Source: Anaerolineales bacterium
GTDB lineage: Bacteria; Chloroflexota; Anaerolineae; Anaerolineales; UBA11858
Assembly (NCBI GenBank): GCA_049644685.1
Contig: JBARSJ010000116.1
Span: 5,622 to 69,621, forward strand
DNA length: 64,000 nt
Direction of reading: 5' to 3'
The translations under genes were made by a program, and so were the position numbers. Shown here one piece after another: positions 1 through 64,000 of the stretch. Numbering within the stretch: position 1 is the stretch's first letter; every line of letters starts with the position of its first letter. The notes under the pieces are model-generated. The model was not told where the DNA came from, ran no database searches, and was given only the letters and a program-made list of their open reading frames with translations.

Positions 1-1608
1 CAATGCTTCTGCCTTGGCTTCAAATGTGGGCAGCTGTTTATCTACCTGATCTATGAAGATTAGCCAGGCTTCGTCATGCTGACCACCTTTCAGCGCCATG
101 CCGTACCCTCCTTGCTGAGCGAGGGATTCTTTGGTCATGTATTCAGAGATCTCCATCCCTTTTACTTCCATAGCGATGTCATGGAGGAAACCTGGGTCAC
201 CACCAAAATCCTCGGCAAAATACGATTTCATATAACGGGTACCCTGTCCAACGATGAGACCAAAGCCTTCACCGCGGGACATCTGGTGAAGCAGTTCCAA
301 CGCGCTCTCTGAGTTACCCCAGGTTAAATCAATACCGCCTGTCCTCTCAGGGTTCAGGATTCCTTCCTGGAAACATTCCATGCAGAATGCGACAGAATTG
401 GCGAACGAAATTGTATCTACCCCATATGTATCGCAGTAAAAGTTGATTTCCAGGATAGCTTCAGGATCGAACACGCCAATATTGGATCCCAGCCCGGCTG
501 CGGACTCATACTCCGGACCATCAACAAGCACTTTTTCTCCTTTGTGCGGTCCAGTCTTGAGGGCAAAACCATCCACAGCATGGGAGCAGGCTAAAGTGCA
601 GCCAAGCCAGCAGCTGTCCATTCTTTTATCCTGCGTAAAGGCTTTTTGCCAGGTTGTGGAATCAATGTTGGCATGATCAGGATGAGTGCCATAGCGGAAG
701 TTGTGCACAGGCAGAAGATCAAAATGATCCATGATTTCAACCAGATGAGCTGTTCCGATTTCCCGCATGTTATTTTGCTGGGCATCATATTGGGTGATTT
801 CTTGGTTGATTCGTTTACCCGCTTTCCGGATAAGATCTGGTTTAGCGGGATTATTGCTAGATCCAGTGAGACCGCTGAACCGAACCACGATACCTTTGAG
901 ATGTTTATTCCTGAAAACCCGTCCAGAACCTCCCCGGGCTGCTTGTTTTACTCTTACTTCTTCCCGCCGGGGATCAAAGAAGCTGATGTTTAGACCAGCA
1001 TAACGAATGTGATTGGCAGCTTCTCCGGACGTAATCACGGAGACATTTTTTCTGTCCCGAGCATCTTTGGCGTACATTTCGGTGAGAATTCCTGCCAACG
1101 GATAAGTGTTAAGTACCTCTTCTGGCGCTTTTTCGATCCGGATTTCCTGGGTATTTCCATCTATGACAATAATGGAATCCTCTTCCGCCTTGCCGGTAAT
1201 TTCCAGGGCGTCAAAACCTGAAAATTTCAAGAAGGGAGCAAAAAATCCGCCCCCATTACTGTCAATAACTGAATTTGTCAGGGGGGAGAGGGTGACAACG
1301 GTACTCTTACCCATCCCAGGATACGCCGTGGTCCCGCAAAGAGGACCATTTGCGATAATTAGAGCATTTTCAGGATCATCCCAGGAGGTTTTTTCGGTTA
1401 CCGCATTCCACAACAACCAGAGAGCAAAACCCCGTCCGCCAGTGAACAGGTCTTTCATTTGTTGGGTAACCGGTTTTTCCTCAATTGTATTCTGAGAAAG
1501 ATTAATGTGCAGGGTCCGATTTGCATACCCATGGACAACTGGCTGCTGTTTGTAGGTATATTCAGCCGCAATTTCATGGCTTTTTAGATAGTTTTTAATT
1601 TCCTTCAT
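1..1608 (-). CDS. aor: aldehyde:ferredoxin oxidoreductase (AOR family), C-terminus cut by the window edge
   Basis: Missing from the ORF track because it runs off the window. Reverse-strand ATG at 1608-1606 with GGAGG 9 nt upstream. 536 uninterrupted codons: MKEIKNYLKSHEIAAEYTYKQQPVVHGYANRTLHINLS...GGRGFALWLLWNAV...VVTLSPLTNSVIDSNGGGFF...DSCWLGCTLACSH..., typical of AOR N-terminal and catalytic domains. Confidence 0.85.
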   Translation of the reverse strand, partial: MKEIKNYLKSHEIAAEYTYKQQPVVHGYANRTLHINLSQNTIEEKPVTQQMKDLFTGGRGFALWLLWNAVTEKTSWDDPENALIIANGPLCGTTAYPGMGKSTVVTLSPLTNSVIDSNGGGFFAPFLKFSGFDALEITGKAEEDSIIVIDGNTQEIRIEKAPEEVLNTYPLAGILTEMYAKDARDRKNVSVITSGEAANHIRYAGLNISFFDPRREEVRVKQAARGGSGRVFRNKHLKGIVVRFSGLTGSSNNPAKPDLIRKAGKRINQEITQYDAQQNNMREIGTAHLVEIMDHFDLLPVHNFRYGTHPDHANIDSTTWQKAFTQDKRMDSCWLGCTLACSHAVDGFALKTGPHKGEKVLVDGPEYESAAGLGSNIGVFDPEAILEINFYCDTYGVDTISFANSVAFCMECFQEGILNPERTGGIDLTWGNSESALELLHQMSRGEGFGLIVGQGTRYMKSYFAEDFGGDPGFLHDIAMEVKGMEISEYMTKESLAQQGGYGMALKGGQHDEAWLIFIDQVDKQLPTFEAKAEAL

Positions 1609-1857
1609 AAACGCTTTCCTCCGCAGATTTTTTATTTAGGATACAATAATTCCCGATCAGATCAACAGCAATTATACACTTAAACAAATTGATAACTGTC
1701 ATTCTTAGCTGGATGAATAGCAGGTTCCTACTCAGGAGGATTAAAAATACACTAATTTGCCTTTTAATTATTGAATTAAAACTTAATATTTCTTATCTTG
1801 ATATAGTTATTATTGATTCTGAGGTTTCTTTCTCCCCGCTAACCAGCAAAGAAACTA

Positions 1858-1886
1858 TTGCGTATATCAATGTTTTCGTTTAGAAT
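1858..1886 (+). promoter_or_regulatory. candidate sigma70-type promoter (TTGCGT-N17-TAGAAT)
   Basis: TTGCGT at 1858-1863, 17-nt spacer, TAGAAT at 1881-1886, in an AT-rich divergent intergenic region about 54 nt upstream of the ATG at 1940. Sequence match only. Confidence 0.45.
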
Positions 1887-1939
1887 CAAGGGACTGACTC
1901 AGAAAAAATTCCCTGGAATATTATGCTTTAAGGGAAGGA

Positions 1940-3745
1940 ATGGGGATGTTAAACAAGTTTATTCGCTTGATATTAATAATGCTGATTGTGGGGGTTTTTT
2001 CAGCTTGCACTGGAAACGATGGCAATCAATCTGCTTATTACCTTGTAGATCCCCGCTTTAGTGAACTGTATGATCGACTCCAGGGTGATGAAATCCTTGG
2101 TCCCCCTATTTCCAATAAAAAATACGTTGCCGGTTCAAATCTGGAAAAACAATACTTCGAAGGGGCTGTACTGGTTTACGATCCGGATAATTCTCCCCGC
2201 TACTATCTGGATCCAGTAGGGATAGACGCAGGCTTCTCTGATTTGCCAAACAACGATCCCGAGAATCCTTCTGTGAGATACATCAATGGCTATATTATCC
2301 CGCCGGAATTTTCCAGGTTCTACGATGAAATGGGGGGTGAACGCTGGGTCGGGCTTCCACTTACACGAGCCAGATTAAATCCAGAAAAGAAGACCATTGA
2401 ACAGTATTTTGAAACCATGGGCTTCTTCCGGTTTGAGGATGATCCCCCGGGAACTGTGTATTTGATGCCTTATGGTCTTTGGAAATGCGCCGGAGAATGC
2501 GCAAAGTATCCGGGAGTGGAAAACGCAGGTATCAGCCGATCGGCTGGAGAGGAAATCCAGTCTCCTTTTGGTGAGGCAATATCCCGATTTGGGGTCCAAT
2601 TTACGGGGGATGCCCTATCCACAGCCTTCCGGGCAGGCGATGGCAATATCGAGCAGATCTTTCATAATGTTGTCCTCTATGAGGAATCAACCAATCCCCT
2701 TGGTGTATCCCTCCGCCCGGTTTCCGCACTGTTGGATCTGAACCGTGATCCATACCAGGTGCACCAGAAAGATTCAACGGAGTATTTTAGAGAGATAGAG
2801 CCAGGCAGCGGCTTTTATATCCCGGTTTACTTTATGGATTTCATCGATCGTTACTTTGGATTTGAAATCTCAGGTGAACCGGTCTCCCGTCATGAAGAAA
2901 TCCGAGAGGGAGTCAGGCAACAGTGTTTTGAAAATTATTGCCTGCTGCATGACGCACTGGCAGAACCTGGACAGCAGGTTCGGGTGAAACCATTGGGTCA
3001 GAAGTATAAAGATTCTTTTTATCAAACAACAAAAAAACCAGCAATAGAAACTCAAAGGCAGCGGGATATCCAGCTGGATATTTGGGAGCAATCACCCCAG
3101 ATATCTTCCCAGGAAAACCAGCAGATCGGAGCCTGCATTCATGAATCTGGTTCACCTCTGGAATATGCCCAGGCACTGTTAACGGTTACAACAGAGAATC
3201 AAGGGGTGATAACCTATCCATTTTCCCCAACAGATTCGGGAGGGTGTTCATTCCTGGAATTGGATCCAATTCAGGCCCAAAACGGCACAACGATTGATTA
3301 TCAGGTTTGTTTTCAGGGAATTGGCGGTCAGGAATACTGCAAAAAGGACAGCTACTTAATCTGGGGAAACACAGATAAGGCACTCACAGCTGTCCCAGCA
3401 GAGGAAGAGCCGGCCGCACCGACTGCAGTTGTTGAATTTGTTGTTGATACCTGGGAGCTGTTCCCCCAGATCTCATCCTCCGAGCACCAGGAAGTAGGCG
3501 CTTGTGTTCATAAAAACAATACCCCGCAGGAAAATATGGATTCTCAACTTATCCTGGAATCGCCTAAGGCGGGTGTGATCACTTATCAAAGCTCACCGAC
3601 AGACGGGGGAGGATGTTCCTTTTTCAAGTTGAATCCAGTGGATGCCAAGAATGGGGAGACTATTCCTTATCAGGTTTGTTTTATGAACAAGTATGGAGAG
3701 CAATATTGTAAAAGGGACAGTTTCCTTATTTGGGGCAATCCCTGA
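1940..3745 (+). CDS. secreted lipoprotein with LGFP-like repeats and two C-terminal 4-Cys repeat domains (hypothetical)
   Basis: 601-aa ORF with AAGGGAAGGA before the ATG. Lipoprotein-type signal LIVGVFSAC. Four degenerate LGFP-like units (e.g. ILGPPISNKKYVAGSNLEKQYFEGAVLVYDP, WVGLPLTRARLNPEKKTIEQYFETMGFFRFED). Two ~100-aa C-terminal repeats follow. Confidence 0.8.
   Translation: MGMLNKFIRLILIMLIVGVFSACTGNDGNQSAYYLVDPRFSELYDRLQGDEILGPPISNKKYVAGSNLEKQYFEGAVLVYDPDNSPRYYLDPVGIDAGFSDLPNNDPENPSVRYINGYIIPPEFSRFYDEMGGERWVGLPLTRARLNPEKKTIEQYFETMGFFRFEDDPPGTVYLMPYGLWKCAGECAKYPGVENAGISRSAGEEIQSPFGEAISRFGVQFTGDALSTAFRAGDGNIEQIFHNVVLYEESTNPLGVSLRPVSALLDLNRDPYQVHQKDSTEYFREIEPGSGFYIPVYFMDFIDRYFGFEISGEPVSRHEEIREGVRQQCFENYCLLHDALAEPGQQVRVKPLGQKYKDSFYQTTKKPAIETQRQRDIQLDIWEQSPQISSQENQQIGACIHESGSPLEYAQALLTVTTENQGVITYPFSPTDSGGCSFLELDPIQAQNGTTIDYQVCFQGIGGQEYCKKDSYLIWGNTDKALTAVPAEEEPAAPTAVVEFVVDTWELFPQISSSEHQEVGACVHKNNTPQENMDSQLILESPKAGVITYQSSPTDGGGCSFFKLNPVDAKNGETIPYQVCFMNKYGEQYCKRDSFLIWGNP
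3068..3370 (+). repeat. C-terminal domain repeat, copy 1 (aa 377-477 of the 601-aa protein)
   Basis: IQLDIWEQSPQISSQENQQIGACIHE...GVITYPFSPTDSGGCSFLELDP..YQVCF...EYCKKDSYLIWGN aligns without gaps over most of its length with copy 2. Four Cys are conserved in both copies. Confidence 0.75.
3434..3739 (+). repeat. C-terminal domain repeat, copy 2 (aa 499-600)
   Basis: EFVVDTWELFPQISSSEHQEVGACVHK...GVITYQSSPTDGGGCSFFKLNP..YQVCF...QYCKRDSFLIWGN. Same 4-Cys pattern as copy 1. Confidence 0.75.
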
Positions 3746-3805
3746 GTTTAATCTGATCTTAATTACAAACCCGGGTGAAATTTAGAAATAACCCGGGTTT
3801 TATAA

Positions 3806-4768
3806 TTAATGGAGTTCACTGAAGAGTTGAATTTTGTCAATCGACGGTCCAAGGCTGTAAAGATTCATCTCAAAAACGATGTCTTCTCCAGGTTGAAGTT
3901 CCCCGGCACTGATCCATTTCCTGATCCCGACAGGATATCCATCAGAATAGGCTACAGCTGCCACCCAAACCTGATTTTCATCGGAGGTAAATTTCTCTAC
4001 CCTGACTGATCCTGTTATTTCCGCAATTGTTTTATCTTCATTGAAGCGGATCTCAGGATTTAATATTTCGGTCAGGGCTTGATCCCTTCCAGACGGAAGA
4101 GAAGTAATTAATATTGCAGTAACCTGATATTCCTCAGGAAGAGGCGGTGGAATGAAGGCTGATAGGGGAATAGTCTGATCTGGAAAGAGATAATTCAGCG
4201 GAGGTATGGCAATATAGCTCTGCACCAGTTTGTTTTCATCGTTGTAAAGATTCAGCGCTGCCGAGATGTTTTCCAGGCTGATTCCCTGATTATTATGAAC
4301 ATCTGAAAAACACCACATTCCGCCGTCATTGGTCAGCAGACAGGTAGGAGTATTTACCGAAACCGGGTAAGGAGTGGGAGTGGGAATAGATAGATCTTCA
4401 TCAGCTTCAAAGGGTATATTAAGTTGGAGGCCAACAGTGAGGATGCTGGTATCAATGTCAGGATTTGCTGAAACCAGTCTGTCCAGGGAAATTTTGTATT
4501 TCAAAGCGATCCAGAACAATGTATCGCCAGGTTGAATGACATGCTTAAAAGGAGTTGGACTGGAGAAGATAGGCTGCTCAGTCGGGGCGATGATCGGGGT
4601 TGCTGTAACAGTTGGCGTATTAGTTTTCACCTGGAAAGGAGTCAAGGGGGGGGAGATTTGTTGAGGGAGATTGGTCGGTATTGTTGCTGAAGGTTGACAG
4701 CCAGATGCAATTACCAGGGCAAACACCATCCAGCCCAGGAATTTCACTTCATTTTTCATGTTGAGCAT
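3806..4768 (-). CDS. LysM domain lipoprotein (hypothetical)
   Basis: 320-aa ORF. Signal peptide with lipobox VIASGC. LysM-like segment HVIQPGDTLFWIALKYKISLDRLVSANPDIDTSILTVGLQLNIP. The C-terminal ~180 aa are unassigned. Confidence 0.8.
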   Translation of the reverse strand: MLNMKNEVKFLGWMVFALVIASGCQPSATIPTNLPQQISPPLTPFQVKTNTPTVTATPIIAPTEQPIFSSPTPFKHVIQPGDTLFWIALKYKISLDRLVSANPDIDTSILTVGLQLNIPFEADEDLSIPTPTPYPVSVNTPTCLLTNDGGMWCFSDVHNNQGISLENISAALNLYNDENKLVQSYIAIPPLNYLFPDQTIPLSAFIPPPLPEEYQVTAILITSLPSGRDQALTEILNPEIRFNEDKTIAEITGSVRVEKFTSDENQVWVAAVAYSDGYPVGIRKWISAGELQPGEDIVFEMNLYSLGPSIDKIQLFSELH

Positions 4769-4842
4769 TATACCCTCTCTTGTCCGTCCGAGTAGCCTGT
4801 GCTACACTCTGGTTTAGCCGCCAAATTATTACAGGATCAAAG

Positions 4843-6657
4843 ATGGCAGAAGACAAACGTTTTCTCCTGGCAAAACTTGCCTTAGAACAAGGTGATCGGT
4901 TTCAGGCAAAAGATAAATTATCAGAACTCCTGAAAGAAGATCAGGATAATGTTGATTACTGGCTTTTGTTGAGTACAGTTGTGGACTCAACAAAAGAAAG
5001 GTTGTTTTGTTTAAAGAAAGTAATTGCCCTCGATCCTAGAAACCAGGAAGCCAGGCTGGGAATGATTTTATTTGGTGCTCTTGACCCAGGGAAAGTCCAA
5101 CCCGCTGAAATTAGAAAACAGGATTGGTCAAAAGAGCTCAAAGATATCCGGAAGAAAGAAAAACCCAAAAAAGAACGCAAAAAAAGCAGGTATAACTACA
5201 AACAGCTCCTTCCACTCCTGGGCGGAGGGGTTACTATCATCGTATTGCTGTACTTTAGTGGGCTGCTGTTTCCTGGACGGGGATCGATCTTTTCTCCCAA
5301 ATTAACTATTACTCCAATGACCTGGACACCGTCGGTAGACCCCTTGCTTATAGCACAGTTAACAGGGACACCGAATCCTATCCTGCAAACGCCCATTGGC
5401 CGGGTTTTGAAGAAACCCTATACTCCCACACCAGCTTATGTTTTAACACCACATCCCGGGTATGGAACCTACCAAACCGCCCTGATCAAATATCAACAGG
5501 GTGATTTTGAAACCATGCTGACCTATATGAGGTCTACCGAAGATCAATTGGAGACTCCAGATATCGTTTACCTGGTTGGCGAAGCCCTGCGAAATTTAGG
5601 AAGATTCAACGAAGCTCTGGAGAAATATGAACGGGCCTTGTTTTTGGACGCCGCATTCGCCCCTGCATATTACGGACGGGCGCTTATTTCGCAGGTTATT
5701 TATCCAGAAAATGATATCAAACAGGATCTGGATCAGGCGTTGCTTTTTGATCCAGAATTTGGACAGGTATACATTGAGAGGGCAAAATATTATCTTGACC
5801 AGGGGGAATTTCAACTCGCTTATGAGGACGCAAACCAGGCTGTGAACTATTTACCCAGATCACACCTGGCGCATTTGTACCGGGCCTGGTCTTTGTTGGA
5901 ACTAAATGACTACCAAAGATCCGCCCGGGCAATAGAAACTGCATTAAAATTGGATATCAATTATGTTCCTTCCTATCTAGTGGGAGGACGGGTGAAACTG
6001 GAAACAGGAAGAGCAGACACAGCTTTGGATATGCTGACAAAATATGACGCCTATGTTCCGGAAAAAACGTGGCAGTTTTATTATTCACTGGGGAAAGCCT
6101 ATTATCTAACTGGCAGTGACCTAAATCAAGCAGAGCATCTTCTCAACCAGGCAGTCGCACTCGGAGGCAGCAACAGCAGCTTATATCAGATCCGGGCCTT
6201 AGTTTATTTTGGATTGGGGGAGCATGAGAAAGCAGTAGCAGAAGCAATTAATGCCCGAATGGCTGATCGGGATGATTTTGATGTCACGCTCTTTTTGGGT
6301 AATATTTTGTGCGATTGCAATCAGTGTTCATTAGGTTTAGTTTACTTGAACATTTCAGAACAGCTGGCAGAAAACGAATCGAATTTAGCGGCGGTTTATT
6401 ACTGGCGTGCGCTGACACTGGAAAAGCTGGATCAGGAAGAGAAAGCAATTCTTAATTGGCAAAATCTGATGAATCTCCCTCTTGAGTATGTGCCGGATGA
6501 ATGGGAAATTACAGCAGCAGAAAAACTACTGCCGACGGCCACTCCCAGTCCAACCCCGTCGCCTTCTCCTACTTCAACGCCGACAATCACCCCGACTGCT
6601 ACTCAGACATTTACCCCTACAGCCACCTTTACGCCAACACCATCCCCAAGCCCTTAG
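4843..6657 (+). CDS. TPR-repeat membrane-anchored protein with a Pro/Thr/Ser-rich C-terminal tail
   Basis: The ORF track starts at a TTG at 4780. The ATG at 4843 (MAEDKRFLLAKLALEQGD...) is the more plausible start. One TM segment (LLPLLGGGVTIIVLLYFSGLLF). Multiple TPR-like units (AYYGRAL, YIERAKYYLDQGEFQLAYEDANQAV). Low-complexity PTATPSPTPSPSPTSTPT... tail at 6532-6654. Confidence 0.8.
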   Translation: MAEDKRFLLAKLALEQGDRFQAKDKLSELLKEDQDNVDYWLLLSTVVDSTKERLFCLKKVIALDPRNQEARLGMILFGALDPGKVQPAEIRKQDWSKELKDIRKKEKPKKERKKSRYNYKQLLPLLGGGVTIIVLLYFSGLLFPGRGSIFSPKLTITPMTWTPSVDPLLIAQLTGTPNPILQTPIGRVLKKPYTPTPAYVLTPHPGYGTYQTALIKYQQGDFETMLTYMRSTEDQLETPDIVYLVGEALRNLGRFNEALEKYERALFLDAAFAPAYYGRALISQVIYPENDIKQDLDQALLFDPEFGQVYIERAKYYLDQGEFQLAYEDANQAVNYLPRSHLAHLYRAWSLLELNDYQRSARAIETALKLDINYVPSYLVGGRVKLETGRADTALDMLTKYDAYVPEKTWQFYYSLGKAYYLTGSDLNQAEHLLNQAVALGGSNSSLYQIRALVYFGLGEHEKAVAEAINARMADRDDFDVTLFLGNILCDCNQCSLGLVYLNISEQLAENESNLAAVYYWRALTLEKLDQEEKAILNWQNLMNLPLEYVPDEWEITAAEKLLPTATPSPTPSPSPTSTPTITPTATQTFTPTATFTPTPSPSP

Positions 6658-6728
6658 ATTACTGGTGCTCATCTCCTTGAGAGGGCAAATATTTTTGCTG
6701 CGGGTTGGTTAGTATATCTCCGTATCCC

Positions 6729-6757
6729 TTGCTATTCCTGTTTGGAAGTACTATAAT
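6729..6757 (+). promoter_or_regulatory. candidate sigma70-type promoter (TTGCTA-N17-TATAAT)
   Basis: TTGCTA at 6729-6734, 17-nt spacer, TATAAT at 6752-6757, about 50 nt upstream of the ATG at 6809. Confidence 0.55.
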
Positions 6758-6808
6758 GCCCGATGGTTAATTGATAGTGTGTTGAAGATACACAGATCAA
6801 GGTTGATT

Positions 6809-7120
6809 ATGCCTATTTATACATATCGGTGTGAAAGTTGCGGTGTTCAATTTGAGCGGAGACAACAATACAGCGATAAACCTCTGAAAATTTGTCCTGA
6901 ATGCCAAACAGAAACTTTGCGAAAGGTTTACTTACCAGTCGGTATTGTATTTAAGGGATCAGGGTTTTATGCCACGGACAACCGGTCCCCTTCAGGACGG
7001 GAATCCAGGCTGTCAGATGACCACGCGGGTGGAGATTCCGAATCTTCCTCAACAGAGAAAGCGGCAAAAACAAATAACAATAAAACGGAAAAATCTAAAA
7101 CAAAGTCAAAAGAAGAATAA
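6809..7120 (+). CDS. FmdB-family zinc-ribbon protein
   Basis: From the internal ATG at 6809: MPIYTYRCESCGVQFERRQQYSDKPLKICPECQ..., the canonical FmdB CxxC...CxxC N-terminus. Ser/Lys-rich disordered tail. Confidence 0.85.
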   Translation: MPIYTYRCESCGVQFERRQQYSDKPLKICPECQTETLRKVYLPVGIVFKGSGFYATDNRSPSGRESRLSDDHAGGDSESSSTEKAAKTNNNKTEKSKTKSKEE

Positions 7121-7141
7121 TGTTTTCATTTAAACAATTCG

Positions 7142-7166
7142 ACTCCCCTCCAGGGGAGTTTTTTTG
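7142..7166 (+). terminator. intrinsic terminator
   Basis: ACTCCCC-TCCA-GGGGAGT hairpin followed by a T-run (7160-7165), 21 nt after the stop of the zinc-ribbon gene. Confidence 0.75.
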
Positions 7167-7178
7167 TTAAAATGAACC

Positions 7179-7207
7179 GATCCGTGATCCTCAAAGGATC
7201 ACGGATC
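7179..7207 (-). terminator. 12-bp perfect hairpin, possible terminator of the convergent M50 protease gene
   Basis: GATCCGTGATCC-TCAAA-GGATCACGGATC. On the minus strand it is followed by GGTTCATTTT, an imperfect U-tract. Confidence 0.45.
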
Positions 7208-7238
7208 ATAGATATCTGTAATCAGGAAGTGAATGATA

Positions 7239-8453
7239 TCAGACAATGATTAATGGAACCGGTGAAAATACCAGGAAAAAGATAATCAATCCAATCCTGG
7301 CCAGGAGTTTTCTCCTCGGATCGAGTTCGGTAATCTCATCCAGCGGCTCAGCTCTAATCTGGCCCAGAAATAGAATTAAGAAAGCCCACAACCACCAACC
7401 TGACCACATAAACCCGAGGATTATCAAAGACCCCAGGATAACCGGTCGAACCCATTTTAACTTATCTCCAAATAGACTGTAAATCAGGTGGCCACCATCC
7501 AGCTGCCCGGCAGGAAGCAGGTTTAAGGATGTTATTAATAATCCAGCCCACCCTGCCCAAGCAACAGGGTGAATTGAGACATCTGTACCGCCATAGGGCA
7601 GAGGAAGACTGGTGAAGAAATAACGAATCCAGTAGATGACAGGATGGATTCCCTGGAAAGATAATGGCTCAGGAAGCAAAGATCCGTGTACCAAATACTT
7701 TAAAGAAAGGTAAAGAATGGAGTTTCCTTCAAACATGAAATCATCAGGGAAAACAGAGGGGAGATTAACAATTGTGGATAAGTTTAAACCATAGACCAGA
7801 ACTGGAATTGCGATAACCAGTCCACCAATGGGACCTGCCAAACCAATATCGAGCAGAACCCGCTTGTTTTTCGGAGGTTCGAGCAGCCGGATAAAAGCTC
7901 CCATAGTTCCAAAGGGACTGATTGGGAAGGGGATAAAAAATGGCAGAGTAACTTTTGTATTATGAATCCGGGCGGCAAAGTAATGACCAAATTCATGAGC
8001 TGTCAGGATGCTGAGCAAACTGACAGCAAAAGCAATGGACTGCCCCAGATTAACTTTAACATGAGCCCAAATGATGGAAAAATCGAGTGTTTTAGGTCCG
8101 GTGTAGGATGTAATGATACCGGAAAAGATAATGCTGGCAAATGTGATCAAAAACAGGATCAGGTTTACCCGATTCTTAGGGGTTTGGGGTTGGGATAAGC
8201 CTTTCTTAAGAATGACCTTATGTTTATTGCCGCTTATTCTGAAGTAGGGAGTAATCCCGTGAGGATGAAGAGCACCCGCTGCAAAATCATAAGCTTCCTG
8301 TGAAGGCTGATTTAATAAACCTTCAAATTCGATTATATGATCGTCCTGATTTTTTCCCAGAGTCATATGATCAATAGTAAAAAATTGTTTGACAACCATG
8401 ACAAGAATTTCTATCTGGGATTGGGTCTCTTCAGGGATTTCTGATAGGCTCAT
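7239..8453 (-). CDS. site-2 protease family (M50) membrane metalloprotease
   Basis: HEFGHYFAARIH (HExxH) in a TM segment. Polytopic. The 443-aa ORF in the track extends to 8570 but its first 39 codons overlap a tRNA-Sec gene. ATG at 8453 (MSLSEIPEE...) is taken as the start. Confidence 0.85.
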   Translation of the reverse strand: MSLSEIPEETQSQIEILVMVVKQFFTIDHMTLGKNQDDHIIEFEGLLNQPSQEAYDFAAGALHPHGITPYFRISGNKHKVILKKGLSQPQTPKNRVNLILFLITFASIIFSGIITSYTGPKTLDFSIIWAHVKVNLGQSIAFAVSLLSILTAHEFGHYFAARIHNTKVTLPFFIPFPISPFGTMGAFIRLLEPPKNKRVLLDIGLAGPIGGLVIAIPVLVYGLNLSTIVNLPSVFPDDFMFEGNSILYLSLKYLVHGSLLPEPLSFQGIHPVIYWIRYFFTSLPLPYGGTDVSIHPVAWAGWAGLLITSLNLLPAGQLDGGHLIYSLFGDKLKWVRPVILGSLIILGFMWSGWWLWAFLILFLGQIRAEPLDEITELDPRRKLLARIGLIIFFLVFSPVPLIIV

Positions 8454-8480
8454 AAGGGGAGGGAAAAAACGTGTAAAAGG

Positions 8481-8574
8481 CGGGAGTGAATGGGAGTCGA
8501 ACCCACCGCGGCTCGCATTACGACCCGCCACCGATTTTGAAGACCGGGGAGCCCACCGGGACTCAACCACCCCC
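8481..8574 (-). tRNA. selC: tRNA-Sec (anticodon UCA)
   Basis: Reverse complement: GGGGGTGG-TT-GAGTCC-CGGT-GGGCTC-C-CCGGT-CTTCAAA-ATCGG-(24-nt variable arm GGCGGGTCG TAATG CGAGCCGC)-GTGGG-TTCGACT-CCCAT-TCACTCCC-G. It has an 8-bp acceptor stem, a 6-bp D stem with a 4-nt loop, a 5-bp T stem, a long variable arm and anticodon TCA. This is the bacterial 8/5 tRNA-Sec architecture. CC is encoded after the discriminator but the terminal A is not. Confidence 0.85.
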
Positions 8575-8587
8575 TTGATTGTAGGAG

Positions 8588-8616
8588 ATTATATCTTTTA
8601 CCTGGTGATGTGTAAA
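8588..8616 (-). promoter_or_regulatory. candidate promoter of selC (TTTACA-N17-TATAAT)
   Basis: On the minus strand: TTTACA (8616-8611), 17-nt spacer, TATAAT (8593-8588). The -10 ends 13 nt before the mature tRNA 5' end. Confidence 0.6.
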
Positions 8617-8719
8617 GTTTGGATAACGACAAACCTTACAGTATTCATTTTAGTTGTTATTATTATTCTCGTAACATTTTGTGATATTTTTTCAGAGACC
8701 TTAATGTTATACTTTTCAC

Positions 8720-9631
8720 ATGATTTCTAATAAGGATTATCTCTCAATAATCATTCCTGCTTATAATGAAGAGAAAGTTATTGGTCAGGTTGTTAACCAG
8801 ATCCAATCTGTGATTAATGAATTGGGTTTCAAATATGAGATCCTGGTTGTGGATGATGGATCAGGAGACGGGACAGCAAATTTAGCGCGAGAAGCAGGGG
8901 CACGTGTAATTCAACATCCGGAAAATATCGGAAATGGCGCTGCGATTAAAACAGGTATTCGCAAGGCAAAAGGGAATGTCATTGTCATGTTAGATTCGGA
9001 TGGGCAGCATCCCCCGGAAGATATCCCTCGCCTGCTGGAAAAGTTAGGACCCTATGATATGGTCGTTGGGGCAAGGACAAAGACGTCTGAAACTGATCTC
9101 CGCCGGGATTTCGGGAATAAAATATATAATGCTTTGGCGACTTATGTTTGCGGACGAAAAATTGAGGATTTGACTTCCGGGTTTCGGGCGATTAAAGCGG
9201 ATGTTGCCCAGAAATTTGTCTATTTACTGCCAAATAAATTTTCTTATCCTACCACTATAACTTTAGCGGTCCTGCGGTCTGGTTTGAGTCTGGCGTATGT
9301 CCCGATAGAGGGGAAAAGACGAATTGGAAAGAGCAAGATTAAACTTGTCCGCGACGGAATGAGGTTTTTAATGATTATTCTTCGCGTATCCACCTATTAT
9401 TCTCCGCTTAAGATTTTCATTCCGGTAAGCATATTAATGTTTTTAACCGGATTTGGTTATGGATTATACAAGGTGATATTCCTGAATACTCGCTACGGGC
9501 CTACTTCTGCGATGTTGATGACTATTTCTGTGGTGATATTTATGGTTGGCCTCGTCTCAGAGCAAGTAGCTCATTTGCGGTACCTATGGAGCGAAAAATC
9601 CACCGAAAGTGATGAATTCAAAGAATCGTAG
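8720..9631 (+). CDS. family 2 glycosyltransferase, polyprenyl-phosphate sugar synthase type (GtrB/DPM1/ArnC-like)
   Basis: IIIPAYNEE...VVDDGSGDGT...MLDSDGQHPPEDI motifs plus two C-terminal TM helices. Confidence 0.88.
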   Translation: MISNKDYLSIIIPAYNEEKVIGQVVNQIQSVINELGFKYEILVVDDGSGDGTANLAREAGARVIQHPENIGNGAAIKTGIRKAKGNVIVMLDSDGQHPPEDIPRLLEKLGPYDMVVGARTKTSETDLRRDFGNKIYNALATYVCGRKIEDLTSGFRAIKADVAQKFVYLLPNKFSYPTTITLAVLRSGLSLAYVPIEGKRRIGKSKIKLVRDGMRFLMIILRVSTYYSPLKIFIPVSILMFLTGFGYGLYKVIFLNTRYGPTSAMLMTISVVIFMVGLVSEQVAHLRYLWSEKSTESDEFKES

Positions 9632-9753
9632 ATCTCAGATTGTCCCCATTTTCAAACGTGGAGAATTATGGAGCTATGGGCATCTAGTTGTTCCAGATCC
9701 TCACAATACAGATTTAAGAAAAAAAGCAGGATATTAGCTGTTGGAGCAGACCA

Positions 9754-10728
9754 TTGAAAAGAGGTAGGATTTATCTTGGCATCGTAGTATCACTGATAGT
9801 GATTGGTTATGTGCTTCTAAAGCTAGATTGGCAGCAAGTCTGGATTACAATTAATAGTCTGAATTGGGATTGGTTAATTGTTGCTTTATTATTCCAGATC
9901 GCGAATTATTATTTTCGATCCATGCGTTTTATTTCAATCTTAGATCTTGCAGATTTTCCTTTCCTTAAGATATTAGGAATTACAAATCTTTATGGAATGT
10001 ATCTATATTTGATGCCATTTAAAGTTGGTGAGGCATCATTTCCATTATTGATTAAAGAACATTTAGATGTACCCCTTGTAAAAAGCACAGCAGCTTTGCT
10101 TGTTGTCAGATTTACGGATTTTATGGTTATCGCGCTCCTTATACCCGCAATGTTAATCTTTCAATGGACGAACCTTTCCGGTTGGCTGCGTTATGGAGCA
10201 GGATTACTAAGCATGGTGATTTTTAGTTTATGGCTTTTTTTTATCTGGCTTGTACGGAATCCAGACAAAATACTAAATTCTCAGGTAATGAATATCAACT
10301 TGAGGAAAGCTGTTATGAAAAGAATTCGTCAGATAATTCTAAGAATTTTTGAAGAAATTCTTAGAATTGACCGGCAGAAAAAATATTGGCGTACTCTGAT
10401 TTTTACTTCTTTGATATGGATATGTATTCAAGCGACCCTTTTTTTTATCATTAAAAGTTTGGGATTCTCAATTGTTATTACTCAAGTATTCATGATTACT
10501 ATCATTACACTGCTGTTGAGTTTATCGCCTATTCAAGGAATAGCCAATCTTGGATCCCATGAAATAAGTTGGGTTACTGCATTTGCTCTGTTTGGATTTA
10601 CTTACAATGACTCCTTGAATATCGCTGTTAACTCACATCTGATATATATAGCTCTTAGTATTTTATTAGGCTTATCTGGAAATGTTTTGATAACTTTTTG
10701 GAAGCCTAAAGATAGACCTTTACAATGA
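9754..10728 (+). CDS. flippase-like / lysyl-PG-synthase-TM-region family membrane protein
   Basis: 324-aa polytopic ORF with a TTG start. The N-terminus KRGRIYLGIVVSLIVIGYVLLKLDWQQVW...LLFQIANYYFRSMRF resembles the UPF0104 flippase-like family often found beside GT2 genes. AT-rich coding sequence. Confidence 0.65.
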   Translation: MKRGRIYLGIVVSLIVIGYVLLKLDWQQVWITINSLNWDWLIVALLFQIANYYFRSMRFISILDLADFPFLKILGITNLYGMYLYLMPFKVGEASFPLLIKEHLDVPLVKSTAALLVVRFTDFMVIALLIPAMLIFQWTNLSGWLRYGAGLLSMVIFSLWLFFIWLVRNPDKILNSQVMNINLRKAVMKRIRQIILRIFEEILRIDRQKKYWRTLIFTSLIWICIQATLFFIIKSLGFSIVITQVFMITIITLLLSLSPIQGIANLGSHEISWVTAFALFGFTYNDSLNIAVNSHLIYIALSILLGLSGNVLITFWKPKDRPLQ

Positions 10729-10755
10729 CCGGAAATAAAAACCCAGGACTCAATT

Positions 10756-11280
10756 ATGAAAGATAAATTAGGCAAATTTCTTATGGAGTGGCGCATCCGC
10801 ACTGTAATTCCACACATAAAAGGGCGCCTGCTAGATATTGGATGTGGCACTAATCAGTTAGTCAAAACCTATAAGGGAGAAGGCGTTGGCGTAGATGTTT
10901 ATCAGTGGGGGTATGTTGATTTAATTGTTGAAGATTCAGCTGATTTGCCGGTAAATGATAAAGAATTCGATACAGTTTCAATTATTGCATCATTAAATCA
11001 TATCCCAAATAGACAGGAAGTCCTTCAAGAAGCAAACAGAATACTCAAAGATGAGGGAATCATAGTTATTACAATGATCACCCCGCTAATTTCGGAAATT
11101 TGGCATCGTTTACGTGAGCCCTGGGATGTTGATCAGAGGGAACGAGGCATGAAAGAAGGAGAGGTATTTGGTCTGCAGGTGAAAGAGGTTGCAACTCTTC
11201 TTGAGGAAGCTGGTTTTAAAATCATCTACAGAGAACGATTTATGTTTTCTATCAACATGATAACGGTTGCAAGAAAATAA
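10756..11280 (+). CDS. class I SAM-dependent methyltransferase
   Basis: LLDIGCGTNQL (motif I) and acidic motif II/III spacing. 174 aa. Confidence 0.8.
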   Translation: MKDKLGKFLMEWRIRTVIPHIKGRLLDIGCGTNQLVKTYKGEGVGVDVYQWGYVDLIVEDSADLPVNDKEFDTVSIIASLNHIPNRQEVLQEANRILKDEGIIVITMITPLISEIWHRLREPWDVDQRERGMKEGEVFGLQVKEVATLLEEAGFKIIYRERFMFSINMITVARK

Positions 11281-11390
11281 TACCTCAGGACCTTATTGAT
11301 TAAGAGATCGATATATTGACCCTGAGTAATCCTCTGGCTCTCAGTAATTCCGCTCAAGTATATTATGGTTTCAATAGGCGAAATTAACAA

Positions 11391-11419
11391 TTGACTGGAT
11401 AAATTAAGTCAAGAATAAT
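11391..11419 (+). promoter_or_regulatory. candidate internal promoter (TTGACT-N17-AATAAT)
   Basis: TTGACT at 11391-11396, 17-nt spacer, AATAAT at 11414-11419, then AGGAG at 11421-11425 and the ATG at 11432. Confidence 0.35.
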
Positions 11420-11431
11420 CAGGAGATTAAG

Positions 11432-13261
11432 ATGTTTTTATTGGGATTAGTGTCAATTATTCAAATAACTCTCTTGCCCGGGTTGCTAATTCTGAAGATA
11501 TATAAAGTCAATAAAGGTTTTATTCAAAACCTGGTTTTATCTTTTGCATTAAGTTTGATATTTAACCATATATTTGTTGTTCTCCTGACTCATTTAGGCA
11601 TTAATTTCCCTGTTTTACATTACTTATTATTTATCTGTGAAGTAGTGGTTTTTGGATATCTTTTTGCAGCTGACTTAAAAGAACCGATCGGAGAAATTCT
11701 GGGGCGATATTATCAGAAAATTATTTCAGAACTGCAATCCCTGATCGGGAGAGAAGATACCGAAACCAAACCAGTCTTTGGAAAGGTGATTTATAGGATT
11801 ATCGCTAGTGTATTTGTTGTTTGGGCAATAATCTGCTTGATTTGGGCATTAAATATTCTTGTTTCCAGTTTTGGTTCTGTTTTCACAATCTGGGATTCGG
11901 TAGTCTCCTGGAATCAGTGGGCTGTCGAGTGGTTTTCAAATACCCAACCCTTAGATACCAAACGATATGCCCAATTAATTCCTACGAATTTCTCGATTAC
12001 TTATTCATTTATGCAGAGCGAAATAATCCAATTCTTTGCAATTGGATTCATGCCGCTATTTCCGTTATTCATTCTTTTGTTAATGTTGGATTTGGGTTTA
12101 GAACATAAGAATCTAGGATATATTATTGGATTGGTTGCAACGAGATATATTCTCAATCGTTTCTATTCACATTTTTTTAGTTCTGGTTATGTCGATGTTC
12201 CCCTGGTTTTTTTCACATGTTTAACTGTTTACCTTCTTTTAAAGTCCTTAAATATGAGTGATGAAGAAAAGAAAATCAAATATGTGTTCTTGGGATTTAT
12301 TATGGCTGCTGGAGCGGCTCTTACAAAACAAAATGGTTTATTTGTGTTTTCCGTATACCCGTTATTAGCCTACCTGATCGTTTTACGAAAAATCGATTCT
12401 CTTACCCAAAAAGAAAAAATTGGAAAATTAGTTATCTTCTTTTTAATCTCATTATCTCTGCTCATTCCCTGGTATATATTTAACGAAATCCGAATTCTGG
12501 AGGGTGCAAAAACCAATATTCTGATGTTGATTAGCCAAGATCATCATCGTGGTCTAACAAGAATTCAGCGTCTGGTAAAAGCTTATAAAGATCTTAGTGT
12601 TTACTTCTATCTTTATCCTTTTGTTATCATTACACTTCCGCTAATTGAAAAAGATTATAGAAAGATTGTCTTGTTAATTATGTTTCCCTATACGTTAATT
12701 TGGGCCTTTTTCTTTAGTAAATACACGAGAAATCTATCGATAGCCTTACCATTGCTGGGGATGGCAACCGGTTTGGGGGCGGATGGTTTGATTAGAGTTT
12801 TCACTGGTTTGGTTTCGAAATGGAAAATTGAGAAGGTGAAAGCTCAAATAATACTGGGGTCAATAGTTATCCTTATTATTGGTGCTGCACTGCTTGTTCC
12901 CAGCAGTATGTTAATTGATCTCCAGACTAACAACCAAAAACTTATTTTGGAGTCTGAAGTTAATCAGTTGATTTATCATCATTTCGATGAAAAAGGAAAA
13001 TTGGCACCAATTTTTACAAATTATCCTCTCAGGTATTTACCTGGTTTCGAACAATTACAAGTAAAAATTGGGGGGTTTGAAGATTACAATTTTTACCAAC
13101 AAAAACGGGCTGATTATCCTGATGTAAAGTATATGTTGATTTCATTGTATAAAGATAATGATGAAGTCGTAGCGGAAATTCAACAAAATATTAAACAAGG
13201 AAATTACGAATTAATTTTTTCTAAGAATCGATATATGTTTGTTCATATATTGAGTGATTGA
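11432..13261 (+). CDS. large polytopic membrane protein, possible GT-C-fold glycosyltransferase (ArnT/PMT-like)
   Basis: 609-aa ORF with a good SD (AGGAG). More than 10 predicted TM helices plus a C-terminal soluble domain. Context is beside a polyprenyl-P-sugar synthase. The family assignment is an inference, not a motif match. Very AT-rich. Confidence 0.55.
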   Translation: MFLLGLVSIIQITLLPGLLILKIYKVNKGFIQNLVLSFALSLIFNHIFVVLLTHLGINFPVLHYLLFICEVVVFGYLFAADLKEPIGEILGRYYQKIISELQSLIGREDTETKPVFGKVIYRIIASVFVVWAIICLIWALNILVSSFGSVFTIWDSVVSWNQWAVEWFSNTQPLDTKRYAQLIPTNFSITYSFMQSEIIQFFAIGFMPLFPLFILLLMLDLGLEHKNLGYIIGLVATRYILNRFYSHFFSSGYVDVPLVFFTCLTVYLLLKSLNMSDEEKKIKYVFLGFIMAAGAALTKQNGLFVFSVYPLLAYLIVLRKIDSLTQKEKIGKLVIFFLISLSLLIPWYIFNEIRILEGAKTNILMLISQDHHRGLTRIQRLVKAYKDLSVYFYLYPFVIITLPLIEKDYRKIVLLIMFPYTLIWAFFFSKYTRNLSIALPLLGMATGLGADGLIRVFTGLVSKWKIEKVKAQIILGSIVILIIGAALLVPSSMLIDLQTNNQKLILESEVNQLIYHHFDEKGKLAPIFTNYPLRYLPGFEQLQVKIGGFEDYNFYQQKRADYPDVKYMLISLYKDNDEVVAEIQQNIKQGNYELIFSKNRYMFVHILSD

Positions 13262-13317
13262 TTGGAGCAAATTTCTCTTCCCGCAATGGTTTGGTATCAC
13301 TGAATACTAAATTTTGC

Positions 13318-13346
13318 TTGACAGGGGAGAGGACACTTGCTAAAAT
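13318..13346 (+). promoter_or_regulatory. near-consensus sigma70-type promoter (TTGACA-N17-TAAAAT)
   Basis: TTGACA at 13318-13323, exact 17-nt spacer, TAAAAT at 13341-13346. Confidence 0.7.
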
Positions 13347-13353
13347 CACCCTC

Positions 13354-13682
13354 AGTAACTTAACAAATAAATAACGAAGGATTAACAGCGGCTGAGCCTC
13401 AGTTTTCTGAGGTGACGAGGTGGAGGTTCTTCCCCGCGAGGGGAATGCTAAACTGCAGTAACTTGCAGTGAAGATCGAAGGATCAGCGGATGCCTCTGAA
13501 GCCCGGCCATGGGCTTCTTTATCCTTCCCGAAAAAAAGCGGCTCAAAACCATCTGGTGACGGATGAGACAAATGCCCTTTAATGGCTCAGAGAATGAATT
13601 CCCATTTTTCTGGATTAAAAAGGGAAGGGCTGCCGTTAGACCTGATCAAGAATTAAAGGCACGCCCAAGCGTGCTTTTTTTT
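13354..13682 (+). promoter_or_regulatory. unclassified structured 5' leader RNA / candidate riboswitch-attenuator upstream of glnA
   Basis: About 330 nt between the promoter and an intrinsic terminator. Hairpins: 13397-13412; 13430-13445 (GCGA tetraloop); 13452-13469; nested 13477-13527; long bipartite 13558-13637. Direct repeat CGAAGGAT..CAGCGG.TG..CCTC at 13375-13400 and 13476-13496. No SD-preceded ORF. Confidence 0.55.
13659..13682 (+). terminator. intrinsic terminator 75 nt upstream of the glnA start
   Basis: GCACGC-CCAA-GCGTGC hairpin (13659-13674) followed by T8 (13675-13682). Confidence 0.8.
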
Positions 13683-13756
13683 GTTAAATTGTTTTAGCTA
13701 GCCACCGCATTGATTTATTCATGACAGGTGCTATTGTCCTTACTACTGGAGGAAAT

Positions 13757-15094
13757 ATGGATAACAAGGAATTATTATCACGAGTCAAAGAAGATGATGT
13801 TAAATTTATATCACTGCAGTTTACTGATGTCACTGGATCAGTAAAAAGTGTGGATATCACCCCTCAAAGACTGCCGGGAGCCCTGGAGGATGGGGTTTGG
13901 TTTGATGGATCATCTGTAGAAGGGTTTGCCAGAGTTCAGGAAAGTGATATGCGATTAGTACTGGATCCAGCTACATATGCAGTATTACAATGGAATCCAA
14001 AGGATTTGCAGAGAGCCAGAGTGTTTTGTGATATTTACAAGCCGGACGGAAAACCTTTTGAAGGAGATCCCCGGGGAGCCCTGAAACGAATGCTGTCTAC
14101 ACTGGAAGAAAAGGGATGGGTGTTTAATATTGGCGCGGAACCCGAATTCTTTTTATTCAAAAGGAACGGAGAAGAAGGTATGCATCCGGTCCCTTATGAT
14201 GTGGGTGGGTATTTTGATTTTTCCGCTCGCGATCAGGCAACGCTGGTCCGGACCGAGTTGATGTACGCGCTTGATGAGATGGGATTGGATGTTGAAATGG
14301 GCCATCATGAGGTTGCCCGAGGACAGCATGAGATTGATTTCCGATACGGGGAAGCACTAAAAGCTGCGGACAATGTGATCACCATGAAGTATACGGTAAA
14401 AGCGATTGCTGCTAAATATGATTTGATTGCTTCATTTATGCCAAAACCGATATTCGGTGTTAATGGATCAGGAATGCATACACATCAATCAATTTTTACC
14501 AAGAATGGGGAGAACTTGTTCCATGACCCTGAGGATGAAAACCATCTCTCCAAACTGGCTTATCATTTCCTCGCCGGGCAGCTTAATCATGCCCGGGGCA
14601 TGTCCGCAATTCTTGCGCCAACTGCCAATTCATATAAACGTTTGGTCCCGGGGTATGAAGCTCCGGTGTACATAGGATGGGCTCAGATAAACCGCTCCGC
14701 TTTAATCCGGCTTCCGCGCCATACTACCGGTCGGAATAAATCAATCCGTCTGGAATTAAGATGTCCGGATCCATCCGCAAACCCGTATCTGGCTTTTGCA
14801 GCTATGTTGGCAGCTGGATTAGATGGAATAAACCAGGAATTACCCTGTCCTGCTCCATTAAACAACCTGAATATCTGGAATCTGAGTGAGGATGAACGGA
14901 AAGAAAAAGGCATTGCCTCCTTGCCGGGATCATTGGCTGAAGCCATGCATGAATTTGAAAGTAATCAGGTGATAAAAGATGCCCTGGGTTCAACGATATG
15001 CGGTGTTTTCAGCCGGGCAAAATGGGCAGAAGTGGATGAATACCGGACCAGAGTGACAGATTGGGAAATCAGCCGTTATCTGGAATTAGCTTGA
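13757..15094 (+). CDS. glnA: glutamine synthetase, type I (GSI-alpha-like)
   Basis: ATG at 13757 preceded by GGAGG. MDNKELLSRVKEDDVKFISLQFTDVTGSVKSVDI..., GAEPEFFLF, GHHEVARGQHEIDF, NGSGMHTHQS, RLVPGYEAPVY. The region equivalent to the adenylylation loop reads NLNIWNLSEDE, with no NLYDLP Tyr motif. Confidence 0.95.
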   Translation: MDNKELLSRVKEDDVKFISLQFTDVTGSVKSVDITPQRLPGALEDGVWFDGSSVEGFARVQESDMRLVLDPATYAVLQWNPKDLQRARVFCDIYKPDGKPFEGDPRGALKRMLSTLEEKGWVFNIGAEPEFFLFKRNGEEGMHPVPYDVGGYFDFSARDQATLVRTELMYALDEMGLDVEMGHHEVARGQHEIDFRYGEALKAADNVITMKYTVKAIAAKYDLIASFMPKPIFGVNGSGMHTHQSIFTKNGENLFHDPEDENHLSKLAYHFLAGQLNHARGMSAILAPTANSYKRLVPGYEAPVYIGWAQINRSALIRLPRHTTGRNKSIRLELRCPDPSANPYLAFAAMLAAGLDGINQELPCPAPLNNLNIWNLSEDERKEKGIASLPGSLAEAMHEFESNQVIKDALGSTICGVFSRAKWAEVDEYRTRVTDWEISRYLELA

Positions 15095-15152
15095 ACAAAT
15101 AACCCCTTGTTTTGAATTAAGGGGAGCCTAGAAAAGTTGGCAAAGGGTGAAT

Positions 15153-15572
15153 ATGACTGTAGAGACAATGTACATTCAGATACAAACCAGCGGGAACGGG
15201 GATATTCTGGATATCACCTCCGAGATACAGTCCAAAATCTCGGATTGCAGCCTGGAAAATGGAATCGTCACAATCTTCACACCTTCAGCTACCAGCGGAT
15301 TATCAACACTGGAGTTTGAGTCTGGTTGTGTAGAGGATCTACAGAGATTGTTTAATGACATTCTTCCCCCAAACCGGGATTATGCCCATAATCAGCGCTG
15401 GGGAGACGGGAATGGACACAGCCATGCCAGGGCAGCGCTCCTGAAACCTTCGCTCACTGTCCCCTTTGTTGAAAAGAAATTGACTTTGGGGACTTGGCAG
15501 CAAATTGTCCTGGTTGATTTTGATACCAGGCATCGTCAACGAAAGTTGGTCGTTCAAATCCTGGGGGAATAA
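15153..15572 (+). CDS. YjbQ/UPF0047 family protein (secondary thiamine-phosphate synthase-like)
   Basis: ITSEIQ...GIVTIFTPSATSGLSTLEFESG...DGNGHSHARAALLKPSLTVPF..GKLTLGTWQQIVLVDFDTR is characteristic of UPF0047. The start is either GTG at 15147 or ATG at 15153. Confidence 0.85.
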   Translation: MTVETMYIQIQTSGNGDILDITSEIQSKISDCSLENGIVTIFTPSATSGLSTLEFESGCVEDLQRLFNDILPPNRDYAHNQRWGDGNGHSHARAALLKPSLTVPFVEKKLTLGTWQQIVLVDFDTRHRQRKLVVQILGE

Positions 15573-15590
15573 CTTAGAGGATTAGCTATC

Positions 15591-15626
15591 AAAAAAGCCT
15601 GGAGTATTTCTCCAGGCTTTTTCTTT
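15591..15626. terminator. bidirectional intrinsic terminator between convergent genes
   Basis: A6 - AGCCTGGAG - TATTT - CTCCAGGCT - TTTTCTTT. Confidence 0.7.
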
Positions 15627-15639
15627 ATTCTAGTAGAGA

Positions 15640-16995
15640 TCAGGATGCTGGTTTGGCTTCAACTGCACCTTCCGAAGAGGATCCCGGCAGCTTGTAATCC
15701 CGATATGCCAGCCACATTGCTCCAATACCAATCAGGGTAACAAATACTCCAATTGTAAAACCAACGAATGGAATAGCCCTGAGGAAAGTGTAAAGCAGCA
15801 CACCGATTATCATTGGCCAGATCGGTTGGTTCTCAAACTTGGGCGCTAACCAGCGGATGAGCAATTTCCCAACCATGTAAGCGACAACAATTTTACTGCC
15901 GTAAGATACAAGGAGTCCAAAGGCTGCCATGATCAAAGCCAGGCTCGAGAACCCAACTGTTAATATAACCCTTGATAGTTCGCCCAGAGTGACAACTCCG
16001 AAAAATACCGCTCCAGCAAGAATTAATCCTGCGACAATAAATGCGCCGATATAAACGATCAGAACAGATACCAAACCCCATCCCAGGGAGGGCATTGATT
16101 CTCGTTCCACTTTTTCACCGACTCTATTCAATAGCGCAGGTACCTGCCAGACAATCAATCCACCGAGCAGCATCAAAGTGATAAAGACACGAACCTGTTT
16201 TACCAACCAGGAGATAACTAAAGCACTTGAGCTGATCTCGCCAATTTCGTCGGGATCATATTGAGGATTTAGTTCGGGATCATATTCGAACGTGATCCCT
16301 CCTGCTGGGGAGATCTCAATCGCAGCAGACTGATCTACCGAACTTTTATATTTTAAGGACCCTCCAATTTCTGCATCTTTTGAGATACGGATTCCAGAAG
16401 GTACTAAGGTTTCTACACCGGGAGCGCCGGGGAAGAAATAAGTTTGCTGTCCTTCAGCTGGCCCGGCAACTTCAGCGTAAACATCATTCCCCACAAAACC
16501 ATTAATTTCCAGGGCACCAACTCCTGCTCGGACATCCCGGCCAACATGACCGGAAAGCAGGGCTTGATAGGCACCAACCAGGAGATCCTTTTCTACAATT
16601 GATCCAGATTCGGCAGAGAGGTTAAATCCTCCATAATATAGATTTCGACCGATCTCTGCTTCAGATCCAAGCGTGATTGTACTGGATGCGGCATAAACAC
16701 TGCCATCAACTATCCCGTCAACAAGGATGGATTGAGCGCCAGTGACCAGACTGCCATTTACAATGCCATTTACCTTTACCACAGACCCGAAAGCAATCAC
16801 ATCGCCATTAACTGTGCCGTTAATTTGTACAGTATCTCCACCGATAAACAAGTCATCATCAATGACCTCGCCCGCTTCAACTATGCCATCCTCATCAAAT
16901 TCAACAGCTTTTGCAGTTGTTGCAACTCCAAAACCCAAGGTGAATACTAGGAAAAGAGGGATTAAGATTATAAATAACTTCCGTTTTGCAGACAT
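15640..16995 (-). CDS. membrane protein with an extracytoplasmic bactofilin-like (polymer-forming cytoskeletal) repeat domain
   Basis: Signal peptide. Repeats of the type GDTVQINGTVNGDVIAFGSVVKVNGIVNGSLVTGAQSILVDGIVDGSVYA. About 5 C-terminal TM helices. Confidence 0.7.
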   Translation of the reverse strand: MSAKRKLFIILIPLFLVFTLGFGVATTAKAVEFDEDGIVEAGEVIDDDLFIGGDTVQINGTVNGDVIAFGSVVKVNGIVNGSLVTGAQSILVDGIVDGSVYAASSTITLGSEAEIGRNLYYGGFNLSAESGSIVEKDLLVGAYQALLSGHVGRDVRAGVGALEINGFVGNDVYAEVAGPAEGQQTYFFPGAPGVETLVPSGIRISKDAEIGGSLKYKSSVDQSAAIEISPAGGITFEYDPELNPQYDPDEIGEISSSALVISWLVKQVRVFITLMLLGGLIVWQVPALLNRVGEKVERESMPSLGWGLVSVLIVYIGAFIVAGLILAGAVFFGVVTLGELSRVILTVGFSSLALIMAAFGLLVSYGSKIVVAYMVGKLLIRWLAPKFENQPIWPMIIGVLLYTFLRAIPFVGFTIGVFVTLIGIGAMWLAYRDYKLPGSSSEGAVEAKPAS

Positions 16996-17173
16996 AACAA
17001 CTCCTTATTTTATTAATGTTAAATATTCACGAACGAAATTTCTGTCGGTAGTGTATACGTGAATAACTGGGATAAGTTGCACTCCATCGGGATGAATAGC
17101 AAGGGTTTAATCAAATACAGCCCTTCTCCACGAAGGGCTGTAAATTAGTGGAAATGCTGGAGATTAAGCGGAT

Positions 17174-18100
17174 TTAGCGGGAAATGGAATCGATGTTGAT
17201 ATATTTCTCCCAATAACGCTTGATGCCGTCAGCAGACATACCAGAAGGATTTGCTTTCTCGAACGAATCCAATGTGACCTCATTTACTCCCAGAGTTATG
17301 GATCGGTTACGCGCCCACTGGCCAAATTCCTCCCGAAGTTCATTTACTGGAAGGTCCAGCGGGATCGTTTTATTCATCCATTCTTCAGCTGCATCCAGTT
17401 CCTGTAATACTGTGTCCAGGTGCCAATCGACATCATCAAAAACACCAAAGTGAGTCGGGGCGATTTTTGATATCCTTTCATTCTTTAATCGCTCGATGGA
17501 TTTTCGCCACTTCGGAGGATGAAATTCCGGCGGAGGCATGGGAACACGCAAATGACGGGAACCCAGGTTACTGATCCGGACACCACCTACATCCCCGCTG
17601 AAGCAAATATCATCCACTAAATATGCCATGTGATGATTGGCATGGCCGGGAGTATCCAGGGTACGGAAATTGTAAGAACCGATGGATATTTCATTTCCAT
17701 CTGTGAGGGAAGTCAGTTGACCCTTGGGAACAGGCAAAAAATCACCCCAGAGGATATCCATCTGGTCCTGGTAGATCCGGGTCGCACTGGCAATCAGCCG
17801 TGAAGGATCAAGCAGGTGAGGTGCACCTCGTTCGTGGACATAAATATGGGCGCCGTGTCCGGCCAGCCACCCAGCTGCCCCGGCGTGATCAAGATGGATA
17901 TGGGTGAGTAGAACATGGGTGATTTCCTGCAGATCATATCCAAGGTTATTCAGATTTTTCTGCAGCTGCATTTGGGTTGACCCCGGACCGCTTTCGATCA
18001 GAATTATGCCTTCCCGGTAGGGGATTAGATAACTGGCGATGGCGTTTTTACAATTTTGAAAGTTAAGATCCAGGGTAATAAATTCAGGTGAGAAGGTCAT
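17174..18100 (-). CDS. MBL-fold metallo-hydrolase
   Basis: THIHLDHAGAAGW (HxHxDH) and downstream His/Asp ligands (TPGHANHH). Confidence 0.85.
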   Translation of the reverse strand: MTFSPEFITLDLNFQNCKNAIASYLIPYREGIILIESGPGSTQMQLQKNLNNLGYDLQEITHVLLTHIHLDHAGAAGWLAGHGAHIYVHERGAPHLLDPSRLIASATRIYQDQMDILWGDFLPVPKGQLTSLTDGNEISIGSYNFRTLDTPGHANHHMAYLVDDICFSGDVGGVRISNLGSRHLRVPMPPPEFHPPKWRKSIERLKNERISKIAPTHFGVFDDVDWHLDTVLQELDAAEEWMNKTIPLDLPVNELREEFGQWARNRSITLGVNEVTLDSFEKANPSGMSADGIKRYWEKYINIDSISR

Positions 18101-18345
18101 GGTTATTTTCCAATTGGTGTTATTTGGTTTTTTATTCTAACATTTTTGCGGGTATTTCACGAATGGATTTTTTCAATATGAACACCAGCTAGCAGAATTT
18201 AAGGTTCACCCTTGCTTAAGAAAGATGGAGGAGGAAATATGTCATCCACCTGATTTGATTTATATCGGCTCCAATTATGACGAAGGTGCTACCTTAACAA
18301 AAACCAAGACCCTAAAAAGTTAAGGTTGATATCGCTTTTGGTGGG

Positions 18346-18374
18346 TTGCTAGATCAGTATTGGTATGCTAGAAT
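18346..18374 (+). promoter_or_regulatory. candidate nrdJ promoter (TTGCTA-N17-TAGAAT)
   Basis: TTGCTA at 18346-18351, 17-nt spacer, TAGAAT at 18369-18374. Implies a ~120-nt 5' UTR. Confidence 0.5.
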
Positions 18375-18501
18375 ACCACCACTCAACCAGATATAAGGCT
18401 TAATGTACACGGCACCCGCACAGGTGGGGGTTATTTAAGAAACAAGTTTTATATTCCTGCTTGAGTATTTTATGTCTTGTATTCTTTTTTGGGAGACCTC
18501 A

Positions 18502-21042
18502 ATGGTGAAAAACGTCGATCCTCAAGTTCAAATTCAAGGTGTTAAAACACTTCCTTCCCTTCCCGCTGGAGCTCTTGAAGTGGATTTGTCTGATAACGCG
18601 CTTGAGGTATTTAAACGACGTTACATCAGAAAGGGGGAAGATGGCAAGCCAATAGAATCCAAAGAGGAGACATTCTGGCGGGTTGCTTATAACATTGCCG
18701 CAATTGAGGAAAATTGGGGAGGAAATGTAGCAGATACTGCGGAACGCTTTTACAAATTGTTGGCAGAAAAAAGATTTCTTCCAAATTCCCCGACATTTAC
18801 CGGAGCAGGAACCCCTTTAGGACAGCTGGCTGCATGTTTCGTACTCCCGATCAGCGACGATATGGGGAAATGGAGTGATGGAATATTTCAGACTCTGCGG
18901 GATGCGGCATTGATTCAACAAACAGGGGGAGGTAATGGTTTTTCTTTTTCCCGACTTCGACCAGCCAAATCCCTGATAAAAGCTTCTTCTGGCCATGCCA
19001 CTGGACCAGTCGGTTTTCTGAAAGTCTATGATAAAGCTTTTGGGGAAATAGCTCAGGGAGGAACCCGCCGGGGAGCAAATATGGCAGTTCTCCGGGTAGA
19101 CCATCCAGATATTGAGAATTTCATCACCTGCAAAACCGATGAAACAGAGATTACCAATTTTAATATCTCTGTTGGTATCACCGATGCATTTATGGAAGCT
19201 GTGCTGAATGATGATTGGTGGGAACTTCGTTTCCCGGACGTTAAGTATCCTGCCTATAGAGAATTCAGTGGAACCCTCGATCAGGCTGAGGCTGAAGGCA
19301 TTCCGATTATCGTTTATAGAAAAATCCGTGCCCGGGACCTGTTCGATAAAATAGTTTATCAATCGCACCATAATGGCGAGCCGGGTTTGTTGTTCCTTGA
19401 TCAAGCAAATCGTGAGAATCCAATTCCTCATCTTTATGAATTGGAAGCCACCAATCCCTGTGGAGAGCAATTTCTTGGTCCATATGAAAATTGCTGTTTA
19501 GGATCAATTAATCTCAGCCAACACTATTTACCTGACGGCACGCCAGATTGGGAATCCCTGCAGAGCAGCGTTCAGACGGCAACCCGATTTTTAGACAACG
19601 TTGTAGATGCGAATGCCTATGTGCCTACAGTACCACAATTAAAAGAAGGGGCTTTCAGGGCAAGGCGAATCGGTTTAGGCATTATGGGGTTGGCGGATTC
19701 AATGTACCGCGCAGGCGTCCGCTATGGTTCTGCTGAGGGTCAGATATTTGCGGCCCAGGTAATGGAATTTATCCGTTATCATGCAATGCTTTCCAGCATT
19801 AAACTGGCAGAGGAAAGAAGTCCATTCCCGGCGATTAAAGGCAGCCTCTATGATCCTGATAATCTCACCTGGAAAGTTCCGGAAGCCATTTTAAGTGGAA
19901 AAAATGAATGGAACCGCCCAGAACTGGATTGGCAGCTCATCAATGATGGTATTAAAAAACATGGAATCCGAAATGCCGCCCAGACTACTGTAGCCCCAAC
20001 CGGAACCATAGCTACCATTTCCGGGTGTGAAGGGTATGGCTGTGAGCCAGTGTTTGCCCTGGCTTACACCCGTCATGTTGTTGAAAGTGATGGAGAGTTG
20101 GACTTGACTTACACCAGCCCTTTATTTGAACAGGCACTGGAGGAATCAGATTTATCCCCGGAGCTGAAAGAAGAAATTATCAACTCAACCATTGAAAGTG
20201 GAACCTGCCAGGATATAAGCTCACTTCCTGAACAGATTCGGAATACATTTGTGGTCTCGAATGATATATCCGCAGAGGAACATGTCCGGGTTCAGGCAGC
20301 ATTACAAGCGTTTGTTGACAACAGCATTTCCAAGACAATCAACTTCCCATCCTCTGCAGGTCCAGAGGATGTTGCTCAAGCATACATATTGGCCTGGGAA
20401 TTAGGTTGTAAAGGGATAACGGTCTATGTAACAGGGTCCAGAGACAAAGTGGTTCTGGAAACAAAATTGTCAGCTGGCGAACCTGAATTGCTTGATGCCC
20501 AGAAGCAAATCCAGAAATGGCAGGCTACCAAGAAACCCCGACCCCGGCATCTCGAGGGGTACACCTACAGCATTCAAACGCCATTAGGGAAGACTTTTGT
20601 CACTATCAACGAAAATGGCGATCAGCAGCCCTTTGAGGTATTTATCAATACAGCCAAAGCTGGGTCGGATACTGCTGCGGTTTCTGAGGCTATCGGGCGT
20701 TCCTTATCCTACATCTTACGCATGTCTTCTCCCATTCCGCCCCGGCAAAGGCTGGAGGAGATTTTCCATCAGTATGCTGGAATTGGAGGTAGGCGCCCAT
20801 TAGGATTTGGTCCAAATCGGGTCAGGTCACTGCCAGACGGTATTGCCCAGGCTTTGCGGGAATACCTGGAAAAACCCGGGTTGGAACTCCAGGAAGACAG
20901 TTTGGAAGAGATCGAAGTTGAGATCAACAAACCTGAAAGTTGGATGGAAGTTGGGGATTTATGCCCGGAATGCGGCCAAGCTGCCTTGGTAAACGAAGAG
21001 GGCTGCCGAAAGTGTTATTCCTGTGGATATAGTGAGTGCTGA
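18502..21042 (+). CDS. nrdJ: adenosylcobalamin-dependent (class II) ribonucleotide reductase
   Basis: ATG at 18502 after [82 protein letters not shown]-terminal CPECG...CRKCYSCG zinc ribbon. Confidence 0.92.
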
Positions 21043-21119
21043 CCCCCGGGATTTTGATCAGCAGCAAGAGATTTTCCAGTTAATCCAATTTAACCTTTAA
21101 GACAAGAGGGCGGCAGATT

Positions 21120-21878
21120 ATGACCACCCCGACTATTGAATTAATCCATCACCATGGTTCAGTCCGAAACTACAAACCGGATCCCATTCCGGAAGGCTGG
21201 ATTGAACAAATCGTGGCTGCTGGGCAGAGGGCTTCCACTTCTTCAAATTTACAGACATATAGCGTAGTGGTAACCACTGACCCGGAAAAGAGACAAAAAC
21301 TTGAGGAAATTAGCGGGGGTCAGAAGCATATTTCCCAGGCGCCTGTATTCTTAACCTGGTGCGCGGATTTCAGCCGCTTAAAGCGTGTTTGTAGAAATCA
21401 AGGTTATGACCTGGAAGCCGGTTATGTGGAAAACTTTATTGTTGGGACAGTGGATGCCGCGATTGCCATGCAGAATGCTGCTCTGGCGGCAGAGTCGCTG
21501 GGGCTGGGATTCTGTTTTATCGGCGCGATCCGCAATGCCCCAGGACAGGTTATTGATTTATTTCAGCTACCAAAATTGGTTTATCCTGTTGCAGGGATGA
21601 CCCTGGGCTGGCCGATTGATCCACCAACCATCCGTCCCCGGCTGCCAATCGGCGCTGTGCTCCATTGGGAATCCTACCAACAAAAGGATAAGCAATTGCT
21701 GGAAGATTATGACCAGGCGATGATTGATAGTGGAATTTATCGGGGAAGGCAGATCGGAAAAAAAGATCAGGAACCGAAGTTATATGGATGGATGGAACAT
21801 TCTGCCAGACGATCCTGCAAACCTTCCCGACCGCATCTGCGGGAATCGATTATCCAGTCCGGGTTTTTATTAAAATAG
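21120..21878 (+). CDS. NADPH-dependent nitroreductase-family oxidoreductase (NfsA-like)
   Basis: HHGSVRNYKPDPIP...QRASTSSNLQTYSVVV...FIGAIRN pattern of the NfsA/FRP group. Confidence 0.85.
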   Translation: MTTPTIELIHHHGSVRNYKPDPIPEGWIEQIVAAGQRASTSSNLQTYSVVVTTDPEKRQKLEEISGGQKHISQAPVFLTWCADFSRLKRVCRNQGYDLEAGYVENFIVGTVDAAIAMQNAALAAESLGLGFCFIGAIRNAPGQVIDLFQLPKLVYPVAGMTLGWPIDPPTIRPRLPIGAVLHWESYQQKDKQLLEDYDQAMIDSGIYRGRQIGKKDQEPKLYGWMEHSARRSCKPSRPHLRESIIQSGFLLK

Positions 21879-21943
21879 TGCTGAGGTGAATTGATTTTTC
21901 TTCTTTTAGAGAAGAAAAAATCCTGCATTAAAGGAGATTTGGA

Positions 21944-22375
21944 ATGGGAGCTGAAATCCAGAGGCCAAGCTGGGATGAATATTTCATGAATATCGCTAAT
22001 GAAGTGGCTAAACGGAGCACCTGTGAAAGAGCTCAGGTTGGGGCGGTTATTGTGAAAGAAAAACGAATTCTTACCACTGGGTATAACGGCAGTCCCCGGG
22101 GATTGCCGCATTGTTCTGAGGTGGGTTGTTTAATGGACAACGGACATTGTGTACGAACCTTGCACGCTGAACAAAACGCGATTATTCAAGCAGCCTTGCA
22201 CGGCATTATCACAGAAGGGGCAACTATTTATGTCACTCATCAACCCTGCTTCTTATGCGCAAAAATGATCATCAACGCTGGATTGGTCAGGATTGTATAT
22301 GATAAAGAATATCCCGATGATCGGTCAAGGAATTTTTTAGAACAGGCAAATGTTGAGTTGACTCTGTTAGTCTAG
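21944..22375 (+). CDS. deoxycytidylate (dCMP) deaminase
   Basis: WDEYFMNIA..VAKRSTC.R.QVGAVIV, HAEQNAI and PCFLCAKMIINAG zinc-ligand motifs. Confidence 0.9.
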   Translation: MGAEIQRPSWDEYFMNIANEVAKRSTCERAQVGAVIVKEKRILTTGYNGSPRGLPHCSEVGCLMDNGHCVRTLHAEQNAIIQAALHGIITEGATIYVTHQPCFLCAKMIINAGLVRIVYDKEYPDDRSRNFLEQANVELTLLV

Positions 22376-22699
22376 GTGGGTTGATTTTTTAATCGAATTC
22401 AGACTATGTATGGAGGAAATTCCTTAGCACACCCGTCTTGATTGAATTTTATCCAGGCCGGGAAAGCATCTTTTTTGTTAGTCAACCATAATTCGGCCTT
22501 GGGGAATAAAGATACACAATCAGAAATGGCGCTATACCCCGGCGCCATTTTTCCGTAACTTGAAGCGAGTTTTTGGTTTTAGACAATAAGAATGAGTGTG
22601 TTTTACCTTTCTTCTAATTTAAGATAGAAAACCTGTTTTCCAGAGGAATAAACCTTTATAATAGAACTATCCCACATATTTATTAGCGGATGGTATGGT

Positions 22700-23614
22700 A
22701 TGGAAAATCTGGAAAAGAAAATAAAAATTATGGCCAATGACCTGGTAGATGAATTAATCAAATCCCTTGGATTTAGGCAAGATGGATTAATGAGACCGTT
22801 CTTAAAACCACTGGTCTGGAAGCCAATGGTACGCTTTTCAGAATTAGCAACAAAGTTTGATTACAGGGTTGTGAACGAAGGCTTTCAGAGGGCATCTGCC
22901 TGGTTAATCTCTCAATTTGTAGATCGGGTTAAAGCAATTGGGACGGAAAATCTGCCCGCCGAAGGACCTCTGGTAATTGCTTCCAATCATCCCGGTGCCT
23001 ATGATGCACTGGTAATCGCGGCTAATTTGCCCAGAGATGATTTAAAAATAATTTCCTCTGATATACCTTTTCTAAAAAAACTTCCGGTTACCAGCAACCA
23101 TATGATCTTTTCTGCCCCGGATATCCATATCCGGATGGGTGTTGTCCGGCAAGCAATTCGGCACCTTAAAGATGGGGGTGCCTTGTTAGTATTTGCCCGG
23201 GGTTCCATAGATCCTGATCCCGCTTTCATGCCTGGATCAGAAAAGGAACTAACCCACTGGACATCTAGTTTGGGACTCTTCCTGCGAAAAGTTCCCCAAG
23301 CCAAATTGGCAATCACTCTTGTCAGTGGAGTCTTGGCTTATGAATACATCAACCATCCTGCGACAATATTCCGCAAAGGACGAGTGAATAAACAAAGGTT
23401 GTCAGAGTTTTTCCAGGTGATGAACCAGCTGTTGGTTCCCGGAAAACTAATGATTTCACCAAACTTGTCTTTTGCTCCTACTCTTACCTTGGAAGATCTG
23501 GGTAATTACCAAGACCTCAAAAAAATCTCCGGGGAAATCATCAAGCGGGCTCAGGAACACTTTGATTACCATTCATCCCAGCTGCTGACTCATTTGAGAG
23601 TAAATTCCGTTTAA
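22700..23614 (+). CDS. lysophospholipid (PlsC-family) acyltransferase-like protein
   Basis: IASNHPGAYDAL (HX4D motif) and FARGSIDP (block III-like). Confidence 0.7.
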   Translation: MENLEKKIKIMANDLVDELIKSLGFRQDGLMRPFLKPLVWKPMVRFSELATKFDYRVVNEGFQRASAWLISQFVDRVKAIGTENLPAEGPLVIASNHPGAYDALVIAANLPRDDLKIISSDIPFLKKLPVTSNHMIFSAPDIHIRMGVVRQAIRHLKDGGALLVFARGSIDPDPAFMPGSEKELTHWTSSLGLFLRKVPQAKLAITLVSGVLAYEYINHPATIFRKGRVNKQRLSEFFQVMNQLLVPGKLMISPNLSFAPTLTLEDLGNYQDLKKISGEIIKRAQEHFDYHSSQLLTHLRVNSV

Positions 23615-23644
23615 CTTCTTTAGTATTATCCTTACATTCAAAAA

Positions 23645-23679
23645 CCCCCGGAGATGGAAATCTCCAGGGGTTCATTTTT
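23645..23679 (+). terminator. intrinsic terminator
   Basis: CCCCCGGAGAT-GGAA-ATCTCCAGGGG (one mismatch) followed by TTCATTTTT. Confidence 0.6.
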
Positions 23680-23760
23680 GGTATCCAGTTATTTCATCTT
23701 ACCCGGATGGGATTAAATAAACAGTTCATCCAGGAAATTGTTAACAAGTTTATTAAACCC

Positions 23761-24333
23761 TTATTGTTTTCTTTTCAACCAGCGGAAAAAGGCAGCTGCC
23801 CCAAAACAGAAATACCCCAGAAAACTCAACAAGATTAATCCCCATTTTAATCCGGAAAAGATCGCTGCCAGAAGGGCGATTCCTGTCCATTGAGCAGGAT
23901 AGAGGTACATCACCAGGGACGCGGCAGAATTCTCCAGGTAATCGAAAAGGCCAGCTGTGATAGGGAAAAGATTGGCAAACTGCCACACCTTTTTAGTTGG
24001 GGAGAGTTGTTTTAAAAACCAGCTGATGCCAGTGATGAGAAATCCTACATAAACTAAGGGAAAGACCAGGTCAAAAGTCCAGCGGGCATAGATATACGCC
24101 TGCCTTCCATCTGGACCAAAAATTTCTGCCATTTGATAGATTTCAGCGGGGGTATAGAGCAGGGATGTGTCAGGAATTTCTGACCCCCCGGTATTTTCTA
24201 GAGAAATCTTTGCTTGAGCAGGGAGTACCAGGATGGTGAATAATAACATAATAACCAGGGATCCCATCACCATCCATCCGCTTGATTTCTGTTGGACCCA
24301 ATTTGAAAGATGAGTTAGCATGATTGTTCTCAC
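23761..24333 (-). CDS. hypothetical membrane protein
   Basis: 190-aa ORF with about 5 TM helices and no recognised motif. GTG start at 24333, or ATG at 24321. Confidence 0.6.
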   Translation of the reverse strand: MRTIMLTHLSNWVQQKSSGWMVMGSLVIMLLFTILVLPAQAKISLENTGGSEIPDTSLLYTPAEIYQMAEIFGPDGRQAYIYARWTFDLVFPLVYVGFLITGISWFLKQLSPTKKVWQFANLFPITAGLFDYLENSAASLVMYLYPAQWTGIALLAAIFSGLKWGLILLSFLGYFCFGAAAFFRWLKRKQ

Positions 24334-24401
24334 TTGCTGGTTATTGATTGCTTAATTAACTGCTCCCTCCTGAAAGATCCAATGAGGAGCGATGAAAGGG
24401 G

Positions 24402-27125
24402 TCAGGTCAGATCTTTCAGGTTATCCAGCTGATCTTTCAGCGTTGCAGCCGTTTCTTTATAACCGGCAAGTTTATCTTTTTCGTTATTGACCACATTTTC
24501 TGGAGCCTTCATGGCGAAAGCACTCGAGAGCAGTTCCTCCAGGCGTTTAATCTGATTTTCTGTCTCTGCCAACTCAATCGACAACCGCTTTTCTTCTTCC
24601 TTCAGATCAACCAATCCGCTGAGGGGAAGATAAATTTCAACAGGTCCTACAACCAGGGCAATTTGCCCCGCGGGTATTTCATCAATTGCTTCATGGATGA
24701 TTATTTGATCATGATCCAAATGCGCCAGGGCTGCTAGGCTGTAGCTTGATGCTTCTAGTGTTGAGGTGTACTCTCCACTTGAAAATGTAGCAGGTATTAA
24801 TTTTCCGTATTTCACACCTTTTTCTGCCCGTAAGTTGCGGATGGTTCTGACAATGTCCTGGTAGAGTTCAAAATCTTTCCGCTGCGGTGCTTCCCAGTCT
24901 TCAATCGGCCGTGGTTCAGGCCAAGGAGCGATCATTAAAGCATCTGGCCATTCTCTCAATCGATCTTGATAGGGGGAGTTTAAAACTGCATCTTTCAGAT
25001 GTTGCCAAAGTTCCTCAGTGACGTACGGCGTGAAAGGATGCAGCATTCGCATAGTCATATCTAAGACCTTGATCAATGTTTCGATGGTGTAATAAGCCCG
25101 ATCGCCTCCCTGGGAAATCTGTTCTTTGGCAATTTCCAGATACCAATCCGCGTATTCACCCCAGAAGAATTCATAAATATAGCGTCCTGCTTCTCCATAC
25201 TGGTGATTGTTGAAGAGCCGATCTACATTGCGGATCAGATCCTGCAGCTTAGCCCAGATCCAGGAATCCGCCAGGGTCCAATCTGGATCTCCTTCAGGCT
25301 GCTTTGGAGCATGTTCCAGCGTGCCAAGCACAAACCTTCCAGCATTCCACATTTTGTTGGCAAAATTACGGTTTGCCTCCACCTTTTGTAAACTGAGGTT
25401 GGTCTTTTGACCGGGAGTTGATCCTACCATCATTGTAAAACGGAGGGCATCAGTTCCCATCTCATCCATAATTCCGATCGGATCAATGACCTTCCCCTTG
25501 GTTTTTCCTTTGGTCCTGCTCATTTTTTGGCCTTCTTCATCCATGACTAATCCATGCAGGTAGACCAGAGAGAAGGGTATTTTATCGGTTAGTTCCAGAC
25601 CCATCATAATCATCCGGGCGACCCAGAAGAAGAGAATATCAGTACCTGTTTCCATCATGGTTGTCGGGTAAAAATATTCCAAATCGGGTGTTTTTTCCGG
25701 CCAGCCAAGAGTGGAAAAGGGCCACAATCCAGAGGAGAACCAGGTATCCAGTACATCCGGATCTTGCTGAATTTGGGAACTGCCGCAGTGTTCACAGGTT
25801 GTGGGATCCTGGCGAGCAACAGTGATTTCATTACAGTCAGCGCAGTACCAGACAGGAATTCGGTGTCCCCACCATAACTGCCGGCTGATGCACCAATCGT
25901 GAATATTTTCCATCCAGTTGTAATAAACTTTTTTAAACCGCTCGGGAATGAACTCTATCCGTCCATCCTTTACTGCTTCGAGGGCTTTTTCTGCCAGCGG
26001 AGAGATGTCCACAAACCACTGGGTGGAGATCATAGGTTCAATAATCTCGCCTCCTCTCTGCGCCCGTGGAATCTGGTGGATGTAAGGCTCCTCTTTGATA
26101 ACGAGATCGGCATTCTTCATATCCTGCCAAAGATTCTCGCGGGCGACAAAACGATCCTGTCCCTGGTAAGGGCCGCCTACCTCAGTCACTTTGGCTTTTT
26201 TGTCCAGCATTGAAATCAATTCCAGGTTATGCCTGAGACCAATCTGATAATCGTTTGGATCATGTCCAGGCGTGATCTTTAAAGCGCCGGTACCGAATTC
26301 AGTGCTTACATATTCATCCCCGATTACAGGGATTTCACGGCCAAGTATGGGAACCAGTACAGTTTTGCCAATGAATTTCTGGTATCTTTCATCCTCAGGG
26401 TGGACAGCAACTGCAGTATCACCGAGGATGGTTTCTGGTCGGGTAGTAGCGACCGGGATAAATTGCTCGGGATCTTCAGCTAGTTGATATTTAAAATAGT
26501 AGAGGTTTCCCTGTTCTTCAGTGTGTTCCACTTCCAGATCGGACACAGCTGTTTGCAGCGTTGGCGACCAATTGATCAAGCGCGGCCCGCGGTAAATGAG
26601 GCCTTTCTCATAAAGATGAACAAAGGCTTCGCGGACTGCCCTGGAAAGTCCCTCATCCAAGGTAAACCTCTCCCGATCCCAGTCACAGGACGCACCCAGG
26701 CGGCGGATTTGTTCTATGATTAAACCGCTATGCTCTTCCTTCCAGTTCCAGGTTTCTTCCAGGAATTTTTCCCGGCCGATTTCCTCCCGGCTGGTGCCCG
26801 CTTCTTTTAATTTCATCTCTACTTGGAGCTGGGTGGCGATCCCGGCATGATCAGTTCCAGGAACCCAAAGAGTGGGAACTCCTTTCATGCGTTGATGACG
26901 GATCATCAAATCTTCCAGGGTGACAAAAAGTACATGCCCCAGATGCAATTTCCCTGTCACATTAGGTGGAGGGATGCTGATAACATACGGTTTTTGTTTG
27001 GGATCATGCCCTGGCAGATTGGGGTCATTGGTAGGTTTAAAGTATCCCTTCTCTTCCCAAAATTTATATAATCGCGCTTCGGCAGCTTTGAAATCATAAG
27101 TTTTTGGCAGCATAGACATCTCCAT
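24402..27125 (-). CDS. valS: valine--tRNA ligase
   Basis: PPPNVTGKLHLGH (HIGH), KMSRTKG (KMSKS-like), CISRQLWWGHRIP, and a C-terminal coiled coil. Confidence 0.97.
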   Translation of the reverse strand: MEMSMLPKTYDFKAAEARLYKFWEEKGYFKPTNDPNLPGHDPKQKPYVISIPPPNVTGKLHLGHVLFVTLEDLMIRHQRMKGVPTLWVPGTDHAGIATQLQVEMKLKEAGTSREEIGREKFLEETWNWKEEHSGLIIEQIRRLGASCDWDRERFTLDEGLSRAVREAFVHLYEKGLIYRGPRLINWSPTLQTAVSDLEVEHTEEQGNLYYFKYQLAEDPEQFIPVATTRPETILGDTAVAVHPEDERYQKFIGKTVLVPILGREIPVIGDEYVSTEFGTGALKITPGHDPNDYQIGLRHNLELISMLDKKAKVTEVGGPYQGQDRFVARENLWQDMKNADLVIKEEPYIHQIPRAQRGGEIIEPMISTQWFVDISPLAEKALEAVKDGRIEFIPERFKKVYYNWMENIHDWCISRQLWWGHRIPVWYCADCNEITVARQDPTTCEHCGSSQIQQDPDVLDTWFSSGLWPFSTLGWPEKTPDLEYFYPTTMMETGTDILFFWVARMIMMGLELTDKIPFSLVYLHGLVMDEEGQKMSRTKGKTKGKVIDPIGIMDEMGTDALRFTMMVGSTPGQKTNLSLQKVEANRNFANKMWNAGRFVLGTLEHAPKQPEGDPDWTLADSWIWAKLQDLIRNVDRLFNNHQYGEAGRYIYEFFWGEYADWYLEIAKEQISQGGDRAYYTIETLIKVLDMTMRMLHPFTPYVTEELWQHLKDAVLNSPYQDRLREWPDALMIAPWPEPRPIEDWEAPQRKDFELYQDIVRTIRNLRAEKGVKYGKLIPATFSSGEYTSTLEASSYSLAALAHLDHDQIIIHEAIDEIPAGQIALVVGPVEIYLPLSGLVDLKEEEKRLSIELAETENQIKRLEELLSSAFAMKAPENVVNNEKDKLAGYKETAATLKDQLDNLKDLT

Positions 27126-27158
27126 TCAGGTTAGGGTGATCAAATTTTATTGTTCCGA

Positions 27159-28529
27159 TTATGGTATTACTATTGGTGTTATTGTCTGGTAAATGAGCCC
27201 GCCATCGATGGTATGAACAAGGGCGATATCACCATCACGCCGGGCAACAGCCCAACCTTCTTTGGCGCTGATAAAACTGAATTGCCCCTGCCAGGTGACA
27301 GTTTTAATCCTGGTCCAATCCGCACCGCCGTTATTGGATTGATAGTGATCTTTTCCAAGAGCAAATCCGGTTAGAAAATCAATAAATACAAGCTCGTCAA
27401 CTGGGGAGGGCAGGACAGCGGCTTGCCAGCTTTCACCCCAGTCGCTTGTAGCGAAAATATAGGTACTGGGATTATCCATATTAAAGGACTGGTTGTCTGC
27501 ATCATAGAGGAAACATTGAGCCAGGAGCAGTCCCGTTAGGGAGGAAGTAAAGGTAGGTTTGATGGTTTGGCAGCTTTGAGGGTTTTCTTCCCAAGAGTTT
27601 CCGTCAGGATGGGGGAGGAAAATTACCTCCCAGGTTTTGCCACCGTCCCGGGTCTGTTCAATAAAGGGTCCGAGTCCGCCCCCCAGACTATCTTTAGTGA
27701 CCCAGCCGTCATTTTCGTTGGCAAATGCCATTCCGGTGTTTAGATATACTTCAATCATACTGTTGCCTGGGCGGTTGATCAGTTTCCAGTTTGCTCCTCC
27801 ATCCCGGGTAGAAAACAAGTAAGAAAAATCATGCATGTGAGATAGCTCAGTTTGTACCCACAGCCAACCAATCTCTGGAGTGATAAACGAAAAACCGCCG
27901 GGATTTGCGTAAATTTGACCCAATGGAAATGGCAGCGGATCACTTGGAATCCAGGTCAGTCCACTATCTTTTGTTCTCCAAACAAGATAGTTTGAATCAT
28001 TCAGGCTATCTTTTGTAATATCGATTAAGACCCAGGCAGTGTTTTCATCATAGAAATGGGCAATAATATTGTCAATATTCCGCTGGAATTCGGATGGAAC
28101 CAGAATGGGTGGGGTTCGATCCTGCCAGCTGCGACCACCATCGAGAGAGAAAAGGATGTAGTGGAATTCATCATTTTGCCCTCCGATAGCCCACCCTTTT
28201 TCTGTAGTAGCCATCTTGATTTGTTGAATAGAAACATACTTGCCGCTTTTCAAATCAGGTAGAGCTTGATAGGTAAAAGCAAGCTGTGTGGGATGAGCCT
28301 CTGGAGATGGAGATAAAGAGGGCGGTAAAAAATCAGGCGTGGGAGATGGTATCTCATCAACGTCCAATCCGGGTGTCTCTGTCAGTGAAGGAGAATTGGA
28401 TACCTCAATTGTCCAACTAGCTAGCAGCGAGCTGTTCCCTTCCTCAAAAAGGTCAGGAGTTACCCCGGCTGATTGGCAGCCTGTGAGGATAACAATCATG
28501 ATAATTAGCAAACCAAGCTGTTTACCCAT
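27159..28529 (-). CDS. BNR/Asp-box repeat (Ycf48/sialidase-like beta-propeller) lipoprotein
   Basis: Lipobox ILTGC. Pro/Ser-rich linker. Repeated SxDxGxxW units: SLDGGRSW, TKDSGLTW, STRDGGANW, QTRDGGKTW, TSDWGESW, SNNGGADW. Confidence 0.8.
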   Translation of the reverse strand: MGKQLGLLIIMIVILTGCQSAGVTPDLFEEGNSSLLASWTIEVSNSPSLTETPGLDVDEIPSPTPDFLPPSLSPSPEAHPTQLAFTYQALPDLKSGKYVSIQQIKMATTEKGWAIGGQNDEFHYILFSLDGGRSWQDRTPPILVPSEFQRNIDNIIAHFYDENTAWVLIDITKDSLNDSNYLVWRTKDSGLTWIPSDPLPFPLGQIYANPGGFSFITPEIGWLWVQTELSHMHDFSYLFSTRDGGANWKLINRPGNSMIEVYLNTGMAFANENDGWVTKDSLGGGLGPFIEQTRDGGKTWEVIFLPHPDGNSWEENPQSCQTIKPTFTSSLTGLLLAQCFLYDADNQSFNMDNPSTYIFATSDWGESWQAAVLPSPVDELVFIDFLTGFALGKDHYQSNNGGADWTRIKTVTWQGQFSFISAKEGWAVARRDGDIALVHTIDGGLIYQTITPIVIP

Positions 28530-28540
28530 AGCAGTGCCTT

Positions 28541-28856
28541 AAAAACAAAAACCTTTTCATCCCTTGAGGACGAAAAGGCTTATCCATGACCTGGCACGGA
28601 TTAACCTTCCGCGGTACCACCTCTGTTTGGGTGTCAATTCTTAACACCCACACTCAGTTCCTGAAACCATCATCAGGATCTTGCTGTAACGGGCAATCCC
28701 GTGCCGTTCTACTCTTTGAGGAGCTCAAATTTCTTCGACAAACGAACCGAGGGACATTCCACGGGACTCGCTGAGGGGGCTTTCAGCCGCTGACCTCCCG
28801 TCTCTACCAGCTCACTGACCGTGTACTCTACTCGATTTTTGTTGTCTTATTCTATT
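28541..28856 (-). promoter_or_regulatory. T-box riboswitch leader (probable Val specifier GUC)
   Basis: On the minus strand: stem I with AGUAG, AGAGA and distal CAGCGGCUGAAAGCC. Specifier loop GAAUGUCC (GTC at 28755-28753). T-box core AGAGGUGGUACCGCGG (plus-strand 28609-28621). Terminator stem 28552-28578 followed by UUUUUGUUUUU. Confidence 0.85.
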
Positions 28857-28862
28857 TTCCGC

Positions 28863-28891
28863 ATTATACATGTATAGATGGTACTAGTCAA
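28863..28891 (-). promoter_or_regulatory. promoter of the T-box leader (TTGACT-N17-TATAAT)
   Basis: On the minus strand: TTGACT (28891-28886), 17-nt spacer, TATAAT (28868-28863). Confidence 0.65.
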
Positions 28892-29010
28892 CAAGATCTC
28901 GGAGATTAACCAAATTGAACTTGAATCCTTTCTGATACTAGCTGGTTTAAGCCACTTCAGGGTGCAGCGGCATTCTGTGAGATTGTTTTTTCCCATAATC
29001 TTAAAATTTC

Positions 29011-29040
29011 TTGACTTTCACCCTTGAAGTATGCTATTCT
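29011..29040 (+). promoter_or_regulatory. candidate promoter (TTGACT-N18-TATTCT)
   Basis: TTGACT at 29011-29016 and TATTCT at 29035-29040, upstream of the MBL hydrolase gene whose SD is AAGGAGGG. Confidence 0.35.
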
Positions 29041-29119
29041 TTGGGTTATTGGCAGGTAGAAATTGCTTAAAATTTTCAATAAAAACAGCAAAAATTAATC
29101 AAGGAGGGCAGGAAAACAT

Positions 29120-29974
29120 ATGATTCATCGGGAACGTGTTGCTGATGATGTTTATACTTTCCAGAGTGATGTATATGCCCAGGTCAATGCCGGAGCGGTA
29201 ATTGGTCAGGAATGGGCAGTGGTCATTGATACCCTGGCCTTTCCAGATGAGACCTTGGCGATCAGGGAATTCATTGAAGAGGAACTAAAACGAAATGTCC
29301 GCTATGTGATCAATACTCACTACCACGCCGATCACAGTTGGGGAAATTGTTTCTTCCCGGGAGCTTATGTTTTAAGTCACGCCTTGTGCCGGAAAAATTT
29401 AGAGAAATTTGGGGAGAGGTCCTTAACTGGAGCCCTGGAGACAGACAAAGTTTTCCAAAAGACTCAAATTATCTTGCCTCACTTGACAATCGATTCCGGT
29501 TTCCTGGAGTTGATTGTAGGGGATAAAACTTTGCGTTTTATCGAGCTGCCAGGACATAGTGATGATGGTATTGGGGTCTATATTGTTGAAGATGAGGTTT
29601 TATTTGCCGGAGATGTGTGGATGCCGATCCCCCATATTGTAGACGGCGATCCAGATACAATGAGGGAGTCATTAAGAAAAATTGAATCCCTCACAATTGA
29701 AAATGTTGTCCAGGGGCACGGAGAAGTGATCTTAAGAGGGGAGGTATACACAAGTATTGAAGACCGCATTACCTACCTGGATACAATACAAAAGATTGCA
29801 GATGAAGCATCTGAGGACGATTTTCCAGGAGAGTACCTTAAGGAAAAAACGATTGAGATCTGTGGAAAGAGCCGGATTTTATTAGGTGGTGCAGCAGAGG
29901 AAATCCACCAGCAGAATTTAAGGCATTTGTACCATAAGAAATACGGTACTGAACCTCAAGGTTTAGATCATTGA
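29120..29974 (+). CDS. MBL-fold metallo-hydrolase
   Basis: NTHYHADHSWGN (HxHxDH), LPGHSDD, QGHG. Confidence 0.85.
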   Translation: MIHRERVADDVYTFQSDVYAQVNAGAVIGQEWAVVIDTLAFPDETLAIREFIEEELKRNVRYVINTHYHADHSWGNCFFPGAYVLSHALCRKNLEKFGERSLTGALETDKVFQKTQIILPHLTIDSGFLELIVGDKTLRFIELPGHSDDGIGVYIVEDEVLFAGDVWMPIPHIVDGDPDTMRESLRKIESLTIENVVQGHGEVILRGEVYTSIEDRITYLDTIQKIADEASEDDFPGEYLKEKTIEICGKSRILLGGAAEEIHQQNLRHLYHKKYGTEPQGLDH

Positions 29975-29991
29975 TAAATCTGAACCCCGGA

Positions 29992-30046
29992 TAATAAAAA
30001 AAAAGAAGAAGGTCCTGCTAATTTACTCGCAGGATCTTCTTTATTA
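29992..30046. terminator. bidirectional terminator-like hairpin between convergent genes
   Basis: A-run, GAAGA(AGG)TCCTGC - 10-nt loop - GCAGGATCTTC, then TTTATT. Confidence 0.5.
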
Positions 30047-30054
30047 TGGGTAGG

Positions 30055-30714
30055 TTATTCCTGGGTTTTTGATATTGCCCGGAATCCCACAATACGTTCG
30101 GTTCCATTCATTAATCGTTTAATATTCGGACGCAAAGCCCAGACAATTAGGATTTCAGCCAGGAGACCAAAGACAATATATTGCCAGGGAGTGCCGATTT
30201 TAATAAACCGGATCAGGAGAATCAGGCTGCCAATCAGCGGTAAGCTCAGCGTGGCTAAAGACGCATATCCGATAATCATCAAGATGACATATCCGGCCGG
30301 GATGAGTATAAATGCGCTGGGCCACCAGAGACCAACAATGCCACCGACTGCTGGAGCGCCGCCTGCTCCTCCACCGATTGTGATCTTCCCATTTTGATCC
30401 CTTCTGATCAGATAAATGGAATAATTGTGACCGATCACCGCTGCCAAAGCACTCAAGACATGGATCCAGTAGGAGTCTGGAAACAAGTATTTAGCGATCC
30501 AGACCATACAGGCGCTTTTCAGGATATCAAGCAGGGAAGTGATTAAACCCATTGAGAAGCCTGATGCCCGCATCGTATTTGTCCCACCAGTGCGGCCGCT
30601 TTCAATTTCCCGGACATCTTTCCCTTTGAATGTTTTAACCAGGATATATCCCCAGGGGATAGAACCAACACAATATGCCAGAATAAGGATTCCAATTATC
30701 AACAGATTTTGCAT
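30055..30714 (-). CDS. plsY: acyl-phosphate:glycerol-3-phosphate acyltransferase
   Basis: YCVGSIPWGYILVK...GKDVREIESGRTGGTNTMRASG...GHNYSIYL is the typical PlsY signature. Confidence 0.92.
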   Translation of the reverse strand: MQNLLIIGILILAYCVGSIPWGYILVKTFKGKDVREIESGRTGGTNTMRASGFSMGLITSLLDILKSACMVWIAKYLFPDSYWIHVLSALAAVIGHNYSIYLIRRDQNGKITIGGGAGGAPAVGGIVGLWWPSAFILIPAGYVILMIIGYASLATLSLPLIGSLILLIRFIKIGTPWQYIVFGLLAEILIVWALRPNIKRLMNGTERIVGFRAISKTQE

Positions 30715-30792
30715 CTTATTAATTCTCCAAATAAAAAGTGAGAGTTCTTTCGGATAATCTTCTTAACACAAAACAATCAGAAGGGAAACGTT

Positions 30793-31614
30793 TTAGAGGA
30801 GGATTGCGATCCCCCAGGAGGTAATCACAATTAACAAGGGCAAGATAATTTCCTGCAATTGGGGTTTCGAGTCAGATGCTGGCAAATGGTCACTGATTTC
30901 AATTAACGCATAGAGAGGGCCTGCCAGGGCAATCCCAAAATTTACAGATTGCATAGGCCAATAATGCAAACCAGCCGCAATTTCACCAATCAGAAGGAGA
31001 GATACTGATCCCTGAGTTATCGCCCAGAAACCGTTCTGGCGAAGATGAATGACCCGTAGATATACCAGGGCAGCGGAAACACTTAATATAGGTACTCTAT
31101 AAAAGAGTCTGACTTCAGCTGAATGCAGGGAGATGGCTAAGATCAGAAACAAGCCGATTGACAAGGCGGTTATCCCCATCTCTGCCGGCAGAAAATAAGG
31201 ATTAGAAGGGTCCAGCACAATATACTCAGCAATAAAGACCAGGATCAATAAAATTCCGCTGGCAAATGCTGCAATCCACCATATTCCGCCAAAAGGTAGC
31301 TGCTCAATCGCCAGCATTAACACAAGCGAGGTGAGCGATGGCAGCAGCCAATGCACCGCAGTACTCCGGTAGCGGTCCCTGGCAGGATGATCTTGCAGCA
31401 TCCAGGCAGATCCGGACGCGGTCAATCCAGCAACCAGGAGGGTAACTAATGTTGAAAAATTGAATTTGAGGGGGAAATAAATACCGAGGAATGTGATCTC
31501 GTATTGAAGAGTTGGAATTGAGACAAAATGAGTTAATGTATAGGCCAATAATATTGTTGATACCAGAATACTTAAGGTATTAAGATCAGGAAACTGGTCC
31601 CGGTTATTTGACAT
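30793..31614 (-). CDS. hypothetical polytopic membrane protein
   Basis: 273-aa ORF with about 8 TM helices and no recognised motif. Confidence 0.6.
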   Translation of the reverse strand: MSNNRDQFPDLNTLSILVSTILLAYTLTHFVSIPTLQYEITFLGIYFPLKFNFSTLVTLLVAGLTASGSAWMLQDHPARDRYRSTAVHWLLPSLTSLVLMLAIEQLPFGGIWWIAAFASGILLILVFIAEYIVLDPSNPYFLPAEMGITALSIGLFLILAISLHSAEVRLFYRVPILSVSAALVYLRVIHLRQNGFWAITQGSVSLLLIGEIAAGLHYWPMQSVNFGIALAGPLYALIEISDHLPASDSKPQLQEIILPLLIVITSWGIAILL

Positions 31615-31744
31615 GATCCAATTCTACCTTGAAGTGGGTGAAATCATAGAAGTGGATAGAATATTCTCTGAATTATTGCCTGACCTTGTGTTAAACTTGG
31701 AATAGGAAATGAGATCATTCTTGAGAGATTTCCGGAAGGGGAAT

Positions 31745-32122
31745 ATGGCAAACAGGAATAAGAAAATCGGGAAATGGGGTGAAGATTTAGCTGCCGCCTA
31801 CCTGGATAAAAAGGGGTATTTAATTCTGGATCGGAATGTTTATACTTCCTATGGTGAAATTGATATTATCACTCTCCAGGAGTATGAGGATGAAAATTAC
31901 CTGGTTTTTGTAGAGGTTAAGACTCGGACAACCCTGGAATTTGGAAATCCGGAGGACGCGGTCACTAGTCAGAAACAGGAACACCTTTTAGCGGCGATAG
32001 AAACCTATTTGCAGGACAATCCAGACCTGGATTATCCCTGGCGAGTAGATGTGATTGCCATTCAAAAACTATCAGTGGGTAATCCTGCTGACATTCAGCA
32101 TTTTGAAAGTGTTTTTTCATAA
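31745..32122 (+). CDS. YraN-family (UPF0102) endonuclease-like protein
   Basis: ATG at 31745 after GGAAGGGG. GKWGEDLAAAYL..KGY.ILDRN....GEIDII......LVFVEVKTR. Confidence 0.85.
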   Translation: MANRNKKIGKWGEDLAAAYLDKKGYLILDRNVYTSYGEIDIITLQEYEDENYLVFVEVKTRTTLEFGNPEDAVTSQKQEHLLAAIETYLQDNPDLDYPWRVDVIAIQKLSVGNPADIQHFESVFS

Positions 32123-32124
32123 AT

Positions 32125-33072
32125 ATGGATCAGGAAAGAAAGCCACTCATCGTGATCATGGGGCCTACTGCTGTGGGGAAAACCGACATTTCCCTCCGGG
32201 TAGCGGAGCGATTAAAAGGAGAAATCGTCTCAGCAGATTCACGGCTTTTTTATCAGGGGATGAATATTGGTACTGCCAAACCAACCAGGGATGAGCAGAA
32301 ACTTGTACCTCATCATTTTATTGATGTGGCTTCGCCTGATCAGGATTGGAGTTTAGCGGTTTACCTGCCCAGAGCGATTGCGGTCATAGAGGAAATCCAG
32401 CAGAGGGGTAATTTACCTTTCCTGGTAGGCGGAACAGGGCAGTACATTCAAGCGATTGTACAGGGGTGGGATTTACCTTCAATTAAACCGGATCCGGGGT
32501 TGCGGGAAACGCTCCGGCAGTGGGCAGAGCAGATAGGTGTGGATGGAATCCGGGCAAGGTTGGAAGAATTGGATCCGGAAGCCGCGGCAGGGATAGATGG
32601 ACCAAATCTCCGCAGAATGATTCGGGCACTGGAGGTAATCTTGTCTTCCGGTAAAAGGTTTTCAACCCAAAAGAAGGCTCATGGTTCTTCGTTTCAGGTT
32701 TTACAAATCGGTCTTAACCGACCCAGAGAAGAATTGTATCGGAGGATAGACCTAAGAATTGAGCGGATGCTGGAAAAAGGTTTGGTGGGGGAGGTCCAGG
32801 CTCTGCTGGACGCCGGGTACTCGCCGGAGCTTTCTGCAATGTCTGCTATTGGTTACAAACAGATCATAAAACACTTGAGCGGTGAGATATCTTTAGAGGA
32901 AGCAGCGGGGCAGATCAGGAGTAAATCTCGCAAATATGTCAGGCAGCAGGCAAACTGGTTTCAGGAAAATGATCCGGATATCCATTGGTTTTCGGCGGCA
33001 GCAGATCCAACCGATAAAATAATAGACGAAATTCAACATTTCTTGTCCTATATTTGTTATACTGAAAGATAG
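32125..33072 (+). CDS. miaA: tRNA dimethylallyltransferase
   Basis: IMGPTAVGKTDISL..A......EIVSADSRLFYQGMNIGTAKP. Starts 2 nt after the yraN stop. Confidence 0.95.
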   Translation: MDQERKPLIVIMGPTAVGKTDISLRVAERLKGEIVSADSRLFYQGMNIGTAKPTRDEQKLVPHHFIDVASPDQDWSLAVYLPRAIAVIEEIQQRGNLPFLVGGTGQYIQAIVQGWDLPSIKPDPGLRETLRQWAEQIGVDGIRARLEELDPEAAAGIDGPNLRRMIRALEVILSSGKRFSTQKKAHGSSFQVLQIGLNRPREELYRRIDLRIERMLEKGLVGEVQALLDAGYSPELSAMSAIGYKQIIKHLSGEISLEEAAGQIRSKSRKYVRQQANWFQENDPDIHWFSAAADPTDKIIDEIQHFLSYICYTER

Positions 33073-33104
33073 CCAAAACTAAATCTTGATACAGGAGGAA
33101 CACA

Positions 33105-34790
33105 ATGGACCACCGACCCTGGCATGATTGTTACGACGAGGGTATTCCAAGCAGCCTAACGTACCCGGCAGTCCCTTTATTTCATTTCCTGGAAGATTCA
33201 GCAAAAAAATATCCTGATAAACCTTGTACTATCTTTAAGGGTGCTGAAATCTCCTATAAAGAGATGAGTAAAATTACCGATCAATTAGCTGCTGCGCTGG
33301 TTGATCTGGGGGTTAAAAAGGGAGACCGGGTCGGAATCCTGATCCCAAATACACCCCAGTTTGTGATGGCATATTTCGCTGTATTAAAAGCCGGCGGTAT
33401 AGTCGTCGCAACAAATCCTCAATACACAGGAAGAGAAATCAAGCACCAGGTAAATGATTCCGGTATGAAGCTCATGATCTTGATGAGTAACTACTATGAA
33501 TTGGTTAAAAGTATTCAACCTGATACAGCCATTTCTCAAATAATTGTCACTAATTTTAAAGAAACGCTGCCTCCTCTCCTGGGATTATTATTTACCCTTC
33601 TAAAAGAGAAGAAGTTAGGATTCAAAGTAACTCTGAGAGATAACGATATCTGGCTGCCGGATTTACTGACCAAATATAGTGATCATGACCGACCGCAGAT
33701 TGATGTTGGACCTGATGATACTGCGATATTCCAGTACAGCGGTGGCACAACCGGAATACCAAAAGCAGCCATTGGACTTCACCGAAATCTTGTGGCCAAT
33801 ACGGTACAGTTGCTTTCCTGGTTAACCAGCGCTGAAATGGGTAAAGAAGTAGTTATGATGGCCATCCCGCTCTACCACGTGTACGGTATGGTTTGCGGGA
33901 TGAACTATGGATTAGCTGCCGGAGCCTCACTGGTAATGGTCCCGAACCCTAGAGATTTGAAAGATTTGCTGGGAAACATGCATAAATATAAAACATCTAT
34001 TTTCCCAGCTGTGCCTGCCCTGTACAATGCCATAAATAACAATGCTGATGTAAAAGCGGGCAAATATGATCTGTCTGCTATCAAAGCTTGTATTTCCGGA
34101 TCAGCGCCACTACTGAGAGAGACCAAAGAAACCTTTGAAAAACTAACCGGTGGTGTATTATTCGAAGGATACGGCTTGTCAGAGACTCCAACTGCCACGC
34201 ACGGTAATCCAAATTTTGGAGAAAATCGAACCGGGTCCATCGGTTTGCCATTCCCTGACGTGGATGCAAAAATAATCGATTTGGATGATGAGGTCACTGA
34301 ACTTGCTGTGGGGGAAATTGGCGAATTAATCATTAAAGCTCCCCAGGTTTTCAAAGGCTATTACAACATGCCAACTGAAACCCGGAACGCACTCCGGGAG
34401 GGATGGTTGTATACAGGTGATATTGCCCGGATGGATGAACAGGGGTATTTCTATATTGTGGATCGTAAAAAAGAAATGATCAAGGTGGGTGGTTTCCAGG
34501 TTTGGCCGCGGGAAGTGGAGGAAGTTCTCCAGGATCATCCTGCAATCCAGGATGTCGGAGTAGCGGGAGTTCCTGATCCAAAACGGGGAGAAATTGTTAA
34601 AACTTGGATTGTCCTGGCGGAAGGGCAATCATTGGACAAGGAAGAGTTAAAAACCTGGGCCAAAGAGAGAATGGCAAAATACAAAGTTCCGTCAGAAATT
34701 GAATTCCGGGATGAATTGCCAAAAACCCATGTTGGCAAACTGCTTCGCAGGGAACTGGTTAGAGAGCACAAGGAGGGACCGAGGGGATAA
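33105..34790 (+). CDS. long-chain fatty acid--CoA ligase (AMP-binding family)
   Basis: FQYSGGTTGIPKAA (AMP-binding P-loop), EGYGLSET, YTGDIARMDEQGYFYIVDRKKEMIKVGG, VGKLLRRELV. Confidence 0.9.
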   Translation: MDHRPWHDCYDEGIPSSLTYPAVPLFHFLEDSAKKYPDKPCTIFKGAEISYKEMSKITDQLAAALVDLGVKKGDRVGILIPNTPQFVMAYFAVLKAGGIVVATNPQYTGREIKHQVNDSGMKLMILMSNYYELVKSIQPDTAISQIIVTNFKETLPPLLGLLFTLLKEKKLGFKVTLRDNDIWLPDLLTKYSDHDRPQIDVGPDDTAIFQYSGGTTGIPKAAIGLHRNLVANTVQLLSWLTSAEMGKEVVMMAIPLYHVYGMVCGMNYGLAAGASLVMVPNPRDLKDLLGNMHKYKTSIFPAVPALYNAINNNADVKAGKYDLSAIKACISGSAPLLRETKETFEKLTGGVLFEGYGLSETPTATHGNPNFGENRTGSIGLPFPDVDAKIIDLDDEVTELAVGEIGELIIKAPQVFKGYYNMPTETRNALREGWLYTGDIARMDEQGYFYIVDRKKEMIKVGGFQVWPREVEEVLQDHPAIQDVGVAGVPDPKRGEIVKTWIVLAEGQSLDKEELKTWAKERMAKYKVPSEIEFRDELPKTHVGKLLRRELVREHKEGPRG

Positions 34791-34852
34791 GAACTCGGTT
34801 CTATTGAATCTCAGCGCTGGTGAAAACCTGGTGGAGCCAGTCCGCTGCAGGA

Positions 34853-35827
34853 TTATTTTTGGGATAATTTGCTCAGGAAATGCTGTGCTTTTTCGATTCG
34901 CGGAAAATCTAATTCTTTCTTTTTAAATTCGGGTGTGTGAGTGTACCTTCGTTTATTTTTCAAACGGGCTCCCAGCTTCTGATGGAGCAATTCATGGTAC
35001 ATGACATAATCGATCACATATTCCGGAACCCTGGGATGGTCTAAACTGATGCTGACCATCACTGTGTTTGTATCTTCCTGGTAGTGGCCAAACTTCCTCC
35101 GCGTCATCCTGTTGTTCCAGACCAGATGAGGTTTTTTCAATCTGCCGTTGAATAAATCTTGATTTACCCGGTTAAAACTATTTTCCAGCTCATGATGCTT
35201 TCCGGCAGAAAGACTTCCGGGGGTGACAGACAGGTATTCCAGAGGTTCGCGGACCCGCTTAAATTGTTTTCCACTTGCATATTCTCTGATAATCTGCTTG
35301 CTTGATCCAGCCGCGGGTTGGAGAGCCGTGCCCAACAGCGCTAAAAGCACCTGATCCGGAGCGTATAAAAAACTTTCTTGAGCTACTATCTCGATGGTTC
35401 TATTTTGCTCCCGGATTTTATACAGGGGACCAATGTGATAAAGTCTAAACTCGACCTGGTACTGATTAAACCGGCGAGAACGGGGCATATTTGGCAGAAA
35501 GATAGAAACCCTCTGAATAGCATCCAGGTGTCTTTGAATATGCCTTTCATCCGTTAAAAATTTTATCCATTGATATGCCCGGCGGGACCTGATGGGCAGA
35601 TCCGCAGCAGATTTTCCTCGTCCAGTTATTATCCGCTCAACGGATTCTGCGGTGGTATTGATGTTCCAGGACACGGCAGAAAAAAGTTTAACAAAATCAG
35701 TTTCAGAAGCACTGGCTTTTTTTATTTTTTCGAGAACCATCATTTGCTGAATATCAGCTGTTCTTTTTACTAAGTTTCGGATGGATAGTCGCTGCATAAT
35801 TATCTTTATTGGATTTACCCACGGCAA
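34853..35827 (-). CDS. SprT/YgjP(DUF45)-like zinc metallopeptidase-fold protein
   Basis: C-terminal VIDYVMYHELLHQKLG...HTPEFKKKE (HExxH plus a downstream His). TTG start at 35827, alternative ATG at 35797. Confidence 0.55.
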   Translation of the reverse strand: MPWVNPIKIIMQRLSIRNLVKRTADIQQMMVLEKIKKASASETDFVKLFSAVSWNINTTAESVERIITGRGKSAADLPIRSRRAYQWIKFLTDERHIQRHLDAIQRVSIFLPNMPRSRRFNQYQVEFRLYHIGPLYKIREQNRTIEIVAQESFLYAPDQVLLALLGTALQPAAGSSKQIIREYASGKQFKRVREPLEYLSVTPGSLSAGKHHELENSFNRVNQDLFNGRLKKPHLVWNNRMTRRKFGHYQEDTNTVMVSISLDHPRVPEYVIDYVMYHELLHQKLGARLKNKRRYTHTPEFKKKELDFPRIEKAQHFLSKLSQK

Positions 35828-35905
35828 TGGATAACTTTACCTTTTCAGTCTGATTATTTCTAGAATTGATTCTGCCATTTGGGGAGGAAGATCATCTTAA
35901 TCGCT

Positions 35906-35934
35906 TTGACAAGGGAGCCATGATGTCATAAAAT
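35906..35934 (+). promoter_or_regulatory. near-consensus promoter (TTGACA-N17-TAAAAT)
   Basis: TTGACA at 35906-35911, 17-nt spacer, TAAAAT at 35929-35934. About 105-nt 5' UTR before the EF-G paralogue. Confidence 0.65.
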
Positions 35935-36045
35935 CGTGTAGTCTGATAAAGAAAGGTTTCTGACAGAGTTTAAGTATAACAAAGTCAATCGCTGATTGGA
36001 TGATTTAAGGACAAATTTTCATTATTTCCTAGGAAGGTTTATTTC

Positions 36046-38100
36046 ATGAAAGAATATTCAACCCCAAACATTCGAAATATTGCCCTGGCTTCACACAGTG
36101 GATCTGGAAAAACAATGCTGGCAGAAGCACTGCTGTATTTCACAGGCGCTATAACCCGTCAGGGAGAAATCAATGCTGGAACAACGGTCTCGGATTTTCA
36201 GGATGAAGAAAAACGCCGGGGAATCTCCATTTCCACTTCTGTAATTCCGGTTGAATACAACAATAATAAAATCAACATATTGGATACACCGGGATATACA
36301 GATTTTGTCGGGGAAGTCATCTCATCTTTACGGGTAGTTGATGGAGTGATAATCCCCGTAGATTCTGTCGCCGGCGCAGAAGTGGGCACTGAGCTCGCCT
36401 GGTCTTATGCTGATGATTTTAATTTGCCGCGTTTTGTTCTGATTAATATGATGGATCGGGAAAACGCGAATTTTCAAAAAGCTCTCGAATCAGTTCGCCA
36501 GATGACATCATTACGATTATTACCCCTGCAATTACCCTGGGGAGAAAAAGCGGACTTCAGTGGGGTAATTGATATTCTAGATAACAAAGCCTATAAGGGG
36601 GATGGTAAAGAATCCGTCGACATCCCGGAAGAATTCCACGATCAGGTTGAAGAACTACGGATGGAAATCATCGAAGCTGCTGCTGAAGGCAACGATGAAC
36701 TGTTGATGAAATACCTGGAAGGGGAAACCTTATCTGAAGAAGAAATCATTAGCGGCTTAAAAAATGCCATCATGACCCAAACCTTTGTACCTGTCCTGGC
36801 AAGTTCAGGAACTGCCAATGTAGGAATGGCTCCTTTGCTGAACTTAATCATAAAATTGATGCCGGCACCAGGTGAACTTGGTCCAGTGTCAGGAGAAGGC
36901 GCAAAAGGCGAGGAAGAACTTCAGACTACCGATGCAGGACCATATACCGCTTATGTTTGGAAAACCACAGCAGATCCTTATGTGGGAAAAATTACTTACT
37001 TCCGGGTATATTCCGGTTCTGTCAGTTCAGACAGCAAGGTGTGGAATCATCAGGAAGGTGAAGAGGAACGTTTTGGAAATATTTCCGTAATGCGCGGAAA
37101 ACAGCAGTTGGATGTGAAAAATGTGCACGCAGGTGATATCGTTGCTGTTCCTAAACTAAATGTTACTTCCACCGGCCATACCCTGGGAGATGCAGGCCAT
37201 CCTGTAAAACTTCCAATTCCCTCATATCCCAGAGCTCTCTACCGGGTTGCGGTAATTCCAGCAACCCAGGCAGATTCGGCTAAGTTAAGCCCAACTCTTA
37301 CCCGCCTTTGTGAGGAAGATATGACTCTTTCCTGGAAACAGGATACGACAACAAAAGAGACCATTCTGGAAGGTATGGGCGGTCAGCATATTGATGTTGC
37401 GATCAGGAAAGCAAAAGACATATTCCAGACTGATTTGAATATCCGGATTCCGAAAGTTCCCTACCAGGAAACGATCAGCAAGAGTGGTTCTGCGCAGTAC
37501 CGCCACAAAAAACAATCAGGAGGATCCGGGCAATTTGCTGAAGTTCACATGCGGCTTGATCCTCTACCTGATGAGAGATTTGAGTTTAAAAACGAGGTGT
37601 TTGGTGGATCAATCTCGAAGAACTATATGCCAGCTATTGAGAAAGGTGTGAAAACGATTATGGAAGAAGGTGTTCTGGCTGGCTATCCTGTGGTAAATGT
37701 CAAAGTTGCAGTTTACGACGGAAAAGAGCATCCGGTTGATTCAAAACCGGTTGCGTTTGAAATCTGCGCCCGACAGGTGTTCAAAATGGCATTCCGTAAA
37801 GCGGGTGCTGTCCTTTTGGAACCGATCATGGAAGCAAAGGTCACAGTTCCGGAAGAAAACATGGGTGACATTCTGGGCGATTTTAATACCCGACGGGCCC
37901 GGGTTCAGGGAATGGATACTAAGGGTGGACGATCCGTAGTGTCAGCCCAGGTCCCTCTGGCTGAGATGCAGCGCTATACGACAGATCTCAGGTCAATGAC
38001 TGGAGGCCGGGGTATCTTTGAAATGGAATTCGCACACTACCAGCAGCTGCCCCCGCACATTGCAGATGAGATTATCGGGGAAAACAAGGAAGAAGAGTAA
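36046..38100 (+). CDS. elongation factor G paralogue (EF-G2-like) with a variant G4 motif
   Basis: G1 ASHSGSGKT, G2 RRGISI, G3 DTPGYTDF, G4 reads NMMD instead of NKxD. EF-G domains II-V are recognisable (GKITYFRVYSGS..., QYRHKKQSGGSGQFA, LLEPIM). Confidence 0.9.
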   Translation: MKEYSTPNIRNIALASHSGSGKTMLAEALLYFTGAITRQGEINAGTTVSDFQDEEKRRGISISTSVIPVEYNNNKINILDTPGYTDFVGEVISSLRVVDGVIIPVDSVAGAEVGTELAWSYADDFNLPRFVLINMMDRENANFQKALESVRQMTSLRLLPLQLPWGEKADFSGVIDILDNKAYKGDGKESVDIPEEFHDQVEELRMEIIEAAAEGNDELLMKYLEGETLSEEEIISGLKNAIMTQTFVPVLASSGTANVGMAPLLNLIIKLMPAPGELGPVSGEGAKGEEELQTTDAGPYTAYVWKTTADPYVGKITYFRVYSGSVSSDSKVWNHQEGEEERFGNISVMRGKQQLDVKNVHAGDIVAVPKLNVTSTGHTLGDAGHPVKLPIPSYPRALYRVAVIPATQADSAKLSPTLTRLCEEDMTLSWKQDTTTKETILEGMGGQHIDVAIRKAKDIFQTDLNIRIPKVPYQETISKSGSAQYRHKKQSGGSGQFAEVHMRLDPLPDERFEFKNEVFGGSISKNYMPAIEKGVKTIMEEGVLAGYPVVNVKVAVYDGKEHPVDSKPVAFEICARQVFKMAFRKAGAVLLEPIMEAKVTVPEENMGDILGDFNTRRARVQGMDTKGGRSVVSAQVPLAEMQRYTTDLRSMTGGRGIFEMEFAHYQQLPPHIADEIIGENKEEE

Positions 38101-38159
38101 TTCGTACGGAATCCTGACAGGTAAATCAGACGAGTAGGGACCCGGTCCCTTAATATCCT

Positions 38160-39134
38160 TTATTCTTTTTTGATTTCAGTCAATTTCAGCCAGGAGAATA
38201 TTAAGGGTGCTCCAAACGAAATCCACAAACCAATGAGACTGTAGCGGATAAACCGCAGTAGATAGGAAATCAGATTCAGGTCATCTGGAAAAACCTTTCC
38301 AAGCCCCATATATAAAAGCAGCACTCCTGCTATGCCGATTAGATACCGCAGGATCAACTGCAAGATAGGTCCTTTTCGGGTGAAAAACCCTTTCTCAGCA
38401 AACAGAATAATCCCCAACCCAAGACCAAAGAATGCACCGGCAGAGGTGAGTATGTCGTCGTAGCTATAGGGATTAATTTCTAATCCGGCAGTTTCCAGCC
38501 AGGCAGATGGCAGCGCTGGCGGGTTAAACGGAGGGGTGAACAGGAGCGCAGGCAGGACAAATAGAGATGTAATCCCTATCAACAGTAATATCCGCCTGCC
38601 AGGAGAGCTGCGTTTATACCAGGCGATGATTCCTGGTTCAAGACGAATGAACAAATATAGAATCAAAGCACCAACCAGCCATCCAGCCAGAACGTCGTGT
38701 AGAAAATGAACTCCAAGAAAGACCCTGGAGAGACCGATCAGAAATATTCCAACCAGGGCGAGTATCTTTACCCAGCGTTTGTTGAGAGAGAGGGCAAGCA
38801 ACCCCCAGATGCTGGCTGCATTTTGAGCATGTCCAGAGGGGAATCCGAAACTGGTGCCTTCGGATAACCCCTGCACCCCGGAAGATACCCAGAACGGGCG
38901 AGGTGTATGAAATCCTTGCTTAAGGATAGCGTTTATTCCTCCGCTAACTAACAAAATAATCCCAATCCGGATTCCCAAGGTGATGTCCAGGCACCAATAC
39001 AATAAAGGCATAAAAAGCAAGTAAAACTCAATGTTCCCCAGGAAGGTGATTCCTTTCATGATCGGCATCAGCCAATCCGCCCCTTGTTGAAACCAAATCG
39101 AGATTGGCAGAAAGAGTTGGGTCAGGTACTCCAT
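38160..39134 (-). CDS. PAP2-family phosphatase (membrane)
   Basis: KQGFHTPRP, FPSGH, SRVFLGVHFLHDV (the three PAP2 motifs), plus extra C-terminal TM helices. Overlaps the upstream MFS gene by 13 nt. Confidence 0.85.
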   Translation of the reverse strand: MEYLTQLFLPISIWFQQGADWLMPIMKGITFLGNIEFYLLFMPLLYWCLDITLGIRIGIILLVSGGINAILKQGFHTPRPFWVSSGVQGLSEGTSFGFPSGHAQNAASIWGLLALSLNKRWVKILALVGIFLIGLSRVFLGVHFLHDVLAGWLVGALILYLFIRLEPGIIAWYKRSSPGRRILLLIGITSLFVLPALLFTPPFNPPALPSAWLETAGLEINPYSYDDILTSAGAFFGLGLGIILFAEKGFFTRKGPILQLILRYLIGIAGVLLLYMGLGKVFPDDLNLISYLLRFIRYSLIGLWISFGAPLIFSWLKLTEIKKE

Positions 39135-40240
39135 AGCATTTTTCTCCTTAAAATAGTAAAAAGAAGGGAGGGTATGAGCAGCAGCAAAGTCGTGCTGAAA
39201 ATCAAATCAGGATTCTTTGAATATAAAATTCCAGCCAGGGGTGGGGCAGCGGCGAAGGCGAGCCCGGAAACGGTTTCAGTTATTCCATACGCCAATCCGA
39301 GATTGGCTTTTTTAACCATCTTTTCTACTTGAGCTATCAATAAGGAGCGAGTTGCTCTGTACCCCCCGTAAAGAAAATAAGCTGCTACTAACAAGGGCAT
39401 TTGAGTTGTCTGCCAGATCAGCGCAGCAAATATACCAACAAAAATCTGTCCCAATACTAAGCCGAGTTGTGTTGGAAGGTATCCAAAAATGAGATTTAGT
39501 AGAACATTGCCCATACTGGTTATGGATCCCAGGATACCAATAGTTTGCAAAGAAATTGCCCGCTGATTTTTCAGGAAGTTTGGCGCCAGGGGTTGGGGAA
39601 GGAACAGAGTGAAGGTTACCATAAAAATTAATGGCAACAGGATAAGGAAATTTCTATTTTTCAAAAGTTCACCAGAAGGATTTCCAAGATACTTTTCCGG
39701 GGCTTGTGATTTTATTTGCAGGATCAACGTTCCGGAGATAATAAATACTCCGAAGGCAATAAAGTAGATGGGACGCAGCCCCAGGCTGCCTGCGATCCTT
39801 CCCCCTGCCAGAGGTCCCAGGACAGCCCCTAAAGAAAAGGCAGCGGCGGTTGTCGTCATTGCCCGTTCAACTGATAAATTACCCCTGGCTGCCGTTACAT
39901 AGCTGTTTAAGGGGGCGATGACAAAAAGTGTGACCGCATAGAGGATGATTCCTATTGAAAATACGGCGAGTGACCTGGCAGCAGCCATGATACCGGTGGT
40001 TATAATACCGGTCAGCCAGCCGGCCCAGATGAGTTTCCTCCGGCCAATTCGGTCAGCGAGATAGCCAGCTGGAATGTGAACTACAGTCATCGTCACACCG
40101 GCTATGCCAAGGATCGCACCAATAGAAAGAGGAGAAGCTCCTAATTCTTCCAGATAGAGGGGTTGAAAATACATGAACATGCCCTCACCTAGCCCCCAGG
40201 TGAACAGGCTGATAATTAAGTATTTAAAATCCCTTGTCAT
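39122..40240 (-). CDS. MFS transporter
   Basis: 12-TM pattern. GYLADRIGRRKL (MFS loop 2-3 motif). Confidence 0.85.
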   Translation of the reverse strand: MTRDFKYLIISLFTWGLGEGMFMYFQPLYLEELGASPLSIGAILGIAGVTMTVVHIPAGYLADRIGRRKLIWAGWLTGIITTGIMAAARSLAVFSIGIILYAVTLFVIAPLNSYVTAARGNLSVERAMTTTAAAFSLGAVLGPLAGGRIAGSLGLRPIYFIAFGVFIISGTLILQIKSQAPEKYLGNPSGELLKNRNFLILLPLIFMVTFTLFLPQPLAPNFLKNQRAISLQTIGILGSITSMGNVLLNLIFGYLPTQLGLVLGQIFVGIFAALIWQTTQMPLLVAAYFLYGGYRATRSLLIAQVEKMVKKANLGLAYGITETVSGLAFAAAPPLAGILYSKNPDLIFSTTLLLLIPSLLFTILRRKMLWST

Positions 40241-40998
40241 AAAGCTGGAGCCTGAATTCTTTGCACAAAGTTTAGAACATTATTATATACAGTCATTTTA
40301 TCGGAGTCCCGGGTTACAATATGTCCGCTGTTTTCCAGCCAGACCATTTCTTTGTCTCCTTCAGCTGTGCCGAGTTCCTGATAAATCCGGCTCATATTTT
40401 CCGGGTCAACAACCAGGTCGCCTTTAGCATGCATCAGTAAGGCAGGCGCTGTCACTTTGGGAAGTGAATCTCTCATTGTCTGGATCAAGTGGGTGAATTG
40501 AACGATTGCCCGGGTGGGGAATTTCTCATATGATATGTGATCTTTGGCTGCATCAGGATTGTGCCAATCAGATTTGCCTTTTTTCACAAATGGATATATC
40601 CCAGTCAAAAATGGTAATAACGCCAGTTTAAGGTCTGATCCCAGCTGATAAGGTGTAGACAGGGTGACTACACCCTGAACTGGTAAAAAGGAAGCGTGAT
40701 ATAAGGCCAGAACCCCACCCATTGACAGCCCCATCAGAATGACTTTGTCAGTGGAGGATTGCAGAAGATGCCATCCATCCAGGACTGACCCGGACCAATC
40801 CTGCCAATGAGAGCGCTGTATATCTGCCATTTTTGTTCCATGACCTGAGAGGCGGATGCCAAGAACGGAATATCCCTTATCAGCTAAGAAATCTCCCAGG
40901 GGGCGCATTTCTTTTGGCGTCCCGGTAAAGCCATGAATTAATAAACAACCGGTTGAATTTCCAGGAAAGTAGAACGGTTCAGCGGTTTTGATAATCAT
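40237..40998 (-). CDS. alpha/beta hydrolase (carboxylesterase/lysophospholipase-like)
   Basis: LLIHGFTGTPKEM, GLSMGG nucleophile elbow, C-terminal HIVT. Its stop overlaps the MFS start by 4 nt. Confidence 0.85.
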   Translation of the reverse strand: MIIKTAEPFYFPGNSTGCLLIHGFTGTPKEMRPLGDFLADKGYSVLGIRLSGHGTKMADIQRSHWQDWSGSVLDGWHLLQSSTDKVILMGLSMGGVLALYHASFLPVQGVVTLSTPYQLGSDLKLALLPFLTGIYPFVKKGKSDWHNPDAAKDHISYEKFPTRAIVQFTHLIQTMRDSLPKVTAPALLMHAKGDLVVDPENMSRIYQELGTAEGDKEMVWLENSGHIVTRDSDKMTVYNNVLNFVQRIQAPAL

Positions 40999-41022
40999 TT
41001 TAGTCTCCAGAATCCATAAGAG

Positions 41023-42150
41023 CTAATCTTCAATAAAAAGTTGGCTGAGTTCCCGCGGAAGGTGAGTTAAGGATTTGCAGCCGTCTTCAGTCACCACAAC
41101 ATTGTCTTCAATCCGGACTCCGCCGCGGCTGGGAAGGTAAATACCTGGCTCAATAGTAAAAGTCATGCCGGGTTGTAATATAGTTTTATCATATTGACTT
41201 ATGTATGGTTCTTCATGGGCTTCTCTTCCCAAACCATGTCCAGTGCGGTGGATGAAAAATTCACCATAACCAGCTTCGTCAATCACTTTCCTGGCAGCTT
41301 GATCAACCGAACTGGCAGTAGCCCCAGCTTTTACAGCCGATCTGCCGGCCGCATTGGCTTTTCGGACAAACTCTGCTATCTGCTCAAGTTCAGGGTGAAT
41401 ATCGCCCATGGCAAAAGTTCTGGTAATGTCTGAGAAATATCCATCAACATTGGCTCCCCAGTCGATCAGTACCAGATCTCCCAAATTCAACTCGCGGGTT
41501 GTTGGCACAGCATGAGGATTGGCGGAATTTGGTCCAAAAGCGACAATCGGGAAAAACGGGAGATCAGGATCAGATCCATGATGCAGCAGCCGGCCTACCA
41601 GTATTGAGGCAATTTCCTTTTCAGTTACACCTGGTTTGATCCCTGATAAGGTAGCAGTCAGCGCACATTCTGCAATCCTGGATGCTTCTCCCATCAACTC
41701 AATTTCATAATTTCCTTTCACCATCCTCAGAGAGCTTATGATGGGTTGAGCAGAGACAATATCCACTTCTGGAAGTGCTTCTTCCAGATACTTCAATTCC
41801 AGCAGCCGGAGCCGGCGGGGGATTACCCCTAATTTCCCAGATTTCAATCCTGTTTCTGCCAGTGCATTAGTCATCACCCCTTGCCAGCTGGATTGGTCTT
41901 CGGTGTAGATAAAAGCGCGGATTTCATAATCCAGTTCAGATAACTTTTGCTGTTCCAGTTCCGGAAGGACAAGAACCGGGGTTCCTTCAGCAGGGAAGAT
42001 CCCGAGGACAGGACGTTCCATAAGGTGGAAATTAAGCCCTGTAAAATAGGTTAAATCAGGCCCGGGATTTAAGGCAGCAGCTTTAAATCCGTTTTTAATC
42101 AGGGATTCTTTTAGCTGCTGCTGCCGGTTTACAATTGTTGCCTTAGTCAT
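41023..42150 (-). CDS. M24-family Xaa-Pro aminopeptidase/dipeptidase
   Basis: DLVLIDWGANVDGYFSDITRTF, HRTGHGLG.E.HE, PGMTFTIEPGIY, GGVRIEDNVVVT. Confidence 0.9.
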   Translation of the reverse strand: MTKATIVNRQQQLKESLIKNGFKAAALNPGPDLTYFTGLNFHLMERPVLGIFPAEGTPVLVLPELEQQKLSELDYEIRAFIYTEDQSSWQGVMTNALAETGLKSGKLGVIPRRLRLLELKYLEEALPEVDIVSAQPIISSLRMVKGNYEIELMGEASRIAECALTATLSGIKPGVTEKEIASILVGRLLHHGSDPDLPFFPIVAFGPNSANPHAVPTTRELNLGDLVLIDWGANVDGYFSDITRTFAMGDIHPELEQIAEFVRKANAAGRSAVKAGATASSVDQAARKVIDEAGYGEFFIHRTGHGLGREAHEEPYISQYDKTILQPGMTFTIEPGIYLPSRGGVRIEDNVVVTEDGCKSLTHLPRELSQLFIED

Positions 42151-42454
42151 TGAAACTCCCGTCTAGTTTGATGATGAATCTTAGCGAGGTGATAAATATT
42201 GGATAAGCTTATTACCAATAACATTTATCATAACTTAATTTGGAATCATTCCCAAGTTACTTTTAGGGACTGGGCAATATCTTTAATATCACCGCCAGAG
42301 GAGTTTTGAGAGAAGTATAGCGGGTTTCAAGGGATTTACCGGAGATATTAAAAGAATACACCTCCAGTTATTTCGCTAGGCAGGCTTATTGATTTAACTG
42401 GAGGTAAAAAAAATTAGTGCGAATCCCAACTGTCGGGAGAGGAAGGGAAGTTCC

Positions 42455-42886
42455 CTAGTCTATCCCAATCAATTGTTGAAATATCAATAGTTCTCCAGCG
42501 GAGGTTGTAATCTGCAGCCTATCTCCTTGGATAGAATATGAGCTGGACTCCGACAGCAATTTCATAATTGTTTGTTCCTGCTCCATGATTCCTTCAGGGT
42601 CCATGCAGGCCATTTCGGTCCAACCCAACTCGCCGATTGAGATTTGATCACCTTTGAGGCGATAGGTACCGAAGTATGTGTTGCAGCTAGCTGATCCCTG
42701 GATTTCCTTGGCATCAAATGATGCGGTCATATTTTTTCCCGCGAGAGGCATATTTCCGTCATAGCTGGTAAGTTTCCAGGTTGTACCGGTGAGCTGGTTT
42801 GATCCAGTTCCGGGCAGTATTGAACAGCTGGCGGCGAATAACAAGCTGATTATGGATATAGTGATAATTAAATAAATCTTTTTCAT
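42455..42886 (-). CDS. META-domain (HslJ-like) lipoprotein
   Basis: Lipobox FAASC. LTGTTWKLTSYDG and NTYFGTYRLKGDQISIG are typical of META domains. Confidence 0.8.
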   Translation of the reverse strand: MKKIYLIITISIISLLFAASCSILPGTGSNQLTGTTWKLTSYDGNMPLAGKNMTASFDAKEIQGSASCNTYFGTYRLKGDQISIGELGWTEMACMDPEGIMEQEQTIMKLLSESSSYSIQGDRLQITTSAGELLIFQQLIGID

Positions 42887-43094
42887 AGTTGGCTCCTTTA
42901 CCTAACATATTATATAGACGTATAAGCAGGTTTTTAAGTTCCCCCAATGATATATTATATTCATTGAAAGATTCTCAAGTTTATTAACCCCCAAACGCGG
43001 TTAATAGATTTTATGTTTAAGGTTGGAAATTTGGATTTGTTTTCAATTCCGGGAGAGGACTATCAGCGGAGTAGTGGTCAAAAGAGAGGGAAAA

Positions 43095-44042
43095 ATGAGA
43101 AAGCACAGAGCAAGAAAGGTTTTGCTGTGGATTCTACTGGCTTTGGTCCTGCTGTTTGCAATTCTATACCTGATCCTAGATGTAGAAAAACTGGAGCTGA
43201 CTGACGAAGCGCGGGAAAATGCAGCAGGAGATTTTGTTGAACTGTCAGCAGGCTTGGTTCATTACCAGTTGGAAGGAGCGGCAGATTCTCCGCTGATTGT
43301 CCTGGTCCACGGGTTTTCTGTCCCCGCTTATGTTTGGGATCCAACTTATTTAGCTTTGAAAGAAGCCGGCTATCAGGTTTTGAGATTTGACCTTTATGGC
43401 AGAGGTTATTCTGACCGCCCGGAAGTTACCTATGATATCAACCTTTTCAGCACCCAATTGGAAGAGCTGCTCTCCGAATTGGAAGTGGATGAACCTGTCC
43501 ACTTAGTCGGCCTTTCGATGGGCGGACCTGTAGTCACCAGGTACGCGAATGAAAACCCGGAAAGCGTGAGGGGGGTCACATTAATTGCGCCCGAGGTTGT
43601 CCAGGTAACCTGGAAGGATATATTTCCAATGAATTTACCCGGGGTGGGTGAGTATTTGATGGCGGTTTATATGGAACCTATCTATCTGCCCAAATGGCAG
43701 GGCAGTGATTTTTCCCAGCCGGAAAATTTTCCAGATTGGGAAGAAAGATACCGGGTCCAGCTGCAATATAAGGGAACTGGCAGAGCGCTGCTATCCACAA
43801 TCCGTAATTTAGTGAAACTCAATGCGGAACTTGATTACCAGAAATTGTCTGAAACAAAACTGCCGGTGCTGTTGATTTGGGGCAGAGAAGATCAAACGAT
43901 CTCAGGGGAAAATATGCAGGTTCTGCAAGGGCTCTTGCTGGATATGCAGGTCCAGATAATTGAGAACGCCGGCCATCTAGGCCATTATGAGTTTCCAGAA
44001 ATCGTTAATCCTATCCTGCTTGAATTTATTGATTCCAATTAG
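43095..44042 (+). CDS. alpha/beta hydrolase, membrane-anchored
   Basis: ATG at 43095 after GAGAGGG. N-terminal TM helix. VLVHGFSVP, GLSMGG, NAGHLGHYE. Confidence 0.85.
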   Translation: MRKHRARKVLLWILLALVLLFAILYLILDVEKLELTDEARENAAGDFVELSAGLVHYQLEGAADSPLIVLVHGFSVPAYVWDPTYLALKEAGYQVLRFDLYGRGYSDRPEVTYDINLFSTQLEELLSELEVDEPVHLVGLSMGGPVVTRYANENPESVRGVTLIAPEVVQVTWKDIFPMNLPGVGEYLMAVYMEPIYLPKWQGSDFSQPENFPDWEERYRVQLQYKGTGRALLSTIRNLVKLNAELDYQKLSETKLPVLLIWGREDQTISGENMQVLQGLLLDMQVQIIENAGHLGHYEFPEIVNPILLEFIDSN

Positions 44043-44145
44043 GGTCAACCTCAGCTAAACAATTTCTTCATAATTAACTAATAAGTTGTTAATCAGGGCA
44101 GAGTATCCTTTTAACATTAATAGTTGTTTAAAGGAGAAACATCCA

Positions 44146-44964
44146 ATGAAGAAAAAAGTAATGTTTTTTGCGGTTGTGGTTTTAGTAATGAGTGCCTGCG
44201 CAGCTCCTGCGACGGCTGATTTAAATCAAACAGAGGTTGACCTTTCTCAAGCAGAGGGGGTTGATGATCTGACGGAAAACACAGAGACGGTGCCTGACGA
44301 AGGTGAAGTTTCTGATCCGGCGGCAGCTGAGGATTATGGACCTGGTGAGGAAACCCATCAGGCAACGATTGCAGCCTTATCTGACACGGAGCTCTCCACG
44401 AGTGAATTGGAAGGAATCGCGTTCATGCGGGAAGAAGAAAAATTGGCCCGGGATGTATATATTCAACTTGCCGATTTGTGGAATATGAATATTTTTTCTA
44501 ATATTTCAAGGAGTGAAGATACCCATATGGAGGCAGTGAAAACCCTCATCGAGCTGTTTGGATTTGAAGACCCGGTTCAGGATAATGAAGTGGGAGTATT
44601 CACCGATCCGATTTTACAGGACTTACATGATGATTTGATGGTTAGTGGAAGTATCTCTTTAGCCGACGCACTGCTGGTTGGGGGAGCGATTGAGGAGATT
44701 GATATCCTTGATTTGCAGAAATTTCTGGACCAAACATCTAACAGCGCAGTGATTGAGGTTTATGAGAATTTACTAAGAGGATCGATCAATCACTTGAACT
44801 CTTTTGTGAGAAATTATGAACGGCAGACCAGGGAAACCTACCAGCCTCAATTTCTCACCATGGAAGAATATCAAGAGCTTATTTCCTTAGGCTCGGGGAC
44901 AAATTCAGCCGGGAGAAGCGGTGCGAATTCCTCCCCCAATGGAATGGGTCGAGCAGGGCAGTAA
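44146..44964 (+). CDS. DUF2202 (ferritin-like) domain lipoprotein
   Basis: ATG at 44146 after AAAGGAG. Signal with VMSAC. EGIAFMREEEKLARDVYIQLADLW.MNIFSNISRSEDTHMEAV is characteristic of DUF2202. Confidence 0.8.
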   Translation: MKKKVMFFAVVVLVMSACAAPATADLNQTEVDLSQAEGVDDLTENTETVPDEGEVSDPAAAEDYGPGEETHQATIAALSDTELSTSELEGIAFMREEEKLARDVYIQLADLWNMNIFSNISRSEDTHMEAVKTLIELFGFEDPVQDNEVGVFTDPILQDLHDDLMVSGSISLADALLVGGAIEEIDILDLQKFLDQTSNSAVIEVYENLLRGSINHLNSFVRNYERQTRETYQPQFLTMEEYQELISLGSGTNSAGRSGANSSPNGMGRAGQ

Positions 44965-44988
44965 ATTGTAAAAGGTATAGATGAAAGC

Positions 44989-45030
44989 AAGAAGGGCAAA
45001 TCCTCCCAAGGGATTTGCCCTTCTTTTTAT
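44989..45030 (+). terminator. intrinsic terminator
   Basis: 15-bp stem AAGAAGGGCAAATCC / GGATTTGCCCTTCTT with a 7-nt loop, followed by TTTTTATTT. Confidence 0.8.
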
Positions 45031-45034
45031 TTCC

Positions 45035-45063
45035 TTGACATCCCTCAGTCCCTAAACTAAAAT
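45035..45063 (+). promoter_or_regulatory. near-consensus promoter (TTGACA-N17-TAAAAT) driving the tRNA-Ala genes
   Basis: TTGACA at 45035-45040, 17-nt spacer, TAAAAT at 45058-45063. The first tRNA starts at 45082. Confidence 0.7.
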
Positions 45064-45081
45064 GATGAGGCTGAAATCCCA

Positions 45082-45154
45082 GGGCCTGTAGCGCAGTTGG
45101 GAGCGCGCATCAATCGCACTGATGAGGTCGCGGGTTCGAATCCCGCCAGGTCCA
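45082..45154 (+). tRNA. tRNA-Ala (anticodon CGC)
   Basis: GGGCCTG-TA-GCGC-AGTTGGGA-GCGC-G-CATCA-ATCGCAC-TGATG-AGGTC-GCGGG-TTCGAAT-CCCGC-CAGGTCC-A. G3:U70 identity pair. CCA is not encoded. Confidence 0.95.
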
Positions 45155-45203
45155 CTCTGGTTGACGGGTGTTTAATTAACGGGTAAAATAGTCCCCATCA
45201 TCT

Positions 45204-45276
45204 GGGCCCATGGCGCAGTTGGGAGCGCGTCTCAATGGCATTGAGAAGGCCGTGGGTTCGAGTCCCACTGGGTCCA
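45204..45276 (+). tRNA. tRNA-Ala (anticodon GGC)
   Basis: GGGCCCA-TG-GCGC-AGTTGGGA-GCGC-G-TCTCA-ATGGCAT-TGAGA-AGGCC-GTGGG-TTCGAGT-CCCAC-TGGGTCC-A. G3:U70 pair. Confidence 0.95.
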
Positions 45277-45319
45277 CAGACAACGGCACTGAAATTTGAT
45301 TTTGTGCCTGAATAATTAA

Positions 45320-45575
45320 TATCCGGGAGTAGTAGATTAGCTGCCAGAGAGGTGAAATCAGCGGCTGAAAATTTCACCAGGTGTGCCCGCAGCGCACAGT
45401 TGAAAAATTGAACTCGCCCGGCACGTTTAGATACGTGGATTTGCCCCTGAAATCAAGTAAGAGGCAACGGTCCTGCCCGATACAGCAGCCCCAAGAGGTG
45501 GTGAAATCTGACCACAATCAGGGTGGTACCGCGGAGATTTCCTTCCTTCGTCCCTGAAAGACGGAGGATTTTTTA
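45320..45575 (+). promoter_or_regulatory. T-box riboswitch leader, Leu specifier (CUC)
   Basis: Stem I closed by CCGGG/CCCGG, with AGUAGUAG, AGAGA and distal CAGCGGCUGAAAA. Specifier loop GAA-CUC-G (CTC at 45413-45415). T-box core AGGGUGGUACCGCGG (45520-45534). Terminator TCCTTCGTC-CCTGAAA-GACGGAGGA plus T6 (45544-45574). Confidence 0.9.
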
Positions 45576-45647
45576 TTTAAAAGTAATGGCAATTTGTTAT
45601 TATTAAAAAATTAGGATAAGATTTACCTTCATCAGGGAGATGGGATT

Positions 45648-48113
45648 ATGACTTCAGAATATAAGCCCGGGGACATTGAACCCAAATGGCAGAAAAAATG
45701 GGAAGCAGATGGACTCTATCAAGCGAATATTGATCAGTCAAAGACAAAGTTTTATGCACTCACCATGCTGCCTTATCCATCCGGAGAACTGCATATCGGT
45801 CATTGGTATGCCATGACGCCCTCGGATGCCAGGGCGCGCTATAAACGTATGCAGGGCTACAATGTTATGTTTCCAATGGGGTTTGATGCTTTTGGCCTGC
45901 CGGCAGAAAATGCCGCAATCCAGAGAGGTATTCATCCCCGAAAATGGACTTTTGGAAATATTGACCGCATGCGATTGCAATTAAAAAGCATGGGCACCAT
46001 GATTGACTGGCGGAGAGAAGCAATCTCAGCAGATCCGGAATATTATCATTGGACTCAGTGGTTTTTCATCCAGTTGTTCAATAACAATTTGGCCTATCGA
46101 AAGCAGTCCCCCGTGGATTGGTGTCCCCAGTGCAACACAACCCTCGCCAGGGAACAGGTTCATGGCGATGATCGCCACTGTGAACGCTGCGCTACCCAGG
46201 TGATTAAGAAAGACCTGGTGCAGTGGTTTTTTAAGACTACTAACTATGCTGATGAGCTGCTGAACTTTTCGCAGATTGATTGGCCGGACCGGGTTGAAAC
46301 CCTGCAGACCAATTGGATCGGTCGTTCAGAAGGGGCTGATGTATTCTTTACAACCGAAGATGGAGACGAGCTGACTGTCTTTACCACCCGCCCGGATACG
46401 TTGTGGGGCGCAACATTCATGGTGCTGGCCCCAGAACATCCGCTGGTGGATAAAATCACGACCCCGGAACAGAAAGACACTGTCGCGGCTTACCAGAAAG
46501 AGGCGGACCAGAAAACGGAAATCCAGCGGGCAGCCGTGGATAAAGAAAAATCGGGCGTTTTTTCAGGTGGGTATGCGATTAACCCGGTTAATAAAGCCAG
46601 AATCCCGATCTGGATCGCGGATTATGTGATGATGGGATATGGATTTGGAGCGATCATGGCTGTGCCGGCTCATGATGAACGGGATTTTGAATTCGCCCGC
46701 CAGTATGGTCTGGAAATTATCCCTGTGATTCAACCGGGAGGGCAAAAATTTGACGGCGAAACAATGCCGGAAGCCTATATCGGACCGGGATCAATGATTA
46801 ACAGCGCCCAGTTTGATGGGACAGAGGTAACGGATCAAAAGGGAAGGGTAAATCCCGGCTTAGGGAAAGTGATTGATTGGCTCGAAAAAGACGGCTTGGG
46901 AAAAGAAGCAGTCAGTTACAAATTAAGGGATTGGCTGATCTCCCGCCAGCGTTATTGGGGCGCGCCAATTCCCATGATTTACTGCGATACCTGCGGTTGG
47001 AATCCTGTTCCTGAGGGGGAACTGCCCGTGCTGCTCCCGGAAGAAGTAGAGTGGCTGCCAACCGGAGAGAGTCCGTTAAAATTGCACCCGACCTGGAAGG
47101 ACACCACCTGTCCCAAGTGCGGTGAAAAGGCAACCCGGGAGACAGATACCATGGATACGTTTATGTGTTCCTCCTGGTATCACCTGCGTTATTTGAGCCC
47201 AGAATATAAAGAGGGTCCTTTTGACCAGAATGAATATGACTATTGGATGCCGGTAGATACTTACACCGGGGGTATTGAGCATGCCAATATGCATTTGATT
47301 TACACTAGGTTTTTTCATAAAGCGCTGCGTGATTTGGGGATTACTGAAGCGAATGAACCGATGACCCAATTGAGAAATCAAGGTATGGTGCTGGGGGAAG
47401 ATGGCGATGCGATGTCTAAAAGCAGGGGTAACGTAATCTCCCCGGATGACCTGGTTGCCCTCTATGGCGCGGATACCGTGCGGGCTTACATGATGTTTTT
47501 CGCTCGTTGGGATTTGGGAGGACCCTGGAACAGCCAGGGCATTACTGGTACCCAACGCTGGTTAAATCGGACCTGGGCTTTATACACAAAGCCTGCGGTG
47601 AAAGGGGACCCTTCCGAAGAACTGATTCGGGATTTAAAACGTGAAATCCACACTACACTGGACCGGATCAGTAAGGATTATGAAAGATTTGAGTTTAACA
47701 CAATCATTTCCTCTCTGATGGAATTGCTGAACACCCTCTATGATGCGCAGGGCAAAGGGGCGGCAGGATCGAAAGCCTGGACGGAGATACTGGAAACCTA
47801 TCTGCTGATGATGGCGCCAGCTGCACCGCATATCGCAGAAGAGCTGTGGACTGAAGTGCTGGGCAAAACCTATTCCATTCATGATCAACCCTGGCCGGAA
47901 GTTGACCGGGAAATGATGGAAAAGAATGAGATCACCCTCATCGTCCAGGTGAATGGAAAACTGAGGGATCGGATTGTAGTCGCGGTTGATATCAGCAAAG
48001 AAGAGGCAGAGAAGACAGCCCTGGCAAGTGAGGGAGCAGCCCCTTACCTGGAGGGGAAAGAGATCAGGAAAGTGATTGTGGTTCCCGGGCGTTTGGTGAA
48101 TATTGTGGTCTAG
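45648..48113 (+). CDS. leuS: leucine--tRNA ligase
   Basis: PYPSGELHIGH (HIGH), AMSKSRGN (KMSKS), CP1 editing domain TTRPDTLWGATF. Confidence 0.97.
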   Translation: MTSEYKPGDIEPKWQKKWEADGLYQANIDQSKTKFYALTMLPYPSGELHIGHWYAMTPSDARARYKRMQGYNVMFPMGFDAFGLPAENAAIQRGIHPRKWTFGNIDRMRLQLKSMGTMIDWRREAISADPEYYHWTQWFFIQLFNNNLAYRKQSPVDWCPQCNTTLAREQVHGDDRHCERCATQVIKKDLVQWFFKTTNYADELLNFSQIDWPDRVETLQTNWIGRSEGADVFFTTEDGDELTVFTTRPDTLWGATFMVLAPEHPLVDKITTPEQKDTVAAYQKEADQKTEIQRAAVDKEKSGVFSGGYAINPVNKARIPIWIADYVMMGYGFGAIMAVPAHDERDFEFARQYGLEIIPVIQPGGQKFDGETMPEAYIGPGSMINSAQFDGTEVTDQKGRVNPGLGKVIDWLEKDGLGKEAVSYKLRDWLISRQRYWGAPIPMIYCDTCGWNPVPEGELPVLLPEEVEWLPTGESPLKLHPTWKDTTCPKCGEKATRETDTMDTFMCSSWYHLRYLSPEYKEGPFDQNEYDYWMPVDTYTGGIEHANMHLIYTRFFHKALRDLGITEANEPMTQLRNQGMVLGEDGDAMSKSRGNVISPDDLVALYGADTVRAYMMFFARWDLGGPWNSQGITGTQRWLNRTWALYTKPAVKGDPSEELIRDLKREIHTTLDRISKDYERFEFNTIISSLMELLNTLYDAQGKGAAGSKAWTEILETYLLMMAPAAPHIAEELWTEVLGKTYSIHDQPWPEVDREMMEKNEITLIVQVNGKLRDRIVVAVDISKEEAEKTALASEGAAPYLEGKEIRKVIVVPGRLVNIVV

Positions 48114-48238
48114 GAGAGGAACGGTATTCAGTAAGTAGTGGTCAGTAAGTAGAAAAAAGTTTAATCAGGAGAATAATAGAAAGGATTAGATTTATCTAGA
48201 TGAGTATCCATCAAATAATCTGACCTGAGACAATACCT

Positions 48239-48275
48239 AAGGCTGCAAATATACCCCAAATTGCAGCCTTAGTTT
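48239..48275 (+). terminator. possible leuS terminator
   Basis: AAGGCTGCAA - 12-nt loop - TTGCAGCCTT followed by AGTTTG, a weak U-tract. Confidence 0.4.
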
Positions 48276-48408
48276 GCGTATAGCCAATAGAATATAGCCT
48301 GATCTCAGGCTTAGGCGCGGGCGGGGAAGGGAGTAAATGCGGTATACTACATGCGGAAACTGATTGATCGATTTTGTTGATAAAGAGGCCTGAAAAAGGA
48401 GCTTATCC

Positions 48409-48798
48409 ATGGCAACAAAAAAAGAAATTGTAACAGCTGAAAAGACTCCCCGGGCAATTGGTCCCTATTCTGCTGCTGTCAAAGCTGGAGATCTGATCTT
48501 CACCGCAGGACAACTGGGAATTGATCCTGAAAGCGGCGAATTTGTTCCCGGCGGCATTGAGGCTGAAACCCGCCAGGCGCTGCTTAATCTCCAGGCTGTG
48601 CTTGAAGCAGCCGGATCTTCACTGAAATCAGTTGTTAAAACCACCGTATTTTTACGAGATATGAATGACTTCGGGGTCATGAATGTGATCTATGGAGAAT
48701 TTTTCACCGAGGATTACCCAGCCAGGTCTGCTGTCCAGGCTGCCCGGCTCCCCAAAGATGGGGCAGTAGAGATAGAAGCTGTTGCCTTACTGGAATGA
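48409..48798 (+). CDS. ridA: RidA/YjgF-family reactive-intermediate deaminase
   Basis: PRAIGPYS.AVKAGDLIFTAGQLGIDP..GE...GGIEAETRQAL.NL.AVLEAAG, PARSAVQAARLPKDGAVEIEAVA. Confidence 0.9.
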   Translation: MATKKEIVTAEKTPRAIGPYSAAVKAGDLIFTAGQLGIDPESGEFVPGGIEAETRQALLNLQAVLEAAGSSLKSVVKTTVFLRDMNDFGVMNVIYGEFFTEDYPARSAVQAARLPKDGAVEIEAVALLE

Positions 48799-48843
48799 TT
48801 AATCACTATCCAATAATTGTGGAAAGTAGAAAGATTTTCGCCT

Positions 48844-49530
48844 ATGACCGGTGAACTCCTGCTTTTGGTTGATGACGAACCGAATATCATTGAACTCGCT
48901 CAGATTTATCTGGAACGTGAGGGCTTTCGAACTGTTTCGGCAGCCGATGGTAAATCGGCTCTGGAGGCTGTAGAGCAGCACCATCCGGATCTTGTTGTAT
49001 TAGATGTAATGCTGCCGGAATTGGATGGTTTGGAAGTATGCCGCAGGCTGCGGCAGAAAGAAGATCCGGTCTCCATCCTGATGCTCACTGCACGGGATGA
49101 GGATATCGATAAAATCCTGGGGTTGGAATTGGGCGCTGATGATTATCTTACCAAGCCTTTTAATCCCAGGGAGCTGGTCGCCCGTGTGAAGGCCATTCTG
49201 CGCAGAAGCAAAGCGGACTCACCCCCGGTTGAGAATACACCTGTCCAGCTAGGAGACCTACATATCGATCCCCTGCGGCGGGAAATTTTGATTAATGGGA
49301 ATCCTGTTGAAGTCAGAACACAGGAATTTGATTTGCTTCTCACTCTTGCCAGGCATCCCGGCATTGTCCTTAGCCGGAATCAGCTGTTGGATTTGGCCTG
49401 GGGTTATGATTATTACGGCAATACCCGGACAGTTGATGTTCATATCGGCCACTTAAGGAAAAAAATCCAGGACTCCGGGGTAAAAATTGAAACATTTACC
49501 GGAGTTGGCTATAAATTGGTTGTCAAATGA
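48844..49530 (+). CDS. OmpR-family response regulator
   Basis: ATG at 48844. LLLVDDEPNI...DLVVLDVMLPELDG receiver domain. Winged-helix LTxxEFDLLLTLARHPG...RTVDVHIGHLRKKI. Confidence 0.92.
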   Translation: MTGELLLLVDDEPNIIELAQIYLEREGFRTVSAADGKSALEAVEQHHPDLVVLDVMLPELDGLEVCRRLRQKEDPVSILMLTARDEDIDKILGLELGADDYLTKPFNPRELVARVKAILRRSKADSPPVENTPVQLGDLHIDPLRREILINGNPVEVRTQEFDLLLTLARHPGIVLSRNQLLDLAWGYDYYGNTRTVDVHIGHLRKKIQDSGVKIETFTGVGYKLVVK

Positions 49531-49598
49531 AATTAGCCCTTTTCCTCCGCCAGGCAGGATTACCGTTGTTAATCTAGATAAGGTATAAGTCCTGATCC

Positions 49599-51041
49599 AT
49601 GTTTAATTCGCTTCGAGCTCGTCTCTGGTTGACCTATGCCATTATCATTCTTTTAATATTAAGCATCCTGGGTTTGGGGTTATTAATTTACGTCATCCGT
49701 AATCCGATTATTGACCGGCAGGCAATCCAGAGATTGGACATTGCTTTAACTTTTATCCAGCGCCAGTTGAATGACCGTAACCTTTCATCAAGGCAGAACC
49801 AGGAATATTTTGATCGCCTGAGTGAATCACTCACCATCCGGCTCTTGCTGTATAACCCAGAAAGAAGACTGCTCCTCGATACAAAACCTGAAGAATCTTC
49901 CATTATGTGGTCAGATAGGGACCAGAAATCACCAACCCAGGGAAGGATCAATGACCTGGATGGAAATACCTGGCTGTATGTCTCCTGGTTAACTCCAGGC
50001 GGAGATACCCTGCTGCTTGCCGCACCGCGCCAGGGGGGAATTCAGCTGTTAAAAAGTCCTCTACTCAGACAAATCTTAAAGGATGATTTTTTGCCGCCAT
50101 TCTTCAGAGCAGGGTTGGTAGCCTTTGTGCTGGCGATCATCTTTGCCGCCTGGATGGGCAGTTGGATTACAGCTCCCCTGAAGGAAATTGAGGTCGCCTC
50201 AGAAGCTGTTGCTGCCGGGGAATTCCGCCAAATTTCTCTCCAGGGTCCTGATGAGGTAAAAACACTGGCAGGATCCTACAACGAAATGGTCAACCGGGTT
50301 CAAACTACCCAGCAGTCCCAGCGGGATTTTGTCGCTAATGTGTCGCATGAACTTAAGACGCCACTAACCTCAATCCAGGGTTTTTCCCAGGCGATCCTGG
50401 ATGGCACTGTTGATTCTGAGCGTTCTCTTCAGAAAGCAGCTGGGATCATCAATACAGAAGCAGACCGAATGTACCGCTTGGTGATAGATCTGCTCGATCT
50501 GACCCGATTTGATGCTGGAACAATTATCCTCGATAGACGTGCGCTGGATCTGAACAAAATACTCAGCGGGGTTGTGGATCAGCTGATACCGCAAGCCGCA
50601 GTAGCCAGGGTTCACCTTTCCCTGGATGTAGAACCCATGCCAACCTGTGTCGGGGATGAAGACCGGCTGGCGCAGGTATTTACCAATCTGGTTGACAACG
50701 CGATCAAAAATACACCAGCGGAAGAAATCGTTCACATTAATGCCTGGAATGAGGAAGAGTTTGCCCGGATTCAAATCCGTGACAGCGGGGAAGGGATCGA
50801 GGAAGAACATCTCACTAGGATATTTGAACGATTTTATAAAATCGATAAATCGAGGAAAAAAGATGGGGAGGTGGGAACAGGATTGGGCTTAGCGATTGCA
50901 AACCAAATAGCTCAAGCTCACGGTGGAAGGATTATTGTAAAAAGCACGGTGGGAGTAGGATCAGTTTTTGAAGTAATCTTACCTGTGGTTAAACCCGATG
51001 ATTCTACAGTTTCTATCAAGCGAGAGGAGCCGGAGCTATAA
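49599..51041 (+). CDS. sensor histidine kinase (2 TM, HAMP, HisKA, HATPase_c)
   Basis: H-box FVANVSHELKTPLTSI, N-box LVDNAIKNTP, G-boxes RDSGEGI and GTGLGLAIA. The stop codon overlaps the next ATG (TAATG). Confidence 0.92.
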   Translation: MFNSLRARLWLTYAIIILLILSILGLGLLIYVIRNPIIDRQAIQRLDIALTFIQRQLNDRNLSSRQNQEYFDRLSESLTIRLLLYNPERRLLLDTKPEESSIMWSDRDQKSPTQGRINDLDGNTWLYVSWLTPGGDTLLLAAPRQGGIQLLKSPLLRQILKDDFLPPFFRAGLVAFVLAIIFAAWMGSWITAPLKEIEVASEAVAAGEFRQISLQGPDEVKTLAGSYNEMVNRVQTTQQSQRDFVANVSHELKTPLTSIQGFSQAILDGTVDSERSLQKAAGIINTEADRMYRLVIDLLDLTRFDAGTIILDRRALDLNKILSGVVDQLIPQAAVARVHLSLDVEPMPTCVGDEDRLAQVFTNLVDNAIKNTPAEEIVHINAWNEEEFARIQIRDSGEGIEEEHLTRIFERFYKIDKSRKKDGEVGTGLGLAIANQIAQAHGGRIIVKSTVGVGSVFEVILPVVKPDDSTVSIKREEPEL

Positions 51042-52051
51042 TGACGGTTTCTGTGATCATTCCCTGTTATAACGAAGAGGACTCAATAACTGACCTGCTG
51101 GTTGCGATCTATGAACAATCCTTTCCCAGAGATGAAATTGAAGTAATCATTTCGGATGGAATATCTACCGATGCTACTAGGGAGAAAATAGCCGATTTCG
51201 GGAATGAATTTCCGGATCTTAAACTCAAGGTAATCGATAACCGGAAGAAAACCATTCCCTCCGGGCTGAACCAGGCTATTCAGGCTGCGAGTGGAGAATA
51301 TATCATTCGCCTGGATGCCCATTCTAATCCCCATCCGGATTACATTGCCCGCAGCGTAAGAGCGCTTGAGGATGGATTGGGCGATAATATCGGGGGAGTG
51401 ATTTCAATCCAGGCTGCCAACGAAGGTTGGATCTCACAATCGATTGCCATTGCTGCCGGGCTTCCCTTGGGAGTCGGTGATGCCAGGTACCGGATTGGTT
51501 CTGAACCGGGAGAAGTGGAAACAGTTGCCTTTGGAGCCTTCCGCCCGGAATTAATTGATCGGATTGGTTTTTTTGATGAAACCCTGTTGGCGAATGAAGA
51601 TTATGAGTTTAATGTCCGGATCCGCAAAGCTGGAGGAAAGATCTGGCTGGATCCGGCAATTCAGGCTAATTATATTTCCCGTTCGACACTCAGGGAACTG
51701 TCTGCTCAATATTGGCGGTATGGGTACTGGAAATTGAGAATGCTACTGCGGTATCCGGAGACATTCCGCTGGCGGCAGATTTCCGGGTTATTTGTTCTTT
51801 CCTGGCTTGTATTGGGCTCCCTCTCAATTTGGTTTCCCGCTGCCCGTTGGTTGTTGGCAGCGGAAGCTGCTGTCTACGGGGGCGCATTGATTCTGGCGGG
51901 AATTGGGGTTGGCACAGATAAAAAGAGCCTTTTATTGGGACTGGGTGTACCTCTGGCGATTGCCACGATGCATTTTTCCTGGGGTTCTGGTTTTTTGTGG
52001 AGCCTGTTAGTGAATTCTTTTGATAAAATATTCAGGAAAGAACCAGATTAA
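51041..52051 (+). CDS. family 2 glycosyltransferase with C-terminal TM helices
   Basis: VSVIIPCYNEE...ISDGISTD...RLDAHS...NEDYEF. Confidence 0.85.
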   Translation: MTVSVIIPCYNEEDSITDLLVAIYEQSFPRDEIEVIISDGISTDATREKIADFGNEFPDLKLKVIDNRKKTIPSGLNQAIQAASGEYIIRLDAHSNPHPDYIARSVRALEDGLGDNIGGVISIQAANEGWISQSIAIAAGLPLGVGDARYRIGSEPGEVETVAFGAFRPELIDRIGFFDETLLANEDYEFNVRIRKAGGKIWLDPAIQANYISRSTLRELSAQYWRYGYWKLRMLLRYPETFRWRQISGLFVLSWLVLGSLSIWFPAARWLLAAEAAVYGGALILAGIGVGTDKKSLLLGLGVPLAIATMHFSWGSGFLWSLLVNSFDKIFRKEPD

Positions 52052-52069
52052 TAACTAGAGATAAAATTT

Positions 52070-53497
52070 ATGGATTCATCGTATGACGCTCAAAAAGAAC
52101 ATCGCTGGCGTTTCCGCTTTGTAGAGCGCCGGGTCATGCTCCTCTATGGTGACATAATTGCGGAAATCCTGGCCCTGGTTGCGGCTTTAATTTTTTGGAG
52201 CAGCCAGGTTGAGTTTCTGGGTTTTTCGATCCCATTTATTCTGGAGCGCGTCCCTGGATGGTTCTTCTTTTTGCCGCTAATCTGGCTTTTCTTATTAATT
52301 GAGATCTATGACCTTCGAAAAGCAAGCAGCTGGAATCATACCTTACAAAGTGTGGGAACAGCGGCTGTAATCGGTTCGATCCTCTACCTGGGTGTTTACT
52401 TTACCTCACCCCCGGAATCCCTGCCGCGATTCGGGGTGGCAGCCTTTATCCTCAGCTCAGTAGTATTTACCCTGATCTGGCGGTTTTTTTACATCAAGGT
52501 TCTGACCTCCGCCCAATTTATGCGCAGGGTACTTCTGGTGGGAGGAGGGGTATCCGGCAAGATTCTGCTTCAGTCCATTAATGCCCTGGACCCCAAACCA
52601 TATTTTGTGATCGGTGTCATTGATGATGATTCCGCTAAACTTGGTCAGGAAATCGAAGGGTACAAGGTTCTTGGCAGCGGTAGAGATCTGTTGGATGTAA
52701 TCCAGTCAGAACGGATATCTGACATCATCGTTGCCATTAGCGGAGGTATTAATGGAGAAACGTTTCAGACGCTGCTTGACGCGCAGGAGCTTGGAGTTGA
52801 TATTATCCGGATGCCGGTAGCATATGAAGATCTCAATCAGCAGGTACCGATCAGGATCCTGGAAGCTGATTGGATTCTGCGCTCGTTTGTGGATGATACT
52901 GGTGTCAGCGGTTTATATAATGTTGGAAAACGAATAATGGATTTTATTGGAGGTTTAATCGGAGTAGGTATTTATCTGCTGCTGCTTCCCCTGGTGACCG
53001 CCCTGATTTTCCTCGATGATGGACTGCCGATCTTTTACCGGCAGGAAAGGTTGGGTCAGAGCGCCAAACCGTATAAAATAATCAAATTCCGAACCATGGT
53101 AAAAGATGCAGAAATGGAAGGTCAAGCACAGTGGGCAAGTGAAAACGATCAGCGGGTGACCAAAGTTGGCCGATTCCTGAGAAGAACACACCTCGATGAG
53201 TTTCCCCAATTTATTAATGTCCTGAAAGGGGAAATGAGCCTTGTTGGACCGAGGTCGGAGAGGCCCAGTTTGGTAAATAAACTTCAGGAAGACGTGCCGT
53301 TTTATCGGGCAAGACTGCTGGTTAAACCCGGGGTGACAGGGTGGGCGCAGATTAACTATGGTTATCCGGAGACAATTGACGAGACTATAAATAAACTGGA
53401 ATACGATTTGTATTACATCAAAAACCGGACAATACTTCTAGATTTGCGAATCATCTTGGCGACGCCGGCAACTGTTTTTGGTTTAAAAGGAAAATAA
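52070..53497 (+). CDS. polyprenyl glycosylphosphotransferase (WbaP/EpsB-type initiating sugar transferase)
   Basis: N-terminal TM helices plus a Rossmann-like linker. C-terminal PIFYRQERLGQ..KPYKIIKFRTM, DELPQF.NVLKGEMSLVGPR, PGVTGWAQI. Confidence 0.9.
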   Translation: MDSSYDAQKEHRWRFRFVERRVMLLYGDIIAEILALVAALIFWSSQVEFLGFSIPFILERVPGWFFFLPLIWLFLLIEIYDLRKASSWNHTLQSVGTAAVIGSILYLGVYFTSPPESLPRFGVAAFILSSVVFTLIWRFFYIKVLTSAQFMRRVLLVGGGVSGKILLQSINALDPKPYFVIGVIDDDSAKLGQEIEGYKVLGSGRDLLDVIQSERISDIIVAISGGINGETFQTLLDAQELGVDIIRMPVAYEDLNQQVPIRILEADWILRSFVDDTGVSGLYNVGKRIMDFIGGLIGVGIYLLLLPLVTALIFLDDGLPIFYRQERLGQSAKPYKIIKFRTMVKDAEMEGQAQWASENDQRVTKVGRFLRRTHLDEFPQFINVLKGEMSLVGPRSERPSLVNKLQEDVPFYRARLLVKPGVTGWAQINYGYPETIDETINKLEYDLYYIKNRTILLDLRIILATPATVFGLKGK

Positions 53498-53501
53498 GCG
53501 A

Positions 53502-54443
53502 ATGGGTAAATGTCTGGTTACCGGGGGCGCAGGTTTTATCGGGTCCCATATTGTTGAAGGATTGTTGGAGCGCGGAGATGAGGTCCGTGTTTTGGATAAT
53601 TTCTCCACCGGTAAAGAGGAAAACCTGAAGGATTTCCGGGGTGAAATTGATTTGATTAAAGGAGACCTCCGCGAACAAGCAGACCTGCTCAAAGCCATTC
53701 AGGATATCGAATATATTTTTCACCAGGCAGCTTTTGTATCCGTACCGCTTTCAATGAAGGATCCAGAGGAGTGTTTTGAGGTCAATGTAAACGGGACAAT
53801 CAAATTATTATCAGCTGCCAAAGAATCTGGCGTAAAACGGGTTGTTTTAGCTTCCAGTGCGGCAGTTTATGGTGATAACCCCGCGGTTCCTTTAGCTGAA
53901 AGTGCCCAATTGGATCCATTATCTCCTTATGCGGCTTCAAAAAGAGTGGGAGAAATCTACACTAAAATTTATTCAGATTTGCTAAACCTGGATGTTGTGG
54001 CGCTGCGATACTTCAATGTCTATGGCCCCAGACAAAACCCGCAATCTGATTATGCTGCAGTCATTCCAATATTCATCAAGAAGATTCTGGCAGGAGAGAA
54101 ACCTGTTATTTATGGAGATGGAGGGCAGAGCAGGGATTTTATCTATATCGATGATGTTGTGCGGGCGAATTTATTAGCTGCGGAATCCATCCCGGCAGCA
54201 GGCCGGGTGGTAAATATTTGCTCTGGGACAGAAATCAATCTCCTGCAGTTAGTGGAAAATTTATCAATAATATTTAACAGAGAAGTTCAACCCAGTTTTG
54301 AGAGTGCGCGGCCTGGCGACATTTACCGTTCCTCCGGTGACCCCGCTCTTGCCAGGGAAATATTGGAATTTTTGCCGCGGATGGATCTGGAAACAGGATT
54401 GAGGAAAACTGTCTCCTGGATGGAAAGCATTTCCCACGAATAA
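53502..54443 (+). CDS. NAD-dependent nucleotide-sugar epimerase (SDR, GalE/WbpP-like)
   Basis: VTGGAGFIGSH, YAASK catalytic dyad, RYFNVYGPRQ. Confidence 0.9.
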   Translation: MGKCLVTGGAGFIGSHIVEGLLERGDEVRVLDNFSTGKEENLKDFRGEIDLIKGDLREQADLLKAIQDIEYIFHQAAFVSVPLSMKDPEECFEVNVNGTIKLLSAAKESGVKRVVLASSAAVYGDNPAVPLAESAQLDPLSPYAASKRVGEIYTKIYSDLLNLDVVALRYFNVYGPRQNPQSDYAAVIPIFIKKILAGEKPVIYGDGGQSRDFIYIDDVVRANLLAAESIPAAGRVVNICSGTEINLLQLVENLSIIFNREVQPSFESARPGDIYRSSGDPALAREILEFLPRMDLETGLRKTVSWMESISHE

Positions 54444-54481
54444 ATCTATTCTATATCCGGAATTTAGAAAACAGGAAGCTT

Positions 54482-55489
54482 ATGCCAGGCAGAACCATTC
54501 AGGAATGGAAATCATTCATAGAAAAATGCCCTGATGCGCATGTTCTTCAGAGTACAGCATGGGGTGAATTAAAATCAAAATTTGGCTGGGATACCAGCTG
54601 GATCATTGCCGGAACAGTGGGCGCCCAGGTATTATTTCAAGCGCTTCCTTTTGGTTTTCATATTGCCTATATTCCCCGGGGACCGGTATCCACAACCGGT
54701 ACCTTAATAGGATCCCCCGATTGGGATGAATTCCAGGGAAAATTGCATGGGCTCTGCCGGGAAAAGAGAACGGTGTTTTTAAAGATAGAACCTGATCTTT
54801 GGGAAGGAGAACCAACTGCTGATTGTTCTCCACTTCCAGGGTACAGGACAAGTTCCCACAGCATACAACCTCCCAGGACTATTGTGATCAGCCTGCAGGA
54901 ATCCGAAGAGGAGATTCTTGCCAGAATGAAGTCAAAAACCCGCTATAATATCCGCCTGGCGGAGAAAAAAGAGGTATCTGTCCGGCAGCTCGAGCAAATT
55001 GAGCCTTTTTACAAACTATTGGAAAATACTTCTGACCGCTCAGAATTCGGAATCCACACCCTGGAGTATTACCGGGAAGCATTTATTCTTTTTGACTCAA
55101 CCAGAGAGTGTAAATTATTCCAGGCTGAATTCCAGGGAGAACCGCTGGCGAGCATAATGGTATTTATCCGCGGGAACCGGAGCTGGTATTTTTACGGAGC
55201 CTCTTCCAATAAACACCGGGATCGCATGCCAACCTATCTTGTGCAGTGGGAAGCGATGCGCTGGGCTAAAAGCCAGGGCTGCTTGAGCTATGATCTTTGG
55301 GGCGTACCTGATGAAAGAGAGAGCACCCTGGAAGATCATTTTATGGAGAGGCACGATGGTCTTTGGGGCATTTACCGATTTAAACGGGGGTTTGGCGGCG
55401 ATCTGAAGAGGACTTGTGGTCCCTGGGATAAAGTGTTTTATCCTGGCCTGTACTCGCTTTACTTGCTGCGGTCGCGGATTATGAGCTGA
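54482..55489 (+). CDS. FemAB-family aminoacyl-tRNA-dependent peptidyltransferase homologue, copy 1
   Basis: HVLQSTAWGELKSKFGW, ILARMKSKTRYNIRLAEKK, YFYGASSNKHRDRMPTYLVQWEAMRWAK..G...YDLWG, YRFKRGFGG. Confidence 0.85.
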   Translation: MPGRTIQEWKSFIEKCPDAHVLQSTAWGELKSKFGWDTSWIIAGTVGAQVLFQALPFGFHIAYIPRGPVSTTGTLIGSPDWDEFQGKLHGLCREKRTVFLKIEPDLWEGEPTADCSPLPGYRTSSHSIQPPRTIVISLQESEEEILARMKSKTRYNIRLAEKKEVSVRQLEQIEPFYKLLENTSDRSEFGIHTLEYYREAFILFDSTRECKLFQAEFQGEPLASIMVFIRGNRSWYFYGASSNKHRDRMPTYLVQWEAMRWAKSQGCLSYDLWGVPDERESTLEDHFMERHDGLWGIYRFKRGFGGDLKRTCGPWDKVFYPGLYSLYLLRSRIMS

Positions 55490-55525
55490 AATAGTCTGAA
55501 CCTGGAATAAAGAGAAATCAACTCC

Positions 55526-56689
55526 ATGACTGGATATAACTGGAATAAAATTCTAAACTCGCTGCCTGAGGCTCATTTGCTGCAATCAGCTCAATGGGCT
55601 GAGGTAAAAGGGCAATTTGGCTGGCAGCCGTTTTTCCTGGTCTGGCAGGGGCATGGCGGCGATCTGGAATTGATCGTGAGCACAGATGGTGAGCTCAAGA
55701 TAAAAAACCCGGCCGCTGCCGCTTTGGTCTTGGAAAGAAAGGCTTTCCGCGGACTTTCAGTCATCTATGTGCCAAAGGGACCGATCCTGCGTGATTGGTC
55801 AGATAAAAACCTCCGCCAGAGAGTTATTGCTGATTTGCAGGAATTTGCTCAAAGAGCGGGAGCGATCCAGATCAAGATTGATCCTGATCTGATGGTCGGC
55901 AGGGGAGTTCCCGGGGAGGAAGATGCGGAAGCTGATCCCCTGGGTATTGAAATTACACAGGGATTGACCGAAGGTGGTTGGCGATTTTCATCCGACCAAA
56001 TTCAATTCCGCAATACCTTTTTGATCGATCTGCACCCGGAGGAAGACGACATATTAAGCCGCATGAAATCTAAAACACGCTATAACATCAGATTGGCATC
56101 CCGAAAAGGGATAACGATCCGCTATGGTGATCCAACTGAACTGGGGAATTTATATAAAATGTACGCAGAAACCTCATTAAGAGGAGGTTTCACGATCAGG
56201 GGAGAGGAGTATTACCAATATCTCTGGCAGGCATTTATGAAGGAAAGCCTGAATGCGGATATTGACCCCGAAGCCCAACCGATTATTGCTGAATTTGAAG
56301 GTAAGCCTGTTGCGGGAGCGGTGATGTTTCGATTTGGCGGCAGGGCCTGGTATCTTCACGGCATGTCCCTGCCGGAGCACAGCGACAAGATGGCAACCTA
56401 TTTAATTCAATGGGAAGGAATGCGCTGGGCCAAAGAAAATGGCTGTATAACCTATGATATGTGGGGCGCTCCAGATCAATTTGACCCATCGGATTCCATG
56501 TGGGGAGTATACAGATTCAAAAGAGGGTTTGGAGGAGAGGTGGTCAGGACCATCGGCGCCTGGGATTATCCAGTCAAACCTCTGGTTTACAAGCTATATA
56601 CTCGTTTACTGCCGATGGTGTTAAATGCTTTGCGCAAGATTGGTGACAGTAAAACTGAAAGTATCGCTGCAGAAGGTCAGAATTTATAA
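55526..56689 (+). CDS. FemAB-family aminoacyl-tRNA-dependent peptidyltransferase homologue, copy 2
   Basis: HLLQSAQWAEVKGQFGW, ILSRMKSKTRYNIRLASRKG, WYLHGMSLPEHSDKMATYLIQWEGMRWAKENGC.TYDMWG, YRFKRGFGG. Confidence 0.85.
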   Translation: MTGYNWNKILNSLPEAHLLQSAQWAEVKGQFGWQPFFLVWQGHGGDLELIVSTDGELKIKNPAAAALVLERKAFRGLSVIYVPKGPILRDWSDKNLRQRVIADLQEFAQRAGAIQIKIDPDLMVGRGVPGEEDAEADPLGIEITQGLTEGGWRFSSDQIQFRNTFLIDLHPEEDDILSRMKSKTRYNIRLASRKGITIRYGDPTELGNLYKMYAETSLRGGFTIRGEEYYQYLWQAFMKESLNADIDPEAQPIIAEFEGKPVAGAVMFRFGGRAWYLHGMSLPEHSDKMATYLIQWEGMRWAKENGCITYDMWGAPDQFDPSDSMWGVYRFKRGFGGEVVRTIGAWDYPVKPLVYKLYTRLLPMVLNALRKIGDSKTESIAAEGQNL

Positions 56690-56729
56690 AACGGTTGACT
56701 TCTGGTTAACCCATATCTAAGGAAGTAAT

Positions 56730-57692
56730 ATGCTGCCCAGAGAACCTTTCGCTCATTTACCCACAAAAATTGAACCCCTTTCCCGATTGACAAAGAACCT
56801 TAATGGACCTGAGCTTTTTATTAAGCGGGATGATCAAACCGGCTTAGCCTTTGGGGGAAACAAAACCAGGAAGCTGGAATACCTCCTGGCGCAAGCTCTA
56901 GCCGAGGGAGCGGATCTGGTATTAACAACAGGGGCGGACCAATCTAATCACTGCCGCCAAACCGCTGCAGCAGCAGCAAGGTGCGGCTTGGGTTGCATCC
57001 TGGTCCTTGTTGAGCCAGCTCCCGAAACAGCCACAGCTAATCTGTTCCTGGATAAGCTGCTGGGTGCTGATCTCATCTGGACAGAAAAAGATAAGCGGGA
57101 TCAGGTTTTGGATGAAGCTTATAAGGAGGCGGCAAGCAGAGGGAAAAAACCATATCTTATTCCCTACGGTGGATCAAATGCTGTAGGTGCCTACGCTTAT
57201 TTTAACGCCATGAAAGAACTGCTGGAGCAGCTGCCGGATGAAATGCCTGACTGGATTGTCTTTGCATCATCATCAGGCGGAACCCAGGCTGGTTTGCTGG
57301 CTGGAGCACAGAATTATTATTTACAAACAAAAATCCTGGGCATCAGTGTAGATGAATCAGAAAGGGCGCTCAAGGATAGAGTCTTCCGCTTAGCCTCCGA
57401 AGTGAGTAATCTTTATGGGGATAAGAAGGATATCAATCCGGATCAAATTTTAATCAATGACGATTTTGTTGGTGGAGGGTATGGGATATTAAATGATCAA
57501 GATCGGGAAGCGATTCATCTTTTTGCCAGGATGGAAGGTATCCTGCTTGACCCGGTCTATACAGGAAGGGCAGGAGCTGGTCTCATCCATCTGATCCGGG
57601 CGGGATATTTTAGTAAAAACGAGCGGGTATTATTCTGGCATACTGGAGGTACTCCCGGGTTATTTGCTGACAAGTATCTGCATGATATTTAA
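56730..57692 (+). CDS. PLP-dependent D-cysteine desulfhydrase / ACC deaminase family protein
   Basis: IKRDDQTGLAFGGNKTRKLEYLL, SNHCRQTAAAA, WHTGGTPGLF. Confidence 0.85.
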   Translation: MLPREPFAHLPTKIEPLSRLTKNLNGPELFIKRDDQTGLAFGGNKTRKLEYLLAQALAEGADLVLTTGADQSNHCRQTAAAAARCGLGCILVLVEPAPETATANLFLDKLLGADLIWTEKDKRDQVLDEAYKEAASRGKKPYLIPYGGSNAVGAYAYFNAMKELLEQLPDEMPDWIVFASSSGGTQAGLLAGAQNYYLQTKILGISVDESERALKDRVFRLASEVSNLYGDKKDINPDQILINDDFVGGGYGILNDQDREAIHLFARMEGILLDPVYTGRAGAGLIHLIRAGYFSKNERVLFWHTGGTPGLFADKYLHDI

Positions 57693-57955
57693 TCCTTTTT
57701 AGATATCCATCAAGATAAAAAACAGGTCAGAATCCTCGTAGCTCAACTCTGAGTTGGTAAGTTTAATTTAACCATTACGAATTGAACTATTACCCTTCAT
57801 TATCTAATAAACAATATGAAATCGGTACTATAAGAAAAACCACTTATGGACTTATCGTTGGTTAATTAATTCAGCTGTTATCTATGGTAAAATTTGCAGT
57901 TGGTACCTTGTTTATTTATTGATTTGGATTGACTTCTTGAGACAGAGGAGCAGGT

Positions 57956-58312
57956 ATGCTTAATTCCTGGCTTTATATTGGTATTTTTCTGGTTGTTGCG
58001 GTGGTTGTCCCCCTGGTTGCGGTTTTACTTCCAGTAATAATTGCTCCTAAAAAACCAAGTGCCCGCAAAGAAGAAGTATATGAGTGCGGCATCGAAACCA
58101 AAGGGAATATCCGGGTCCAGTTTAAATCCCAATACTATATCTACGCTTTGATCTTCCTCGTTTTTGATATTGAAGTAATATTTCTTTTCCCCTGGGCAGT
58201 TTCACTGGATAAACTTCCAATTTTTGCTGTTATTGAAGGTGTAATTTTTATCGCTATTCTCTTTGCCGGCCTGATTTATGCAATGAGAAAAGGGGCCCTG
58301 GCCTGGTGGTAG
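57956..58312 (+). CDS. nuoA: NADH-quinone oxidoreductase subunit A
   Basis: YECGIE..G..RVQF..QYYIYALIFLVFDIEVIFLFPWA. Confidence 0.92.
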   Translation: MLNSWLYIGIFLVVAVVVPLVAVLLPVIIAPKKPSARKEEVYECGIETKGNIRVQFKSQYYIYALIFLVFDIEVIFLFPWAVSLDKLPIFAVIEGVIFIAILFAGLIYAMRKGALAWW

Positions 58313-58342
58313 GCAAACCCCGGAATCCTGCAGGAGATTTTC

Positions 58343-59539
58343 ATGGCTGATTTGATTAATCTGATCGAAAATTGGATCAAAAACCTTTTACTTGGTTGGG
58401 GGGCTTCAGAGAGTTTAACGGGATTTATCCTTCAAGCGCTGGGAAGTGTGCTGGTTGTAATGGTATGTTTTGCGATTGTTATCGTCCTGATTTGGGTTGA
58501 AAGGAAACTTGCCGGTCGCCTTCAAGATCGGTTTGGCCCCAACCGGGCTGGACCTTACGGGATATTTCAATCCTTCGCAGACATGATTAAGATTTTTACT
58601 AAAGAATATGTCACTCCTACTGGTGCTGAAAAAGGGTTGTATAATATCGCGCCAGTCCTGGCAATGGCTTCAGTGCTGGCTATCTGGGCGGTGTTTCCTT
58701 TTGCGATGAACGTCATCGGGGCTGATGTCCATGTCGGTGTGCTCTACATTGTAGCGGTGGGAGCATTTGGCATTCTGGCTATATTGATGGCGGGATGGTC
58801 CTCCAACAACAGATATGCTTTGCTCGGCGCATCCAGATCGGTGGCAATGCTGATTTCTTACGAAATACCGATGGTAGTAGCTTTGCTGGTTCCTGTTTTA
58901 CTCTCTCATTCCATGAAACTCTCAGAAATCATAAAAGCCCAGGAGCCCTGGTTTATCTTTGTGGCGCCCTTGGCGGCATTGATTTTTTCCATTTCATCCA
59001 TGGCAGAGATCGGCAAAGCCCCGTTTGATCTGCTGGAAGCGGAATCAGAGCTTGTTGCTGGATACCATACTGAATACTCCGGGATGAAATTCGGTATGTT
59101 TTATGTTGCGGAATTCCTGCATCAATTCACTGTTGGTGCGTTGATCACTATCTTTTTCCTCGGTGGCTGGACAGGGCCTATGGCTGTTCGCTGGCCGATC
59201 CTGGGAGTAATTTATTTCTACGGGAAATCATTGTTTATTTACCTGGTGATTTCCTGGATCAGGCTCTCACTTCCCAGAATCCGCATCGATGAAATGCTGA
59301 ATTTGAACTGGCGGTTCCTGATCCCGGTTTCATTTGTTAATCTGGTTGCAGTTGCGATTGCTGACCGGGTGATGATGGAATTTGCCCTTGCCCGCTGGAT
59401 CTATGTTCTTATTATGTTCAGCTTGAATATGTTTATTCTCTGGGCTGCTTTGTTAATTGCTGGCAAGAATGATCAGGCTGTTGAAAGGGAAGAATTTCCT
59501 CCCCGTCCGGTTGCTGTACCCCCGGGTACGGAATCCTAA
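58343..59539 (+). CDS. nuoH: NADH-quinone oxidoreductase subunit H
   Basis: WVERKLAGRLQDRFGPNRAGPYGIFQSFADMIKIFTKE, AEIGKAPFDLLEAESELVAGYHTEYSGMKFG.F.AEF. Confidence 0.92.
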   Translation: MADLINLIENWIKNLLLGWGASESLTGFILQALGSVLVVMVCFAIVIVLIWVERKLAGRLQDRFGPNRAGPYGIFQSFADMIKIFTKEYVTPTGAEKGLYNIAPVLAMASVLAIWAVFPFAMNVIGADVHVGVLYIVAVGAFGILAILMAGWSSNNRYALLGASRSVAMLISYEIPMVVALLVPVLLSHSMKLSEIIKAQEPWFIFVAPLAALIFSISSMAEIGKAPFDLLEAESELVAGYHTEYSGMKFGMFYVAEFLHQFTVGALITIFFLGGWTGPMAVRWPILGVIYFYGKSLFIYLVISWIRLSLPRIRIDEMLNLNWRFLIPVSFVNLVAVAIADRVMMEFALARWIYVLIMFSLNMFILWAALLIAGKNDQAVEREEFPPRPVAVPPGTES

Positions 59540-59637
59540 TAAGTGGACAAGACGCCTATTCTAAGCGTGTATACCTTAGACATGAATAATTTCCGGGAGT
59601 TAACAAATATAGATTCCCGGATGGAAAGGAAAAATAT

Positions 59638-60129
59638 ATGGTGCCAATAATTATTTTTGGTTTGTCCAGTTTGGTAACCCTGGGAGCCGCCCTGGCTGTT
59701 GTGACCAATAAAAATATCCTGCACAGTGCCTTTTACCTCGTCCTGGCTTTTACGGGAGTTGCCAGTATATATGTTCTCCTGGAAGCACCTTTTATCGCGG
59801 TGGTACAGGTGTTGATTTACATTGGAGCGATTGCGATATTGATTGTTTTTGCGATCATGCTCACCCGGAGAATAAGCAGTGATGATTTAATCCAGCGAAA
59901 CGCCCAATGGATCTGGGCAGCCCTGGGTGCGGCGGGTTTATTTTTGGTTCTGGGCTGGATTGTGTACAGTGTAAACTGGCCTGTGGCGGAGCAGATAGTA
60001 CCTGAAGATACCATCACTATCTTAGGGCAGGAATTGCTAACTACTTATGTAATTCCCTTCGAGATTGCTTCTGTGCTGCTGCTGGCTGCGCTGGTGGGTT
60101 CGATAATTATCGGCCGGGAGAGAGAGTAA
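59638..60129 (+). CDS. nuoJ: NADH-quinone oxidoreductase subunit J
   Basis: VVTNKNILHSAFYLVLAF.G.A..YVLLEAPFIAVVQVLIYIGAIAILIVFAIML. Confidence 0.9.
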   Translation: MVPIIIFGLSSLVTLGAALAVVTNKNILHSAFYLVLAFTGVASIYVLLEAPFIAVVQVLIYIGAIAILIVFAIMLTRRISSDDLIQRNAQWIWAALGAAGLFLVLGWIVYSVNWPVAEQIVPEDTITILGQELLTTYVIPFEIASVLLLAALVGSIIIGRERE

Positions 60130-60160
60130 ACAGCCGTCAGGCTGGGTTAAGGAGTGCGGT

Positions 60161-60472
60161 ATGGCTATTCCAATCAATTGGTATTTACTTGTCGCATCTG
60201 GTTTATTTTCTATCGGGTTGTACGGTGTATTATCCCGCCGCAATGCGATAGGGATTCTGATGGGTATCGAGTTGATGCTCAATGCAGTAAACATTAATTT
60301 GATCACTTTCTGGCGATATATGGACCCGGTGCGAATGACCGGGCAGGTATTTGCTATCTTTGTTTTCACTGTGGCTGCCGCAGAAGTTGCGGTCGGATTG
60401 GCTTTGGTAATTGCGATATATAGGAACCGCGACACAGTTATTATTGAAGAGATTGATTTACTGAAAGAATAA
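60161..60472 (+). CDS. nuoK: NADH-quinone oxidoreductase subunit K
   Basis: GLYGVLSRRNAIGILMGIELMLNAVNINL, AAAEVAVGLALVIAIYR. Confidence 0.93.
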   Translation: MAIPINWYLLVASGLFSIGLYGVLSRRNAIGILMGIELMLNAVNINLITFWRYMDPVRMTGQVFAIFVFTVAAAEVAVGLALVIAIYRNRDTVIIEEIDLLKE

Positions 60473-60481
60473 AGGAAACCA

Positions 60482-62668
60482 ATGCAAGAATTTTTCTTCA
60501 GCTTAACCTGGTTAGTGCCAGTATTTCCTTTCCTGGCCTTTATCATTATTATATTATTCACCCAGAATAATAATAAACTCAGCCACAGCATCAGCATTGG
60601 ATCGATGGTTTTATCCTGGCTGCTGGGCTGGTTAGTGGTGTTCAGCGCAATCGCCACACCCCACCTTGGCGAACATCCCCGCAGTTTTACAATCCCCTGG
60701 TTCCCAACCGGAACATCAACCTTTGATATTGGTGTCTGGGTCGATCCTTTAATGGCAGTGACCCTTTTTATGGTTCCCTTTGTCTGCTTGATGATTTTTA
60801 TCTATTCGGTCGGGTACATGGGATATGGAACCGATGAGGTGGATCCCAATTATTCCCGCTTTTTTGCCTACATCGCTCTCTTTGCCACCGGTATGTTGGG
60901 GTTGGTAGTTTCTGAAAACCTGCTGACTCTCTTTATCTCCTGGGAAATCATGGGTTTGTGTTCCTACCTGCTGATTGGTTTCTGGTTCCAAAAGAACTAT
61001 CCGGATCCAAACAAAATCACTCCCCGCCAGGCTGGTCTGAAAGCTTTCCTGGTTACTAAAGTGGGCGATTTGTTTTTAATGCTGGGGATCCTCTACTTGT
61101 ATTCGCAAGCCGGATCACTGAGTTATGCGGATACATTGTTCAACCATGAATTTTTGAAACAACTGGCTTCCACTCCAGCACTGCCTATTTTTGGAGGATG
61201 GTCCGCTGCTTCCGCGATTGCCGCCTTGATGTTTGGAGGCGCAGTGGGGAAATCAGCTCAGTTCCCGCTCCATGTCTGGCTGCCGGATGCCATGGAAGGT
61301 CCCACGCCTGTCAGCGCCCTTATTCATGCCGCGACTATGGTTTCTGCTGGTGTATTTCTGGTCGCCAGGATTTTCCCCCTGTTGAATGTGGTTGTAGAAC
61401 TTGATCACCACAACCCGGTCATGGGGATAATCGCCTTTATTGGAGCTTTTACAGCTATCTTTTCTTCCCTGATTGCCGTAGCTCAAAAGGATATTAAAGG
61501 CGTGCTGGCATTTTCAACCATCAGCCAGCTGGGATACATGATTGCCGCGCTGGGCGTTGGAGCTTATGTGGCAGCAACATTTCACCTGATCACCCATGCC
61601 TTCTTTAAAGCGCTGCTCTTTATGGGGTCAGGCTCTGTAATCATAGGCTGTCACCACGAACAGGACATGATGGAAATGGGCGGCTTAAAAGATAAAATGC
61701 CGCGGACGTTCTGGACGTTCCTTGCCGGCGGTTTCGCTCTATCCGGATTTCCGCTCATTACCGCAGGATTCTGGAGCAAAGATGAAATCCTGGCTCATGC
61801 CTGGCATGAATTTATGCACGAAGGTGTAATTTCCTGGCCTTTCTTTGTTTGGCTGCTGCTGACAATTGCAGCTTTCATCACCGCTTTTTATACCGCGCGC
61901 CAGATTTCATTGACTTTCCTTGGAAAACCCCGTGGTCATCACGCTGAACATGCCCATGAAACCCCCAATACGATGACCATCCCTTTGATCTTGCTGGCAT
62001 TTTTCGCCCTGACTTTAGGATTTGTCGGTTTACCGGAGGAAATTGTCGGTCAGGGAAATAATTGGCTGCATAATTTTATTGGACATGAATATCCAGCAAC
62101 ACCTCTCAGCCTTCCAGTCATGCTGCTCTCTGGATCTTTAGCGTTAAGCGGTTTGGGTATTGGCTGGTTGGTTTACGGCCGAAAACCGCTGCTCCAGGGT
62201 GAGATGGATCCGTTGGAGCGGGGGATGAAGAAAATCCGCCTGGGTTGGCTGTATGAAGCCATGAGGAACAAATTTTACTTTGATGAAATCTATCAGGTGA
62301 TCTTCATTCAGGGGTCAATCAAACTGGCTGAAATTTTCTATAATTTTGATTACAAATGGGTAGTTGATCCTTTTATCAATCTGGTTGCCCGGGTCAGCCG
62401 GAGTATATCTGATTTGTTAAACCAGTTCGATGAAAAAGTGGTTGACGGCCTGGTGAATTTGACAGGACTATCCGGGATCACGCTCGCTGATTTGAGCGGG
62501 GTCACAGATAATAAAGTGGTTGATGGGCTGGTCAACGGCATAGCTGATGCGACAGGCTGGGTTGGAGAAAATGTCCTGCGTCCAATTCAAACCGGAAAGG
62601 TCCAGAATTACTTGTTGATTGCGTTAGTATCCATGCTTGCTATTATTGGCATTTACCTGGTCTATTAG
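60482..62668 (+). CDS. nuoL: NADH-quinone oxidoreductase subunit L (long form, 728 aa)
   Basis: WEIMGLCSYLLIGFW, GKSAQFPLHVWLPDAMEGPTPVSALIHAATMV.AGV, FSTISQLGYM. The C-terminal lateral-helix region contains a duplicated KVVDGLVN segment. Confidence 0.93.
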   Translation: MQEFFFSLTWLVPVFPFLAFIIIILFTQNNNKLSHSISIGSMVLSWLLGWLVVFSAIATPHLGEHPRSFTIPWFPTGTSTFDIGVWVDPLMAVTLFMVPFVCLMIFIYSVGYMGYGTDEVDPNYSRFFAYIALFATGMLGLVVSENLLTLFISWEIMGLCSYLLIGFWFQKNYPDPNKITPRQAGLKAFLVTKVGDLFLMLGILYLYSQAGSLSYADTLFNHEFLKQLASTPALPIFGGWSAASAIAALMFGGAVGKSAQFPLHVWLPDAMEGPTPVSALIHAATMVSAGVFLVARIFPLLNVVVELDHHNPVMGIIAFIGAFTAIFSSLIAVAQKDIKGVLAFSTISQLGYMIAALGVGAYVAATFHLITHAFFKALLFMGSGSVIIGCHHEQDMMEMGGLKDKMPRTFWTFLAGGFALSGFPLITAGFWSKDEILAHAWHEFMHEGVISWPFFVWLLLTIAAFITAFYTARQISLTFLGKPRGHHAEHAHETPNTMTIPLILLAFFALTLGFVGLPEEIVGQGNNWLHNFIGHEYPATPLSLPVMLLSGSLALSGLGIGWLVYGRKPLLQGEMDPLERGMKKIRLGWLYEAMRNKFYFDEIYQVIFIQGSIKLAEIFYNFDYKWVVDPFINLVARVSRSISDLLNQFDEKVVDGLVNLTGLSGITLADLSGVTDNKVVDGLVNGIADATGWVGENVLRPIQTGKVQNYLLIALVSMLAIIGIYLVY

Positions 62669-62693
62669 GCCAAAATGAGTTACGAGGAGAATA

Positions 62694-64000
62694 ATGATGA
62701 ATTTTCCAATTTTAAGTGCGATTACTTTTACCCCTCTCTTGCTTGCCCTGATTGTCCTGATCATTCCCAAATCGAAAGAGAATTTGATTCGATGGTTAAC
62801 CACAATTCTCAGTTTGATACCGCTGGCTCTGGCTATCTACATCTATATTGTGGTTCAGGCTGATCCGGGGAAAATGCAATTGATGGAAGAATATTCCTGG
62901 ATTCCTGCCATTGATGTTTATTACCGGATGGGAGTAGATGGACTCAGCGCGGTCATGCTGGTATTAACTACGCTTTTATCCACCCTCTGTTATTACTATG
63001 CAATTTACACCATTAAAGATCGGGTAAAGGAATTTTACTTTTTGTTCCTGATTCTGCAGGTTGGTATGTCCGGTGTATTTGTTTCCCTGGATTTCATTTT
63101 CTTTTATGTATTCTGGGAAATCGGTCTGGTTCCCATGTACCTGCTGATTGGTGTCTGGGGAGGGGAGCGGCGCATTTATGCTTCCATCAAATTCTTCCTT
63201 TATACATTAGCAGGAAGCATGGCCATGCTGTTGGCAATTATTGCTGTTTATCTGGCAACCGGAACCTTTAATATACTGGAAGCCGCGGCAGCACAGCCTT
63301 TCGCCGGTAATTTCGCTCTCTCTACAGCTGCCTTCTGGGCTTTCTTTATTGCCTTTGCGATCAAAGTGCCCATCTTCCCCTTCCATACCTGGCTGCCGGA
63401 TGCTCACACAGAAGCGCCGACAACCGGCAGTGTGATCCTTGCTGGTGTCCTGCTTAAGCTGGGAGCTTATGGTTTGATCCGCATTGTTTTGCCCATGTTC
63501 CCCAAACCATTTGCATACTTCTCATATAATGTGCCGATAATTCCAATCCTGGCTGTAATCAGTATTGTTTACGGCGCACTGGTCTGTATGGCGCAGTGGG
63601 ATTTAAAGCGTCTGATCGCTTATTCCTCGGTGAGCCATATGGGTTATGTCACTCTTGGTATTAGTGCGGCAGCAGCCAGCCTGGCTCTTCCTGGCGGTGG
63701 CGAAGAGGCGGTTACCAGCGCAATTATTGGTCTTAATGGTGCATCCCTTCAATTGTTTACTCACGGTATTATTACTGGCGGGTTGTTTTTCCTGGTTGGC
63801 ATGATTTATGACCGGGCCCATACCCGGCAGATAAAGGACTTTGGTGGGTTAGGCGCAAAGCTGCCTTATTATTACGGGATTATGATGGTTACCGGATTTG
63901 CTTCGCTGGGATTGCCCGGGTTGGCTGGATTCTGGAGTGAGTTCTTTGTATTCCGGGGCGCATTCGCGATTATGCCTGTCTTCGCCGCTATAGGTGTGTT
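62694..64000 (+). CDS. nuoM: NADH-quinone oxidoreductase subunit M (3' end beyond the window)
   Basis: Missing from the ORF track because there is no stop in the window. ATG at 62694. MMNFPILSAITFTPLL..., GVDGLSAVMLVLT, FVFWEIGLVPMYLLIGVWGG.RRIYASIKFFLYTLAGS, FAIKVPIFPFHTWLPDAHTEAPT.GSVILAGVLLKLG.YG. Confidence 0.9.
   Translation, partial: MMNFPILSAITFTPLLLALIVLIIPKSKENLIRWLTTILSLIPLALAIYIYIVVQADPGKMQLMEEYSWIPAIDVYYRMGVDGLSAVMLVLTTLLSTLCYYYAIYTIKDRVKEFYFLFLILQVGMSGVFVSLDFIFFYVFWEIGLVPMYLLIGVWGGERRIYASIKFFLYTLAGSMAMLLAIIAVYLATGTFNILEAAAAQPFAGNFALSTAAFWAFFIAFAIKVPIFPFHTWLPDAHTEAPTTGSVILAGVLLKLGAYGLIRIVLPMFPKPFAYFSYNVPIIPILAVISIVYGALVCMAQWDLKRLIAYSSVSHMGYVTLGISAAAASLALPGGGEEAVTSAIIGLNGASLQLFTHGIITGGLFFLVGMIYDRAHTRQIKDFGGLGAKLPYYYGIMMVTGFASLGLPGLAGFWSEFFVFRGAFAIMPVFAAIGV

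Follow-up and report, generated by a model that had tools for sequence, protein, structure and literature searches.

Introduction

Among known natural ribozymes, only the glmS ribozymes employ a metabolite as cofactor. Canonical members of the family (RF00234; B. subtilis, T. tengcongensis, B. anthracis) lie in a 5' leader, cleave at an A|GCG site and combine a double pseudoknot, built from GACGAGG, AUCG and GCGGAUGCCUC strands, with a P3/P3.1 pseudoknot and a P4/P4.1 domain that has a GNRA loop and an A-rich internal loop. Their fold is reportedly in place whether or not ligand is present. In Bacillus, the ribozyme-cleaved mRNA carries a 5'-OH and undergoes 5'-3' decay. The kobs of glmS ribozyme cleavage is approximately 0.36 per second (PMC11602151), and co-transcriptional cleavage by the core alone has been documented in B. 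subtilis (PMC10810187).

The literature that we searched describes glmS ribozymes only as regulators of glmS, and its full text held no link between these ribozymes and glnA, glutamine synthetase, glutamate synthase or Chloroflexi, although an earlier mention in McCown et al. 2011/2012 or Ferre-D'Amare 2010 is possible. Control of glutamine-synthetase activity or nitrogen assimilation at the RNA level is otherwise represented by the cyanobacterial glutamine riboswitch (RF01739), a small glutamine-binding RNA of unrelated fold. In terminating riboswitches such as the SAM-I and purine classes, the 3' strand of the aptamer-closing helix doubles as an antiterminator that competes with an intrinsic terminator.

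Here we analyse an RNA located 5' of glnA in a 64,000-nt stretch of DNA (the window) from an Anaerolineales bacterium. All features described lie on the forward strand.

Results

A structured leader with its own promoter precedes glnA

The glnA gene (13757..15094) encodes a type I glutamine synthetase (Pfam Gln-synt_C, 1.2e-127; Gln-synt_N, 2.3e-26) and has a Shine-Dalgarno sequence, GGAGG, at 13748-52. Upstream of it we found a sigma-70-type promoter, TTGACA-17-TAAAAT (13318-13346), with a -35 element at 13318-23, an extended TG at 13338-39 and a -10 element at 13341-46; 11 of the 12 consensus positions are matched. The position of this promoter places the predicted transcription start near 13353. 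The same promoter is kept as TTGAC(A/G)-17-TAnAAT in approximately 35 related loci, where 36-52 nt lie between it and the cleavage site predicted below. The leader region that follows folds with a minimum free energy (MFE) of -119 kcal/mol, compared to -92.9 +/- 5.8 kcal/mol for shuffled sequence (z = -4.5). Compensatory base changes in the alignment, together with indels that are not multiples of three, mark it as non-coding. A preliminary description made from the window's letters had proposed a densely structured, cis-acting leader before glnA that has its own TTGACA-N17-TAAAAT promoter and holds no genuine ORF, and each of these points was upheld.

The leader matches the glmS ribozyme family

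The same description had considered this RNA unclassified, possibly the founder of a new class, and had named no known family that resembled it. Comparison with Rfam overturned this view: the RF00234 covariance model matched 13376-13590 over its full length (model positions 1-167) with 36.6 bits and E = 1.8e-6. The score in the window is 0.4 bit under the gathering score of 37 bits, while orthologous copies in relatives score 37.4-46.2 bits. The cyanobacterial glnA RNA motif had been correctly set aside, as there was no RF01739 match at E <= 10 within 12500-14500.

In an alignment of 36 sequences, 91% of cells were paired as compared to 82% in shuffles, and 36 pairs showed compensatory changes; none of 500 shuffles reached these values. 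All glmS core strands and the helices P1, P2, P2.1, P2.2, P3, P3.1, P4 and P4.1 were present and covaried. Residues C2, C28, U43-G45 and G56, which form the cofactor pocket and active site of glmS ribozymes (PMC7125110), were invariant in the glnA-type copies along with G1 and A-1, the same as in glmS-linked copies. Judged by sequence and covariation, the RNA 5' of glnA is a variant of the glmS self-cleaving ribozyme family.

The predicted cleavage site A-1/G1 falls at 13387..13388, as aligned to the consensus A|GCG. A13387, G13388 and the C and G that follow are invariant in the 36 sequences (A51 G52 C53 G54 of the alignment). Next come the P2.2 5' strand CGGCUG (13389..13394, 99.4% paired) and the P1 hairpin (13396..13413, 99% paired, four of six pairs compensatory). 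The segment 13414..13426, invariant except for G26, holds the core strand GACGAGG, with the P2.1 5' strand at 13416-18, and the P2 5' strand GGAGG (13422-26); P2.1 and P2 are 100% paired. A 45-nt insert in the P2 loop, absent from canonical members, carries two hairpins (13430..13469; one at 13430-45 with a GCGA loop, the other at 13452-69) in which 12 of 12 pairs are compensatory. These hairpins are typical of Anaerolineae glmS-family RNAs and occur in glmS-linked copies too. The 3' strands of the core were placed by alignment at 13475..13497: UCG of P2.1 (13475-77), CAGCG of P2.2 (13484-88), GAUG, and CCUCU of P2 (13493-97). Here GATCAGCGGATGCCT is invariant and agrees with the RF00234 consensus GCGGAUGCCUC, and all three strands that form the P2/P2.1/P2.2 double pseudoknot were found.

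The remainder of the fold is also that of the family. The P3 hairpin (13498..13517) is 98% paired with compensatory changes in six of seven pairs. In J3/4 (13518..13534), CCUUCCC (13523-29) pairs with GGGAAGG (13622-28) to form P3.1, which is 94% paired. The P4/IL4/P4.1 domain (13535..13580) follows the Rfam alignment: P4 comprises 13535-38 with 13577-80 plus 13540-13575, its covariation being read directly from the sequences, and P4.1 (13550-55 with 13560-65) is 95.8% paired with all six pairs compensatory. A GUGA tetraloop closes P4.1, and the A-rich internal loop between P4 and P4.1 reads CAAAAC / GACAAA, so that the P3/P3.1 pseudoknot and the P4/P4.1 architecture with its GNRA loop are both those of glmS ribozymes. 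Unlike canonical members, the RNA has a further hairpin between P4 and the P3.1 3' strand (13588..13612 in the MFE fold), which differs in sequence and length across loci.

Several hairpins that had been drawn from the window sequence proved real and covarying, namely CCTCAG/CTGAGG (P1), TTCCCC-GCGA-GGGGAA, ACTGCA/TGCAGT and GAAGCCC/GGGCTTC (P3). Others did not hold. The outer helix between GAAGGAT (13477-83) and ATCCTTC is not conserved, position 13480 varying freely; the partners of ATCCTTC are instead the leader copy (13377-83) and GGGAAGG (13622-28). A long bipartite hairpin at 13558-13637 had mixed strands of P4.1, P4, the variable hairpin and P3.1, and the complementarity behind an alternative CTGAGCC/GGCTCAG pairing is not conserved. 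A direct repeat does exist, but its copies fall on different parts of one ribozyme and are not tandem modules.

The RNA is linked to glnA and glutamate synthase genes

This RNA occurs 5' of glnA in 45 loci of Anaerolineales metagenome-assembled genomes (MAGs), and 27 of 27 loci with a GlnA at least 78% identical have it. Three metagenome contigs carry copies that precede Glu_synthase genes. In the glnA-linked loci the upstream neighbor varies (tRNA-Sec, 6S RNA, tRNA) while glnA always belongs to the downstream gene or operon. The proposed connection to nitrogen assimilation in Chloroflexota is therefore borne out. Location in the 5' UTR of glmS was not found: glnA is the downstream gene, and Pfam detected no GlmS domain among the ten window ORFs scanned. 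Canonical glmS ribozymes precede glmS; on comparative grounds, the conserved link of the glmS-type RNA described here is to glnA and gltB.

P2.2 is altered beside the predicted cleavage site

Canonical ribozymes have three cleavage-proximal P2.2 pairs (C2-G56, G3-C55, C4-G54) and a bulge at position 6. Here C2 and G3 pair with 13488 and 13487, position 4 (13391) is a bulged G or A, and C5, U6 and G7 (13392-94) pair with G54, A53 and C52 (13486-84); there is no C4-G54 pair. The glnA/gltB-linked copies thus read A|GCGRCUG, with the bulge at position 4, while glmS-linked copies of Anaerolineae read A|GCGCAUG. This signature splits approximately 60 glnA/gltB copies from approximately 8 glmS copies in the same class. 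As read from the alignment, the family fold is kept and the register of the helix is altered. An equivalent arrangement in the T. tengcongensis core, C4A+A6C, only partially rescued a very deleterious mutation (PMC7125110), so activity or set-point may differ where the C4-G54 pair is replaced by a bulged purine.

The glmS-linked ribozymes of Anaerolineae (L102, L130, L147, L203, L204) share with the glnA type the P2-loop hairpins, the CAGCGGAUGCC strand, the leader motif AACAAnUGAAUA, a pairing of the leader with J3/4 and a distant P3.1 3' strand. They differ in keeping the three cleavage-proximal P2.2 pairs and in being without a terminator. In L102, L145, L203 and L204 the P3.1 3' strand is the glmS Shine-Dalgarno sequence, whereas in L147 and L087 it is not and lies approximately 100-200 nt upstream of the start codon. 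A search with GlmS homologues gave Anaerolineae glmS loci with the ribozyme (L203, L204) and without it (L201). None of these loci stems from a MAG of the glnA set.

One explanation for the altered helix is that fold and terminator platform are unchanged while the remodelled P2.2 has re-tuned the sensor, either to another amine-bearing nitrogen metabolite or to glucosamine-6-phosphate (GlcN6P) at a very different set-point. In support of this, GCGRCUG versus GCGCAUG tracks the regulated gene and not the expression platform, and G26, part of the 26*7-52 triple of canonical cores (PMC7125110), is free to vary only in the glutamine synthetase/glutamate synthase (GS/GOGAT) type. Copies of that type also score 36-46 bits against RF00234 while glmS-linked copies mostly score 53-75 bits (L149, gene context unresolved, scores 43.6). 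We nevertheless regard re-tuning as unlikely: the pocket and active-site residues are identical to those of glmS-linked copies, and control of glutamine supply by GlcN6P is sensible without a change of ligand.

The leader 5' of the predicted cleavage site pairs with the P3.1 partner strand

The 35-nt leader that cleavage is predicted to release (13353..13387) carries the conserved motif CUUAACAA at 13359-66 and a strand, GAAGGAU (13377-83), that pairs with AUCCUUC of J3/4 (13521-27). This pairing, which we call P0, distinguishes the glnA type from canonical glmS ribozymes. The leader:J3/4 duplex averages -9.4 kcal/mol, compared to -4.7 kcal/mol for shuffled leaders, and compensatory variants were seen. 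The leader segment next to the cleavage site thus pairs with the partner strand of P3.1, the two partner segments overlapping by 5 nt. In GGAGAAA-type relatives this overlap is only 2 nt, so mutual exclusion of leader and P3.1 is not guaranteed. The MFE fold also pairs UUAACAA of the leader with UUGUUAA beyond the U-tract; this pairing does not covary and was dropped.

P3.1 overlaps an antiterminator/terminator platform

A strong intrinsic terminator before glnA had been noticed in the window, and covariation confirms it: it has a stem (13655-64 with 13669-78), a CCAA loop and a U-tract to 13682 (T8), and is 92.7% paired across 38 sequences, with compensatory changes in seven of nine pairs. 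In the window it ends 75 nt before the glnA ATG. In three loci (L030, L032, L035) the ATG follows the terminator stem at a distance of just 35 nt; elsewhere the spacer is not conserved. The 35-nt spacers bear out the earlier suggestion that glnA expression needs read-through, which we conclude from the arrangement of these loci. A possible second promoter, TTGATT-16-TGcTATTGT (approximately 13710-13737), was rejected as it is weak, unconserved and impossible at the loci with 35-nt spacers.

Between P3.1 and the terminator we identified an antiterminator in which the 5' strand GGGCUGCC (13627-34, within the segment 13622..13634 that begins with the P3.1 3' strand) pairs with the 3' strand GGCACGCCC (13658-66). 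It shares G13627-28 (and 13629) with P3.1, the sensor helix, and 13658-64 with the terminator, with which it is mutually exclusive. The antiterminator formed in every fold ending before the terminator 3' half (-10 to -20 kcal/mol) and was 89% paired as compared to 41-50% for slid controls. One column pair (15/44) reads CG in 14 sequences, UA in 14 and UG in 7, and cognate duplexes were better than non-cognate ones (permutation p < 0.0005). When the P3.1 3' strand was sequestered (nine constrained nt, (A)GGGAAGGG), mean terminator probability rose from 0.78 to 0.97, and in seven loci from approximately 0 to between 0.6 and 1. Freeing the antiterminator strand left the terminator favored at equilibrium for most sequences, so the switch would have to be kinetic. 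In two terminator-less glnA copies (L084, L148), the P3.1 3' strand is the Shine-Dalgarno sequence.

Comparison across loci thus establishes the overlap of P3.1, antiterminator and terminator, a coupling not described for canonical glmS ribozymes. It resembles the platform of SAM-I and purine riboswitches; unlike theirs, the sensor here would be a ribozyme fold, and its P3.1 helix would also be contested by the leader segment ahead of the scissile bond. Two other pairings were considered and rejected. A pairing between the terminator 5' half and GCGGAUGCCU of the core, seen in 15 of 36 sequences, is explained by the near-palindromic GGCAUGCC stem, and the local antiterminator was preferred. 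Pairing of the purine-rich strand (the P3.1 3' strand and its extension) with the terminator 3' half and U-tract is strong in a subset only and is kinetically implausible as a general mechanism; we retain it as a secondary equilibrium effect.

It could be speculated that the ribozyme fold serves constitutively in processing or stability, and that a protein factor acting at the conserved terminator region sets read-through by nitrogen status. GSI-alpha enzymes of other phyla are governed by protein factors, ligand-induced refolding is not known for glmS ribozymes, and sequence conservation is unusually high at the terminator top, RYGCCC with its C-rich loop. However, the terminator top is explained as the antiterminator partner of an invariant GGGC with which it covaries, and in terminator-less copies the P3.1 strand sequesters the Shine-Dalgarno sequence, which points to an RNA-autonomous switch. 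We consider the involvement of such a factor very improbable.

Another possibility is that promoter, ribozyme and terminator together form an independent small RNA gene, either trans-acting or with no relation to glnA, adjacency being mere synteny. The strong promoter and efficient-looking terminator would suit such a gene, as would the one or two genes (Ada-like, EamA) that stand between the RNA and glnA in several lineages. Yet the RNA invariably lies upstream of glnA or gltB in the same orientation, with varying upstream neighbors of its own, L030, L032 and L035 leave no room for a glnA promoter, the covarying antiterminator implies regulated read-through, and terminator-less versions pair directly with the glnA Shine-Dalgarno sequence. 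This is the least probable of the explanations considered.

Discussion

The reading that we favor is a switch that turns GS/GOGAT OFF in response to GlcN6P and may be gated by self-cleavage. We assign a probability of roughly 0.6 to a recruited glmS-ribozyme homologue in the glnA leader, with its own promoter, a P3.1-driven terminator switch and GlcN6P as the putative OFF input. The RNA of 13353-13682 would form the complete glmS fold, with its predicted scissile bond between A13387 and G13388 and P3.1 (13523-29 with 13622-28) as the output helix. Once formed, P3.1 would bar its G-rich 3' strand from the antiterminator (13627-34 with 13658-66), and the terminator (13655-78 plus U8) would form and stop transcription 75 nt before glnA. 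If P3.1 were blocked, the antiterminator would form first and the polymerase would read into glnA.

At high GlcN6P, the core may cleave during transcription and release the 35-nt leader. As the GAAGGAU segment of the leader would until then have held the P3.1 partner strand, its release would let P3.1 form and turn glnA OFF. Any read-through mRNA, having a 5'-OH, would be open to 5'-3' decay. Since GlcN6P synthesis draws on glutamine, GS/GOGAT output would rise when GlcN6P is low.

Given the pre-folding of canonical glmS ribozymes, a purely ligand-induced P3.1 switch would be without precedent. As the leader segment preceding the scissile bond would contest P3.1, the trigger may be strand scission and not ligand-induced folding. 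We tentatively raise the possibility, which we hold at somewhat less than even odds, that termination is decided here by ribozyme self-cleavage itself, the first natural example of its kind: scission would untether the mimic of the P3.1 3' strand, P3.1 would form, the antiterminator would dissolve and transcription would stop before glnA or gltB. Alternatively or additionally, the remodelled P2.2 may have re-tuned the ribozyme to another nitrogen signal.

What is new, we believe, is the context, in that a glmS-type RNA stands before nitrogen-assimilation genes instead of glmS in Anaerolineae. The bulge at position 4 and the free G26 are natural variants with engineered counterparts among the compensatory mutants made in the T. 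tengcongensis core. The Anaerolineae RNAs would form a sister subclass that precedes glutamine synthetase or glutamate synthase, has a diagnostic change beside the active site and uses terminator/antiterminator or Shine-Dalgarno-pairing platforms. Such a subclass would carry the glmS-ribozyme class into central nitrogen assimilation and would suggest that nitrogen status is signalled by GlcN6P or a related amine. It would also allow the question of how strand scission becomes a transcriptional or translational decision to be studied in a natural system.

A glmS-family leader RNA upstream of glnA

The region upstream of glnA carries a promoter, TTGACA-17-TAAAAT (13318-13346), that matches 11/12 consensus positions and has a TG extension, and a 10-bp terminator hairpin (13655-13678) followed by T8. 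The predicted 338-nt transcript has a folding energy of -119 kcal/mol, compared with -92.9 +/- 5.8 kcal/mol for dinucleotide shuffles (z = -4.5). The ORF from 13757 encodes a type I glutamine synthetase (Pfam Gln-synt_C, 1.2e-127), and the upstream neighbor, on the same strand as the RNA, encodes a PMT-like membrane glycosyltransferase (11432-13261). The features reported in the preliminary description were thus largely present.

The same description proposed a new RNA class, which is excluded by the Rfam matches of the window and of related copies. In an E-value-mode scan of 12500-14500, RF00234, the GlcN6P-activated glmS ribozyme, matched 13376-13590 over the full length of the model (1-167) with 36.6 bits (gathering score 37; E = 1.8e-6). 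A large insertion of 54 nt lies in the P2 loop and another, of 33 nt, around P3. They lower the score, and the RNA is therefore absent from a whole-window scan at the gathering threshold, the probable reason for its having seemed unclassified. All conserved glmS strings occur in the RNA: A|GCG, GACGAGG, AUCG, GCGGAUGCCUC, the GUGA tetraloop and CAAAAC/GACAAA. In 9/20 glnA loci scanned, the RNA passed the gathering score (37.4-46.2 bits). On this sequence evidence, we put the probability that the leader (13353-13682, plus strand) is a glmS-family RNA at about 97%.

Conservation of the element and its fold

A GlnA protein search yielded 80 loci from Anaerolineales/Chloroflexota MAGs (GlnA identity 69-93%). 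Their upstream regions were searched with nhmmer, the window leader serving as the first query and a profile as the second. The whole element, from -10 box to terminator, preceded glnA in 45 of the 80. It was present in 27/27 loci with GlnA identity of at least 78% and sufficient upstream sequence, and in 17/47 more distant loci; no such RNA was found within 3 kb upstream of glnA in 30/74 Anaerolineales loci (L031, L033, L036-L049 and others; GlnA 69-73% identical).

We mapped the glmS fold onto a 36-sequence alignment, with pseudoknot pairing according to the Thermoanaerobacter tengcongensis core (PMC7125110). Cells were paired at 91.3%, versus 82.3% in shuffles and 35-48% in slid controls, and 36 pairs showed compensatory changes; none of 500 shuffles matched the observed values. 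P1, P3 and the two hairpins of the P2 loop showed strong covariation. Covariation was also seen in P4 when it was aligned in the Rfam register, and P4.1 was 95.8% paired with 6/6 pairs covarying. P2, P2.1 and P2.2 were near invariant, as expected of the catalytic core. The active-site and cofactor-pocket residues of the T. tengcongensis core, C2, C28, U43-G45 and G56 (PMC7125110), correspond to 13389, 13416, 13475-77 and 13488, all of them invariant in the alignment.

Genes adjoining the RNA

The upstream neighbor is variable (tRNA-Sec, 6S RNA, tRNA, or a glycosyltransferase cluster in the window), and the downstream gene is glnA, in some lineages within a same-strand EamA-glnA or Ada-like-EamA-glnA arrangement. 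In the window, 4.7 kb separate the ribozyme from an upstream tRNA-Sec gene (8482-8574, minus strand); in L005, L007, L009, L011 and L017 this distance is only about 100-300 nt. An insertion is therefore suggested for the four intervening window genes (8720-13261: GT2, LPG-synthase TM, methyltransferase and PMT-like GT). A 443-aa ORF (7239-8570, minus strand), whose start overlaps the tRNA-Sec gene, may be mis-called, and a 601-aa ORF (1940-3745, plus strand) had no Pfam match. A UPF0047 (YjbQ-like) gene (15147-15572) follows glnA in the same orientation after 52 nt; cotranscription with glnA is possible and would place it under the same leader.

In several relatives the gene immediately 5' of the ribozyme is a co-oriented 6S RNA gene (L061 2098-2274, L071 1569-1745, L075 732-910, L077 1351-1527 and L084 323-498). 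No sigma-70 promoter was found between the two in the L050/L058/L061/L068 group, so cotranscription is possible there.

Scanning metagenome contigs for the exact invariant 15-mer GATCAGCGGATGCCT, followed by a profile filter, gave 28 further copies. In most of these the gene downstream is glnA; three (L136, L138, L139) are followed by a pair of glutamate-synthase-domain genes (PF01645) and six (L087, L102, L130, L142, L145, L147) by GlmS. One of these GlmS proteins has its closest named relatives in "Anaerolineae bacterium" and "Chloroflexi bacterium" MAGs. The RNA also occurs at two more Anaerolineae-type glmS loci, L203 (NCBI assembly GCA_964478075.1) and L204. The three glmS contigs traced to their source come from MAGs outside the glnA-locus set, and no genome with both a GS-type and a glmS-type ribozyme was found among them. 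RF00234 scores were 53-75 bits for glmS-linked copies and 36-46 bits for glnA/gltB-linked copies. Not every glmS gene in this group is preceded by the ribozyme: it is absent in a Chloroflexota MAG (L201, JBFOMW010000057.1), where the upstream spacer of glmS is only 29 nt.

Our full-text literature search, outside which the main class surveys lie so that an earlier mention is possible, returned no link of the glmS ribozyme to glnA, glutamine synthetase, glutamate synthase or Chloroflexi; reviews in the searched literature present the class as a regulator of glmS only.

A P2.2 signature that follows the regulated gene

Core strands are the same in both gene groups except for the heptamer after the cleavage site. 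It reads A|GCGCAUG in glmS-linked copies (variants GCGCAAG and GCGCACG) and A|GCGRCUG in glnA- and gltB-linked copies, R standing for G or A, with one copy having U there and one reading GCGGAUG; the 3' pairing strand, CAGCG, is identical for both. The glmS-linked P2.2 retains the cleavage-proximal pairs C2-G56, G3-C55 and C4-G54, the most sensitive in this helix (PMC7125110). The GS/GOGAT (glnA- or gltB-linked) type has a bulged purine 4 followed by C5-G54, U6-A53 and G7-C52, a natural instance of the architecture that the study reports for the engineered C4A+A6C core, a partial rescue of a very deleterious mutation. Position 26, whose G belongs to the 26*7-52 triple, is always G in glmS-linked copies and varies among G, A, U and C in the GS/GOGAT type. 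As the GS-type signature also occurs in two glnA copies with a different expression platform (L084, L148), it follows the regulated gene and not the platform. At L149 (12388-12606; RF00234 score 43.6) the signature is of the glmS type (GCGCACG), yet the first downstream ORF is small GTPase-like (NKxD motif) and not GlmS; the locus sequence stops before the gene after it.

The altered helix raises the possibility of a re-tuned ligand or set-point, which we considered. The pocket residues are unchanged, and GlcN6P is therefore the most likely ligand, an assignment we favor with some reserve. Self-cleavage of the RNA, at the predicted site 13387/13388, is probable.

Terminator, antiterminator and P3.1

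Terminator and glnA ATG are separated by a non-conserved spacer, which measures just 35 nt in L030, L032 and L035. A second promoter would not fit into that length, and transcription of glnA therefore has to proceed through the terminator. We considered a stand-alone sRNA ending at this site; the RNA is very likely a cis-regulatory element that depends on terminator read-through. The terminator stem covaries (92.7% paired, 7/9 pairs compensatory), and its top is conserved in sequence (RYGCCC plus a C-rich loop).

Folding was restricted to the stretch that runs from the invariant GGAAGGG as far as the terminator loop, as in a transcript still lacking the terminator 3' half. All of roughly 40 sequences gave the same long-range helix (-10 to -20 kcal/mol), in which GGGC-n-UGCY pairs with RGCA-n-GCCC (13627-13634 with 13658-13666 in the window). 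In a 38-sequence alignment this antiterminator was 89.1% paired, versus 41-50% in slid controls; column pair 15/44 was CG in 14 sequences, UA in 14 and UG in 7, and column 44 also covaries with its terminator partner, column 61. Stability was higher for cognate than for non-cognate strand pairs (permutation p < 0.0005). Control of the terminator by a protein was considered alongside this RNA-based switch.

The last two to three G's of the P3.1 3' strand (13622-28; partner CCUUCCC, 13523-29) form the start of the antiterminator 5' strand. When sequestration of this strand was modelled as nine constrained nucleotides, (A)GGGAAGGG, mean terminator probability rose from 0.78 to 0.97, and in seven loci from about 0 to 0.6-1. 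Coupling of the antiterminator to P3.1 is accordingly likely.

The metagenome copies L084 and L148 are glnA-linked and lack a terminator. There, as in the glmS-linked L102, L145, L203 and L204, the P3.1 strand that pairs with J3/4 (13518-13534 in the window, between P3 and P4) is the Shine-Dalgarno (SD) sequence of the downstream gene; in L084 and L148 this pairing constitutes a second kind of expression platform. The SD-bearing strand lies far 3' of P4 in the four glmS-linked copies (L203 2163-2503, L204 2140-2503). Because P3.1 shares its strand with either an antiterminator or an SD, its formation would turn the gene off in three different wirings.

The leader and a proposed relay

A stretch of 6-9 nt of leader, at -12 to -5 from the cleavage site, is complementary to the 5' part of J3/4. 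The mean duplex energy is -9.4 kcal/mol, versus -4.7 kcal/mol for shuffled leaders. Among the compensatory variants are GAAGGAU/AUCCUUC, AAGGAUA/UAUCCUU, GGAGAAA/UUUCUCC and AAGGUUGA/UCCAACCUU, and GGGGAAGA/UCUUCUCCCC in glmS-linked copies. This helix, P0 (13377-83 with 13521-27), has 5 nt in common with the 5' strand of P3.1 in the window; in some relatives the shared stretch is 2 nt. The leader of L203 and L204, GGGAGGG, closely mimics the SD region CAGGAGGG, and a leader resembling the glmS SD is noted for L102 and L145 as well; together with the SD in P3.1, this suggests translational control coupled to cleavage in the Anaerolineae glmS-linked copies. A separate leader motif, UUAACAAnUGAAUA (13359-13372 and equivalents), 10-25 nt past the predicted TSS, is near invariant in glnA- and glmS-linked copies alike, and no pairing partner or function was found for it; a possible promoter overlaps the motif in L087.

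These pairings suggest a relay, predicted like all our functional statements from sequence, in which formation of each structure would prevent that of the next, in the order P0, P3.1, antiterminator and terminator. A leader tethered on J3/4 would keep the G-rich strand free for the antiterminator, and polymerase would read into glnA. Self-cleavage would free the leader, so that P3.1 and then the terminator form and glnA is switched off. That the released leader drives this relay is a tentative proposal. The U-tract ends at 13682, about 185 nt beyond the core end at 13497. In Bacillus subtilis, the core was shown to be able to cleave during transcription, ahead of peripheral-domain synthesis (PMC10810187), and a kobs of about 0.36 per second has been reported (PMC11602151). 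Read-through RNA would carry a 5'-OH after cleavage, as in the Bacillus RNase J1 pathway. Under this scheme, low GlcN6P, which GlmS makes from glutamine, would lead to higher GS/GOGAT output.
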